NCBI GenBank assembly: GCA_965645245.1
Contig: OZ287074.1
Span: 1,054,001-1,118,000, forward strand
Direction of reading: 5' to 3'
Length of the DNA stretch: 64,000 nucleotides
DNA from: Massalongia carnosa
Taxonomy: Eukaryota
Both the position numbers and the translations under genes were made by a program. Positions 1-64,000 of this stretch are shown here, piece after piece (within the stretch, counting starts at the first letter, position 1; each line of letters starts with the position of its first letter). The notes under the pieces are model-generated. The model was not told where the DNA came from. It saw only the letters and a program-made list of their open reading frames with translations, and ran no database searches.

Positions 1-1884
1 GTATCAGTCACATCGCCCACCTCACTGTCACTACCAAAACTGCGGATATCAGTTGCGCTTGGAGAGCCCATTACGCTGATGGAAAGCTAGCCCCAGCCAA
101 ACCAGGACAGAGCGTGGATCCCAAACCTACTGCAGGTCGCGGTGGTACTCAGATCACTGTTGTTCTCCCAACCCGCAAGGTTTACGCACTAATTAACTCT
201 AAATCAGGCTGAGGACCTATTCTACAACATCCCATCAAGGCGAAAAGCCTTCAAGTCCGCGAGTGAGGAGTACGCCAAGATCCTTGACGTTGTGGGCAGG
301 TATGCCGTTCACTGCACCGGCGTCGCCTTCTCTTGCAAAAAATTTGGAGATTCGGCGGCTGGGATTTCCACGCAGTTCGACGCCACCACAGTGAACAGCA
401 TTCGGCAGATACATGGTAGTGCAGTAGCTAACGAATTAGTCGAATTCCGGGTTAGCAGCGACAAATGGGGCTTCACAGCCTCCGGGTGGGCTACGAACGC
501 AAACTACCACGTGAAGAGAACTATGCTCCTGCTGTTCATCAATCACCGTTCGGTAGAATCCTCGGCCATTAAGAAATCTATCGAGCAGACCTACTCCACC
601 TTTCTCCCCAAGGGAGGAAGGCCATTCGTGTATCTAAGCCTCGAAATTGACCCGCAAAGGGTCGATGTCAATGTGCACCCAACGAAACGCGAAGTCAATT
701 TCCTGAACGAGGAAGAGATTATTGAGGCGGTCTGCTCCACAATCCGCGTCCAGCTCTCAAAAGTCGACACCAGCCGCACCTTTCTCACTCAAGCGCTCCT
801 CCCTCCATCCGCGCGAACCACTGTCCCAATCGCCAGCAAAAACCCCTCTTCTTCCACCATAGCCACCAAACACACCTCCACATCCACCGCAACCGCAGCT
901 CCGAAACCTCTCTCTAACGCTCTCATCCGCACTGATCCAGCTCTCAGAAAAATCACCTCTATGCTCCCCTCCCCTTACCCCACCCCATTGACAAAACCAC
1001 TCACATACACCACCAATCCCCGTCCTACCACCACCATTCGCCTCACCACTGTAAAATCCCTTCGGGCCGCCGTCCGCGACCGCACCCACGCCGCCCTTAC
1101 CGCAACATTCGCTTCGCACACCTACGTTGGGCTCGTGGACCCCACCCGCCGCATCGTCGCCATCCAAGCGGGTGTTAAGCTCCTCCTAGTGGACTACGGG
1201 CTCCTTTGCCGTGAGTACTTCTATCAGCTCGGTCTCACGGACTTTGGCAATTTCGGCCTGATCCGTTTTGAGCCCGCACTCGACATCCGTGCTCTAGTGG
1301 AGCTGGGCGTACGCGCTGAACGCACTGCGTCCGTTAACGCTACCCAGGACAATGACGACGAGATTGACTGGACCGAAATCCCCAGCTTGGTCACTACCCG
1401 CCTCATCTCCCACCGGGAAATGCTGCTCGAATACTTCAGCCTTGACGTCTCCCCCGAAGGCCTGCTCCATGGGATCCCTCTGCTCATAAAGGGATATAAC
1501 CCCTCCATGGGAAAGCTGCCGCGATTTCTAATGCGTCTGGGTCCCTGTGTGGACTGGGAGGACGAGGAGGGGTGCTTCCGAACGTTTTTGGAGGAGCTGG
1601 CGACCTTTTATGCGCCAGAGAGGATGCCAGGATATAGTACTGGGGGTGGTAATGGTGACAAAAATGCAGCAAATAAAGGCATACCCAATACCGAGATAAG
1701 CGAAGAAGCTCCCATGGACGTCGACACTGCCCTCCAATCTCGTACCGCCGAAATCGAACACGCGCTGGAACACGTGCTCTTCCCCGCGTTTCGCGCGCGC
1801 CTAGTTGCGACGAGGGAGCTATTGTGTGGAGTGGTGGAGGTAGCGGATTTGAAGGGGTTGTATCGGGTTTTTGAACGGTGTTAA
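1..1884 (+). CDS. MLH1: DNA mismatch repair protein MLH1 (5' part lies outside the window; intron 159-207)
   Basis: MutL motifs [33 protein letters not shown] and the diagnostic C-terminal LYRVFERC. Confidence 0.97.
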
Positions 1885-2883
1885 GGTTATTTTTGGTATG
1901 AGGGAGCTGGGAAGGGGGCAAGGAGAAGAGACACTAAGGGCGGAGGAGGGAAGGATGGTGTGTAACAATTGGGTAAAAAAAAGGGGGGAGGAAGAAATAA
2001 CAGGTGCGATTGAAAAAGCTACCAAAGAAAGCTAAGACGTATTAGATAAGGACAGCGCCGGTATGTATGCATGGGTTTCTACTCTCTCCGCATAGCGAGA
2101 ATAGACCGTCTACTTCAAGTCCCTTTATGGCTTGGTTAGCTTAATGGGGAGGGAGCGATGGGCAAGGAACTGTTCTGAAAAAAGGCAAACAAGATGGCAA
2201 ACTGATGCGGAGGGGAAAGGGCGGGGAAGGTCCTACAAAACCTGTATACACAGAATCTCCTTCATTTATTATGCATGTCTGTGAGGAAGAATTGTTTCTA
2301 TTTTGGTATCTGAACTAAATAGCCGGCTAGCTAATCTACCAAAGTAACACCCCAGTGTCTGAGACTAAGAGCCCCCCGATCCCATGAAAACGACACAGAA
2401 GTCGAGTGGGCGAAGCTATAAGAAAACAATATATCCCGTGATATGTGGGGGGCATGTGTTGGAAATGAAAGTAAAATATTGAATGAATTAAGCAAATGGG
2501 CAAGGGGAGCAGAACGATTGAGCAGGCCAGACGGAAATCAGGGAAAGCAGAAGGTTCTGGTCTCCAAGGTGTCGAGCGTGGAAATGAGAGTAGTTAGTAC
2601 TCGGTAAAGAAAAAACCAATGGAAATGACATTTGTGATTGACAGAGGAGAGAGGGTAGGTTGTAGGAAGTTGGTGAACAACGAGCAAAAATGGTTGGAAA
2701 ATGGTTGGAAAATAACCAAGCAAATTGAATCCAGGGCAACATGACAAGCAATAAGCAAAGGTAGCACCAATTCCCTTGTATGCTAAGACGAGCTTTCTAT
2801 GCTCTCCCATTAGCATCGGCTAGACCAGCCTCATTCAATTCCACAAGCCAGAGAGCTTGAAAGGCAAAGCTAGCTTAGATATC

Positions 2884-3822
2884 TCACTTGACAGGGTTTC
2901 GGATCATGATATCGAGTTCCACTGGCTTGGGGCCACGAATAAGGTGAATTTTTTTGATGATTTCAAAACCTAGTTTTTGGTATATTTTCGGATTGATGCT
3001 ATTGCTGCTTTCGAGATAACAGACCCTTTGTTCCTCGTCCGCCTAGTGACGGGCATAAGTAATTAGCATTGATAAGGCTCCAAGGCGCTGTTGTGTGTAG
3101 TCCGGCCATTCTCAACATTGCGTTGGGTATGATCTCATGAGACTCAACGATCATGTGCGCATCACTAGAGAGAGATCTGCTAACCTTTTTCATGACAGAC
3201 TCAATTAACGCTCTTGCATAGCCTTTGCCTCTTGCTTCGGGCTTAGTCCCAACGTATACTAAATACCAAGATTCATCCTCAAGGTCGCCGAGGACCTCAT
3301 GTTTCGTTTGGTGCAGCAGAGGCATGAACTCGCTAAAATACCGCTTGTGCGCTTCGGCCGAAAAGCCGAATCCATATTCAAGTCGCCACATACCGCTGCG
3401 GAAGCAGGTTAACCAATCGTCCATATTCTGACCGGGTGGCATCCTGGCTCCATTGCCCATGATCAGTTTACTCGAGCACAAGAGAGCGTCGCTTTCGAAA
3501 CTCACCAGAGAGCCACAGCGTCGTAGTTGGCACCAATAGTCGTTACTAGACCCTTTAAGATATGGCCATACACCAGATATTCCATAAGGCTGACATGAAG
3601 GCCCCACTTCTCCTTCGGAGTCCAATGGGCAACATCTCCAGTCTCGATGAAATACATGGCAACATCATCGTCTTTGAATGCGTGTGCGAGAGACAACGCA
3701 GCTTCCTTATACTCATTCTTCCCTACGATACGGACCTGGTTGTCCGCAACTGGGAGGAATGCTAAGGGCTTTGAAACAATTGGCATGGATTCGATGGTAA
3801 TGGCAGGATTAATCTTTTCCAT
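2884..3822 (-). CDS. GNAT-family N-acetyltransferase (exons 3822-3506, 3443-3185, 3042-2884)
   Basis: WYLVYVGTKPEARGKGYARAL acetyl-CoA motif A; spliced last exon reads ADEEQRVCYLESSN..IYQKLGF; GT-AG introns keep frame. Confidence 0.9.
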
Positions 3823-5114
3823 GTTCGAGCGGTTTTCGTTGCTCGGGTGTTTCTATAATGCTTCAGAGCAAACGTACAAGATGTGCTGGCAAGCTGATTC
3901 ATTCGTTGATCCGGGAGCAAACACACCTAGTCCTTTGAGTCATTAAGGTGTAGGTCGCAAAGACAATGGGAACGTACGTGGTAGGCTCTGCACTCCAATA
4001 TGTTCAAGGATGATCAATTGGTCTGGTCAAATCGCCCATATGGACTTTTGATAACTGAGTTCTCGACACTGTCTGGAATCGGGATGGATAACGCAAGCAG
4101 GAGAGAGATTTCCGTGTGTCAACCGACATCAACGCAAATGTCGAACAAGCAGATGTAAACAAGGAATCAATATGGAGAAAAATGAGGAAATGAGAGCAAC
4201 CGGATCTGGGTATCACAAGCTATGGAGATGAAGTCATCTACCGTAGTGTTTGAAACGAGGGGACTTGAAGCTAGGGTGTCACGAATGAGGGAAAGGATCA
4301 ATTGATACCACAGTGTAATCAATCCCGCTGGACGATGTTGAATGAACGATCATGAGAGTGGGAATCCAAAGGTTTCGGTTGGGGGTTGTGACTTGTGAGA
4401 CAGAAAGGAAAGCAGCTGAGAAAGAAGCGAGCCATCCGTAAAGGACACGAGCATACAGAGTACGAGTACAGAGTAGGCACTCTGTATCGTTTGTCTCCAT
4501 ACAGACGGGCGCTGATCCCGTGACACCTTCAATCCAATGATGGGATCAGTACCTCTGTACGGCCTCTGTATTAGGAAGAAGCCGATGAATCGCAATTTAT
4601 ATGCAGTTAATTGCATTGGTTTATTGGATTCCCGACGGGCCGTGTGATGGCATGCGACCAATGCATTAGAGGGCACATTCGGCGTCTGCGGTCCCTGACT
4701 TTGGGTATCCGTTTTGATTTGCACAGCGATTGCCTCTGACGTCGTCACGAACTGGTGGTGCCAATAAGACAGTTCCATTACAGCTGTATCGTCTAGAAGA
4801 GACAAGATATCCCTACTAGGCGAGGTCTGTGGGTCTTGTTCTTCATGCAGCATCCCCCAGCGGAGGTACGAAGGCAAATGCCAACGCTGGTTCACGGGAT
4901 GATGAATGGAGTCAAGGCGGAAGTCAGGAAAGAACTGCAGCAGGGACAGAGGTTCGATTCGCTTCTACTTTCCGGACTGGGAATGGCCCAATGCAGCTTC
5001 CTACAGGCCTAGATATCGTCTGGATCGTATACACCGTTTCGCTTGGAAAATGGAACAACAATGACACGTTGAAGCAATTCTAGAAAAGACACAAACCGCC
5101 CAACCCTCCTCCCT

Positions 5115-6014
<900 letters not shown>

Positions 6015-7244
6015 ATTAGAGGATTCGGTAGCTAGCTTGGAGACGTTCAAAAGACGTGTTCCTAGAGTTGATGGACAGTGATGAGTTAAATCAGCTACAG
6101 GTTATGAGTCTGACTGGAGAACACTGGAATATGCTGAGCTTGCTCGGCGGCCGATCAAAGCCTCGGCGAAGATCGAAAATGGGACATGGCATCTTGAACC
6201 CGGATCTAAACTCCGGAGACCCTTCAAACTCATACTTAGTCTGTACAAATTGGCGCTTAAAGCATGTCAAGGGTTTAGTTACAAGGATCAACGAGCATCT
6301 TCACCGCCATGTTAAGGATGAGACACTGGGATTTTTACGCCTGTCTATTATATGATACAGACCTTTGTAATGTGTATACTATTATTTAGGTGTACACTCT
6401 ATGCCGGCTGTGAGGGATGTGGCATTCAATGGCAAACCTCTTTGATCCAATGAGGTTTGTTTAAAATTTTATCATTCAGGAAGCGTTTCGACATGATAAC
6501 TAATGTTAGTGTCATGTTCCATCGTTCTCAGAGACCTTCAAAGGTCTAGCGGATAGCTGTAAGAGGTAGTTGCTAACTTACTCCGTACACAGTAGGTATA
6601 TCAAGACAACTAGGCAATAGATTAATATTGCGTTTAAAAACCGAAACTTGAGATTACAGGCAAAGATAACGGTCGATAGAGAAGTAGAGCCCTTGATGCC
6701 TGCTACTGATATGCGATATACCTAAGGATTAACGGGTATGTACGGAGTATGCCCATTGAATTTAACAACGTCCAAAAGAACATTGCAGCGCCCTGTGATC
6801 GTCGGTTCCTTGCTGACATAAGCTTACCTTCAATCTTTTCATTGTCTGCAGGACTTCATTCACGCAATAGAGCTAATATTGGTGTGTCCATTTCTACAGA
6901 GCTTATTTGCTTTGCCAAGCTAACTTTAATTCCAGCGTGCTTGTAGGCCTGAGAAATGCCATAAGGACGGGGTCTTTTTGCTAGATCAAAAGAGCGAAGG
7001 GCGTGCATGTTGTACTCCGTACGAGTGCCCTGGTCGATTGCTAACTCAAACAACTAGGGTGTGGATCAAACTTATAGAATCACAATCTGGTTCTCGCTGG
7101 CAGATATCCCAGACAACTGACCCTATGCCTGCGGATGGTGCACGTCCGAACTTGTAGGAGGACGAGCAAGATTGACTGGCTCTTGCGCAAAATCATGCAT
7201 ATAAACGTGTGACGAGAATGTCCACGAAGAACACTTTAATTTTA

Positions 7245-7853
7245 TCACCGTCCCGACGATGCATTTGTGGACAAGAACAGTACGCAAGCCGCCACTATGG
7301 CACACGCTACAACGGTAAAGCCCTGTCCAATAATATTAGCAGTTGCATATGCAGCTCCTGTTCTGCCTTACGCCCTGTATCAGACGCACTCACAATTTGA
7401 GTTTTCCATCCATTCTGCACTAACGCTTGCCTCCTTGAGTACTTGGTTACTGTGTTTACATAATTTGCACATCCAATTGCTAAACATCCCATACTTAACG
7501 TCCAGAAGATCAGGCCAACCGGCACTGCCATGTGCCTTTCAATATTTGTTGGTTGCGATTTGAGATGAAAAGAGATCATGATGGCAACGCTGACAACTGA
7601 CATGTAGATGCCGAGACGAAGCCATGAGAGGAAGGTCCTTTCGTTGGCGCAGTGATCACGGGCATCTGATGAGTCGTTCATAAACAACAAAGGAGCGAAT
7701 AACGGACGGGAGAGGAATGGATGGGTAGTGCTTGAACTGAGAATTGTTAGCCGTTTCAAGATTAAGATGGAGTATTACTTGCGGGTCTATTGTGACTGGT
7801 TGAGGACTGAAAGAGTCCAGGATATGAGTAGTGAAGCCTTCATTATCTGACAT
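7245..7853 (-). CDS. DUF202-domain small membrane protein (exon 1 joined through GC-AG intron 7782-7737)
   Basis: ARDHCANERTFLSWLRLG DUF202 signature followed by hydrophobic helices; last exon GFTVVACAIVAACVLFLSTNASSGR*. Confidence 0.85.
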
Positions 7854-8143
7854 GTTAGAATCTGCAGTCGAACTGTAGCAAAGTAACCTTTTCCTTGCCA
7901 GCAGGCAATTATTTATATAAAATGCCACAGGGATGGCAGGCCAGGTATGTTTGAGAAAGAGTGGGAAGTGGGAGTTGGAGGGGCTTAACGTTAGCGACTT
8001 TCCTCTTTTCATCCGCCAGTTATGTACCAGATTATTGCAACTGTTGACAGCCATCTCGAGCAGATGCTGAGACCATGATTGAACCTGCCCTAAGTTTTCC
8101 ATAAAATTCATGATGCCAGGGACTGTTTCTAATCGCCCTCAAA

Positions 8144-10977
8144 ATGTCGTCTTCGAAGCTTGCAAAAGCTCCAGCTTCGGCACCAGACCTCGATATTCTG
8201 GGCGATCAAATCACCATTCATCGCGGCGGGTACGTTGAATCTCTCTCGAGTCAACATGATGCTTCGGAAAGAAATCTTGTGGAACATATGGTGAGATTCC
8301 GAGAATCGCCACTCGAATTCCTCCGCGAAGTGAGCCTTCATGTGTCTGGTGTAGGATGGCGGGCGTACGACGATATCATCGGTCAACCAATTTTCTACAG
8401 GGGGTTTTCCGAAAACATGATTGCTGCTGTATTGGGAACACCAATGCTCAAACAAAGGATCAAGGAGCTGGCGCAACGAAGGGTTGATGTGGAAGAGAAG
8501 CAAGGCCTCTTCGGAGAGGGTGATCAGAAGCAAAACAGGTCTTTACAAAGGATGGAAGAGATTGATAAGAGTCTGCAAGAGGTTGCTGGAAAGTTGACAG
8601 ATGGAATGATATGCAAGCTCGAGAGCAAGCATTTTATAAGAGGAGCTTACTACCTAACCACGCAGTTACTAACCCGAGCATATCATCAAGGTAGGGTATA
8701 TCTATCAGGATTGATTATAGTCTATACCTTATGCTGACGTTTAGCTGCTAGGAATTCACGTCTCTAGTGAGGAAGTACTTAGGTTACGCTCGGTTGCAGA
8801 GGACGCCGCAAAGAAGAAACACTCAATTATATTTCTTCCGTGCCATCGGTCGCATGTCGATTATGTCTCCTTACAACTCATCTGCTACCGCCTGGGCATA
8901 GCTTTACCAACTGTCGTTGCAGGGGATAATTTGAATCTTCCGGTTGTTGGCTCGTTTCTCCAGAACGCTGGTATGTCTAGTAAAGTTCCTCAACGTGGTG
9001 CATTTCCAAAGGACCTGTTCGGACGCCAATCCGAAGTTCCTTTTTGAATATTTTACTTTGTTCATTGATAATTTTGGATGGTTTTCCAAAGCCTATGCTA
9101 ATGTTTAATAAGGTGCCATGTGGATCAGACGTAGTTTTGGTGAGGATCCTCTGTATACTACCGTGGTTCAGGCCTATATAGATACACTCTTGCAAAATGG
9201 TTTCAATTTTGAGTGCTTCATCGAGGGCGGCCGATCTCGAACTGGAAAGCTGTTGTCGCCAAAGTTCGGCATTCTGAGTTTTCTTCTTGATAGCGTCCTA
9301 TCTGGCCGAGTGGACGATGCTATCGTTTGCCCTGTTAGTACACAATACGACAAGGTCATTGAAACAGAGTAGGGGCTCCAACTAAATCTGTTGAATTTTA
9401 CTAACATTGAAAGATCCTACATCAGCGAGCTGCTGGGTCAGCCAAAACCCCAGGAAAACCTGAAGGATTTTCTTTCTGCGTCCTCTGTACTATCGTTGAA
9501 GCTTGGGCGAGTTGACGTTCGATTCCATGAGCCCTGGAGTCTGAAAGACTTCATTGCCAACCAACGAGCTCGAGTAAACCAATCGCCGTTAGAGGCAACT
9601 AAAGACGGTCCATTGGGGCTGGAGAGGACGCGTCTTCTAAGAACTCTCGGATTCAAAATTCTTTCAGATATCAACGCAGTGTCAGTTGTCATGCCGACAG
9701 CTCTCATAGGTACAGTGCTGCTGACACTGCGAGGTCGCGGTGTGGGCGAAACAGAGCTCATATGCCGTGTCGATTGGCTTAGTGACCGAGTCAGAGCCAA
9801 GGGGGGCAGGGTGGCACACTTTGCAGGCGCTCCAACGAGTTTGGTAGTTGCTCGAGGTCTCGAGGTACTGGGACCTGGTTTGGTTGGCTCCATTGAAGAT
9901 CTAGCGGAAACTACTTATTACGCTGTCGATAGATTTCAGCTATCGTTCTATCGGAATATGACTATTCATCTTTTCATCTCAGAAGCGCTTGTATCCGCTG
10001 CGATGTATACTCGCATTAAGCAGGGTGGAGGACCAGACAACCAGAGAATATCCTACAAGGCGCTTTATGGCCAAGTTTCATTCCTTTCCCAGGTAAGCCC
10101 TTGCCTCGAATGAAAAGGGCCCATTTAACAATCCTAGCTTTTCCGTGGCGAGTTCATTTATCCTACGACTGGTCTTCCGGCAAATCTAGAAAAGACCCTT
10201 CAAGGGCTTGAAGCTGATGATGTGATTTGCGTTGCCCGTAATCCGAATGGAGAGGCTTTGTCTGCCGAGCTTAGTGGCGCAGAGAGAAGTTGCGGGAGAG
10301 AAAACTTCGACTTTTATTGCTTTCTCATTTGGCCGTTCATTGAATCGACCTGGTTAGGTGCCGTGTCATTAATGGGTTTGGCGCCGCCTTTAGATATGGC
10401 TAGTAACACATGGCTTAATTTAAAGCAAACGCAGGATAAAGCGCAGCTAGTATGTAGGTCGTTTGCCTCTAATGGAACGGGTGCTAAAATATTTGTAGCT
10501 GGGAAAATCACTATATCACCAGGGCGATCTCTCATATTTTGAAGCTGTGAACAAAGAAACCCTTAAAAATGCCTTTCAGCATTTTGAAGAGGAAGGCATC
10601 ATCATCTTATCCAAGAGCAAAGATTCAAAAATCCCGACATTGGTGAAGCTTGCCGGAAACTGGACGCCGGACCGTGATAAAAAAACGGGAAAGATTGTTC
10701 CACAGGGAAAACTGTGGCAGTTCGCGGAGACTATTGCGCAGTCCAGGAGAGAAGGGTGGGTTTTTTCAGGACCTTTCATATTTCTTTCGGTAAGATATTT
10801 ACAATGCATAGCAAAAATCGCCGCGACGGTGCAACAGTCAGCACACGTGTTCTTGCGCTGGCAGATAAAGTCGGCCGCGAGCTATATGCTTCTGCGGCAA
10901 TGTCACTAGCAGCGGATGATGGTAGCTCTCCAAGAAAAAGACGTCGAAAAGAGATCCGAACAAGGGCACGTCTATGA
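8144..10977 (+). CDS. Glycerol-3-phosphate/dihydroxyacetone-phosphate acyltransferase (PlsB/GPAT-DHAPAT family), 7 exons, C-terminal PTS1-like ARL
   Basis: FLPCHRSHVD (HxxxxD) and FIEGGRSRTGKLL acyltransferase motifs; introns join ORF pieces in frame; ends RARL*. Confidence 0.93.
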
Positions 10978-12185
10978 ACAGTGGGGACCGCCTTATCTAC
11001 TCCTTGCAGCCATATTGTTTTTCTTTTGCTTCATGCCGTAAGGTTTATGAATGGTGGAGACTTTTCCCCATTCTCCTATCTCCTATGAGTTCAGTCAGGC
11101 ATGCCAAAGACGGAGAGATGACGGAATCACGTGAGTTCTCAAAAATCCTTCGGCTTCAATTTATCTATTGCGAGCTGACCCTGCTGCCGGGGGGAAGTTA
11201 TTGGCCTATACCTAGCACAAGCCCTGGCGATCAATACAATACACTTCAGTCCTCATAGGAGATATGCGATCATTAAACTCAGCAAACTCAATGCTCTTCA
11301 ACATACAAAAATAAGAGAAGCCTAACGCCAACTTTACCTTCATTCTAACAAGTCTGTCAGCCCTCTAGAAGAAAATTCAGAATTGAGGGATCGAGCTGTG
11401 TCGTCTTATCGTTTCATAAGGAATTACCACCCTGGATGAACTTTTGGCAACACTCTTGGAATTCTCCTTCCACACTTATCCTTATGAGCAGATAAAATCT
11501 GTCCAACAGTAGCCAAGGAATATCCTTAACAGCGGACATGTCTAACGAGACACTTTCGAAATCACACGTCCATAGGTTCCTTGGATACCGTTTTTATTCA
11601 AATCAAGACATAAATCACATCTAACTTGCTCCTGTGTAATCTCCCATATAACCAGTCGTACGCTACAGAACGACCTCGCCGTCGATCACTTCTCTCCAAG
11701 TTTCTACAGCACGTCATTATGTCTCTACAAGGCGTTCATGCAGCAAATTGCAATGAGGAACAATAAAGCGCTGCTGTTAAATAAATGGAAAGGTCAAACT
11801 ATTACATAAGCTAGCTATCTAGTTTCATTGCATTTCGAACTCTAAAATAGGAGTGAAGGGGTCATCAGCGTTGCAGAAAAGCTCAAGGGATTTTCTCTTG
11901 CTACCAATTTTAAACATGTACAAAAAGCCTTCCAATAGAACCGAATAGAATTAGTTTCTTTCTACCCCAAAAACCTTACAATCCACCCATCGTACAGAGG
12001 TACTCCTTACGTCCATGATATTAACTTCGGCAAAACTGGGCCACCCCCATGATGAACTACAGCCTCAAAACCAGCAACATGAACCATGAAGTGACTTAGT
12101 TAATGCACCCAAAAATTTAAATTTCCTATCGTACAGGAAACCACTGATAAAATAAGTCCAAAAAATCATAAAATGAAAACGAAAA

Positions 12186-12259
12186 AGCTCTCAGACCGAT
12201 TCGAACGATCGACATTGCGATCTGCAATCGCATGCTCTAAACCGCTGAGCTATGAGAGC
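12186..12259 (-). tRNA. tRNA-Cys(GCA), intronless
   Basis: Acceptor GCTCTCA/TGAGAGC, D stem GCTC/GAGC, anticodon stem TGCGA/TCGCA with loop TTGCAGA, T arm GATCG-TTCGAAT-CGGTC, U73 discriminator, then a T run (Pol III terminator). Confidence 0.97.
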
Positions 12260-13581
12260 TTACAAATTTCAACTAACATAAAAATATATATCAACATAGT
12301 TATTGTGATACAGATATCCTTTGTCATAACTTCTTTCCTTTCTTCCTTCCTTTGTTGTCCTGTCCTCATTTTATCTACCTGCCTGTCTATCTAGTTTCCT
12401 ATGTTTTATCATCCCAGATCCCTCTCTCCTATCCGTCTGTCTTCCTAGGTTAAGCCTCAGGAGTTTCCAAAACCCTTACTTGCTCTCCCCATCTCCCATG
12501 TCGACTTGCTTACCCGTACCTTACCTTCCATCGTTCGTTTCCTGCATGCATGCAATGGGTTGTTCCGTTGATATTGATATTGATATCAGAGGTTGCGCGA
12601 GAACTGGGTTACAAAGAGAGACCGCTGCTGCTTGATTCTTTACTTATATGCTTTCTTGTATAGGTAGCGATGTGATGTGTTGGTTCCTGGTGTTGGTAGG
12701 GAGGGAGGTAGGGGGGTTAGAAGGGAAATGGGGCGTTGCGAAAAAAGGTAGCTAGGATATGATGAGATACTAATGCCACTACTGATGCCGAAGCCGAAGC
12801 CGAAGCCAACGCAGGCAGATGCTGGATACGTACAGCAACCTACTCAGCTAAGGAGGGATGGGGAGATGGTGGAATCGAACGAAGCGGGCATGGGGGCGGC
12901 GATGAAGAAGGAGTATTAAGGATGGATGGAGAAGTACTGTGAAAATCACTCCCCATTTCTTTGTGAGGATATACTGGCTAGGCAGATGGCTCGAAGCTAT
13001 GAGCTCCATTCTACCAATAGCACGCCTACAACTTAATCAAATTTCACTCCCTCCCTTCCCTACCAGCTCTTAGATTCTTTCGGAACTGGGACTCTAGTCC
13101 GTAACCATGACGGCGTGGCTTTAGAAAAGAGTCGCTCCGCTATGCATTCCTGAGAATCCTATCTTCACTTGGGCGAAATGGACAAATTCTGCGCGGTGGT
13201 ACTTGCGGTGGACTGAGATTCCTGCTTGGGGTATTCGGGGGCTGTGCCAAGGTGAACGGTTGGGGAGGAATCTTAGTTTGAGTCTTTTTGACATGTATGG
13301 GGAACTCCGGGAAGAAGGATGGAGTTGGCCGCAGTGGTAAAGCCAAAGAGACGCCTGTTGAGTCTCTTCGAGGCTGTTATTCGGGATTTGAAGAGTAAGA
13401 CTGGCATACTGTTTCGCAAACCAGAAACTTAGGCTACAGGATTATGTAGAGAGGAACTTGTCAAGAGGCAAAACTGAAGTAATGGGATGTTTTTAAATCT
13501 ACCTTATTTTCAACCACCGTTTATGCCTGCCCTTCAGGTATTACCTGTGAAGCCTGATTGATATTCCGAGGTGACCATCGA

Positions 13582-15030
13582 TTATAATTTTGTGTCCTGC
13601 CTCGCCGAATCACTTAACCTTCTAGCTGGCTGTCCCTGCTCCTCGCGCAAATCCGAACTGCTGCTGCCACTAGGGTCCGCCTCCTCCGACCTCACCATTG
13701 CCGCCCGCTGCTGGCCCTGGAGCCTTACGCTCATAAGCCACTGTATATGCATACGCATACCGGCAAGCACCGCGTTCATGTGCGCTATCTCTTCCTTGGT
13801 CCGCAAACTCTCGTTCATCACCATCATGCTAGCTTTTGCGTCGAGGTCGGAGACGGCGGCGGAAACGCGCCCAACCTCTTCGCGAAGCGATTGAAGGAGA
13901 GAGAGGAGGTGGTGAGCGACGGAGTCGAAGGGGCTCCCGTCTTCCGATTGGTGGGCTGATATCGAGGGGTTGGGTTCTAAGAGGCTTGACGGGGGGTGGA
14001 GAGCTTCTTGAAGGGCGAAATATGAAGTCTGGAGAAGAGAGTTCTTGTGGCGGAGATGGTTCAGGGCAGTCTCATGGGTGGCGAGCCGGTCATTTTGGAG
14101 TTGGAGGAAAGGTCCCAGTTTCGCCAAAGGGCAGGTGGATGTATGCTGATCCAGGGCTTTCCGTTTTGAGGTAAAATCACAGCCGTAGGCTGCTGCTGTG
14201 CATGGCAAGAGAGCTTCGGGGCAAGATTCTAGGTGAGTCTGAAGGTGACATTGTGGGAGATCGGCTTTGCAGCTGGGACATACCGCTCTGCGGATGCTAC
14301 AGTGTAAATTTCTATGAGATTCGATATGTTGCTCTGTATATGACAGAGTACAGTAACCGCACGCGATGATGCTATGCAGACACTTATTGTTCCTAGCATC
14401 TTTCCTCTGCACAGTCAATGGACATCCATCCAACGGGCACTCCAACTCAACGAAGTCGCAATAGTGATCAACATGATCTTGAACAGAACCACGTAGTATT
14501 TTCCCGGTGCATCCTTTGTCATGAGATGGGCACCGAACAACAAGCTCGTCTAGAATGCGATTGATAATCTTTGGTGCCGGGACAATCGAGATCTGATTCG
14601 TCTTTCTCCTACAAGTCGGACAGCATCTCGCGTCGTATTCCTGGTGCACCAAGGCTTGACTGATACAGTTTCGGCAAAACACATGATCGCAATCAAGCCT
14701 CACAGGTTGCACGAACGGGCAATGACATATGGCGCACATAAGGTTGTGATCGTAAGATTCGACATACTCCAGCGATCTCAAATCCACAGGCTTTGGAGGT
14801 AGAGAGATTCTGTAAGGCGGAATTAAGCCTTGTCCCAAACGGCTTGACGCGAGTTCGTTGTTAGAATCATAATGAGTGTTCTCAGTGGTAGTTATGGCGA
14901 GCGCAGGGAGGGCATCTGCCTCCTGGTGCTGTTCGTTCTCAGACTGTTCTCCATCCAGATTTGAATAGTTTGGAGAGCGAATTGAATAGTCTTGCTCTGC
15001 GGATGAGCTCATATATTGCTCTGTCGACAT
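13582..15030 (-). CDS. RING finger plus TRAF-type zinc-finger protein (TRAF-like, probable E3 ligase)
   Basis: C3HC4 RING CAICHCPF..CDHVFC..CPTCR, repeated CP..GC..H..C TRAF fingers, C-terminal coiled coil. Confidence 0.9.
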   Translation of the reverse strand: MSTEQYMSSSAEQDYSIRSPNYSNLDGEQSENEQHQEADALPALAITTTENTHYDSNNELASSRLGQGLIPPYRISLPPKPVDLRSLEYVESYDHNLMCAICHCPFVQPVRLDCDHVFCRNCISQALVHQEYDARCCPTCRRKTNQISIVPAPKIINRILDELVVRCPSHDKGCTGKILRGSVQDHVDHYCDFVELECPLDGCPLTVQRKDARNNKCLHSIIACGYCTLSYTEQHIESHRNLHCSIRRAVCPSCKADLPQCHLQTHLESCPEALLPCTAAAYGCDFTSKRKALDQHTSTCPLAKLGPFLQLQNDRLATHETALNHLRHKNSLLQTSYFALQEALHPPSSLLEPNPSISAHQSEDGSPFDSVAHHLLSLLQSLREEVGRVSAAVSDLDAKASMMVMNESLRTKEEIAHMNAVLAGMRMHIQWLMSVRLQGQQRAAMVRSEEADPSGSSSSDLREEQGQPARRLSDSARQDTKL

Positions 15031-15236
15031 GTTGATGTGAAAGCCGCGACCTGAAAAGGAAAGTTTTATAGCATTGGGACTTCAAAACAAACAGATCAAA
15101 AGAGCTTCAATCGGAGTTCTAGATGCCGATTGTGCCGGCGCCTACACGGCTTGACGTATCACGTGCCTCAGCCCTGAGGCCTCAGGAAATCATCAGCCTG
15201 AAGTGAGGATGCTGGCGTCACCAGTAGAAAGACAAA

Positions 15237-16130
15237 ATGGCGAACCCCTCGCAATTATACCTGTTAGCGGACCATATTAAACTGTCACTACTTGAACGGC
15301 AACGCGCAATATCACTAAACCTTGAACCTACAACCCAGGATGGACACATTTCCAGATCGCTGGAGTCGATGCGAGAAGGCTTGGAAGCTCTGGAGGAAGA
15401 GCAAGGCCGGCTCGAGGCAAGTAGAGATCCGTACGCGTTAGCCAAGTGCTCCGTGGATTTTAACGATACTGAACACTCCAACAGGAAAGCCGGCAGCCTA
15501 AACGACCAAGCAACCCGCCTCCGGGGTCAATACGACGACCTAACCTCCCAGTTCCGGGGCTTCCCCAGCAAATCCACGTCCTCGGGCTCGCAGCCCAACG
15601 ACCCCGGCCTATCTGCGGACTTTGCCCGCGCCAAGGATTCCCGCCCGCGGAACCCCTCCTCGTCGTCCTTTCTCAAACGTTCCGCTGCCGATGCCCCCAA
15701 CCCTTCCAAGTCCGTCCGCTTCACCGATAACCCCCGCACAACCACCGCGGAAGAATATGATCCAAACCGTGCCGCGCTGTTCCCCTACCGCGACGAGCCC
15801 GAGGGAGTTCCGGATCAGGGCCCGTTGGATAATCAACAGATCCATGAGTACCACAAGAACGTCCTGAGGGAGCAGGACGAGCAGCTGGATCGGCTGGGAG
15901 ATAGCATTGGGCGGCAGCGGGAGCTTAGCATTCAGATCGGAGACGAACTGGACGATCATATACAGATGCTGGATGAAGTGGAGCAGCATGTGGATCGGCA
16001 TCAGACCACACTGGATGGGGCTCGAAAGAGATTGGGGACGATTGCTCGGAAGGCGAAGGAAAATTCGCAACTGACGATCATATTGGTACTTATTTGCGTG
16101 CTGGTGCTCTTAATTATTATCCTAAAATGA
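15237..16130 (+). CDS. SYN8: Qc-SNARE syntaxin-8-like (probable in-frame intron near 15431-15484)
   Basis: LLADHIKLSLLERQRA N-terminus, SNARE motif EQDEQLDRLGDSIGRQRELSIQIGDELD, C-terminal transmembrane anchor. Confidence 0.9.
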   Translation: MANPSQLYLLADHIKLSLLERQRAISLNLEPTTQDGHISRSLESMREGLEALEEEQGRLEASRDPYALAKCSVDFNDTEHSNRKAGSLNDQATRLRGQYDDLTSQFRGFPSKSTSSGSQPNDPGLSADFARAKDSRPRNPSSSSFLKRSAADAPNPSKSVRFTDNPRTTTAEEYDPNRAALFPYRDEPEGVPDQGPLDNQQIHEYHKNVLREQDEQLDRLGDSIGRQRELSIQIGDELDDHIQMLDEVEQHVDRHQTTLDGARKRLGTIARKAKENSQLTIILVLICVLVLLIIILK

Positions 16131-16466
16131 TAGCGGTTCGGAGTCAGGTCCAGGGTTCTTAGAGTCTACCATGAGTTTTAAGCGAAGGATTCATGGTGCT
16201 GGGAGATGGCGTCAGAGCGTGATCATGGTCGTTTACGCGGAGTGTCGTTGTCGATCTTGAGTTGGTGGTGCTTCAGCAGGCAAGGGTTTGCAAGGATCAG
16301 ACTTAGGAAAACCCTAGCCGGTGGCTCGATGTGTACATAGCATAGAAGAACTATTGAAAGTTCGAGTAGATTTCAAGTCAAGAGATCGCAATAAGGAGAA
16401 GAACCACCAGCATATAAGCTTTCACAAACCATACGTCCCTTCCCACACAAGCTCCTTGACGCTTTG

Positions 16467-16991
16467 TCATTTTTTCGAGTCTGTATGATCCTTCTCCAAC
16501 TGCTTCGAAGTCTCCTTCTGCAATTTGGCGATATCATCCTCCGCCGAATGCGCCTCATTCCGGTCCGCCTTGACCTACATATCCCCGCATCTCGAATCAG
16601 CAAAAAATCCTGCGTTCACTCTCATAGCGAGGACCGCGCTCTAATATCTTTGATAACCTACCGCAGCCTCGCTGTTACTTGACAGCTCAGCCTTCCAGTG
16701 GCCTTTGCCCTCCTTTTGCTTTTTCAGCTGGTCTTGGTTATGGTGGTCGATTTCACCTTTGCGGTCTTCGGAATCATCTACAGCTCGAAGCGGGAAAGGT
16801 TAACGCTCTGTAATTATCCATTGACAAGCTCTTGCGGAGTTTAGAGAAGACAAACGACGACTATGATCTGACTCGCTTAGAGCGGCGAAGGGGCTGGTAA
16901 CATGGAATGGACGGATTGCAGAGAGTGTGAAGGCTTGGGATACGGTCCAGCGCGGTGCTGACCGCGTGACGGTCTTGGTGAGAAAGGACAT
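16467..16991 (-). CDS. Small conserved fungal protein with mitochondrial presequence (3 exons)
   Basis: Arg/Ser/Thr-rich acid-free N-terminus with RPFHVTS; spliced core QKEGKGHWKAELSSNSEAAVKADR. Confidence 0.75.
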
Positions 16992-17186
16992 ATTTATTTC
17001 TTGGTTGTAGTAGAGAGTGGGTAAGTATCACGATGGATCTTTTGGTCTCTGCTAGAGCATCTCGGTGCAACCTGCGATGCGGTGCTTGATCTTAGTCCAA
17101 GCACGGATAATCGGCCCGTTCGGGTAGTTACGTCATGGTATCTAGTTAACGTTTGTGGTTTTTGTAGTACAACATAGTAGTCGTTA

Positions 17187-19343
17187 GAAGATTTCCCGAG
17201 GAAATGCCGCGCCCGGCGAAATGCCGCACTTTACAATTCGGCATTAGAATATTGTTTTCGTCGTTAATCAACAACTACAACGATTAATGGAATGTGTATT
17301 AAATATAGTATAAATAGAAAGTATATACACGATATCCGACCCTAAAAACCTTACATAGCAAAACGCCCTGGGCGCTGGACCCTTCTTCCAGTCGAGGTAG
17401 TTAAAACCACCTCCTCTACCTCTTTAGCGATAACACGAGTAGGCGGCTTTACCTTCTTCTTTCGAGTCTTTTGAACTTTATTTGACCCTGTATACTGCTT
17501 CTGCTGCCCGAGCTGTCCCTTAGGATATCTGTTTGCTGCTTTACGTAACTCCTTCTGAGCCTGCTTCTCAGCGGCCTTTGCTACCTTTGCTTCTGCAGTC
17601 AGTCGCCGCTTCTCTAGAGCGATTGCTACCTTTTCTAGCTTCTCCTCTTCTTTCTGTAACCTTTTAGCAGTAGCTTGTCGTCGCTTCTCGCTAATATCTA
17701 GATGGCGTTGTGCTTCTTCTTCCTCTTTTGCTGCTTGAAATTCCCTGGCAGCCTGTACTCGCCTAGGACTAAAGAATTGAGGGCCTGAGTCCTCTTCCCC
17801 AACTAAATTAAGCCTTTTACCTCTCTTCCTCCTCTTCTTTTCGTCCTGAAGGGTATTGCAGAGCCCTTTTATCACGTGTTTGTTGATAGAGTCCTGGGCA
17901 GCAAGGCGTTCGTTAGCCCGGAAGATCTTGGCTAGTAATAACTTCGTAGGCGCAATATCGTACGCTCGCTGCGTACGGCGAATAGCACGGCTTGTCATTG
18001 GTGTTTTTGGCGACTGAGAAGGAGCCTCGATTATCTGTGGTATGATAACATTTAGTATAAGGCTCGGATTGTAAGGCCAAATACCTGTTTTTTCGAAGGC
18101 AGAAGTAATTTTTTCCCCCGAAAATGCCTGCTGCCATGCAGGGAAGAAAACGCTCCAAAAGTCTCTTTTTGACATGTTTATCATGCCTAGACTATCGAAC
18201 ATTAGTCTATTCAGCCCATTGGTATAGAGCGTTGCTAACGGCGCGAATAGAGAAACGTCCAGAGACTGTAAACGATGCGTAGAGTGCGAAAGTAGAATCA
18301 GGAGAAGAATACGTAAGTTATCGCATTTATCGATAAACTTAAGATTCACGTGGCTAGAATGACCGTCTACTATCAGTAAACGTCTTCTATTTCTAGCCTT
18401 TTGCTTCGTATAACGCTGAAAAACCTGCTCTAGCCAATTCAGGCCAAGGATATCACAACTCCATCCTTTCGCCGATACTGCAAAGAACGCCTCGTCATTA
18501 GGATTTACATCCTCAACCCATGTATCCTGGAGTATGCCAGAGTCGCCTTTATAGATCAAGGCAGGAGGTAAAGCGGTTCCGTCGGCCCCGATACAAGCAA
18601 GGAGGTTGATAAACTTCCTATTCCCGTCCTGGCTTGCATGTCTGATCCGCCCTGATTCGAGGGCCTCTAGCGACATGATACGTTGCGTGGCGCTTGCTTG
18701 GCCAATCACAAAGCCCTTTTCGTCCCAATTGTAAAGGTTTTCCCCTGTGATATTGTATTTTTCGACACCGGCGATTAGCTAATAGAAACATTAGTTATTT
18801 TCGATCATAATTAATATTCAACAAATAGGAATGGGTAGTTAACACGCTACCAAATCGTAGAATTGCTTAAATAAAGGCGGATACTCAGATTTTATACGCT
18901 GGCTATCCATATTTCGAAGATAAAGACTTTTAAGCCTATCCTTGTATCGGCGGACAAAATCCCCTGTCCAGTTCTTCCCTACAGGCCCTCCTATCACCTC
19001 CTCCGCTAGGTTTTGTACAATTCTGGCGGTTGGGGGCAGTCCACGATCGACAAGGCGATTGATTTGCTGAATTAAGGCCTATTCCTGGGCCAAGGTAAGT
19101 CGTTGCTTGTATTTTGACGCGGCTGCCTTTTGGGACACCGTTTGGCCTTTCCAGCGCCTCCGGAGGGTACTTTCGACTAGGCTAAACCTTTTAGCTGTAC
19201 CCCTGAGGTTAGGCTGATCTTGCTGATTCGGATCAGCAATTGCGAGCTCGATACGAGCGTTGAGGGTGGATTTATTTATGTTTGCAAGTAATGGTTGGAA
19301 AGTGAGAAGATGCGGCATTTCGGCATTTCCTCGGGAAATCTTC
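17187..19343 (-). mobile_element. pogo/Fot1-type DNA transposon, 2157 bp, TA target-site duplication
   Basis: 23-bp perfect TIR GAAGATTTCCCGAGGAAATGCCG at both ends, flanked by TA at 17185-17186 and 19344-19345; encodes HTH plus DDE_1 transposase. Confidence 0.95.
17351..19279 (-). pseudogene. DD35D pogo transposase with intron 18850-18779 and in-frame TAG at 19081-19079
   Basis: NWDEKGF, LLIVDGHSSH, HRLQSLDV with 35 residues between the last two Asp; frame continues past the TAG. Confidence 0.88.
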
Positions 19344-21137
19344 TACGTAATCTACTCTATAGAATCACAATGATCATTGCTTCTTGCCTGAAACTTTTTA
19401 ATGAACGAACGTTTTTTTTTTGTTACGAATATTTGTTTACTAGATGACTTGTAGTTATCGTCGAGTTTACTCCCGAGAAAATGGGGAGTAGAATAGTCTA
19501 TTCTTGGCGTAGGGGAAGGAGTACAATTAGATTGGGTTTGGACAGAGACATCTCTTTTGGTGCGGATAAATCACTCGCTCAGGGATTAATATATGAAATC
19601 GACCTTGTTCTCTGGTCTTGAGTGTAACTGCAGCATGACCTGATCGAGGCCTTCTCAGGCGTGTCGGAGGGGTAATTATCAGTATTTGGTTCATACATCG
19701 CTAGATTGCACACACGTCCTATGGTATGTTCTTGTCTTGAAAATGGTTTAATCGTTTTTCGTATGGAGTAGGAAATATCATAAACCTCATCCAAGGTAAG
19801 TTATGCCGGCGCAAGAACAAGTGCGCAGTGACAGATCTCGTTCAAACTTGCTTTAGCCATCGTTCCATAGGCGTTGTTGCATGACTTGAACGTTTAATTC
19901 TCCAATCACCCTAGACAGCTTACTTTGGCTTTCAATTCGCCAAACGTTAGATTGTGATATTTTAAGACCAGGGTCAATGCGAGTAGTAGGCTGAGGAGGC
20001 TGAGGAGGCTGGGACCTGAAGACGATGGAAACCGTGACCCCTAACGTTGAGCATCCACACGATCATCCCCGGAAATGGTGGATTTCTCTGGGGTTTTCTT
20101 TTTCGCACAGTCGTCACATGGTTGAGATATACTTTGCACAAGACAGTTCACCAATACCAGCCCTGTATTGGTACCTGCAGGTGCAGACTAAGGCGTTAGC
20201 ATTTGGGGGAAGTTGAGGCCAATGAGATGTCTGGATTCGGATATAATTTCAACTGCGTAGATCTAACAGAAAAGTCAGTCCCAGAATCATTTCCTACATA
20301 CAGAGTACATCTAGCATCTACCTAACGCAAGTGTTCTTCAGTCTTGACCCCACGGAGATTCAATTCATTCCGTTCAGCCACATGGAGACGGTTATGAAAA
20401 GGTTGAAGGACGAAGGATGATTGGTGTTTGTTAATATATTTGGGATAGAAGCAATTTGAGAAAAAGAAAAACCGACCAATGAGCAAATCTATTTTCCTCG
20501 TATGCAGTAAGGATATGCTCGCAGATGATGAAGTGGTGATATTTGATATACTGGTCTTGCATGGGATACGTTCGACCTTGCACTCATATAACTAACGACG
20601 TGTAGTAGACGGCTAGGCCAATAGAGGCAGCCATTCAATTGGGCAGACGTTGGTCATATGCGGACAGGTTAGGTCTGTACAGTTCATACTCTGTACTAAT
20701 GCGCGGATGAAGGCACGGTGCATTTGGAATGCGGGAGATTATTTTAAAATAAAATACACAAGGTGTATGGAGGTCGACGAGGACGATTTGCAAATCGCAA
20801 AACGTTGTGCTTGCGTGAGATGATGCAGTTGATGACGTTGAATGAGGTGGCATGATGTGACAGTCAGGCGTTAAATTACCGAGTACTCCGTACTCTGTAC
20901 CTCTATACCTCGGCACAGCATACTCTTCTGTATTCTTATGGCACCGAGGCCGGGCCAATGCACAGACGTATTACCGAAATCCCGTGACTGTCACAGTACG
21001 TCAGGGACCAAACGAAACAGGGAAGGGAGGTCGACTGCCGATCCGAAGGGGAAAATAGAATTAGATTTGATGTGACGACGGATGATACTCCGTACTGAGT
21101 TAGCGACACTGGTGGCGTTGAGGTCATCGGGCGTTCT

Positions 21138-21280
21138 GTACCTTGTACAAAGTATAGTGTACCGAGTATAGTGTACCGGATACAGTGTACGAAGTACATA
21201 CCGAGTACAGCGTACAGCGTACAGCGTACAGCGTACAGGTACAGCGTACCGTGTACAGTGTACGGAGTACGGAGTACGTA
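21138..21280. repeat. Degenerate 7-bp tandem array, consensus GTACnGn, about 20 units
   Basis: gtatagt gtaccga gtatagt gtaccgg ... (gtacagc)x4 ... gtacgga gtacgga. Confidence 0.9.
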
Positions 21281-21990
21281 GACAGAGTAGTTAGAGCGTG
21301 TCGAATGTTACAGCACATATCATTGGGGAAGGCATGGATTTGGATGTTCGTTGTACGCCATTCAGCCTACTGTGTACTCCATGATTCCAAAGGGCACTTA
21401 TGCATGCTTGTTGCTGAAAGGAGGCCATCCAAGTGCCAATCAGCTGCTTAGCCCAAGCCTTGCAAAAAAAACCCCCCATTGAAATCGGTTCCATTCCCCA
21501 TTGTCCACCTTCAAAGGCCCGCCCGTCGGGTAACTAACAAGTTTGGAACCTTCTTCACGTCTTTTCCCTCATTCGATCAAGTCAGCATGTGCTTGGACCA
21601 ACAAGCCTCAATCGATCAGAACTCCATTCTAGCATTACATCGTGCTCGGTATTCTTCAGTGCCTCTTTCTTCATATTGCGAAACATCATCATTCTAAATT
21701 GAAAGCTTTTGTACATCTTAACAGCAATTACAACGGCGCACTATTCCTTCCTAGAATCTATACACAGCATCGAACCCACGGTCGCACAAGCCCAAAAACC
21801 ATTGGAATATCGGTTTCGTGTTTGCTCTATGCTATCGCGTTAGACAGAGGCTCATTTCACATCGAATGCGACTTGATTCACTCCCACGCACGGCCACACA
21901 TCCACGCTGTCGATATTCACATGTTGGCGTCGCGACTGGCGGCGGGCCAGTGGCGGAGAGCACCTGTTGAGGGGTTCCACTGACGGCGAA

Positions 21991-24639
21991 ATGGCCATTT
22001 GGCCGTTTGGCCGCAAGAACAAGAACAAGAACAAGAGCAAGAAGAGGGAAGATTCAGACGCTCAGAGTATGGGTGCGCAAAGGCATAAATCTTCTGAAAG
22101 TATAAGGAAGGTGTCTGGTTCAGAAATAAATAATACCAATCAGCCCGTCCTTGGAAGGATACCGAGTCGACAGGAGAGTCAACGTCGGAAACACAGCTCG
22201 TCAAGGAGACTCACGAAAGCACAACGTTCGAGAAATATAGATTCTGAAAAAGCGGAGCCGCTCCCTCCAGGTCCCTTACCTGCTCAGCCACCGCTGAACG
22301 GACCAGACGACGAGAAGGCCGAGTTGAGCGCTCCAAATCAGGGAAATACCACGGCAGGCCAGCAGCTCTCCAAGCACTCTTCACCTCGTGGGAACGTCCC
22401 ATCTTACTACTTCCAAGATCCCACCTCGATGTCAAGTTTGCAACCCGAAACCTTTAATGTCATACCAGCATTGCGCTCGAAAAGAAGTGCCAACGAGCCT
22501 GTGCTCCCTCGCCGGAAATCTAGCAAACGCAAGGCAACAGACCATGCTCGGGAGAAAGAAGTCAGAGCTATGACCTCACCCATCCCGGTACCCAAGCGGC
22601 CAACCTCTCATGCAAGTGGGCTTTTAGCGCGAGATAGCAAGAAAATCCCAGGCGGTCTCAACCGTAGCTTTCAGCGTCCGCTTTCCGAAATTTCACTTCC
22701 TCAACAAGAGTCGGTACACTCAGCCATGTCCTTGGCATCGGATTCACATGGCTTCAGAGTCAATGTATTCGATGCGTTGTCTCCCAGACCTACTATTCAC
22801 TACTTTGAGAACCCGCGAAACAATTCGGCGTCCGGAAGCATTGGGCACTCAAGATCGTCTACAAGAAAGGAAAAGCAACCAATTATACCCGAAGAGGTTT
22901 CGAAGTCAAAGAAGAGAATTGCCGACCTGGCCGATGATCTAAATGCTGGTAGTCTAAGGGAGCTTATGGAGCGTGATCGCCGTCGGAGCGAACGAAATCG
23001 AAGATCGGAGCAGGAAAAACTGCAGAGAAGGCTCCAACGAAAGGCCGACAAACAACGAGCTGGAGAGAAGTCACCTGAGGCGGCGAGCTATGGGCCTGCA
23101 AAGGAGAATATAGATCCTAACGAGTTAAGCGAAGATGATGTGGGTCTTGAAATTGCCAGAGCCACCACAGCCACAGCGGTAAACCCACCGTTTGAGCAAC
23201 GAGGAGCCCACGGAACGAGAACTCCAGAATCTTGGACTGACGCCCGATCAAGGGAATTCCTACCCTTGGAAAGTCCCTTGAACCATTCCTCTGGACCCTT
23301 CAAACCAAACCTTGAGTCGCCTACGTCGGGGGATGAGCATGACGTGCCGATTCTCAAGACCGCTAAAGCTGTACGGCTGTCCCAAGCCAGCATGTCACCA
23401 CCTACGTCTCCGACACACCAACTTCCTGGACAGTCCAGCCTTTCGCAACTGTCAGAGATTGGATCACGGAGCACGCCAGACATTCCCGAGCAAGATGCTG
23501 AGCGTCGAGACTCGGACGCTAGTGGGCGGTTTGCAGGCAATTGGACAGCGATATTCCGACGAAGCGGCACAAGAGCGAGAAGAGACTCCGCAGAGCGTGG
23601 GCGGGCAGCACCTTTGGAATTTTCCAATACTTCTCGAGAGTCCTTTGCCCGGCAAATGCCTCCATCGGCATTTACAAGAATCCCTCCGGCGCGATCAGGG
23701 ACTCCCGTCCGAACCCAATCCAGATTCAGGGAAGATCTACCCGAGCTACCGACTCCCCCCGATTCTCGGTTGCATTCTCCCGAGGCTTCGGTTCCGACCC
23801 AGCTGCCCCGGCCAAACCAAGTGAAAATCTCCGAACCCAGCATGATAGGCATCGTTGCAGCTCACACTCAGCCGTTGTCGCACATTCATCCAGCATTTCG
23901 GGAAGAGGTTGCCCTGAGCCGGCACCAGTCAATGAAGTCGCAAACCGCAGATATTCCTTCCAGCGCCATTCTTTCACAGTCCCTCGCATCCGTCGATTCG
24001 GAAGGATCGTGGCTCACCGGACGGCCTGTAAAAAGATCATCGCAGACGCTTGTTAACCCTCTGCATGAGAGTGGCAGCTCTTTGCAGCAACGCTTACGTG
24101 AGCTCGGGGCATCGGAGGAGGAGCTCCGCATTGCGGAGAATGAGAATGTGTACAGGAGCCGAGACGAGCTTTCCGTACGTGACCGTCTGCGCCAGCGTCG
24201 ATACCTATCCGGTGAAACCGGTATAGGTAACGACAGCGAGGATGACACCCTTCACTCCCAACCGCCTCCACTCAACCAAGATGAGGGAAAGTGGCATAAC
24301 GCAATTGGCAAGCATCCTACGATTGTGCGGCCTAGTGCTCGCGCTAAATCAAGAGAAGGACTTCTCAACGATTTCCAAGCAGCGGAAGACTCGACTGAAT
24401 CCTCGCCTTCAGGAGACTCACCTATTGGGCGACTCTCTGGTGATCAGATCATAGGCCCGGAGAATTCTTATATTCATCGAGCCACCAGCATCGACCTTGT
24501 CAGGGGACACGCGCGGCATATCAGCGCTGGAAGCGCAAGGCTTCTGAACCTTCCACCAAGATCTTCGGGTGAGATGAAGAGGCTCAGCACGGCATCTGGC
24601 GAACGGAGCCCGTTGGGAGAACCTTTACCTGCTGGGTAG
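21991..24639 (+). CDS. Large intronless, mostly disordered Ser/Arg/Pro-rich protein of unknown function
   Basis: 882-codon ORF from ATG (MAIWPFGRK); coiled-coil LRELMERDRRR; no domain recognised. Confidence 0.85.
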   Translation: MAIWPFGRKNKNKNKSKKREDSDAQSMGAQRHKSSESIRKVSGSEINNTNQPVLGRIPSRQESQRRKHSSSRRLTKAQRSRNIDSEKAEPLPPGPLPAQPPLNGPDDEKAELSAPNQGNTTAGQQLSKHSSPRGNVPSYYFQDPTSMSSLQPETFNVIPALRSKRSANEPVLPRRKSSKRKATDHAREKEVRAMTSPIPVPKRPTSHASGLLARDSKKIPGGLNRSFQRPLSEISLPQQESVHSAMSLASDSHGFRVNVFDALSPRPTIHYFENPRNNSASGSIGHSRSSTRKEKQPIIPEEVSKSKKRIADLADDLNAGSLRELMERDRRRSERNRRSEQEKLQRRLQRKADKQRAGEKSPEAASYGPAKENIDPNELSEDDVGLEIARATTATAVNPPFEQRGAHGTRTPESWTDARSREFLPLESPLNHSSGPFKPNLESPTSGDEHDVPILKTAKAVRLSQASMSPPTSPTHQLPGQSSLSQLSEIGSRSTPDIPEQDAERRDSDASGRFAGNWTAIFRRSGTRARRDSAERGRAAPLEFSNTSRESFARQMPPSAFTRIPPARSGTPVRTQSRFREDLPELPTPPDSRLHSPEASVPTQLPRPNQVKISEPSMIGIVAAHTQPLSHIHPAFREEVALSRHQSMKSQTADIPSSAILSQSLASVDSEGSWLTGRPVKRSSQTLVNPLHESGSSLQQRLRELGASEEELRIAENENVYRSRDELSVRDRLRQRRYLSGETGIGNDSEDDTLHSQPPPLNQDEGKWHNAIGKHPTIVRPSARAKSREGLLNDFQAAEDSTESSPSGDSPIGRLSGDQIIGPENSYIHRATSIDLVRGHARHISAGSARLLNLPPRSSGEMKRLSTASGERSPLGEPLPAG

Positions 24640-26706
24640 TAAGAGACTCGGGCTAGCGACGTAGAATGAAAGTTTATTGTTTAATTTATTTCCCGGTACA
24701 TAAGTTCTATTTTGAGAATTGAATGGTAACGGAACGGCCATGGTCGATCTTTGATGTTACTCGCTCGTTGCTAGATACCCCTTCCGCTGTACCTTGCCAT
24801 TTCCGCCAACTCGCTCGCTTTCCACTTGCATGCTCCTTTGCTCCATCAAAATTCTCTCAATGGATGTATTAGTTACGCATACTCGTCATTTCTGAAATCT
24901 TATAACAATGGCCTATCTCTCATCAATCGTCGCATGGCTCGCCCGATGTTTATCTTCTTGGAAAGGTTTAACCTACGCCGCCGTTAACATCGCTATCCTT
25001 GTTCTTCGAAATGGATGTTCAGCTTCCGTGCTTCCGCGGTCGCCGATTAGCCAGCAATTAGCCGACACCAACACTCGTTTGGGTTTAAATGCGGAATCCC
25101 TCTTACCTACGCTCACCCACTTTTCCTTCCATGTATCCGACTTTCCTCCCTCCGGGCTCCATCTCGCTGGGGTTTAAGAAACGGTCAACCCCAAAGCAGA
25201 AGGCATGCAGGCTGGAGAAAGCTCACTGCAGATGGCCAAAACCAGCACGTCTCTTCTTCAGCTACTAACAGAGGAAGTTCCTTGCGCGAAACTCGCTAAA
25301 TCTTCCAACCTTTGAAACAAGCCATTCCGGTCTAGAAAGATCATGTAAGGTCGAAAAGAGGACCGAACGATCCTTATATCTAGGAGGGGGGGGGACTGCT
25401 TCCTAGAACGCCGCTATTGAGGAGAGAACGAGAGAACGTTAGGAGAGCTGAATTCCAACTCCCAACCCCTTCCACTTCCCTTGTGCGTCTGAGTGTGTGT
25501 GCTTTGAATTAGTGTAAAATAAAAAAAATGCAAGCAAATGCAAAGCTTCTTCAATTTTCTGATATCCATGGATGTAAATTTAAACCCTCCGAACTAAGCA
25601 GCTCCTTGGTTCCTTGAGTCGTTTAGACCTCTTCTCCCCTCGTGAATCTCTAACTCCCTCTCCTCCATTATCCCATCTCATCTCCTTAGTAAACTCTAAT
25701 ATACCTACCTATTTGCTCCACTTCCCTTCTCCCCCCAATCTTTCCCCTTCCTCCATCTCTCGCCCTCTCGCCCTCTCGCCCCCTCGCCCCCCCTCCCCGC
25801 CTCCCTCCCTTTAGACCTCCTAGCCCCCATTACACCTCTTACCTAGTAACTGAAAGGATCGAAGAAACATCATGAAAACAAGCAAAGGAAGGAAGAACCC
25901 CCGACAAGATGGAGTGTAGAGAAAAAGAACAGATGAACAGGACGAGAAAGCCGATATGTTTCGTTTCGGGGGGGGATTTTTTTAATTCTTTTTTATGTTT
26001 AGAAAAAATCTACAATCCAAACAGGTTGAGCTAGGAAAGGGGGAGATGGCGACAGCGATTAAGATCGACAAAATAAATTTCCCCGAATAGTAGGACATGC
26101 ATGCATCACATCATGATGCTAATGATGCAAAAAGCAAAAGCGAGAGATGGCGCAAATGGAAGAATGGGGAAAAAACAACAGAAGTGGGACCGAGTTGGCT
26201 GGACTGTGGGTTTGGTGGAGGAGCGAGTGGAAAAGGGGGAAAAAAGAGATAAGGGGAAAGTGGGGTGGGGATTTGATGGGGAGAATGTTCTTGGGAAATA
26301 AGGGGGTGGAAACATCTAAAGACCAGGGAGGGATGTATGTGTATCAATGTAAAGGTTTCGAATGGGGTTTCGTATGGACGCAACAGGATCTTCGCCATGT
26401 CGAATTGACTTGGGTTTTGGTTTTGGCGGATTTTCCAATCGACTTTTCCTTCCAGATAAATTGTTAGGGAGATGATGCTTTCTCATACATGTGCAGGATG
26501 GCTCTATTCATGGCTACGGGGCGTACTGTACTGCAAGGTAGGTACGTAAGTTGAAAATAGACAAGTAAATTGGTAGCGAATCCTTCCTCTCTCGATTAAA
26601 TGCCTAACTCAAAGCCATCATCCACTCCAAAAAGAATGACCTAGCGCTGTAATGCCTCCGTCCAAAGCAAAGCCATGCCCTAAAACCATCCCTTCATCGT
26701 GCCCCT

Positions 26707-27192
26707 TTAACTCACTCGACAATGTTCGGTCACGATGGCCTCAATAGCGGCCTTGTTAGCGCCCACCACCTCGCCAATCTTGGTGCCGTCCTTGAAGAAG
26801 AAAAAGGTCGGCATTGCGCGGACGCCCAGCTCCTGGGCGAGTTCGGGCAGCTCGTCGACGTCGACCTTGTAGAAGCGGCCGTTGGGATAGGCTTCGGCCA
26901 TCTTAACGATTTCAGGGGCAATCACTTTGCAAGGGCCGCACCAGGTGGCGAAGCAGTCGATGACAACAAAAGAGGATTCTTTGACGAGTTTATGAAACTC
27001 AGCACTGCTGTTGACGGGGACGAGAGGGGTTTAGTGCGGGGTTCCAGTATTGGGGGAAGGAAGTGCGCGAGGAACTAGGCGTGAGAAGATGGGTGATTTG
27101 GAAAAAGAGAACGAGCTTGATACGGGAAATGGGTGATACAGATGATACACATGAAGATGGAAGACACTTTACCTTTGGATGTTGTGAACCAT
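26707..27192 (-). CDS. Thioredoxin (intron 27172 to about 27005); possible N-terminally extended isoform from 27522
   Basis: [12 protein letters not shown] active site, VDVDE, AMPTF, VVGAN; first exon MVHNIQS. Confidence 0.95.
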
Positions 27193-27549
27193 TTTTGCGG
27201 CTGTAGAGTGAACGCCTCGAACTTGCGGAGCTGGATTGACGTGTCTATTCTTCAGAGTGTGCAGCAGGGAAGTCCTTGTTGTAGTTATTGTAGTAGTAGT
27301 AGTAGTAGTAGTAGTAGCAGCACCAAAGAAAGTCCGAGTGAAGTATTGTTGATGATGTTGTTGATGATGTTGTTGATGATGGTGGTGGGGGGATGTGGGG
27401 TGGAATGAGGCTTTATATGACAAGAGACGGAGACAATCAGAGGATGCACGGCGGCGGACTGCTTTGAAAGCAAGCGTTGGTTGGAAGGTGCTCGGCATAA
27501 GGGAATTTGGAATTCTCTCCATTTTGCGTTGAAGGGGCTTGACTGATGG

Positions 27550-27669
27550 TCACGTGAGGGTGAATGAACGCTAAGGGAGGGGAATGACGCAATGAGAGGG
27601 GTATGCGTCAAATAAAAATCAGTCGTCAATCGTTAGTTAGTCATCAACTAGTCATCCTTCATGAGTCAT
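27550..27669. promoter_or_regulatory. Cluster of bZIP AP-1/Yap1-type sites and an E-box upstream of thioredoxin
   Basis: TCACGTGA 27550-27557; TTAGTCA 27637-27643; CTAGTCAT 27648-27655; ATGAGTCAT 27661-27669. Confidence 0.6.
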
Positions 27670-28642
27670 CCGTCTTGGCTCCTAAAACCCTGTTCTGCCA
27701 TGGATGTGGGTTCCTTGAGGGCAATAGATAGTTAATCGCGAGTATCGGGTCAAGCGTGAACTACAAGGCATACATAGACATTGGACCAACTTAACCTCTC
27801 CATGGTGACATATCTCTACCTGGCCGATGGCTGGATCACACAACATCCAACATCCCAGTAGAGCACCGTACAACGGAGCAAAGACACCACAAGGCAACAC
27901 ATCGGTGAAGACTGGAAAACGAGTTGATGTCTACCTGCTGCATGCATGGGCAAATTACATCCGTCTATCCTGAATCCGATCAAAGCCGTAAGAGGCTCAA
28001 GATCTCCTTTGAGATCCGTGTGCTGTCCATGGAAGTCCAAGTAGCTAGGCTTCCCTCCAACTGATATCTTGCACACTCTAGGAACCCATGTGTTCAGCCT
28101 GAAGTCAAATCCAACGAGACAAGGCGGCTTTCGATCCATCAATGAACCTACTCTCTGCCTTGAATGTGTTGCATCGCCCTAAACCTACTGGCCGAAGGCG
28201 GACGTTCCTCACATGAGGCGTCGCCGGGTTCTGGGGTGTCGATCGTGATGGAGATGAAATCATCACCGAGTGGCCTGCAATGTAAAATGAAAAACGCCGT
28301 AAAGATCCATCGCCCTGTCCTTGTCGTTGGCGTAGAATAATGAAGGTTGCGGAGCACTTCCTATCCTTCAATTTCTGCCAGATGTATGCCGTGGACGCAA
28401 GTCGCTGATGCTTGGGGAAAAAACATGTAAAACGCTAGGGAGAAGATGCTGATCGCTATGCCGCCTGAAATGCTAGGATGGTAAATCGAGGGTCGTAGAT
28501 GTTGATTGATCGAAGTAATTTATGTACTGTTCGCGTTAGCGAGAGCAGGGATAGAATTGAGGTATGCCGAGCGACGTAATATGGTAGGGGCTGCGCGATA
28601 GGCGAGTTTGACGTTGATGGTGCTATAGAAGAAGGAAGCGCA

Positions 28643-30238
28643 TTAGATATAGAGCACTTTAATGTGGGCTTCGATCGCAGGTGCATTCTCTTTTCCTTCC
28701 TTCACGGTGAGAGGTACGGTAGGATTCTGTCCGTTATTGGCACGTCGTGCAGCTGCACCTTGCTTGCGCTCTTTGGAGGCTGCTTTCTGAGCTGTCTTCT
28801 TCTGGTCCTTCAAATCCCGGCGTGTAAGGTGTCTCCGCTTGGCCTGACCGAGTGGAAGTTGCTGAACCTTGCCATTGGCTCGATTGGCAGGTTTGCCTGG
28901 AACGTGTAAATAATCGCCTTGGCTGCTTGAAGGGGTGTTGCATTTCTTTGGCTGGGTTAATTTCAAGCGTACACCGCCTGAGCGAGGCTTGCTGGCGGTA
29001 GAATAATCCGATGCAGAGGTCGAAACGGAGGCGGATTCAGAGTCTTTGTAGGGCGAGTTGTTACGCCAATCCTCTTCTTCTATCTCATCGGTGTATTGGA
29101 GTTTGACGCCATTAAGATGGTTTGCATTTAGGGGCAACGAATGTTCAATGGTGGTTGGTAGATGGTCAACTTTTAGTCGAAAGCTAAGGTCTTCGGTGCA
29201 ACGTTCCTCTTTCTCTTGAGTAAGAGTTCGTGTTGCTCGACTCATGCGTCGGTCTTGCCTCTTCTTAGGCCCGCGGATAGGTTCCTCGTCATCGCTGTCG
29301 GCATCTCGCTCAACGCTTAAGCTGCCTTGGCGGGAAGAAGCACTGCTCTGTTCCTCGGCGTCCAACAACTTGGAAACAGCGGCATCGATATTGCCTTTAC
29401 ATTCTTCAATCATCTTCTGGATTGCTTGTCGATCCGCTAGATACGGTAAGGATTGCATGACAACGTTGACCATCCATGGTAGAACGTAGGGGGCGTTGGC
29501 GAGTTTCTTGTTTTCTTCCTTTGCATCTTCCGCGGAAAGGTGAGCTTGCTTGACGAAAGGAAGACCGGTATGAGGTCCCTCGATATTTCGGATAGACGAA
29601 TAGTGCTCCCACACCTAGTCATACCGTCAGTTTCATTCTCGGCAATTCGGGCTTCGAGCGTCCTAAGGCAGCTTACATGGTATGCAATGTGCACCATTGG
29701 AACCACTGTGCCCTCGGGCTTGGTCGACACCACGTAGCAAAAGTCCCGCTGATAAATCTTTACATCCACATTGAATGCTTCGCTAAAGGCGGAGATTTCC
29801 ATGTTGTCTCCCCAGGTGCCACCGCGGGCCATTTGCAGCAAGTGGTTCTCGAACTTTCGGTCGATTTCTTCAGCAGTAGGGGCAGTATTATTAAATGGTG
29901 TAGAGAACGATCCAGCGTTCTTTCGTTTAGGGTTTCTTCGCACTCCGCCTCCAGGGTGGACCTCAATGAACTGCTTGTAGTACGCGGCATTCTCACGCAT
30001 ATATTTGATTACGCCAGAGCGAAGCTCGCCGTGCTTGGTCTGATCCCCATACATTTGATCAGAGAGGGCATTGAAGAGACAGTTGCCTATAATAGAGAAA
30101 TGTCATTAGCAACATGAGACTAGGACGTCACAAGTGTTGGGCGGTTGAGGGCACTCTAGACATGCCGTTTCCATCTATATCCTTCACGTAAAGTCCAACA
30201 TCATGCAGTAACGGGAACTCGTTTGTAGTGATACCCAT
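28643..30238 (-). CDS. OTU-family deubiquitinase with CUE-like domain (GC-AG intron 30165-30087; second intron 29676-29615)
   Basis: Spliced GNGNCLFNALSDQ, TWGDNMEI, AYHVWEHYSS; CUE-like CKGNIDAAVSKLL. Confidence 0.9.
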
Positions 30239-30951
30239 GATGGGTGAGGTGGAAAGCAAACTGTATGGGTTTTTTCTCAAAGATTGATGGAATTCTACAT
30301 GAAAGAAGTGTAAAAGCAAAGAGGTTTGGAAGGTGGGTGGGTGGTTGGGAGGTATTAAATAGTCTTGTGGGTGAATGCTGAATAGCTGAGACAACTCTTT
30401 TTCATGGGGTTAAAGTCACGAAAGCAAGTGTTGTACAAGTATGTGTCGAAAGTTTCTCCCACTTGCATTTGTGAATGTTGGTACCTAAGTTGAATCCGAT
30501 AGTTAGGAAAGGTCCTTTCCCAGAACAAGGCGTCCTGGCGTCACTATATATTCCGCTTTGCCAGTCAAATCTACACGCTAACCTCTCACTTGGATTGTTT
30601 GGGAGCCAGGAGAGGCGCCCCCTTTGAAGCCTGTTGCCTCTCCCTAAGTCTAACTGGGACAACGCGCATATTTGACACATGTAAAGATTGATGGGGGAAA
30701 TGTTTGGCCTCAGCTACGTCAATGACAGTTTTCGTCTGACGATTAGGATCCGTTCGTCAATGTGTAGACAAGTATTCGAACTAGGAATATTTCAATTCTT
30801 ACATTTTGAACATTTTGTTCCTTTTATCGGCCCGCCTGATACATACTCTAGTTAGATTAACGTTAGTGACCTGCTACATACCATCTGACTTAGACCCGTG
30901 TCCGGCATTTCTCCGTCGTCTCCATCTTCCCCAACTTGCACCGCACAGATC

Positions 30952-32367
30952 ATGGCAGAAGTACGAATTGTCGTAGTCGGGTGAGGCGTCCAAATGATTG
31001 GCAGTCTTCAACAATCACAATGGCTGACAATGTTCTCGTAATTGCTTAGCGCAGGAGTCGCAGGGCTGACCACGGCGTTGCTATTATCGAGGGAAAATCC
31101 AAAATATCAAATTACGGTAGCGGCAAAGCACATGCCGGGCGACTATGCCATTGAATATGCATCGCCGTGGGCAGGCGCGCATTACTTGCCGTCAGTCTCT
31201 TCCATGTGCTTTAGAACACCACCGAGGAGAAATCTCTAATTCTTAACGAGTCTTGTCTGGGTGGTGTTGGTGGACAGGTAACTAACCCTAACCATGCTCT
31301 TTAGGGTTTCCGCCCCTGGCACCGAAGCCGAGCGTTGGGAACGAGATACTTGGTTTGAGCTTGAAAAACTGGCCAGACTTCATCCGGAGTCGGGCATTCA
31401 TTTCCAAGGTTCGTCCTGCATGTTTAGAGCTTGTGAGGTCTGAGCGTTAAGCGTAGGTAGAGCTGGCGGTCTATAATCGCACAAAAGAACAGACGTTGAA
31501 GAGGGGTGAGCCCTGGTACAAAGATATGGTCCCAAACGTATGTTAAATGAACGGGTTTATGATAAGGCACGCCCTCATGGATCCTCCGGTTTGTAGTATA
31601 GACCCATCCCCCGAGACCAGCTTGGCCCTGGAATCGACAGCGGGAACATGTTCACATCCGTATGCATTAACACAGCTTTATATCTTCCATGGCTAGTCTC
31701 CCAATGCCTCAAAGCAGGTATCGTCGTCAAGCGAGAGATCTTCGGTCATATCTCCGATGCGGCCAAAGTTCACCATTCGGGGAAGAAAGCCCACCTTGTT
31801 GTAAACTGCACGGGCCTATCGGCAGGTAAGCTAGGCGGCGTAGAAGACAGGCACATGACTCCTGCTCGGGGCCAGACGGTGCTGGTAAGGAATGAACCCG
31901 GGTTCATGAGCGGCATCGACGAATGGGACGAGGAGCTGACCTATGTCATGCAACGCGCTGCCGGTAAGAAGGTGCACATATGCAGCGTATTCGGGACTGA
32001 GTTAACACTTCCCAACTTTCCAGGGGGTGGAACGCTGTTGGGAGGTTGCTATCAGAAGGGCAATTGGGATCCCCAGGTGGATCTAGACCTTGCCAACAGG
32101 ATCATGACGCGGGCGATTGAACTCTGTCCAGCGCTGACTGGCGGGAAAGGCATCGAGCATCTCTATATCATACGCCATGGCGTAGGTTTGAGGCCGCTGC
32201 GGCTGGGTGGCACGAGGATCGAGAAGGAGAAGATTGATGGGGTCTGGACAGTCCATAACTATGGGCATGGGGGGTACGGGTATCAAAGTTCCTATGGCTG
32301 CGCGCAAGCGGCGGTAAGGCTTGTTAAAGAGGCGCTAGATCTTGAAGCACCTAAAGCAAGGTTATAA
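30952..32367 (+). CDS. D-amino acid oxidase, multi-exon, PTS1-like ARL
   Basis: IVVVGAGVAG FAD motif, ASPWAGA, VVNCTG, PARGQ, VGLRP, VHNYGHGGYGYQSSYG. Confidence 0.95.
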
Positions 32368-34880
32368 AGGAACAATACAAAGCTGATGGGAGACTACAGG
32401 CAGAAATAGAAATATGTCTCCACTTGAATAATACCATTTATTCTCTGCGCTATCGTAACTTAGTTGCTCAGACTAATAAACTAAAAATTGCAACTAACCA
32501 GCTACGCAGTGTAACCAATGCGAGAAAGAGTAATCGAGCGAACACATAGCCATTCAAGTCCAGTAATACCTCAGTTACGATTCCACGGCCGAAAAAGAAT
32601 GAGAATCCAAAGGCAGCAACGAATAAGAGAGCGTATCACAACGCTGAACTTGCCCCAGGTCTTTCTCTTGGCTCTTTGAAGTTCTTGTAAACTTATCTCC
32701 ATCGGATTGCAAACAGGGCAAAACACCCATCAAGGCAAATTGATCACCCAGAGGTAGCTTGACCTCCTTACCAACTCTACTCAGGGACTCATCACTCTGT
32801 TGAGAATATGCTAATGGACCTCAATGCTTTGAGGAAAGTCCTCCACAATAGTCTCCACGAAGGTCTCCAAATGGTCATTCTTGAAACCTGACAGTTTACT
32901 CTCGCTTGAGTAATCTAGGAGCGGTTTCGCCCAAAGCTTACTGACGAGTTAATATTTTTGTCGATCGTCAAAGGGAGAATGCTTTTGCCAGAGACCTTTG
33001 AAGGACTAACATATCTACTCAGAGTGCTATATCACTTCTGAAGTTGCCTCTTGCCTGTCCCATTCGGTGATACCTTTTCGCGATGATTTAAGTACGTTAA
33101 GACTGCAAAGAAGTGAACCAAAACCTAATCTGCACTTTTCAGAAGCAATGTTTGCACATGTGCAAGTGCTATTCAAGGCAAAGTGATGATAGGATCTAGA
33201 AACTAAGTGAGACGCATGAACTTATATGAGAGCCGAAGCCTGACCATTTTCGATTGTTTTATAAGTTATCCTTAGGTAAGCTTCCCTGAGAGAAATCGTG
33301 TGTCCGCCTATGATTTGACTAGGTCGCCTTGGAGGCTTCAAGTAAAAGGCGAGACTCTGTTGGAGCGGACCGTTCCGAGTTCTAGGATTTTTATATGTTC
33401 TAAACCAAAACTCAAATAACATTGGTCAAGGAAAATGTGTCTTCGTCCAAGTAGAATTATCCTGCCATCGATAAGCTTCACTAGGAGATCTGATGGCGTA
33501 CTTTCAATATGATTATTGGATTTCTGCTGTTTCCGCCAGAGGAGAATGGAGTGACTCGATCAGATATGTGATACTAGGCTTTCCCCAATTGTTCATTAGC
33601 TTTAGCATAGGGATAGCCTTGTAGACAAGAAAGAAGTGTGCGTCGGTTGATAGCCCATTCTAAGATGTTTAGTTTGAAGGGATAGAAAAAATCAATAAAT
33701 TAGCTGCTTGAGCAGTTTGAAGCGCTAACACGTGCAGAAGAACGTTAATCTGACTGCAAACGAACGATATATGACGTTAGGAAACTCATTACTAAATATG
33801 CATCTTTTCACTCAAAACAAGTAGCAAAAAGCTTGACCACGTAACATTGACTTCTCATAAAACTCATCCGAGAGCCCGGAACTCCTTTAAACCGGCATCG
33901 TTGTTCGGCTCAGGATGCAGGTCTACGAAGGAGGAAGGCCCTCTGTTTTTGGTCTCGGCGAACGGAAGTGGTTTTGGTGGAGCAAAAAGTTATTGAAATT
34001 TTTGCTTATCAAAAAAGAAGAGGAAGGTTGTGTATGCCGAGTTCTCCCACCATACGCAGTAGTAGCCCAGGCTAAATTGTAGTTTCAAACCCACGTACTC
34101 TGTATCTGATCTAAGGAAAATGGGTAGAAATGTAAAGATAAAACCCAATAGAGGATATGATGATTTCGTTGCAATAACCATAATGTTGAATAGTCTTCTT
34201 AGCAGATGTGCTCAGGCTGTCGGTCCTCTAGCTTTAACTGCCGCGACGAGCAAAAATTTGCAAAAACTCCAAAATCAAGCGAACAGGGGCATTCTTTCCA
34301 AGGATGCACAGCTTTGGCCCTTGGGCCTGTGTGCTACGACCGTGAGGAGATTAAAGATGTATGATGGATGTTATTAGACCCCATCTGCTAGGCCAGTTCC
34401 CGACGATATATCGCAATTCCTGGCACACGGGAAGGGTTCTGGTCCTTATAAGATAGCATCTAGACTGCCTTGATTGAAAGATCTGTCGGTACGGCCGAAG
34501 GAAAATTTAGGAGTTCTTCTTTCAGTTTGACAGTCCAAGAGGCGTCAAAAGATTAATGAAGAGACGTGGGGCAAAGGGCCCAAGAGCGTGGGGGTTGGTG
34601 TACAACGGGAAGGAACTTCGGTGGCTTGAGAGTTTCTAGAATGAAGTTCCTAAGGGGTACTCTGTACTACGAAACGCTAATTTGGTTTAGGTGATTGGGT
34701 AGTTAAGGTATGGTTTCAATGCCAAGGCTTCAGCTTTCGTCTTCCACTCCCACAAGACGCTTTCTGTCAACTCCATACTTCCATCACTTGCCTGAATAGC
34801 ACTGCTGTTACAGACTGCTCGATCCTCTCGAAACCCAGCTTCCGATTTCTTGATCATCCATCATCTCCCGATCACTAGTC

Positions 34881-35587
34881 ATGGACTACTCTAATATCTT
34901 GTAAGTTCCTCGTTACCCCCCCCCCCGCCCCCCGAAACGGTTTTTCTTTTCACGCGTTAGCTTTTCGCGCGATCCCTAGAGACTTTTGCGCTTTAATCGC
35001 TGATCGTACAAATTTGGCAGTCGGCTTGTGAACCTGGTGGTTGGCGGTGTAATGATACTCGGCGGCATAAGCCAATTTTTTCCCCTCCCACCTGGATTGT
35101 AAGACTTCCCGTTGCCAGTCGGGACCCCTGTCTCACAACATCTGATGTTTTGCGATAGCCAAAGTACAATAGTTGGGTGCTATGTGATTGTTTTTGGCGC
35201 AGGTGAGCACGATCGAGATTATCCCGTTGGAACCTTGCACTAACTTCACCTTTGCAGCGACTCTAGTGCTCGAGTTTCAAATCCCGCCCTACCTCTCAAG
35301 ATGGGCACCATTCCTGTTTAGTTTCTTGGGCCGAGGGATTTGTACGTTTTTGCATCGACGTGGAGTGATTGGGGTTGTGGACAGGGTGGACAGGGTGCTA
35401 ACTTGACGCGCTAGTCTATATTTTCGTTGGTTCTATACTACTTCATGAGTCTGTCCTACGGATCGTTGCAGGTTCGATCATAGCCATTGTGGGTGTCGGC
35501 TATGTGGTGCTGGAGTATATACCGTCGATTGAGCCGCCACAGAACATGAGAGACGCGGGAGGGGAATGGGGTGCAGAGCAGATATGA
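34881..35587 (+). CDS. TVP15: Golgi membrane protein TVP15 / COPI-associated family, 5 exons
   Basis: Spliced MDYSNIFRLVNL..LEFQIPP..FLFSFLGRGIFYIFVG..LEYIPSIEPPQNMR. Confidence 0.88.
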
Positions 35588-36079
35588 AGCAACGTCTGAA
35601 GGATCATGCACACCTTTGATCAGAGGAGAACATCGTTGTATATCACCGTTTTCGGTTTTTGTATACAGAGGTGGAGACGTTCTAATTGGATGAAGTTGCG
35701 AGGAATGGTGATAGCCAGGGCCACTGATCATGCACAGACCGTGGAAACCCTGGGGAATAATACCATAGTGATGGTGAGAGAAGGCATGACGGATCTAATC
35801 TTGACACAAATTTGGTTTAAAATAGCATTGAGCTAGGATAGAGTTTTTGGCAGCAGGAAGCGGAGAGGCAAGCATGGCAAAGCAAGATTCATCAGTGCGT
35901 CGGTAGGTTATGATCAATGCGAGATAGGTTTTGTTTGGACAACGTACTCTTTGGGATAGGAGTCCCGATGAGAACGGCGAGGTCAACTGATTGATTTGAT
36001 TACCTCTTGATCGAAGCGTGGCTCCTATTACGATTAGATTCGGGTTCTCGTTTGCTTCCGACATTCTTCCGGGCGGCAG

Positions 36080-36107
36080 CCAATCAACGGTGAAACATTG
36101 GTATTAC
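36080..36107 (+). promoter_or_regulatory. CCAAT-binding complex:HapX composite site upstream of sreA
   Basis: CCAAT-caacggtgaaac-ATT-ggta-TTAC matches CSAAT-N12-RWT-N4-TKAN; CCAAT-N12-ATT also reads on the reverse strand. Confidence 0.75.
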
Positions 36108-36301
36108 TCAGCATCTCTTTGCGATTTCGCATTTCCCGGAAAAATGGAGAAAGCAGAAGGGAAAAGCACCATAAAGCCAAGGCTTCTTGTCTGGGCTTAA
36201 CTAGGCAATACGAACGTAAGCAAACGTAAGAAAACGGAAGGTAACACACGTTGACGACCTACCTAGGAAAGACATGTATCTTAATAGCTCCCGTACTTTC
36301 G

Positions 36302-36310
36302 ATCTGATAA
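36302..36310 (+). promoter_or_regulatory. SreA-type extended GATA box ATCTGATAA upstream of sreA
   Basis: Exact match to ATCWGATAA. Confidence 0.55.
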
Positions 36311-36866
36311 CCTCGATACCCAACTCCACTTGAACCCATCCCTCCCCCCAAAGACGGTATCGATCTGCTGCTGACCCTAACCCGCCGCCTTCGACTCATC
36401 CTCGTCAAAAAATAAAATAAACACTGGCTTGTCGTCTTGCTTCTGCAATTGTGCATTTCATACCATCTCCTCACCTACCTTGCCCCCCAAATAAAAAATT
36501 GCCCAGACGACTTTCTCCTGCTACCCACCTCTCATCCGCTCCCCCCCAGCAGCCGTAAGCTATCTTCCTTTTCCTTTCTTTTTCTCTCCCACTGAAATCT
36601 TGGTGTGAAGGTTCGTGTTGTTCACTCTCAGATCGATAGACCTGCAGCCATACCTTGCACCGCTTGGTGGTCTCCCATACCCCAGCCAATCCTTGATTCT
36701 ACAGCTCACGCTACGGAATTTTTTCTGAAAGCAGAAGCATATTGAAAACTTGAGGCATTTACGAGGCTAGACGCGTACTGAATTCCCTCAGCAAAGCCTT
36801 CGCTAGTGGCGGTTTCTTGATATATACAGCCCATCCAGGCCCCCGATCCAACCTCAAGATGCGAAG

Positions 36867-38767
36867 ATGACGGGAATGCTTTCGGTGGAAAAGCAAGAGT
36901 CGGCGCCACTGGGGCTCACAACGCCACGTTGCCCGCAGCATTCTCACGGATCCAGACAGTCATCAGAGGTTGAGTATGAGATTGCGCAGCAGCTGATCCA
37001 ACATTCTCAAGGGCGTCGGAATGGTAGTGGCACAAGTATGGTAGGCTCGAGCGATGAACGGAGGCCGCCTGTGGACGTCATGATGGCTACCAAGAGCCCA
37101 AAAGAGGACTTTAGATCCAAGAACAACAACTTTCAGCAACAGCAAGAGATTAGACGTACACCTTCGCAGGAACGCCCGCCAGAGTCTCACTATGCGCCAA
37201 TCAGCATTTCACCAGCTACGGGCCAAATGTGCAGGTAACATTCCTGCAACCAGTCTCAGTGTTTCTGAGCCAAGATTGCTGGCAGCGCTGACAGGCTCTC
37301 CGTAGTAATTGCGGAACAACGCAGACGCCTCTTTGGCGGCGATCTCCTGCCGGCTCTACTATCTGTAATGCCTGTGGATTGTACCTGAAAGCTCGTAATA
37401 TATCTCGTCCGACCAATCTTAAGAGACCCCCATCTACCTCCATATCAGCTCCAAGTTCGGAGATTGACACTCCGGATCATCAAAGGAGCCTGTCACCGAC
37501 GGCTGCCGACGGATCCGTACAAAATGGAAGATCTACGTATGTATCTGCGAATCAAATACCTTCTGGCTCATGTCCAGGTGGAGGCCATTGCAATGGCACC
37601 GGGGGGGCTGATGGATGTAATGGCTGTCCGGCATTCAACAATCGAGTCTCCAAGACGACCCAAGTAACCGTCTCCCATTTACCCCCAAGGCGAACAAGCA
37701 ACGAACCTGCTGGCGCCGATGAGTTGCTTGTTGCGGACACGTCACCAGACGATACCAGCCCTAAACCTATCCGGGAGACTCCTCCCTTGGCGCAGAACAC
37801 CACAAATCTCATTCTGTCTTGCCAAAACTGCGGTACGACGATCACCCCATTATGGCGGCGAGATGAGGCTGGCCGAACCATATGCAATGCGTGCGGTAGG
37901 TATTTCGTTCTGAGATTCTGAGCCAGGCTGACAGGTCAAGGGTTGTATCATAAACTTCATGGTGTACACCGCCCAGTAGCTATGAAGAAATCCATCATCA
38001 AACGCCGAAAAAGGGTGGTCCCCGCCATGCAAGATCACGAACACAATAACAACCATCTAACGTCATTTCCTGTTTCCCCATCTCCAAATCCACATTATTC
38101 GGAACCGCTGGATGCCCGACACCAGCCACGGGATTCTCCATCGGCCGACTTCAACGACGCTATCAACCTTGACGTTCGCGTGCGTGACCAACACCCGAGT
38201 CACCGCCATCAATACGACCCTCCGCCTATTGGAGTCGACTTTACTGGTTACCAGATTGACCAGGAGCGACGACCGTCTAGCCGTGAACGGCAGCAGCATC
38301 CTCACCTTTCCTTACCTAGTATTCACGATTCGTCATCACCTGACTCGCACCGAACGCTGAGCCCATTTCCTGGGTCAACAGCAAGGAAACGTAGCTTCTC
38401 TGATGCGCAGCTGGAAAAGAACACATCTTCGGCCTCTGAAAGCGGCCGCACCAACCGTCTGAGCTCCATCTCCTCCATTTTAAACCCTACCCGACGCATA
38501 CCTGCAGACGACATGCCCATTGATCCTTCCCTATCAGGCATCGGACAGCCCTCAGCACGTCGGCAATCCCAGCTTCTGCAACTTCAGCAACATCCTCAGC
38601 TCCCCCCCCTTCCGCCGGAGATTCGCCTGCGGAACGTGGCCGACGGGGATCCAGGCGGCTGGGACCGGACGGAGCGGAAAGCGCGATTGCGGCGGGAAAC
38701 GGAGCAGATACGCGAATTGCTCCGGGCGAAGGAGAAGGAGCTTGAGGAATTGGGCGGAGATACGTGA
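36867..38767 (+). CDS. sreA: Iron-responsive GATA repressor SreA/Sre/Urbs1 (3 exons; start codon uncertain)
   Basis: Two GATA fingers ([28 protein letters not shown]) separated by Cys-rich [21 protein letters not shown]-terminal coiled coil. Confidence 0.95.
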
Positions 38768-39104
38768 CGGGTCTTTCTGCGGGGACGGCTGGCTTATCGT
38801 TGTTCTTTGGGCGAAGGGGGTTCTTTCTGCCTTTGAGGTTAGCGGGTATCTAGGCAGGAGGCCCCGCGTCTACATACGACATGGAACGAATCTTGTACGA
38901 TGCGCGACAAAGCTGTGCGATATGCCTAGTAGTTGGAAAGGGGGGATGGAAAGGTCAGACCGCTCTTGGTCATTTCATTCCTCTCAAGCAGTAATGGTTG
39001 GAACGAAACGTGTCGGAAAAGCGAACGCATCTGATGTCTCGTTCAATTTTGATGGTTGCTCGATTTCGGTTTCTGCCTCGTGGATTTGTAAACAATTTTG
39101 TCCA

Positions 39105-40470
39105 TCAATACCAGATCTTGATCAACTCCTCGCTCACGGCGCTCGGTGTATGCACCCCTGACTCGGTAATCAACGCCGTGATCAGCTCCGGCGGCGTGAA
39201 GTCCACCGCCTCATCCTCCCCGCCCCTACTGCCTCCCCCGTCCTCAACCACCTCCCGCTTCCCTTCCCACTTCCATTCCTCCCCTTTCCCATCTCCCCGT
39301 TTCCAGTCATCCTCCCCTTTTCCCTCCCCACCCTTCCCTTCATCCTCATCATCGCCCTCGGTCCGGAAATCCAAGCTCCCGACACCCCCGGGCAAATCCC
39401 CCTGCCCCAACGGATACAGCCTCACGAATTTGTGACTCTCGACCACGACGTAAAAGGGCTTGCCCGCGCTGCGCGCCAAGAGCCCCAGCTGGTAGGTGCC
39501 CAAGCGGCTGATGACGCCGCCGTTCTCGACCACGCCTTCTGCGCCGACGATCACGATGCTGACCGCCCGCATGGCGCTCGCGACCGCGCCTTCCGTGATG
39601 GTGGCCACGGGCACACCGAGCAAGCGGAGGGAGCGAACAAGTGAAGTAGGTGCTTGCACCGGCGCGACGTTCGAGGATGACGATAACGATGACGACGAGG
39701 AAGTGGAAGAACGTACGTAGACGACGCGAAAGCGCACGCCGGCGTCGGCGGCGGCAGAGAGCACAGCGGTCACCACCCGGCTTCCCCCGCTCGTTAGTAC
39801 CACCGTTCCGTCGCGGACAAAGCGTCGCGCTACCGCTGCGATGGTGCCTCGGGCTTCCTTGGCGCGCTTGACGAATAGTCGGCCGTTACTCATCAAGTGC
39901 GCGCGGATAGTGCGGAAATCGTCCCTACCGGGCCCCGCGGCGCCGCCGCTGCTTCTGCCATGTTTCCCGCTGCTACGATGGGTCGAGGACGACGATGATG
40001 AGGAGGATTGCAGGGTGGAGATTAGATAACGTTGGAAGAGATCGGTCCCGGCAGAGAGGGGGATTGGGTTGGGGACGGCGTGTTTCAGGCGCGCGGTGTG
40101 GGTGGCGAGTAGGGAGAGGGTTTCGGAGATTGTGGAGGGAGGGGAATGGGTTAGGAGGAGGATTAGGGCTTCGATTGCGGCGACGGGCATGGTGAGGAGC
40201 GGATCGGTGCGGAGGAGGTGGTGGTAGGTTTCAATGATGCTGTGGTAATTGAAAAGGGGGGGGGGGAGGGGGTTATTAGTTGGGCTGGGTGAATTGGGGA
40301 TTGGGGGAAGGAGGGAGTGCTAACTCAAATGGAGGGGATTCGTTGGTGGATGGTGGTTGTGAGATGGGGGGGTCGGTCGAAACGGTGGGATTGGACGCTG
40401 TGATTTGAATTAATGCTATCATTGAGTTGAGGGTGGCTATAGACTTACGTGAAGGCGTTGATTCAGCCAT
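39105..40470 (-). CDS. GCN3: Translation initiation factor eIF2B alpha subunit (two short 5' exons)
   Basis: MPVAAIEAL, LSAGTDLFQRY, VGAEGVVENGG, ESHKFVRLYPL, VDFTPPELITALITESGVHTPSAVSEELIKIWY. Confidence 0.95.
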
Positions 40471-40730
40471 CTGTGGGTGAGGCTCCTTCAAGAAAGCTGC
40501 GATGATTCAGAGCGGTGGTTTAGAAAACTCTAGGAATATCGCGGGGTTTTTATTCGTGCACATAAGTCACGATCCGATATGTACATAAGGCAAGACCCGT
40601 TAATATTCCGTCAAAATCTGTCAAAAGAGGTGCATATTCCAACCTGTTTGTCGAACTTATTGGAGGCCTCCACTCTTCATCTATCTAAAATGGCTTGAGT
40701 CACACCTGACGCATCGTTCAAGCCAACCAA

Positions 40731-41540
40731 ATGACGTCCAGCTCGAATCCCCCACCCCTCGATGCCATCCAACGCGTCCTCTTCATCGCCTCTTCGGTCC
40801 ACGTCTATAACATACCTCCCCTCACTTCGACAAAAGGATATCTAGCCGCGCCGTGGACAGCCGACGGGAGTAAGCGTCAGATCTTCACTGCGCGCCTCCG
40901 TGTGCTGGAAACCGCAATCCCGACCCCCGATGGCAATGGAGAAAAGCTGAGCGCAGATATCTTGCTCGAGGATCCGTCGACAGGGCAGTTATTTGCCGCA
41001 GCGCCATATACGAATGCAGGGGTTGTGGAGGCGACGTTGGATAGCATGAGGTTCTTCGCCGTGAGGGTCGTCGGAGATGGGGGAATGAAGGCGGTTTTGG
41101 GGATTGGGTTTGAGGAGAGAGGGGAAGCGATGGATTTTGGGATCACGTTGCAAGAGGTGCGGAAGGTGCAGGCGATGGACAAAGAGGTGGGTAGAAAAAT
41201 CCCTGTGGGCAAAACACCCGTGAAGATCGAGGAGAAGAAGGATTTCAGCTTGAAGGCGGGGGAAACGATTCATGTGGATATCGGGTGGAAAGGGAGGGGG
41301 AAACCGAGAGGAGGGATCGCGGATCCAGGGGGAGAGGATGAACGCGCACCGTTTTCGATAGTACCGCCTCCATATACCCCAAGAGCGGGAGTGGGAGGAA
41401 TCATGCCTTTGCTGCCACCTCCGCCCACCGCGCGGGATGTGAAGGCGGAGAGGCGGAGGAGTAGACAAGAAGTTACCGCCCCTGTGGATTCAACATCCGA
41501 TCTGGGATTCGATGATGGGGAGTTCGGGGAGTTCCAATAA
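40731..41540 (+). CDS. NECAP-like adaptin ear-binding coat-associated protein (DUF1681)
   Basis: VHVYNIPP, LFAAAPY, DSMRFFAVRV, LGIGFEER, DFSLKAGETI, C-terminal FGEFQ. Confidence 0.9.
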   Translation: MTSSSNPPPLDAIQRVLFIASSVHVYNIPPLTSTKGYLAAPWTADGSKRQIFTARLRVLETAIPTPDGNGEKLSADILLEDPSTGQLFAAAPYTNAGVVEATLDSMRFFAVRVVGDGGMKAVLGIGFEERGEAMDFGITLQEVRKVQAMDKEVGRKIPVGKTPVKIEEKKDFSLKAGETIHVDIGWKGRGKPRGGIADPGGEDERAPFSIVPPPYTPRAGVGGIMPLLPPPPTARDVKAERRRSRQEVTAPVDSTSDLGFDDGEFGEFQ

Positions 41541-41761
41541 AAAGGCGCAAAAGTCTCTCACAAACGGTTCCACGGTCGCTAACTTGGCACTCATTTTTGC
41601 GCAAAGGCAAATGATTGTGGCTGCCCAGCATGCTTTTGGTGGCTATTGCCTCGTCACTATCCCTCTTCCTTCTCATCCTTCTGTTAATCCTCCTCTTCTA
41701 TTTCACTATCTTCAACCTATTTGGATTGAACTAAAAATCCAAACAAAGCAAAGAACTCTCG

Positions 41762-43180
41762 ATGTCGCTCCTCAGCTTGCCCAATGAGCTTCTTATCATG
41801 GTCCTGGAATGTATTTTACCTGGCGATATAGCTAATTTCTCCATGATCTGCCGACGAGTCAATCAGCTCTCGACACCCATGATGAAAGAACATCAAAGAC
41901 TGGCACCGAAATATTCAGATCTTCACCTTTATCGCCACACCATCGACTCAGCGTTTCTTGACTACTGCGTCAAACCCTACAGACTTGCCCAATATCCAGA
42001 GAGGCTGATACTCCACGAATGGCGTGCCTTCATTCCGCCGCCAGAGGAGAATCTCGGTGTCACGTTTGGACAGGTTTGTGTCAGAGTTAAAGAAATGGGC
42101 TTTATGACTGCTCAGAGGATCATTTATTGGTATGACCGGCTTTTTTACCACCATGCAATCATCAGCGCCTTTATGTTGCCTTGCCTTCCAAATTTACGAT
42201 GTTTGAAACTCGGCGGACAAAGCGTCCCGGAATTGCAATGTTTACGAGATATTGTCGGCGGAATTGTCAAGTCAGGGCGGCGTTCCGGGCATCATCAGGC
42301 TTTGTCGAGGCTGTCTCAAATCGAAATCGAAATCGGTCCATCTAGACGCCATCATCTCAAGTACTTCGTACCTTTCATGGCCCTTCCTAGCTTACGGAGC
42401 TTTGTCGCTAAACGACTGATGTGCCTGGACTCGAAAGGGATTCAATTCGAACCATGTTGCTCGCAGGTCGAACACCTGCAACTCTTTTGTTCTCTCATAT
42501 CAAAGGAAAGCTATCCACCACTTCTCCGTAGTTTCAAGGCGTTGAAACGGTTTGCCTACGCCACCACAACGGGCAACCTCATTGTACCGTCTATAATTAG
42601 TTCTCTTCGAGAGTATCATCAGGACACCCTCGAAGAGCTTACCCTTATAAATCGGCAACATTTTGACCACTTCATTGGCTCCCTCTGCAGCTTCACAGCT
42701 CTCAAGGTGGTAGTAATAAACCACAGGTTTCTCCTCAACGCCAGGAAAATGCCACGGTTTGTGGATCTTTTCCCCCCATCAATAGAGTCAGTCAGCATCT
42801 GGGGAGACTTTGAAGATGGGGATGAAAGGGGGCTTTTCACCGACTTCAGTCGATTGAGGGAGTCTTGTTTCCCGAATCTCCGTAGCATCATTGCGGACGA
42901 CGGGTTGCCCAGGAGTGGAGAGTTCATTCCACCAAAGGGTCCTTTTCGTTTTACATACACAATGCTCCGAAAGGGTAGTAGAGCTTGGTCCGGCTTGGAT
43001 GCAGCGGGAAAATGGACACATTGCGGTTCAGGAACGGGGATATTCTCTGTATGGTCGATGAAATATTCCAAGAAACACAGAAGAGTACTTCTGTTTGGAA
43101 AATCCCAGTCTCCAAAGCCCCTCTTGTTGAATCAAAGTCTTAGAGAGCACATTGTGGCTGTAGTGCCTGATGTAAGGTAA
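41762..43180 (+). CDS. F-box protein with degenerate leucine-rich repeats, intronless
   Basis: N-terminal SLLSLPNELLIMVLECI; LPNLRCLKL, LPSLRSF, FPNLRSI. Confidence 0.8.
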   Translation: MSLLSLPNELLIMVLECILPGDIANFSMICRRVNQLSTPMMKEHQRLAPKYSDLHLYRHTIDSAFLDYCVKPYRLAQYPERLILHEWRAFIPPPEENLGVTFGQVCVRVKEMGFMTAQRIIYWYDRLFYHHAIISAFMLPCLPNLRCLKLGGQSVPELQCLRDIVGGIVKSGRRSGHHQALSRLSQIEIEIGPSRRHHLKYFVPFMALPSLRSFVAKRLMCLDSKGIQFEPCCSQVEHLQLFCSLISKESYPPLLRSFKALKRFAYATTTGNLIVPSIISSLREYHQDTLEELTLINRQHFDHFIGSLCSFTALKVVVINHRFLLNARKMPRFVDLFPPSIESVSIWGDFEDGDERGLFTDFSRLRESCFPNLRSIIADDGLPRSGEFIPPKGPFRFTYTMLRKGSRAWSGLDAAGKWTHCGSGTGIFSVWSMKYSKKHRRVLLFGKSQSPKPLLLNQSLREHIVAVVPDVR

Positions 43181-43415
43181 CGAGCACAACTGATGATATG
43201 GGCTTACTTTAGTCGATCATTCGTCCGCCCGAAATACCAAGAGATACATATCTAGAATACCCTTCAGATCGCTACCTAAAGCTTGGAAGCGACAACGTGC
43301 CCCGCCTCTATCTTTCTTGCGCTTCTTTCACCGGCTACTCGCAGACTCTATTTATGTCCCGCAACACTTGAACTGGTGTCAATGTCGTATCAAGCTTGAC
43401 CCTTAGTTCCCAATC

Positions 43416-44481
43416 ATGCCATATCCAGAGACCTTGAAGACGAACCCCAAGATCATATTTTTTTACCGATTTCGATGGCACCATTACCGTCCAAGACAGT
43501 AAGCTCCATGACGCAGTCAAATTATCGCTCATGTTGATACTATGCTTTAGGCAATGACTGGCTAGTAATTTAGTGACCATTCCGCCCTTCGTCCTCCATA
43601 CTAACAACCCGGCTGCGCAGACCGACAACCTTGGATTCGGAAGAAAACTGCGGTCCGAAGGGAACCTGGACGTCCTGGAGACTCGTAAATCATTTCGGTT
43701 CAAAATAAGCGCACAGCTGTGCGAAACAGAAGTTTCACGTGAGGCTTCATTAATCGCTGCAATAGTGATTTGTTCAAAGAGCTGTCAAGACTCCCTTTCC
43801 GCGATGCATCAAGGTTTTGTGCGAAAACATTGAACTCGACCCTGGCTTCAAGGACTTTTACCAATGGGCAAGGGAAAATAACGTCCTGGTTATTGTGCTT
43901 TCGTCTGGCATGACTCCCATCATCCGAGCTCTACTTTTGCATCTCCTTGGCCCAGTGGCTTCCGACATCGAGATTCTCAGCAATAACGTCGTTGATCGCC
44001 CGGGTAAGTCTCAAGATGAGGAGGGCGGGTGGGAGATCAAGTTTCGCGATGATAGCGGCTTTGGTCATGATAAAGTCTTTGGCCATCCGGCCGTATACCA
44101 AGCAATTTTTGGAGAGGCCAGACGAGCATAGACCTACCATGTTGTACGCTGGAAACGGGTCTCCTATCTCTCGGCGGCTCGAGAGACGGATATTCTGTTT
44201 GCAAAGAAGGGCAAATGTAGGTTTAAGACTAGCATATAATGCTAGATTTACCATCATGTTCAGTTATCAAATACTCATCGGCTAGTAGATCTTATCACCT
44301 ATTGCGAACGCGAAGGTATCCCATTTACCATCTTTGAAGACTAGGGATCAATCCTGGCAACCACTAGAGACATCTTGTAAGTTTTTGAACAATACTAGTT
44401 AGTCAATATCGAATTGAACAGTTTGTACTCCGTAGTGAAGGAAAGGCTACTGCTGAAAAGGTTGCTGCCGAGGGCCAGTAG
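43416..44481 (+). pseudogene. HAD-superfamily phosphatase pseudogene (MtnX/YNL010W-like)
   Basis: IFFTDFDGTIT, VLSSGM, FGHDK and AG-G-S motifs are present but broken by frameshifts near 43781, 44075 and 44159 and a TAG at 44342-44344. Confidence 0.85.
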
Positions 44482-44976
44482 GAGCAAGCTCTCCGACCCA
44501 AAACCAAGCTCCAATCCTGAAATGAGGCTTTGACAGCCGCTAAGCCGGCTATTCGCATTACCATTTCAACGATGAATCCGGAAGATAAGAGAGATAGAGG
44601 ATCAATGTAAGGGAAGTTTAAGACACTTCCTACCAAGTTGAGAAATACAAACTAGCATTTAGACATTTTAGTAAGACATTTTAGTAGACATGTTTTTCCG
44701 CCATGCACAAGAAATCGAGCGATCTAATGAATGTGCCTTACAGAGGATAAGTTCATCGGGAAGTATCCTAGAGCACGTTCCCGGAGAATTAACACTAGAA
44801 ATACTTGTAGTGTACGGAGTACTCCGTATAGTACTCTGTATTTAAGATACAATTACTCCGTAATGTAAAGGTAGCTCTTCTAGTGTAGTACGGAAATCAA
44901 GCTACGATCTTCCTTTCTATCACCTTCAAAACCCCCAACCTAACATTTCCCTCCATTATCTCACCAATCCAGAGAA

Positions 44977-45859
44977 ATGCCTCGCTCCCTTGTCTCACCC
45001 CTCCGCTCTATTCTCTCCCCTCCCCTCGTTTCAAATCCCATTCTTTGCGTCCTCTCCCGCCTCCTCCACCCCACCTCCATCCCCAACTCCAATCCCGACC
45101 ATAACCTCCACGCTCGCCATTTCACCTCGGCTCGGCCCCTCTCCGCAACTCTTATGCAGATTCTGCGCAATCCCCGCGTCCCTAAACGCGCCCGTCACGC
45201 AGTCTCCCCCGCGCTCGTGAACCGGCCGCATATGAAGGCTGTTTGCCTGAAAGTCGGCACGATGAAGCCGAAAAAACCTAATTCGGCGGAGCGCAAGATC
45301 GCGAGAGTAAGGCTTAGCAATGGGAGGGCGGTGACGGCGTATATATCTGGTGAAGGTGGGTTTTCGTGAGCTTAAATCAAGAGTTTCTTTGAGTAGTGGA
45401 AAAGTGGGGGAAAGGGGCGATTGGGTGAATGGGAAGAAATGGGAAAAGAGGGGCGGAAGGTGGAATGAATAAAACATAGGCTGGAGATGGCGATGCCTGA
45501 AGGTTAAAGGTTTTTCGCATCGCGCTGATACAAAACCTTAGGCCATAACGCCCAGCAGCACAGTGTGGTTCTCGTACGCGGGGGCCGCAGTCAGGACTGT
45601 CCCGGCGTGCGCTATCATCTCGTTCGGGGCGCTTTGGATTTGGTTTGTCTTTTCTTCTCCCTTTTCCCCATTCCTCTGCCTTCCGTCCTTTCCTGCCTTT
45701 GCACTCTCTTCCCTTTCTCCGGTTTCATCCAGTAGATGATAGATTAGTTATGTTTCCCTTTCGCTGACTGGGAGATCTATAAAGGGCGGAGTCGGGAACC
45801 GGATCACGTCACGGTCGAAATACGGGACTAAGAAGCCAAAGAGGGCGGGATCGGGGTGA
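44977..45859 (+). CDS. MRPS12: Mitochondrial ribosomal protein uS12m (3 exons)
   Basis: [54 protein letters not shown]-terminal presequence. Confidence 0.95.
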
Positions 45860-46466
45860 GAGGTGTGTTGTGTATAGTCAGAGGATGGAGATTGGGTTGA
45901 GGGCTAAGGGTTAAGAAACTCCGTGGGTCAATTTACGGTAGCTGGGTGAATGATAGATGATGATGGGTATGGTTTCGGTTGGAGTTGGAACCTTCCTTGC
46001 ATGGCATGTACTTACCTAGCTGGAGAAAAATCTTTCACACCAATTCACACCACTTCAAACATTGTAAATGAGGAATACCCGCCCTTTGTTCTGCAAAGGA
46101 CTTATATAAAAATTACCCGGGTAACGCAAATGTCAAAAGCGCAATCAGTATTCTTTGAAAACGCCTCGACATTCTTCTCATAGTCCAGAATTCATTGGTT
46201 CATTTACCTTTTATATTCTTGAGCTCCATTCTTCGATTTTGATGAAAGAACAAAGCGCAACATTTTTTTTCCAACCATTTTCCCTTCGCTGCTACATGGA
46301 CGGGATGATGGTCGTACAATCTGAGGGGAAGGAGGATTCAGAAGAGAGATTACAAGAAGAACCACTGCTAACAACAGCCGATTTCCCCCTTTAAGAAATG
46401 TAAAAATATCGTATCGTATTAGCTGCGGGTAGAGGAAATATGATAGGACAGTATCAAAAGTGCTCT

Positions 46467-47908
46467 TTAATCCTGCTCCAGCTCATAACCAGCTGGTTTC
46501 GGAAGCTTTAGCAGGTCGAAAAACCTCGAGGTACCTATTTAGATCAGTAAAACGTATTCTCTTTTCTCATTGAACATAAGGAGGAAAGCAGAGTGAGACA
46601 GAAAGAACGCACAGGAGTAGCCTTTCCAGTCGAAATTCTCTTTGGGATTGCAGCTGCATTTCAGATCGATGCGACGCTTTTCCCCGGTCGGGCAATGCGT
46701 AAAGGGCACGTGGTAATATGCGATGTCGTCAAAGAAGTGTATCTCCTCCTTCTTAAGGAGGAGGCCGGCGGCAACGGAGTGGACGGGCGCGTCGCCCCAG
46801 CGCTCGTAGAAGAAGCCGCCGTCTTTGTCGAGGGATTCGAAGTAGTCGAGATAGGCTGGGGATCGCAGCCAGTTGAGATTTCCAATCTCGAAGTTAGACC
46901 ACTACCTTGTTATTAACATTTGCCTCTACTCCGGCGAGACAGAAAACTGGAAGCTTACGAAATGGCAATGGTTATATGTTTCCCCTTTGTCATCGCTCAG
47001 CCAATCCATAGCATTACCTTCGACTATGTGCTCCGGGTGCTTCTTCATAAAGGTCTTTACACTATCCCACAACGTAGGGATTGTTTCGACGTATTCGTAA
47101 AGACTGAGAACAAAGCTGTATTTCTTGCCATTATCGCTCATGTACTTGAAGGGATCGTAGCCCACGTCGCAGTAAAGCTCAATGCTTGGTTCAACCCGCC
47201 AATACCATTCGAACTGGTTCATCAACGGCTGCCGGAAAAAAAATCCGGACTCGAAGCGGCACATATGCCTGTAACTGGTAGAGTCTCCATAAATGATCTT
47301 TCGCTCATGCATATCCTCTCGAACTTTGCGTGCCTTGTCCTGATCGATCCATTCTGGAAACGACCAATGCTCTTGAGCGATCTCGCCATAATGGGTTTTA
47401 CCGGAAACAAGAGCGGTAGTAACTTTTTTGAATTCCGCGTCGAATGGTTTGTCGTTAAGGAACACCCAATCATAATGATAGTTCTTGTTGAATCGATCTT
47501 CAACATGTCGGATAGATTTTACAATCTCCCATAGATCTGTGTTCCGCGCCAACGTTACGAACGTCGCATTCATCTTCCCTGCGGAAGCAACAGGCGAAGG
47601 GAGGCTCGAGGAAGGGTTTGGAGTTGTGGGTGCTGGAGGAGCAACCTGAATGGGCTCCGCGACGGGTTTCTTCACTGGTAAAGAAGTCGGCGCGGCTACG
47701 CTTGGCCGAGCTTCCTCCTTTTGCCCTGTCCATTGAAGATTCGGGGTTGCAGATATGGCAGGCGGAGGTATTGAAGATGATGTGGATATGAAATAAAGAA
47801 CTATAACCCCCTGAGATAAGTTAGCGATAGCGTACAATAGAAGGATTGAGATCTTACAAAAAATGCAAACAAGATATATCTCAAAACTCTTGATGTTCCA
47901 GCGGCCAT
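46467..47908 (-). CDS. Alpha-1,2-mannosyltransferase, GT15 (KRE2/KTR/Mnt1 family)
   Basis: Type II anchor; [57 protein letters not shown]. Confidence 0.95.
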
Positions 47909-48665
47909 CTTCGCTGGCTTCTCGTCCCTGGTGCCTGTGGAAAATCCAGAACTTCAACGTAACTTCTTCTGGATTTTTCGCAAGTTGTCTTTGCTGCAAG
48001 GCACTCTCAAAGTTAGACTGTTGAGTGCTGTTTCAGTATCGTCTCGAGGCTGTACGTAACCAGCAGGTAAGCGTACTGTGGCTGCTACTAAAGCCACTCA
48101 GCGCTTATTAATAGTGAATTGACCAAGAAGTTCGGTAGTGTTCGTGCTCAAATGCCAAAGGGAATAGGATGTTCATTCATAACTCAAGCAGGACATATGA
48201 GAGAGGTGTCAACTAGGGAAAACACTAGGGGGTAGGTTAGGTATGTGCTCATCCAGTAAGGGGCTTTCGCGTCATCCATTGGACCCTGGAATGGAAAGCA
48301 AATACTAATCAGCGACCTGTTAAAGACGGTATCTTTTATCTAGCTGTAAGGTATAATTCATCTTTCCATATATTACAAGTTATGTATCTTTCACAGTGAA
48401 TTGATCCCCCCACCCACGACATGAACCGTCATCATTAACCTGGGTATCTTCGTGACGCTATTCAAACTGAACCTTTAAAGCTGTCTTTCATTTTCTTCTA
48501 TTAGGCGGCTTCCTAGTTTGTCTATGAACGTTCAACTCAGAGCCTATTTTCTTTGCCGTTTCCTTTCTGTTAAATTCGGTTATTTCAAAGCTCTCTCATT
48601 TTGCCCATCACTCGTCGGGTCCCGATGTGCCACGATTGTCTAATACTAGAGAACCAGCCCAGATT

Positions 48666-51395
48666 ATGTCCTTCTTTGGATTTGATGCCACTCTACCCAG
48701 AGATCGAGGTCATCCTACAAAAGGCCTAGGATTTAGTACTGCACCCGATCCGTTTGCAGCTATCTCTAGCAGTAAAGGCGTCGGCGCACCAGATGACGAT
48801 GCGTAGGTTCAACTGTTATATTGGTTGTTGGACTTAAGCTTACCAATTGATGATCTACAGCATCGATTTTGAGGATACCTATGACGGTCTTGGCGATCAA
48901 CTGGAAGAAGCAAATGATAACTTCAATGATGATACCTTTGGGGACGATAAAATAAGTTTCGGCGGGGCCTCCCAACCTGTTGGCAAAGATTTTGATTTTT
49001 TTGGGCAAACAGCAAAAGCCTCGGATGCAATTAATGAAGAGCAAGCACGCTTTATTCGGCACGCACCCCCAAGACCTACGGGTACCGCCTCTGGGCCCTC
49101 GAAGTATCTGACCAACCCACACAGGACAGGATATGAAGTTTATAAAAAATCAGGTTTCATTCCAAATTTGCAGGCAAATGCAAAATTGTGGGGGACTGGA
49201 CCTTCAAACTCATTGCCAGGCCACCAACCTCAGGAACCAGAGGGCGGTTCAAGTTCACGTTCTGCTCAGCAAATTTTGTCCAGCGGAGCTCCGATCAAGA
49301 AGATGATGAGTGTGGATGAGGTTGAAGCTTCAATGCGTACACCAGCCAAGAAGCCAAGCCCTAGTTCTGCACAGGTGCAGCCTCAAATGCAGCTTCCTAT
49401 GACTTCCCAACAGTACCTACCCCCTTATCAAAATACCCACTCACAGTCCATAGCCTCAAAGCAATCTCTATATACACTACAAGTTAAGCAGCAAAATCAG
49501 CACGACCCAAGAATGCCACAAGTCTCCCGGGTAGAGTCTTCAGTTCAGACCACCCCGGTTGCACACTTTATTCCAGTATCGATGTCAAAAAATGGTCCAC
49601 AAATCCTACAGCGTGGCCAGCCTTTGCCACAACAAGCAATAAAACATACCGAACAATCGCAACCTCGTCAGATTCTCCAAAATCCCAGGCGTCAGCAAGC
49701 GCAGCTTACCCCCAGGTCCGTTGAGCCTCCTGTGCCCTTGCAGACGCATCCTGCGGCAGTTTCTTCTGGGCCTGTTCCAGTCTCAAACCAAACACCCATC
49801 ATTACCCGCCCTCAACAGCTTATGCAAATGTCAGAGCAAGAACGTATCGCTTTCTTGAGTGAGGATGCCAAACGTGCGAAGCGTAACCATAAAATACATT
49901 TGCTTTCAAAGGATAATGGTTTAATGACTCCGCAAGACAAGAACTTCATTACTCGAATTCAGTTACAACAGCTTGTGACAGCTACAGGAAATATAAATGA
50001 AAATGATACAGATGCTTTACTTTCTGAAGATTTTTATTATCAAGTTCACAGCCAGATCCGGGGTGGGTCTAGACAAAGCCCCCAGCAACCTCTCAGCAAC
50101 TTCGCCCAGACCTACCTATTCCAAACAGGGAGTCGCCAGGGCGGCATGTCCAGGAGGCATAACCGCGGTGGAGATAATCATATGCAGCGCATGGAACAGC
50201 AAGTACAACGCGCGGTAGAGGCTGCAAAGCTAAAGCCTAAGAACAAACAACTTGTTATAGAAGGCAGCTTAGGGAAAATCTCCTTCAGTAATGCAAAGAC
50301 CCCAAAGCCCCTGTTAAACATTAAACGTTATGAAAATGGCGACACTCTTAAGCGCTCTCACGGGACGGAGCGCCTAGCAAATAGTAAGAAACCATCTACG
50401 GCTACATTGAGTACTAGCGATCGCAAGAGTGTCTTAAAAAATATCGAAGCTGTTTATTCAACCTTGATGAAGATAGAAGATCATGAGCGTCAGCTACCAT
50501 ATCCCCCAGACAATGGAAGCGATCCGGCCATGTACCCTCAGCTTGCTCAGTGGCAACATGGCCTACAGGAACTCAACGGCAAGCTTTGGAACGATCTCAA
50601 AGTTATGGAGCCAATAATTCCCGAATCTCCAATTCTCCATCCATTCATCGCTTTTCTATCCTATCCAAAGGGGAAAAAATCTGTTCCACGCATCTTTCGT
50701 CACATTGACCAAGAACAGCGTCTTACAATACTAACAATAATTATCATTCATCTAAACGTTCTTGATGTCATTCGACTAGCCGAGCCGCGCTCTAACCAAA
50801 CGCAAATTCCAAGCACGATACGCGAGGAAGTGGAGCTTTTTTCGCAGGTCGTCATGCCTAGTCTTTTTGCATACGTCAATGATGCCCCTTTGCACATTGT
50901 TATTGGTCTTCTTGGACTTATTCTGGATCGAGTCAACATGTTATCCATCACCCGAACCAAGGTGGGGCTGACCATTCTAACAATGCTCATCAGTCGGGCA
51001 GAACTCATAAAGCAAGGAGAATTACCTGAGGACCAAGAATGGGATCAATGGCTTCAGCTTTACAATCAGCTCTTTGACACAATTGAACCGCTTCTGGCAA
51101 GCATCTTTCCTGGCTCTATCAATGCTGGGCAGGATGAGTATGTGTGGCGGTTTCTGGCAGCGAGTGGAGTTGGCGCAAGTCCCGATCAACAGCAGAGGCT
51201 TGTTATTGCTGTTAAGTAAGTGTTTCTTCTTACATTGCCTCTGAAAAAATAGCGCTGATGAATGTTTCTAGAGATCGGGTTATGGAGACGGTGGTGCAAA
51301 GCAAAGCTCTGCCACCTGAGATGGCAGCCCAGAGACTGGCCAATGTTAACTTGTTTATGCGTGCTATTGGCCTTGATGTTGAACTACTCAGCTGA
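48666..51395 (+). CDS. PAT1: mRNA decay factor PAT1 (3 exons)
   Basis: MSFFGFD, FNDDTFG, GLMTPQDKNFITRIQLQQL, EGSLGKIS, NLFMRAIGLDVELL. Confidence 0.95.
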
Positions 51396-52497
51396 ATCCA
51401 TCTATATCTCTTTGGTAATTATTTGGTGTAAGGGATGGCAAAATACGCTCCTATTATCACATAACGCAAAATAGTCAGGTTTGAGCATATCTTGAGCTCC
51501 TATGGCCATACTGTGATGGGCACGTTATCACAAACGCGGATTGAGGACTAGGGATCCACAATCGAACTATCAAGAACCTATGAAGGCATGGACGACCCTC
51601 CTAGCCAAGATGAAGACATGACAGTGCGAGGACATCCCCTGGGACTGGACGACCCCCAAGTAGGCCATCAACAATGTAATAGAGGTTTGGCTATCAGTCA
51701 GGCCTATGGTCTCTACAAGGACGGAAAAAAAATCATCAACCACATGAGTGATTTGCAAAGAGATGCTTTCGGGGAGAGATGGATGAGATATGATGTGAGA
51801 CGGGTGGACCGTTTTTGAAACATTTCCCAATGGGAAAAATATGATGTTGAAAATCCGTGTTTTGAGGTTGGTCCAGAGAAACAGACTACATCTTAACTAA
51901 ATCCTGTGGGACGTCTCATGAAGGGTAGTTAGGTAGAGAGAGCTACATAGTTTTAGACAAGGTGGTTGCAATTTTACACTCTTTGCCTTTCCTCGATAGT
52001 ATTATTATCGGGAAAGCTGACAACACCATGCTGCCGAAAGGTTTTTGGTGGATGGGATAACTTACTCATGGAAACACTCTCGACTCCTGCTGGATAGGTA
52101 AGGAGATAGCTGGTTACGCACTCGTAGTTAGTTTTTTAAGTCATGGTCATGCCAACTTTGTCGACCGATTCAGAGGCGGGAGAATTCCTTGGGTGACAAA
52201 CTTGGCCACAATACGTCTGGGTGGAAGGGAGAGGAGATCCATGTAGGATCAAGACAAAACGGAGCTCTTGGGGTTTCCGTCGAAATGTCCTTTGGATCAA
52301 AGATTGCATTATCTCAAAAGGTGTACATGAGCTAGGCAAGAAGTGATCGTCTTGCGATTTCTAACCCTTTAGCGCCATCACACCTACTTACCTCCGTCCC
52401 GCCGCCCTAGGTTCTCCTTAAGCCCCCCCCCCCCCCGCATCCTCTCACCCAAAGATCTCCCATCTCTCCCGAAAATCTCGACCTATCTACATCTCAC

Positions 52498-53640
52498 TTA
52501 CTCCTCCATCTCCTCCCCCTCCGCCTCTCCTCCGCCCGGCACACGCCCCTGATTGAGCTCCTTTTCCAACCTCGCAATCTCCTGTAGGCTTTTCGCATTG
52601 CGGATCAGCGCCTCAACGCGCTTCTTCTCCTTGTCGGTGAGCTTGATGCGAAACGCCTTGTCGGCTTGGGGGGCGACTGCGCCGTTGAGAGCAGAGGAGA
52701 AGGCTAAGGGTATGTCGAAGGTGCGAGATTTTATGCCAATGATCTGATATTGGTAAGTGGTTTGAACATCCAGGGGGGGGATAGAAGGGGAATGGAGGGG
52801 GAAAGGAGGATACTTTTGAGGCGAGGGCGGAGGGGTCTTTGGCTGTGCCGAAGAGGTCGCTGGCTGATTTTCGTTCGGCCTCTTTGACTTTTTGGTAGTC
52901 GAGGAAGCGGACGGTGGGGCAGCGCCATATAATCCAATAGCGATAATGCTACAGAACAGACAGTCAACCCCCTTTCTTCGTAGTCTTTTTCTTCACTACA
53001 AACAAGCTTCTGGCGTTTCGCTCACTTACCTCCTTTCTCGTAACTGCGTTGTCCAGCAAACTTAAGTGCGTCAATTTGGAGCAGTGCCTCAGAGTATCCA
53101 GATCCGCCAGCTCCGCAAAATTATTCGATGTCAGGATCAATGTTTTCAGGTTCGGAATCGAGTTCGGCAGCGTTGGCTGTATGCTGTTGATTCGATTGCG
53201 CGCCATGAGGAGGGTATGCAGTCTAGGGGAAAGCGGGAAATTAGAGAGAGCGCTAATATCGTTGTCTGTGAAATCGATGGCATCTTGGTCCTAATCACAA
53301 AAACCATTACTTCCTTTATCAGCAAACTGAGATGTACCATTGACAGGCATTGCACAAAGCAGCTTTGTGCCGGATAGACAGTGGAAGGAAACCTTTGCAA
53401 CGCCCAGGTTCTCAATGGCGGGTATCTTGTGTCCTGCAGTTTCGCCAATTCTGATATCAATGGAGCTCGCCTCAAAGTGTAGTATATCTGTTCTTTTCAG
53501 CACTCACCCCGGAGATCAAGTTCGCGTTCTTTGAGGGGGTTTAGGTAGGAGAGAGAGGTTTGGATGAGCTCAGCCGTTAATCTCTGGTGGCATATTAGAG
53601 CTTTCTGGCGCCTTTTTATATGTAGGATCTTCCTTACCAT
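52498..53640 (-). CDS. LEA1: U2 snRNP protein A' (6 exons; exon 1 is the ATG only)
   Basis: Spliced MRLTAELI..NPLKERELDLRGHKIPAIENLG..DAIDFTDNDI..HYRYWIIWRCPTVRFLDYQKVK. Confidence 0.96.
53472..53500 (-). promoter_or_regulatory. Intronic element antisense to U2 snRNA in U2A' intron 2 (53507-53434)
   Basis: Pre-mRNA CUGAAAAGAACAGAUA-UA-CUACACUU-U-GA versus the reverse complement of conserved fungal U2 UCAAGUGUAGUAUCUGUUCUUUUCAG; 26 pairs, two small bulges. Confidence 0.8.
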
Positions 53641-55742
53641 GGTTGCGTTATGGCACTTTTCACGGGTTTTAATCGAAAGCGACTGAAAACTAGACAATGA
53701 TACACGACTTCAACTGATTGGTATGTCATGTAGCATAGATGTTATGTTAGGGCGATTTCTTCAACACCAACGGGCTCGATCAGTGGTGGATAATGAGAGG
53801 CGATGGATAAACATACACCCAAGATAACTACACCACTCTCAGGCACGTGTCAGGCTAGCGCTATTAAGTCGAACAGCTCGTGCCCTTATCCTTAGCTTCT
53901 GTCTATCAGATTCAACAACTATCCCACCTTCAAGATATATTCTAAAGATTGATTCTAAAGTGCCTCTCCCCCGTTTCTTTCTCAAAGATTGACAGATAAC
54001 TTGAAGCCTTTGATGTCAGCTTAATCCTTTTACTAGAGTTTTCTATATTCTCCTTACAACATTCTCTGTTCATGGCTATAGTATCCTCATTCTTGTGTTG
54101 CATTACTGTGAGACGGCTTGAAGCTAGATAGATATGAGGTGTTTTGTTTAAATGGAAAAATAAGTGCATATCATCTCGACATTTGAGATCCTAAGGAGAT
54201 AAAATATGTCTGTTCGCTGTATCGTTTTTTTGCGCTTGGTTTTCCTTTAACAAAAACCCAGCTTGCTAGTAGTATATATTCGAGGACTGAGGCCCCACTA
54301 GGGTTGATTCCAGTGAATGATATTCCATTGCATCGAAGATGACCCTCAATACGGCAGAGAAGGGCGTACAGCTTCTCGGAATTGGAGCCATTTTCTGTGT
54401 AGTTTTGATAAGATATTCTCGTTTCTTACTTTTAAACCTGATTCAAACGTATCGAACGCATCAAGCCGCAACCCATACCAACTCTCAAAGAGGTTGTTGG
54501 CAGTTAAGAACGCTCTCTTCGTGGGGGATATGCCATACGATTGCCACACCGCTGAACCACTTCCTATCCTTTATCCTGAACTCTCCTATGTCTCCCAACG
54601 GGTCTTGGGGGGAAATTCCAGGTACGCTGACAAGAAAGATCAATCCATACCCTATCCGTTTCAAGTCTCTTTCTTGCAGAGCTGCAAGCTTGGCTCAAAT
54701 AATTTTCCTTTTTCAGGCAGACATACATAAAAAAAAAGGGGGGGAAGGGGGTGTATGAGAGAGGGGCTGGGACCGAAAGAGAGGTGGTTTGGGGTGTTTT
54801 GAATAGGAAGGAAAGGTAAGGTAGGGTAGATAGGCAGGTAGGTAGCAAATATGATGCAAGATATCGAGCAAAGGTCAAGACTACGTGCGGCCAGTTACCT
54901 ACCTACTACCTTAACCTCTCCCGTTACCTAATCCCATCCCGTCACGTTCCTCCAGCGCCATTTATATTCATAATGCCAAAATAAACCTCTGTGTCAGACT
55001 GAGGGACGGGGGTTGGGGGTCAAGTTATTTATAGTGAAAATTCAGAGATTTCGAGTTTCAGTATCAGTGTCTTATCGAGAGATTCCAATATTTTCTATTA
55101 AATTGCTTTCGATAGGGAGATGAGATTGATTGAGTGGTCATAGGTAGGTAAGCGTCTTCGGCTTAAGGGAATTCCCGCTTAGGCGCTAACCTGCTGGCTA
55201 AAGGGAGGGTTGGAAAGGTCGTAGAATACATAGTCATAAGGGAGCTGACTAGTTAGCTAGCTAGCCATCAAGGTATCCATTGTTAAGGTGCAAGGCTCTG
55301 TAAGCAAGACCCCAGAAGCAAGCAACCTTCTATCCCTCCATCTGCTGGAAAACTCAAAGCATCGGCATGCAGATGCATACTAGATCAGTGAGCTGCTCTC
55401 CAACCCTTACAAATTCTATCCGTGTTAATGTATCCATCCATCCGCCATCATCATTCAGAGTTAAAGAACAAAAGAGCCCAGATGCTCATTCTTCCAGGTG
55501 AGTAAGCACATACATACAAACTAGATCTCGCCTCCATCTTCCAAGCACATAGCATAACTCTTTCAAGCTATTTACTTGAATTTCAGGTAGACAAACAGAT
55601 AAAGAGCATAATCGGACAAGAAAATTGATGATTCTGATGTAGAAGCCACGCACGAGGGAGGCACGAATGGGAGCGAGCTGTGGAAATGCAGCGAAGCGCC
55701 CGTCCGAAGCAAGTTCTGAAACCCAGCTGTTCGAAGTAGCCC

Positions 55743-57215
55743 TTAACGCCCTCGAATTAAGTCAAATACGGCCTCGCTGCCCAGCGCAGCTCTCACCTGC
55801 CTCCACACATTCTCGGCCGTATCCTGCATCATATCCAGCATCTGCTCCTCCTTCTCCATTTTCTTCGCCTCTTCCATTGTAGTGTGATTCAGTAGTCTCT
55901 CACTAACTTCTGCGTGCGATCTTATTGCATTGTCTCTTTGTTGCCGTAGACGGGCACAGTCGTTCCAAGCGTCATCACGCTGGGAACGCAATAAGTCGCG
56001 CTCACAGAGCAGGGCGGTGCGCTCTATGAGGGCGGCGCTGAGCTTATCCTGGAGGGCTGGTGGGCTGGGTGCTTGTTTTATTTGCGTAATACGTGGATCT
56101 ATAGGATCGGGCTGATGGTTGGAACATCTCTCGGTTTTAGGGGACATGGTCTCAGACGTCTGCTGTCCTTGTTCAGACGATATTCCGTTTCGGCTAGGGC
56201 TCGTCCAGATTTTGGGAAGTGTGGGGTCAAGTATTTCTTGCTCCTTTGGAGAAGATGATTTGTTCGGACTGGATTCTAGATTAAGACATTCTGTGGAGGG
56301 ATGGTTCTCGTTAGGGTGATGTGAGTCAACCGCTGCGGGCTGATCCAGAAGATTTGCGGTAGACTTTCTCCCTACGTTTTGATGCAAAAGGCTGGATGAT
56401 GCTTCGCCTCGTTGAAGCGCCAAACAATCCGATTGTTGAGAGCTTACCGTGGACGCCTGGCTATGAGCATTAACGCCGGTCGCTCTTCTCGAGGTTGCTG
56501 ATTTCGGATTCTTGTGATCTCTCTCCGAACGCCGTCGGTGGCTGTCACGTTTCATAGGGGTTTCCTTAATAACGGAATCGCTGCAAAACTCAAAACTCTT
56601 TATCAGGGTTTGCAGTATGGGATGGTACCAAAGCTGATAATTTCCTGGGGGGTTAATCGGAACTCCAAGATGCTCAGGGAGCGGGTTTGGGGAGCTAGCT
56701 GAGCTACTGTGACATTCTCTGAATATCAACAGCCTAGTGAGCTGGTCATGCGTAAGGTTTCGGTCTACAAGAATGGGTTCTTGCGAAAATGCCTCCTTCC
56801 AGGTGTCACTCCAGAATACCTGGGAGTTGGAGCTGTACCGTTGGTGTCCTAGTATGCTTTGAAGCGGACAATTGTCGCTATCAAGTTCTTCTAATATGCT
56901 TAGATGATGTAAATGATGATCGTCATATTGCTCTGATTGAAACCCGGAGTTAAAAAAATTGAGCATGGCAACAAGAACTTGCTCGATGTCTAGATATGAC
57001 CCGCACCAAGCTTCAACCAAGCGGTGTGTCAGCCGATCGGCGTCGATACAGTCAGGACGAGCACTAATCTCCGCATTCTTAACAGTCTCAAGGTGCAATA
57101 GATCCTCAACCGTAGTGATAAGATGTTGCATCCTGCTCCCAATTGCATAGAGTTTGGGATGAATTTCAGGATCTAACGCATGGTTAGACTTCGTTTTCTC
57201 CGTGGTAAATGGCAT
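55743..57215 (-). CDS. Hypothetical 490-aa protein, disordered centre and C-terminal coiled coil
   Basis: Long uninterrupted ATG-started ORF; no domain recognised. Confidence 0.65.
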   Translation of the reverse strand: MPFTTEKTKSNHALDPEIHPKLYAIGSRMQHLITTVEDLLHLETVKNAEISARPDCIDADRLTHRLVEAWCGSYLDIEQVLVAMLNFFNSGFQSEQYDDHHLHHLSILEELDSDNCPLQSILGHQRYSSNSQVFWSDTWKEAFSQEPILVDRNLTHDQLTRLLIFRECHSSSASSPNPLPEHLGVPINPPGNYQLWYHPILQTLIKSFEFCSDSVIKETPMKRDSHRRRSERDHKNPKSATSRRATGVNAHSQASTVSSQQSDCLALQRGEASSSLLHQNVGRKSTANLLDQPAAVDSHHPNENHPSTECLNLESSPNKSSSPKEQEILDPTLPKIWTSPSRNGISSEQGQQTSETMSPKTERCSNHQPDPIDPRITQIKQAPSPPALQDKLSAALIERTALLCERDLLRSQRDDAWNDCARLRQQRDNAIRSHAEVSERLLNHTTMEEAKKMEKEEQMLDMMQDTAENVWRQVRAALGSEAVFDLIRGR

Positions 57216-58917
57216 GTTGCGGCTCTCTTACTCCAGAAATAAAGAATCCGATTCGTGTTGTCAAGGAAATCATTCAGCTTTGATCGGGAAGCATCCATTT
57301 CTGCTGAAGAGGCGTTTTGTACCTAAATGGGGGGGGGATGGATGCTGACCTATAAAGACCCGACGTTCAAGGCAGAATGGATCAGTGATCGGGTTGACTA
57401 CATGGTGGCAGCAGTACGCACCATGATAGTAAAGGTGAAAGGATGGAGTTTTGACGATATCGCAGAGTACCTATTCCTCACTTGGCTCATCTCTTGGCCT
57501 GGAATGAAGCACTGTGAGGAGACGGAATCGAAAATCAAGGATGAGACACGAACGTTGTTTTGTGAGGGCTGCAGCTGGTAAGAAAGAAAAGCGCGGTAAC
57601 TAGGGCAAGTAGCAGAAGGAAGAGTTTCCTGCTTGCTAGCCAAGGTGGGAAACTCGATGGGGGACCCTAAGGACAGTTGGACTGCCAGTTGAAACCTCAA
57701 ATCATGGCAGCTGGAAATTCAGGATTCACCGCGGAGTACAGCGTAAGCTAGATCCGTCAGTCTTCCCGTTTGTGATACCTATATTGATCATGAAATACAT
57801 ATAGCGATATCAAACCAGTGTCTTTTACTTCATATCAGCACGAACTTAATCAAGACGGCAGGAAAACTGCAGAAATCCATGCGTATTCCTACAAGTTTAA
57901 GCGAGCTATCATCCTGGAGTTTAATTCACCCAGTGTCTCCTAATCTGCGTGAATCCCAACTATGATGGCTGGGAATTCCTTGCAATACCCTTTATGTCGT
58001 AGGCTTTCCCATACCATTTCTCCAATCCAATAGCAAGCGCTTAGAAGGAACAAGTGATGAGTAGATTACTTTAGGCGAAAGTGACCTTGTATAAAAGCCC
58101 TCCCTTCCTGGCAAGAACCAAGAACATAGGTTGTGGTTTCTCGATGAACGCTTGAGCACGAATCCAGGGCGGTGAAGAAGCAAGCTAGGAGGCTTGACGA
58201 TGGCGGGGCGTTAAAATCGAAAGAGACCAACGTTTTCTATGTAATCTGAGTCCTTGCTTATCGAGCGTAGCTCTTGGAGTTCGGGGGACCTATTCGACCA
58301 ATGTTCAAGGCTCTAGTGAACAGAAATGAAGAATTGATGCAAGAGAAGCCTAGGGAGCAGCTTTCAACCCAACTAAACGTCAGTTCAAAGGAAAAGATTA
58401 AAGGACTGAAAGAGAAAACGCAGTAATTCAGCACTCTAAAGTTGATACGTGGTAGCATGCTGAACAATTAGGAAACAGCCTGATAAAAATTTGTTATTCG
58501 TACAAAGGATATCATGAGGATATCATGCAAAGGACCTTGGAGGATGCAATCTCAGACGTCTTTCGAAACCTAACGCAAACTACTCTATTGGATATAAAAA
58601 CTCAACTGAAACTTGACATCATGTCGGCCCGGCCGAACACGCTCTTCCGAGTGTGAAATTCTCAATTCCATAGGCACCCTTTTCATAGTTATATCCCATA
58701 TAATAGTTGCAAAGTCGTGTCACCAACGAAGTAAACTAGTAAACTTTAGCTAACGAGCTAACGAGCTAACATAAGTTAAGTTAGTAAGCGGCGGCTGCTT
58801 GTTGGAACCGTGAAGCGAGCACGGCGAGGTATCATGAGGTTACCATCAGGAAATCCGCCTACAGTCATCGCAAGCCAGCTCATTGACACTAGCTAGTTCA
58901 TTCGCAGCTACTTCCTG

Positions 58918-60401
58918 ATGGATCTCTACCATCGGACCGTTGCCTTGGCAAGCAGCATCCAGACCAAACGCTTTTCACTTCTGCTCCTCGTCGCCGACTC
59001 GTTCTTATGTGGGCTCATTGTTTGGAAGATTCCCTGTAAGCTTATGTCTTGTCTTTTGCGAAAGTTTTCGCTGTGGGAACTCACAGTGTCTTACTACCAG
59101 ATACAGAGATCGATTGGAAAGCATACATGGAGCAAGCCGAGCAGTATATCGATGGTCAGCGCGACTACAGTATGATAAAAGGAAATACGGGCCCTCTGGT
59201 CTATCCGGCGGCTCACCTTTACATCTATAGCGCACTCTATCGTATTACCGATAGGGGCAAGGATATACTATTGGCACAGGCCATCTTCGCGTGGCTTTAC
59301 GTGGGTGCCTTAGGTCTAGTTATGGCCTGCTATAGGAGGGCGAAGGTTTGTTGATGCTACCTGCCTCATATCCCGAGAAACGGCATTGCTTACCCTTCAC
59401 GCGCACAAGGCCCCTGCATACATATTTCCACTACTCATACTTTCCAAACGCCTTCACAGTATCTTCCTACTTCGACTTTTCAATGATTGTTTCGCTGTTG
59501 GGACATTGTTTCTGGCTATCTATGCATATCAGCGGCGGATCTGGACGGTTGGAAGCATAGCATACTCATGGGCTGTGGGCATTAAAATGAGCGCCCTGCT
59601 CGCGGCACCTGCAATTCTATGCATACTCCTACTCTCGTTACCGCTGAAACGAGCAGTGAATGCACTCTTCCTTATGGCTCAAGTACAAGTAACGTACCCT
59701 AAGTCCAGAGGGAAGCCAAGAGCGAACTAATTAGATCTACCTAGGTTGCCATCGCCTTCCCCTTCCTTCCTGCCAATACGCCTGGGTATATTGGCCGAGC
59801 TTTTGAGTTCACGCGCCAGTTCCTGTTCAAGTGGACTGTCAACTGGAGATTTGTGGGCGAGGAGCGATTCCTCTCCCGTGAGTTTTCATTAGTGCTAGCT
59901 ATGGCAAATCTAGGCCTTCTAGCATTGTTCTTCGCAACGAGGTGGATTCATCCGGCAGGGCGCTCCATACCAGCCTTTCTTTCCGCCGTCTTAAAACCGC
60001 CCTCACCACAGGTGCAAAAGCAGCTGTCTCTTCAAATCACACCGTCTTTCATATTAACATCCATACTCAGCTCCCTTTGCATTGGCATGCTATGTGCTCG
60101 AAGTCTCCACTACCAATTTTATGCATACATTGCGTGGTCAACACCTTTTCTCTTGTGGAGGTCCGGAATGCATCCAGTTCTTATATATACCGTCTGGGCA
60201 GCGCAAGAATGGGCATGGAATGTGTATCCAAGCACAAATACAAGCTCCATGGTAGTGGTGGCCAGTTTGGGCATACAGGTCTTTGGCGCTTGGCGGGGGA
60301 CTCGCAACGACTTTGCCAAGGTCAACCCTTTCGCCAGGAAACAAAGCATAGACAACCAAATACCGAAAGATGCTCCTGCAAAGAACAGCGATTCCATATA
60401 G
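58918..60401 (+). CDS. ALG3: Dol-P-Man:Man5GlcNAc2-PP-Dol alpha-1,3-mannosyltransferase (4 exons)
   Basis: [56 protein letters not shown]. Confidence 0.96.
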
Positions 60402-60414
60402 CGAAAAATACCGA

Positions 60415-60888
60415 CTACTCCCCAGCATCGGAATCCTCGATTGGTGGCATCTTGCCTGTTGTCGATTCTTCCTCATCGCTCTCGTCTGGGTATACACACC
60501 TTTTCACGAACTCCGAAGGCCTATGTTTATACTTCCAGTCAAAAAAGATACTATGAGCGTATCGGAGAAATTACCAGTAAGCCTGTTTGCGCCATTGCTT
60601 CTCGACTCGGACTACATTCGTGATCTCCCCATCCAGCTTATTTTCTCGGTCCTCAAAAGTAGATCTATCAACCACCACAAACCCACCGCGCTTAATCCAG
60701 ATCTGAGAGCGGAAGCGGGACGGCAGTTCAACGAGCAGCGGCTGCGAATGGGAGGGAATTTCAACCGAATACAAGTTCTTCCCAGCCGCCTTCAGGACCC
60801 GTGCTATCACATGATTTGCTTCTAAGCAAGGTGGTGGATTAGAGGTTTCTTCGGCTGTGGCGATGAGATTCCGCTTTGGTCGACCCAT
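60415..60888 (-). CDS. eIF1AD-like S1/OB-fold RNA-binding protein (2 exons)
   Basis: LVELPSRFRSQIWIKRGGFVVV, KLDGEITNVV, WRKQAYWPSEF, acidic tail. Confidence 0.88.
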
Positions 60889-61044
60889 TGTCGAACCGAT
60901 CACTCCAATACGCTGTGGATCAGAGCGGGCAAGTTTCTCGGCGAATCTGTATGAGAGTGTGTGTGGGAAGGTGGGCCGAACACTTTCACCTTATCCAGCG
61001 TCATTAGTAAGCGAAAACGCCCGATGGTGGGGCACGATTAGGGC

Positions 61045-62615
61045 CAAAAAAACCCACACAAATTTTCATCTTTGCAACCACTTCCACTATTAATCAATTA
61101 TGTGTTACCATAACTGAGCATGATAACGATGATGACAAAGATCATTATTCTACTCCAGTTAAATCAAAAGTTCAAGGCGCCGTTGAATTTTGCCCGCGCA
61201 TGAACATTCCTTACTTCAAAGAGGACGTTTTTCAAACCTTCAATGTCAGTCATCGTCAGGGATGGGAAATTCTTCACGATAATTCTTCTTCTCGACGAAG
61301 CCATAACGATTCAAATCAAGAAGAGACTCGGGGTCGTAAAAGTCTCATTACTTCACGCAAAATTCGAGAAATGGAGCGTCTTTTAGAAGAGGAGAGCATA
61401 GAGGCTCGCGCGTTGACTTGGGAGCAATTGGGCTATGAAGTTGGTTTGAACTGCACCGGACGAACGATTCAGAGAGCTATGGGTACTATGGATTACCACA
61501 AGTGTATCACTTGTAGAAAGGGCTGGGTCAACAAAAAATCAGCGAAGAATCGGGTGAATTGGGCTGAGTTCATGCTTCATAAATATCCTGAACCGGAGGA
61601 CTGGCACCGCGTACGATTCAGCGACGAGGTGCATTTTGGATGGGGTTCTCAAGGAAAATTACGAATAATTTGTCAACCAGGTACACGATATTGTCAGAAC
61701 TGCATTCAGGAAACAGACTAACCGAGTGAAAAGGATACAAAACGTCATCATTGCTGGGCCTCCGCAGAGCACAATTTCAAGTCGGACATTTACTTTTACG
61801 AGGTTTCTGGCAATTCGAATGGAAAAATGAGTCAGAAAGCTTATATCGAGCAAATTCTGGAATCAATCGTACTTCCATGGCTACAAACTGGTCAGAATCT
61901 CGTTTTGGAAGAGGATGATGACTCTGGTCAAGGACCAGGTAAATCGAATAGGACTTGATTGTCTAGCTACAAGGAGAAAAGAAACAGGAGAACGAATAGA
62001 CACGCCTATAAATCCTGATAACTGAGCTGGTCCACCTTCGGACGTCGCCTGCCCTGATTACCATGTTGACTTCGTCATGCTTTCGGCATGCACTTCCGCA
62101 ATGCCAGTACCTCATGACTGCACTCGGCACCCTCGGAAGACCAGTTTTTCCAGTTCCGATGTGACCTCAGCTATGGTCAGCTAACTAACTAGCTGTTCAT
62201 CTAAAGTCAGCTTGTCAGTTAACATGTGCTTCGTCACTCCGTGACATCGTACGCACTTGGAAGGCGAAACATGAGCTATAGCACTATTTTAACTGTTCTT
62301 CGTCTCCTGATTTGTCTCCCATTGAGAATAAAACAACATCTTCGTAAATATCCACATTGGGACGATGTGACCACTAAGGAGTTGATTTTGGAGGGATGGA
62401 GTCACGTTTCGCAGAAATATATCAACGAAAAGGTGGCTACAATGCCTGATCGTCTTCGAGCACTTATTTCTGGAGAAGGTAAAATGACTGGATATTAAAC
62501 GAAGCATCTAAAGTTCAATTGAGTATGTTTTTGATCAAACAATCATCGTGTAAGTGAAGTAAATTTGATGTGGTGAAATGGGGGAGAATTTGTGTATGCG
62601 GTTTTTTGTCACCCG
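61045..62615 (+). mobile_element. Degenerate Tc1/mariner-superfamily transposon, DD37E-type; ends approximate
   Basis: Transposase frame 61110-62498 with WHRVRFSDE, EEDDDSG, SPDLSPIEN; eroded inverted ends share caaaaaacc..acacaaatt. Confidence 0.85.
61950..62246 (-). mobile_element. Probable solo LTR (about 297 bp) inserted in the Tc1-like transposase
   Basis: Splits KSN from IVRTWK; minus strand starts TGTCACGG and ends in a pyrimidine tract then tagacaatcaagtcct; terminal CA and one TSD are missing. Confidence 0.65.
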
Positions 62616-62839
62616 CATGGGGGGTTATGACTCCTCTCTCTCTCTTTTATTTTACTTACGGCCGCGCGTTCCTGGAGAAGCGCTATGGATATGTGTTCCT
62701 ATAATATAATGTACATACCCACTCCTACTTGAACCTGCTATTTCTCTCTGTCGCCGTGAACGATCTACAGGCAATCAAAACGTCGTCTTTCCTTGAGCCG
62801 GGAAAGCAACGGTGGTTGCACATCTCCTCGGTATCAAAC

Positions 62840-64000
62840 ATGGCAACCGTCAGACCATTCGTCACCCTTGACCAGATTTCGCCCATCACCACTCCTCCGC
62901 CCTTACTCTGTCGAGACTTCCCAGCCAACAAGTCCGCACCCACACTGCACGAGCTCGACGCGCTATCTTTCGGCGCCCTTTATACCGGCCCATCCACCCA
63001 CGAAACCCATGCCTCTGCAACCCCAGCCAGCCCTCATATCGACTTCGAAAGGAGCCGGTCTCCGACCCCCAGCATCCACGAGGATGCCGCTCCTATCGTC
63101 CAAACCCTTTCTAACCCTTCAATGAATAAATACCGCTTCCTAAGCGCCTGCCTGATGTGCTTCGGCAACGGCCTCAATGACAGCGCGCCCGGCGCCCTCC
63201 TCCCCTCCATGAAATCCCACTACCGCGTTGGCTACGCCGCCGCCTCTACTATCTTCATTCTCAATGCGGTTGGCTTTATCCTCGCCTTCCCCCTCAGCCA
63301 CGCCCTGCTAGCGCGTCTCGGCCGCGCCAAAACTCTCGTGCTGGCCCAATCCTTCATGACGCTCGCCTACGTCCTGCTCGTGTGTGAGCCGCCATTCCCC
63401 CTCGTCGTGTGCTCGTTCTTCTTTGCCGGCTTGGGCATGGCGTTGAATTTGGCGCTCAACAACGTCTTCTGCGCCAACCTCGCCCATGCGTCGCAGACCC
63501 TCGGCGGCTTCCACGGCAGCTACGGCATTGGCGGCACTGTAGGCCCTCTCATCGCCACCGCTTTCGTCTCCCGCCACGGCGGCGGCGCGCACGGTAAAGG
63601 AGGCGGCTGGTCGGCATTCTACTTCGTGCCTCTTGGCATTGCGGTCCTGAATGCAGGAATCGCCTACTTCACCTTCCGTACCTACGAGAATGACAACCCC
63701 CCTTTAGCCATCAACTCGGAAGGCCGCCCGCCCTCGTCGTCCAAAACCCAGCTCTTAGTCTCAGCTCTGCGCAACAGATCTACGCTTCTCCGGGCGCTCT
63801 TTGTCTTCGCGTACCAGGGCGCCGAGGTCTCCATCTCCGGCTAGCTCATCTCCTTCCTCATTGCCTACCGGCACTCCAACCCCGCGCGCGTCGGCTTCGT
63901 GACCGCTGGCTTCTGGGGCGGCATTACGCTCGGCCGCTTCCTGCTCGCACATTCAGCGCACCTGCTTGGCGAGAAACGCGCCGTGGCCGTTCTCACGGCC
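62840..64000 (+). CDS. MFS transporter (BSC6/fucose-permease-like), runs off the window, in-frame TAG at 63842-63844
   Basis: GNGLNDSAPGALLP, HGSYGIGGTVGPLIAT, FAYQGAEVSISG*LISFLI, GFWGGITLGRF; frame continues after the stop. Confidence 0.85.

Follow-up and report, generated by a model that had tools for sequence, protein, structure and literature searches.

In the gene for the U2 snRNP protein U2A' (LEA1) of a lichen-type ascomycete, the second intron carries an element antisense to a defined part of U2 snRNA, namely, the branch-recognition sequence GUAGUA and the 5' strand of stem IIa. Comparison of this intron among fungal sequences provides good support for the view that the element is under selection for pairing with U2.

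The U2A' gene and its second intron

The window, i.e., the whole stretch of 64,000 nt that was analyzed, contains on its minus strand a U2A' gene of six exons (Table 1). The translation of exon 4 shares 87% identity with Lobariaceae proteins annotated as "U2 snRNP complex subunit" and contains Pfam domain PF14580, and the exon order agrees with an alignment of 26 proteins of relatives (alignment A1), identifying the gene of the source organism as a lichen-type ascomycete U2A'/LEA1. The four runs found to carry the locus are all genomic, none being RNA, and their contigs are identical to the window and without joints. The position of intron 2 is common to the ascomycete-type loci and the Agaricomycetes, with the same phase. 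The sequence of this intron as quoted in the first-pass annotation (74 nt, GTGAGT...CTGCAG) was exact.

Table 1. Features of the U2A' (LEA1) gene and its intron 2 in the window
Feature	Position	Strand	Remarks
U2A' (LEA1) gene	52498..53640	minus	start codon to stop codon, six exons; from exon reading and ORFs
Start codon	53640-53638	minus	
Introns	53637-53584, 53507-53434, 53392-53291, 53029-52949, 52813-52744	minus	
Exon 2	53583-53508	minus	
Intron 2	53434..53507	minus	74 nt, GTGAGT...CTGCAG, phase 1, in the Gly codon of RELDLRG/HKIP
Intron 2 5' splice site GUGAGU	53502..53507	minus	
Antisense-U2 element, intron nt 8-36	53472..53500	minus	CUGAAAAGAACAGAUA-UA-CUACACUU-U-GA
UACUAC facing U2 GUAGUA, intron nt 24-29	53479..53484	minus	no spare A to bulge
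In-frame UGA upon intron 2 retention	53497..53499	minus	four codons after Arg26; ORF ...DLRGEC ends there
Conserved linker GGCGAGCUCC	53462..53471	minus	conserved alignment columns
Putative weak branch site AUUGAUAUC	53453..53461	minus	RUUGAY-type motif
Putative branch A	53457 (intron nt 51)	minus	invariant, 23 nt from 3' end
Intron 2 3' splice site CAG	53434..53436	minus	

The 26 pairs with U2 that had been claimed for intron nt 8 to 36 (16 contiguous pairs, a 2-nt bulge, 8 pairs, a 1-nt bulge, and 2 pairs) were recovered. The alignment computed over intron nt 8 to 33 yields 24 Watson-Crick pairs and a 2-nt gap, and the final T bulge and GA, which lie outside this alignment, were read off the sequence. 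The 2-nt insertion belongs to the element of the window, and the other distinct introns are without an insertion at that place; in most lineages, the match to antisense U2 spans 24 to 28 nt. The predicted duplex between the window's intron 2 and the universal 27-nt part of U2 has an energy of -24.7 kcal/mol, and random 75-nt windows (n = 3,000) paired with the same 27 nt had a median of -11.3 and a minimum of -24.0 kcal/mol. The element occupies 7 to 30 nt past the 5' splice site, and about 15 nt separate it from the weak branch downstream. As the first-pass annotation had pointed out, UACUAC leaves no A over; since the duplex is perfect over GUAGUA, there is no bulged adenosine and the element cannot act as a branch site.

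The U2 reference was drawn from yeast U2 in print, an S. pombe anti-U2 oligonucleotide, and the Rfam U2 consensus together with contaminant eukaryotic U2 loci. Yeast U2 nt 31 to 78, including the stretch GUGUAGUA through UUUUCAG, are printed in PMC4712673, and an S. pombe oligonucleotide, cU2(35-55), hybridizes to the same stretch according to PMC1865046. The stem IIa part of the pairing (UUUUCAG) is taken from this U2 of S. cerevisiae and is presumed for the Pezizomycotina. No U2 gene was found within the 64,000-nt window, where an Rfam search gave a single tRNA, and a further Rfam search of positions 53300 to 53700 at E values up to 10 gave no match. Scanning of the genome-contig collection with a fungal U2 22-mer gave 0 matches. 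The universal U2 21-mer matched 86 stretches in that collection; 20 of these were submitted to Rfam, which assigned 19 to U2. The 25 sequence variants have AUCAG/CUCAG-type or other nonfungal letters after UUCUU, the fungal UUUUCAG occurring in none, so that the collection yielded no U2 of the Pezizomycotina. A scan of viral contigs gave two identical chance matches in AT-rich sequence without an Rfam family.

Conservation and substitution pattern of the element

The element is not a one-off insertion: among the ascomycete-type metagenome loci, 53 have an intron here, and all 53 carry it. These loci comprise 37 distinct introns and one that is cut (L065), which together with that of the window make 39 distinct introns. 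The element is strong in 37 of them and degenerate in two (L022 and L023). The duplexes of the 39 introns with the universal 27 nt of U2 have a median of -29.3 kcal/mol and extend from -16.8 to -33.8 kcal/mol. For intron 3 of these genes, the median is -9.5 kcal/mol, and eight Agaricomycete loci, in which the intron agrees in position and phase and lacks the element, reach -7.4 to -12.4 kcal/mol. The element-bearing loci have their best hits in Lecanoromycetes, Eurotiomycetes, Leotiomycetes, and Sordariomycetes and in more distant lineages; Aspergillus, Penicillium, and Talaromyces are among the best-hit genera. A further seven ascomycete-type loci have no intron at the site, one of them (L010) being clearly genomic. 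Because the element has decayed in one lineage (L022 and L023) and seven loci are intronless at the site, the circuit proposed below would be dispensable in some fungi.

This likeness to antisense U2 is specific to intron 2. Among 716,654 positions scanned, all 36 matches of at least 17 of 23 nt fell in intron 2, and the maximum elsewhere was 16, so that the background check also went in favor of the first-pass annotation. Further, 42 of 75 well-filled alignment columns are at least 80% identical in intron 2, versus 3 of 63 in intron 3, which is alike among the same genes only at its ends.

The substitutions within the element follow the rules of pairing. In the core of 18 columns, 31 of 36 changes retain a pair with U2 (29 A<->G changes opposite U2-U and 2 C->U changes opposite U2-G), as counted by parsimony on a tree that was built from 87 residues and is poorly resolved at depth. 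The binomial P value for 31 of 36 lies between 8e-10 and 7e-4 for neutral expectations of 0.36 to 0.6. The two core G columns opposite U2-C show 0 changes in 78 cells, and the two C residues of UACUAC (C26 and C29) are invariant in the 39 introns. A->G was seen at eight of the nine A columns of the element and G->A at no G column. In the conserved block adjoining the element, G->A is the most frequent change (25 events), and the linker has substitutions of all kinds. The counts for the core were made after pairwise alignment to the U2 target under neutral scoring; counts by MAFFT column are blurred there by indel misalignment. Since the changes match what is predicted for pairing to an invariant U2, they support U2 pairing, as it had been claimed, as a selected property.

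Splice signals, retention, and the proposed feedback

Branch sites in short fungal introns lie about 10 to 40 nt upstream of the 3' splice site. Downstream of the element, AUUGAU is the only branch-like motif in the window's intron 2 and is weak, in agreement with the earlier reading. An RUUGAY-type motif is present in 37 of the 39 introns, mostly 21 to 28 nt from the 3' splice site; its A is invariant, and in 11 introns the AUUG-like motif begins with G in place of A. CTRAY is found within the last 45 nt in 0 of 39 sequences of intron 2 versus 16 of 25 of intron 3, and it occurs inside the element only in L022 and L023. The donor GUGCGU is likewise a mark of intron 2 (29 of 39, versus 2 of 25 for intron 3). 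RNAalifold predicted 0 pairs on the intron 2 alignment, and the window's intron 2 folds no better than shuffled sequences (z = +0.95); on these two results, intramolecular structure was rejected as the cause of the conservation. The same RNAalifold run gave no pairing partner for the conserved linker, and RNAduplex of the linker and branch block against U2 returned long gapped pseudoduplexes only, which are uninformative.

Retention of intron 2 destroys the reading frame in 39 of 39 cases, by a stop inside the intron in 38 and by a frameshift in the remaining one; the immediate in-frame UGA noted for the window is codon 4 of the retained frame. Two contigs of 1.0 to 1.2 kb (L001 and L006) yield a single U2A' ORF (249 and 265 aa, respectively) once intron 2 is removed in silico, and because that ORF is uninterrupted, they retain intron 2 only. 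In the genomic loci closest to them, one to three additional introns are present, and their accession series also yields an intronless Agaricales contig (L025). Judging from the absent introns and the accession series, we take the two contigs to be probable transcripts, and they could also be genes that lost their other introns. The loss of frame in all 39 introns, the conserved nonconsensus signals, and the two transcript-like contigs are hints of U2-coupled retention.

We hypothesize that intron 2 holds a decoy on which U2 docks, leading to retention and negative feedback on the U2 snRNP, and we consider this reading evenly poised. U2 snRNA or snRNP that is free to pair would dock on the decoy, and the docked U2 would block productive assembly on the adjoining weak splice signals, so that intron 2 would be kept. 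The retained form would meet a stop after 27 codons of U2A' and be a dead transcript, through NMD or nuclear retention. Hence, when pairing-competent U2 is plentiful, less U2A' would be synthesized. Negative feedback through retention appears to be the most likely reading of the genomic comparisons; that U2 physically binds, that its effect is repressive and not activating, that the retained form decays, and that feedback results are inferred from them.

A U2 anchor beside a weak branch could equally aid splicing instead. On such a reading, which we regard as a less probable explanation that still carries some weight, the element would bind U2 snRNP tightly and increase its concentration nearby, so that even at low U2 levels the weak branch, 15 nt downstream, would be used. 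A shortage of U2 snRNP would then favor the splicing of U2A' mRNA, an outcome that is also homeostatic and has the opposite sign at the intron. The complementarity, conservation, and pairing-preserving substitutions are the same under this explanation; further, the source gene models of 26 of 26 A1 proteins run through the junction RELDLRGHKIP, so that the intron is removed there, and some of the seven ascomycete-type contigs that are intronless at the site may be fully spliced transcripts. However, the same U2 could pair with the branch only after its duplex over GUAGUA had melted, and the room for a second U2 snRNP would be about 15 nt. A consensus CURAY branch is only single transitions away and would be expected if efficient splicing were the aim, but it is found in 0 of 39 introns, and what the two transcript-like contigs retain is exactly intron 2. 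It is unlikely, and clearly more so, that the element is itself the real branch site, in an unusually long U2 helix with the lariat inside UACUACAC. The element does face GUAGUA exactly, its spacing of 24 to 50 nt from the donor is workable in short fungal introns, and L022 and L023 read CACUGAC, a consensus branch, at the same place; against this, pairwise alignment to U2 leaves no adenosine free to bulge in 37 of 39 introns, the site is about 38 to 50 nt from the 3' splice site, and most introns have a separate RUUGAY with an invariant A at the usual 21 to 28 nt. As a canonical branch site, the element was rejected on the absence of a spare A in these 37 introns and on the 45 nt between the end of UACUAC and the 3' end of the window's intron.

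Binding by a protein or by another RNA, with the likeness to U2 being incidental, has a similarly small chance of being correct. The element could then be a purine-rich silencer or enhancer or a mimic of U2 stem-loop IV for U2A'/U2B'', comparable to the U1A-PIE loop; AUUGAUAUC bears a loose likeness to the AUUGCA-type loop of stem-loop IV in the Rfam U2 consensus, and the linker GGCGAGCU is conserved without a partner having been found. For such a site, A->G at eight of nine A columns with no G->A at any G column would be unexpected, all the more with G->A being frequent in the adjoining block. In addition, no hairpin is predicted that could present a loop, positions 53300 to 53700 have no Rfam match, the first position of the AUUG-like motif is G in 11 of 39 introns, and the match to U2 is 24 to 28 nt long in most lineages. 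A neutral relic, i.e., a fragment of U2 cDNA inserted antisense and not yet decayed, would account for the likeness itself and nothing further. The occurrence of the element in lineages with best hits in four classes and in more distant ones, the nonneutral substitutions, and the contrast with intron 3 of the same genes, which has lost all likeness but its ends, rule it out for practical purposes.

Returning to the decoy with negative feedback, a bolder and correspondingly more tentative version can be formulated. In the mature U2 snRNP, both stem IIa and the region of GUAGUA are folded and covered by protein, which bears on the form of U2 that would pair. Possibly, the element is an antisense "probe" for the unfolded 5' part of U2 (core or recycled, not SF3b locked) that senses assembly state as well as amount and sets U2A' by it; such a device might be ancestral to most filamentous ascomycetes and would be the first snRNA-sensing switch to be described for the U2 snRNP of the major spliceosome.

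Known snRNP circuits and significance

The USSE, which imitates U12-type 5' splice sites, offers a parallel from the minor spliceosome. This conserved cis element belongs to the U11-48K and U11/U12-65K genes and, when bound by the snRNP, directs the formation of unproductive mRNA in a negative feedback, as described in PMC5473595. For both elements, the host pre-mRNA encodes a protein specific to the respective snRNP, and the U2 element is complementary to the substrate-recognition part of its cognate snRNA. They differ in that the USSE activates an alternative 3' splice site or the choice of 3' UTR, whereas plain retention is expected of the U2A' element. The latter is a long antisense copy of 24 to 28 nt that exceeds a substrate site, has no bulged A, extends into stem IIa, and resides in a short intron that is fungal and of the major-spliceosome type. 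Binding and feedback have been demonstrated for the USSE, whereas for the U2A' element they are proposed.

A 25-mer U2 morpholino directed at the same U2 stretch was used to knock down the human U2 snRNP (PMC4028248); as printed there, it differs from the fungal consensus at the position where animal and yeast U2 differ. This functional knockdown shows that the region of U2 is reachable by a complementary strand in cells. Synthetic anti-U2 oligonucleotides are man-made and act in trans and in excess, whereas the U2A' element is one site in one pre-mRNA and would thus be expected to sense U2 in cis and not to deplete it. The canonical branch helix, UACUAAC or CURAY with GUAGUA, uses the same six U2 nucleotides that face the UACUAC of the element. 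In contrast to that helix, the U2A' element is without a bulged A, is four times longer, and lies near the 5' splice site and far from the 3' splice site, with a separate weak branch conserved downstream.

Proteins of the U1 snRNP are also regulated through their pre-mRNAs. U1A autoregulates through a polyadenylation-inhibition element in its own pre-mRNA. The cross-regulation of U1C and U1-70K, according to PMC3798272, ties snRNP protein levels to assembly via alternative pre-mRNA processing. These circuits operate by protein binding or by U1 snRNP-dependent splice-site choice, whereas the U2A' element offers an extended antisense match to the snRNA. In the full-text literature, we found no account of an intronic element of U2A'/LEA1 that is complementary to U2, or of any cis-acting U2 sensor, and queries by motif gave only anti-U2 probes and oligonucleotides; the first-pass annotation had likewise been aware of no precedent for U2A'.

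How the amounts of snRNA and snRNP protein are matched in the major spliceosome is, to our knowledge, a largely open question. The large group of fungi across which the element is conserved includes genetically tractable model species. Because the element is short, defined in sequence, and conserved across such a group, and because its presumed partner U2 is known base by base, testing by compensatory mutations would be direct. For genome annotation, the element would mark a regulated intron that gene callers may take as constitutive. If the proposed circuit is true, the element would be a "natural morpholino" able to regulate splicing and would give a handle on the U2 conformations that are free in vivo, and the USSE principle, by which an snRNP senses itself via its own RNA, would extend from the minor to the major spliceosome.

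The U2A' gene and the stretch antisense to U2

We assign the gene to U2A' (LEA1) because the product of its exon 4, a leucine-rich-repeat segment (Pfam PF14580), is 87% identical to Pseudocyphellaria, Lobaria, and Sticta proteins named "U2 snRNP complex subunit"; the same identity places the window in a lichen-forming ascomycete close to the Lobariaceae. Read directly, its intron 2 agrees exactly with the sequence quoted in the first-pass annotation, which had described a stretch antisense to U2 snRNA; we recovered the same arrangement, in which a UA bulge separates 16 contiguous pairs from 8 more and a U bulge precedes the last 2, with UACUAC (intron nt 24-29) opposite the U2 GUAGUA and no adenosine left to bulge. 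Its claims that read-through of intron 2 meets an in-frame UGA and that AUUGAU is the sole branch-like motif 3' of the element were likewise borne out; the A of AUUGAU lies 23 nt from the intron 3' end. Intron 1 keeps the reading frame and contains no stop codon, and its retention would add 18 residues (MVRKILHIKRRQKALICHQ-RLTAEL); metagenome relatives have MRLTAEL uninterrupted at that site (81 nt for residues 1-27).

Coordinates of the features discussed (window positions unless a metagenome locus is named)
Feature	Position	Strand	Details
U2A' (LEA1) gene	52498-53640	minus	six exons; exon 4 homology
U2A' intron 1	53584-53637	minus	54 nt; GTAAGG...CCACCAG; starts immediately after ATG; branch CTCTAAT
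U2A' intron 2	53507-53434	minus	74 nt; GUGAGU...CUGCAG; phase 1, in Gly codon of RELDLRG/HKIP
Antisense-U2 element	53500-53472		intron nt 8-36
UGA upon read-through	53499-53497		in frame
Conserved linker	53462-53471		GGCGAGCU plus two variable bases
tRNA gene	12186-12259	minus	74 nt; Rfam RF00005, 61.7 bits
Stretch with element beginning within donor, L011	419-505		divergent clade
Stretch with element beginning within donor, L047	2580-2660		divergent clade
Stretch with element beginning within donor, L048	2580-2660		divergent clade
Stretch with degenerate element, L022	2231-2337		-16.8 kcal/mol
Stretch with degenerate element, L023	373-479		-18.7 kcal/mol

No U2 gene was found within the 64-kb window, and the U2 target was taken from three independent sources. 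These were yeast U2 as printed in PMC4712673 (nt 31-78, whose opening stretch runs from AGUGUAGUA through UUUUCAGUG), a Schizosaccharomyces pombe oligonucleotide given as complementary to U2 35-55 in PMC1865046, and eukaryotic U2 loci found as contaminants. To obtain the last, a collection of prokaryote genomes was scanned with a 21-mer taken from the metagenome locus L047, which returned contaminating eukaryotic DNA; Rfam assigned 19 of the 20 stretches tested to U2, and its U2 consensus has a highly conserved GAUCAAGUGUAGUAUCUGUUCU followed by the stem IIa 5' strand. The fungal UUUUCAG variant is missing from every U2 gene retrieved in that scan, so support for the final seven pairs (CUGAAAA) comes from yeast U2 and from conservation of the intron itself. 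Many bins in the collection that are labelled as bacteria (e.g., Hormoscilla, Anaerolineae, Poribacteria, and Metamycoplasmataceae) carry tandem eukaryotic U2 arrays, some with U1, U5, U6, 5S, or tRNA genes in addition; these arrays are host or other eukaryote contamination.

Distribution of the element and substitutions within it

A protein-guided scan of metagenome contigs yielded 80 U2A' loci. The intron was present at the site in 53 loci of the RELDLRGHK (ascomycete) type, comprising 37 distinct introns plus one cut at the contig end (L065), and, with the same site and phase, in 8 loci of the RQLDLRGYK type, which we take to be Agaricomycete because one member is 93% identical to Hebeloma. 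It was absent from 12 loci (7 ascomycete type and 5 RQLDLR type), and in 7 the site was uncovered or the motif was not found. The first-pass annotation had allowed that the element might be a one-off insertion; it occurs in every ascomycete-type intron at the site. The consensus reads CUGAAAAGARCAGAUACUACACUUUGA, then GRGCGAGCU and, past two variable positions, RUUGAUAUC. By best named protein match, carriers include Lecanoromycete-, Eurotiomycete-, Leotiomycete-, and Sordariomycete-like loci and several equidistant from all four (labels approximate).

Nor are similar matches common elsewhere: in an ungapped scan of the window and the 80 loci on both strands, all 36 matches of at least 17/23 lay in intron 2, and the background maximum was 16 (716,654 positions). 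Against the universal 27 nt of U2, the 39 distinct ascomycete introns gave duplex energies of -16.8 to -33.8 kcal/mol (median, -29.3; window intron, -24.7), compared with -7.4 to -12.4 for the Agaricomycete introns, a median of -9.5 for intron 3 of the same genes, and a median of -11.3 and a minimum of -24.0 for 3,000 random 75-nt windows.

To count substitutions, we aligned the introns one by one to the U2 target under neutral scoring and applied parsimony on an exon-4 peptide tree, whose deep branches are weakly resolved; counting on raw MAFFT columns instead gave figures blurred by indels. Among 36 changes in 18 core columns, 29 exchanged A and G opposite a U2 uridine, 2 were C to U opposite a U2 guanosine, and 5 broke a pair, while the two G columns opposite U2 cytidines were changed in 0 of 78 cells. 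Pair-keeping changes thus made up 31/36 (binomial P of 8e-10 to 2e-6 for an expectation of 0.36-0.48, if transitions make up between one-half and two-thirds of changes under neutrality, and 7e-4 even at 0.6). This asymmetry is not an intron-wide mutational bias, because the commonest change in the adjoining downstream conserved block is G to A (25 events). RNAalifold predicted zero pairs on the 39 introns, and the predicted fold of the window intron is no more stable than those of its shuffles (z = +0.95), so an internal hairpin does not account for the conservation, and in these folding models the element should be single-stranded. We consider it very probable that the element is selected to pair with U2.

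The linker between the antisense block and the putative branch, GGCGAGCU with two variable bases, is also conserved at the corresponding columns of the intron alignment; no pairing partner was found for it, and its substitutions are of every kind. In the divergent clade (L011, L047, and L048) the element begins within the donor (GUAUGUGAAGAACAGAUACUACACUUGA), and hence the U1 and U2 targets overlap; L047 and L048 match the universal U2 stretch at 22/23 positions ungapped. In L022 and L023 a consensus branch CACUGAC replaces UACUACACUUGA and the downstream RUUGAY is missing, as if the decoy had been converted to a branch-like site. Another ascomycete-type locus, L010 (3,093 nt), lacks intron 2 and is genomic, since a 475-aa ORF lies beside the gene on the opposite strand; given this locus and the decay in L022 and L023, the proposed circuit appears to have been lost in places. 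L013 (1,195 nt, ascomycete type) has an intron near residue 127 and none at the intron-2 site.

Splice signals and intron retention

Introns 2 and 3 were compared in conservation over the 25 loci having both. Columns at least 80% identical among the well-filled ones numbered 42/75 in intron 2 and 3/63 in intron 3. The fungal branch consensus CTRAY occurred in the last 45 nt of 0/39 copies of intron 2 and 16/25 of intron 3, and a GUGCGU donor in 29/39 and 2/25, respectively. Most copies of intron 2 have RUUGAY, with an invariant A, 21-28 nt before the 3' splice site; this motif can pair with GUAGUA through wobble pairs only. The branch consensus is one transition away, and yet such transitions are not seen, so that selection looks to be holding the splice signals of intron 2 weak.

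Retention of intron 2 would bring in a stop within the intron in 38/39 cases and a frameshift in the remaining one. A search of sequencing runs found the window locus in no RNA run; the four runs compared with it consist of genomic contigs. In two metagenome contigs, L001 (1,003 nt) and L006 (1,196 nt), a full U2A' coding sequence is broken by intron 2 alone: excised in silico, it leaves a single ORF of 249 and 265 aa, and kept, it ends the frame at codons 33 and 42, respectively. Their closest genomic relatives carry one to three more introns, and their accession series includes an intronless Agaricales contig (L025) of a type whose genomic loci have introns. We infer, as the simplest reading, that both are assembled transcripts with intron 2 kept and all others spliced.

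Readings of the element and known feedback systems

A neutral relic is refuted by conservation and has virtually no probability left. That the element is the actual branch site, as its UACUAC opposite GUAGUA might suggest, is very improbable given the missing bulge and the RUUGAY conserved downstream, and a protein site is likewise very improbable in view of the substitution asymmetry. The main rival is of opposite sign, with the element as a high-affinity anchor securing splicing at scarce U2, and we consider it unlikely.

With GUAGUA fully paired and no A bulged, the duplex would also invade the stem IIa 5' strand; its distance would be 7-30 nt to the donor and about 15 nt to the weak branch. 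This is the part of an intron, upstream of a branch, that U2 snRNP proteins normally contact. PMC4028248 uses a 25-mer anti-U2 morpholino on the same U2 stretch to knock down U2 snRNP function; the stretch is thus accessible to complementary strands in cells, and its occupancy disables U2. From this accessibility and the duplex geometry we favor a decoy, in which U2 pairing at the element would lead to retention and lower U2A' output, a reading that we hold evenly balanced between right and wrong.

The closest known parallel is found in the U11-48K and U11/U12-65K genes, whose USSE is a conserved element that U11 snRNP binds and that gives unproductive mRNAs in a minor-spliceosome feedback (PMC5473595). 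The logic is alike, whereas binding and feedback at U2A' are proposed from sequence; in design, the USSE imitates a substrate site in the minor spliceosome, and the U2A' element, a long antisense copy, occupies a short fungal intron and belongs to the major one. Regulation of U1-70K/U1C and U1A has the goal in common but not the RNA-RNA principle. A full-text literature search, with thin coverage of subscription journals, returned no description of an antisense-U2 element in a U2A' intron, and an earlier description is possible.

Of the first-pass interpretation, a U2-sensing autoregulatory switch, the half concerning U2 pairing is supported at the sequence level, and the proposed feedback on U2A' through the element is plausible. 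Under the decoy model, U2 available for pairing would dock on the element and block productive assembly at the adjacent weak signals, intron 2 would stay in and leave the transcript nonproductive, and U2A' output would drop when such U2 is abundant.
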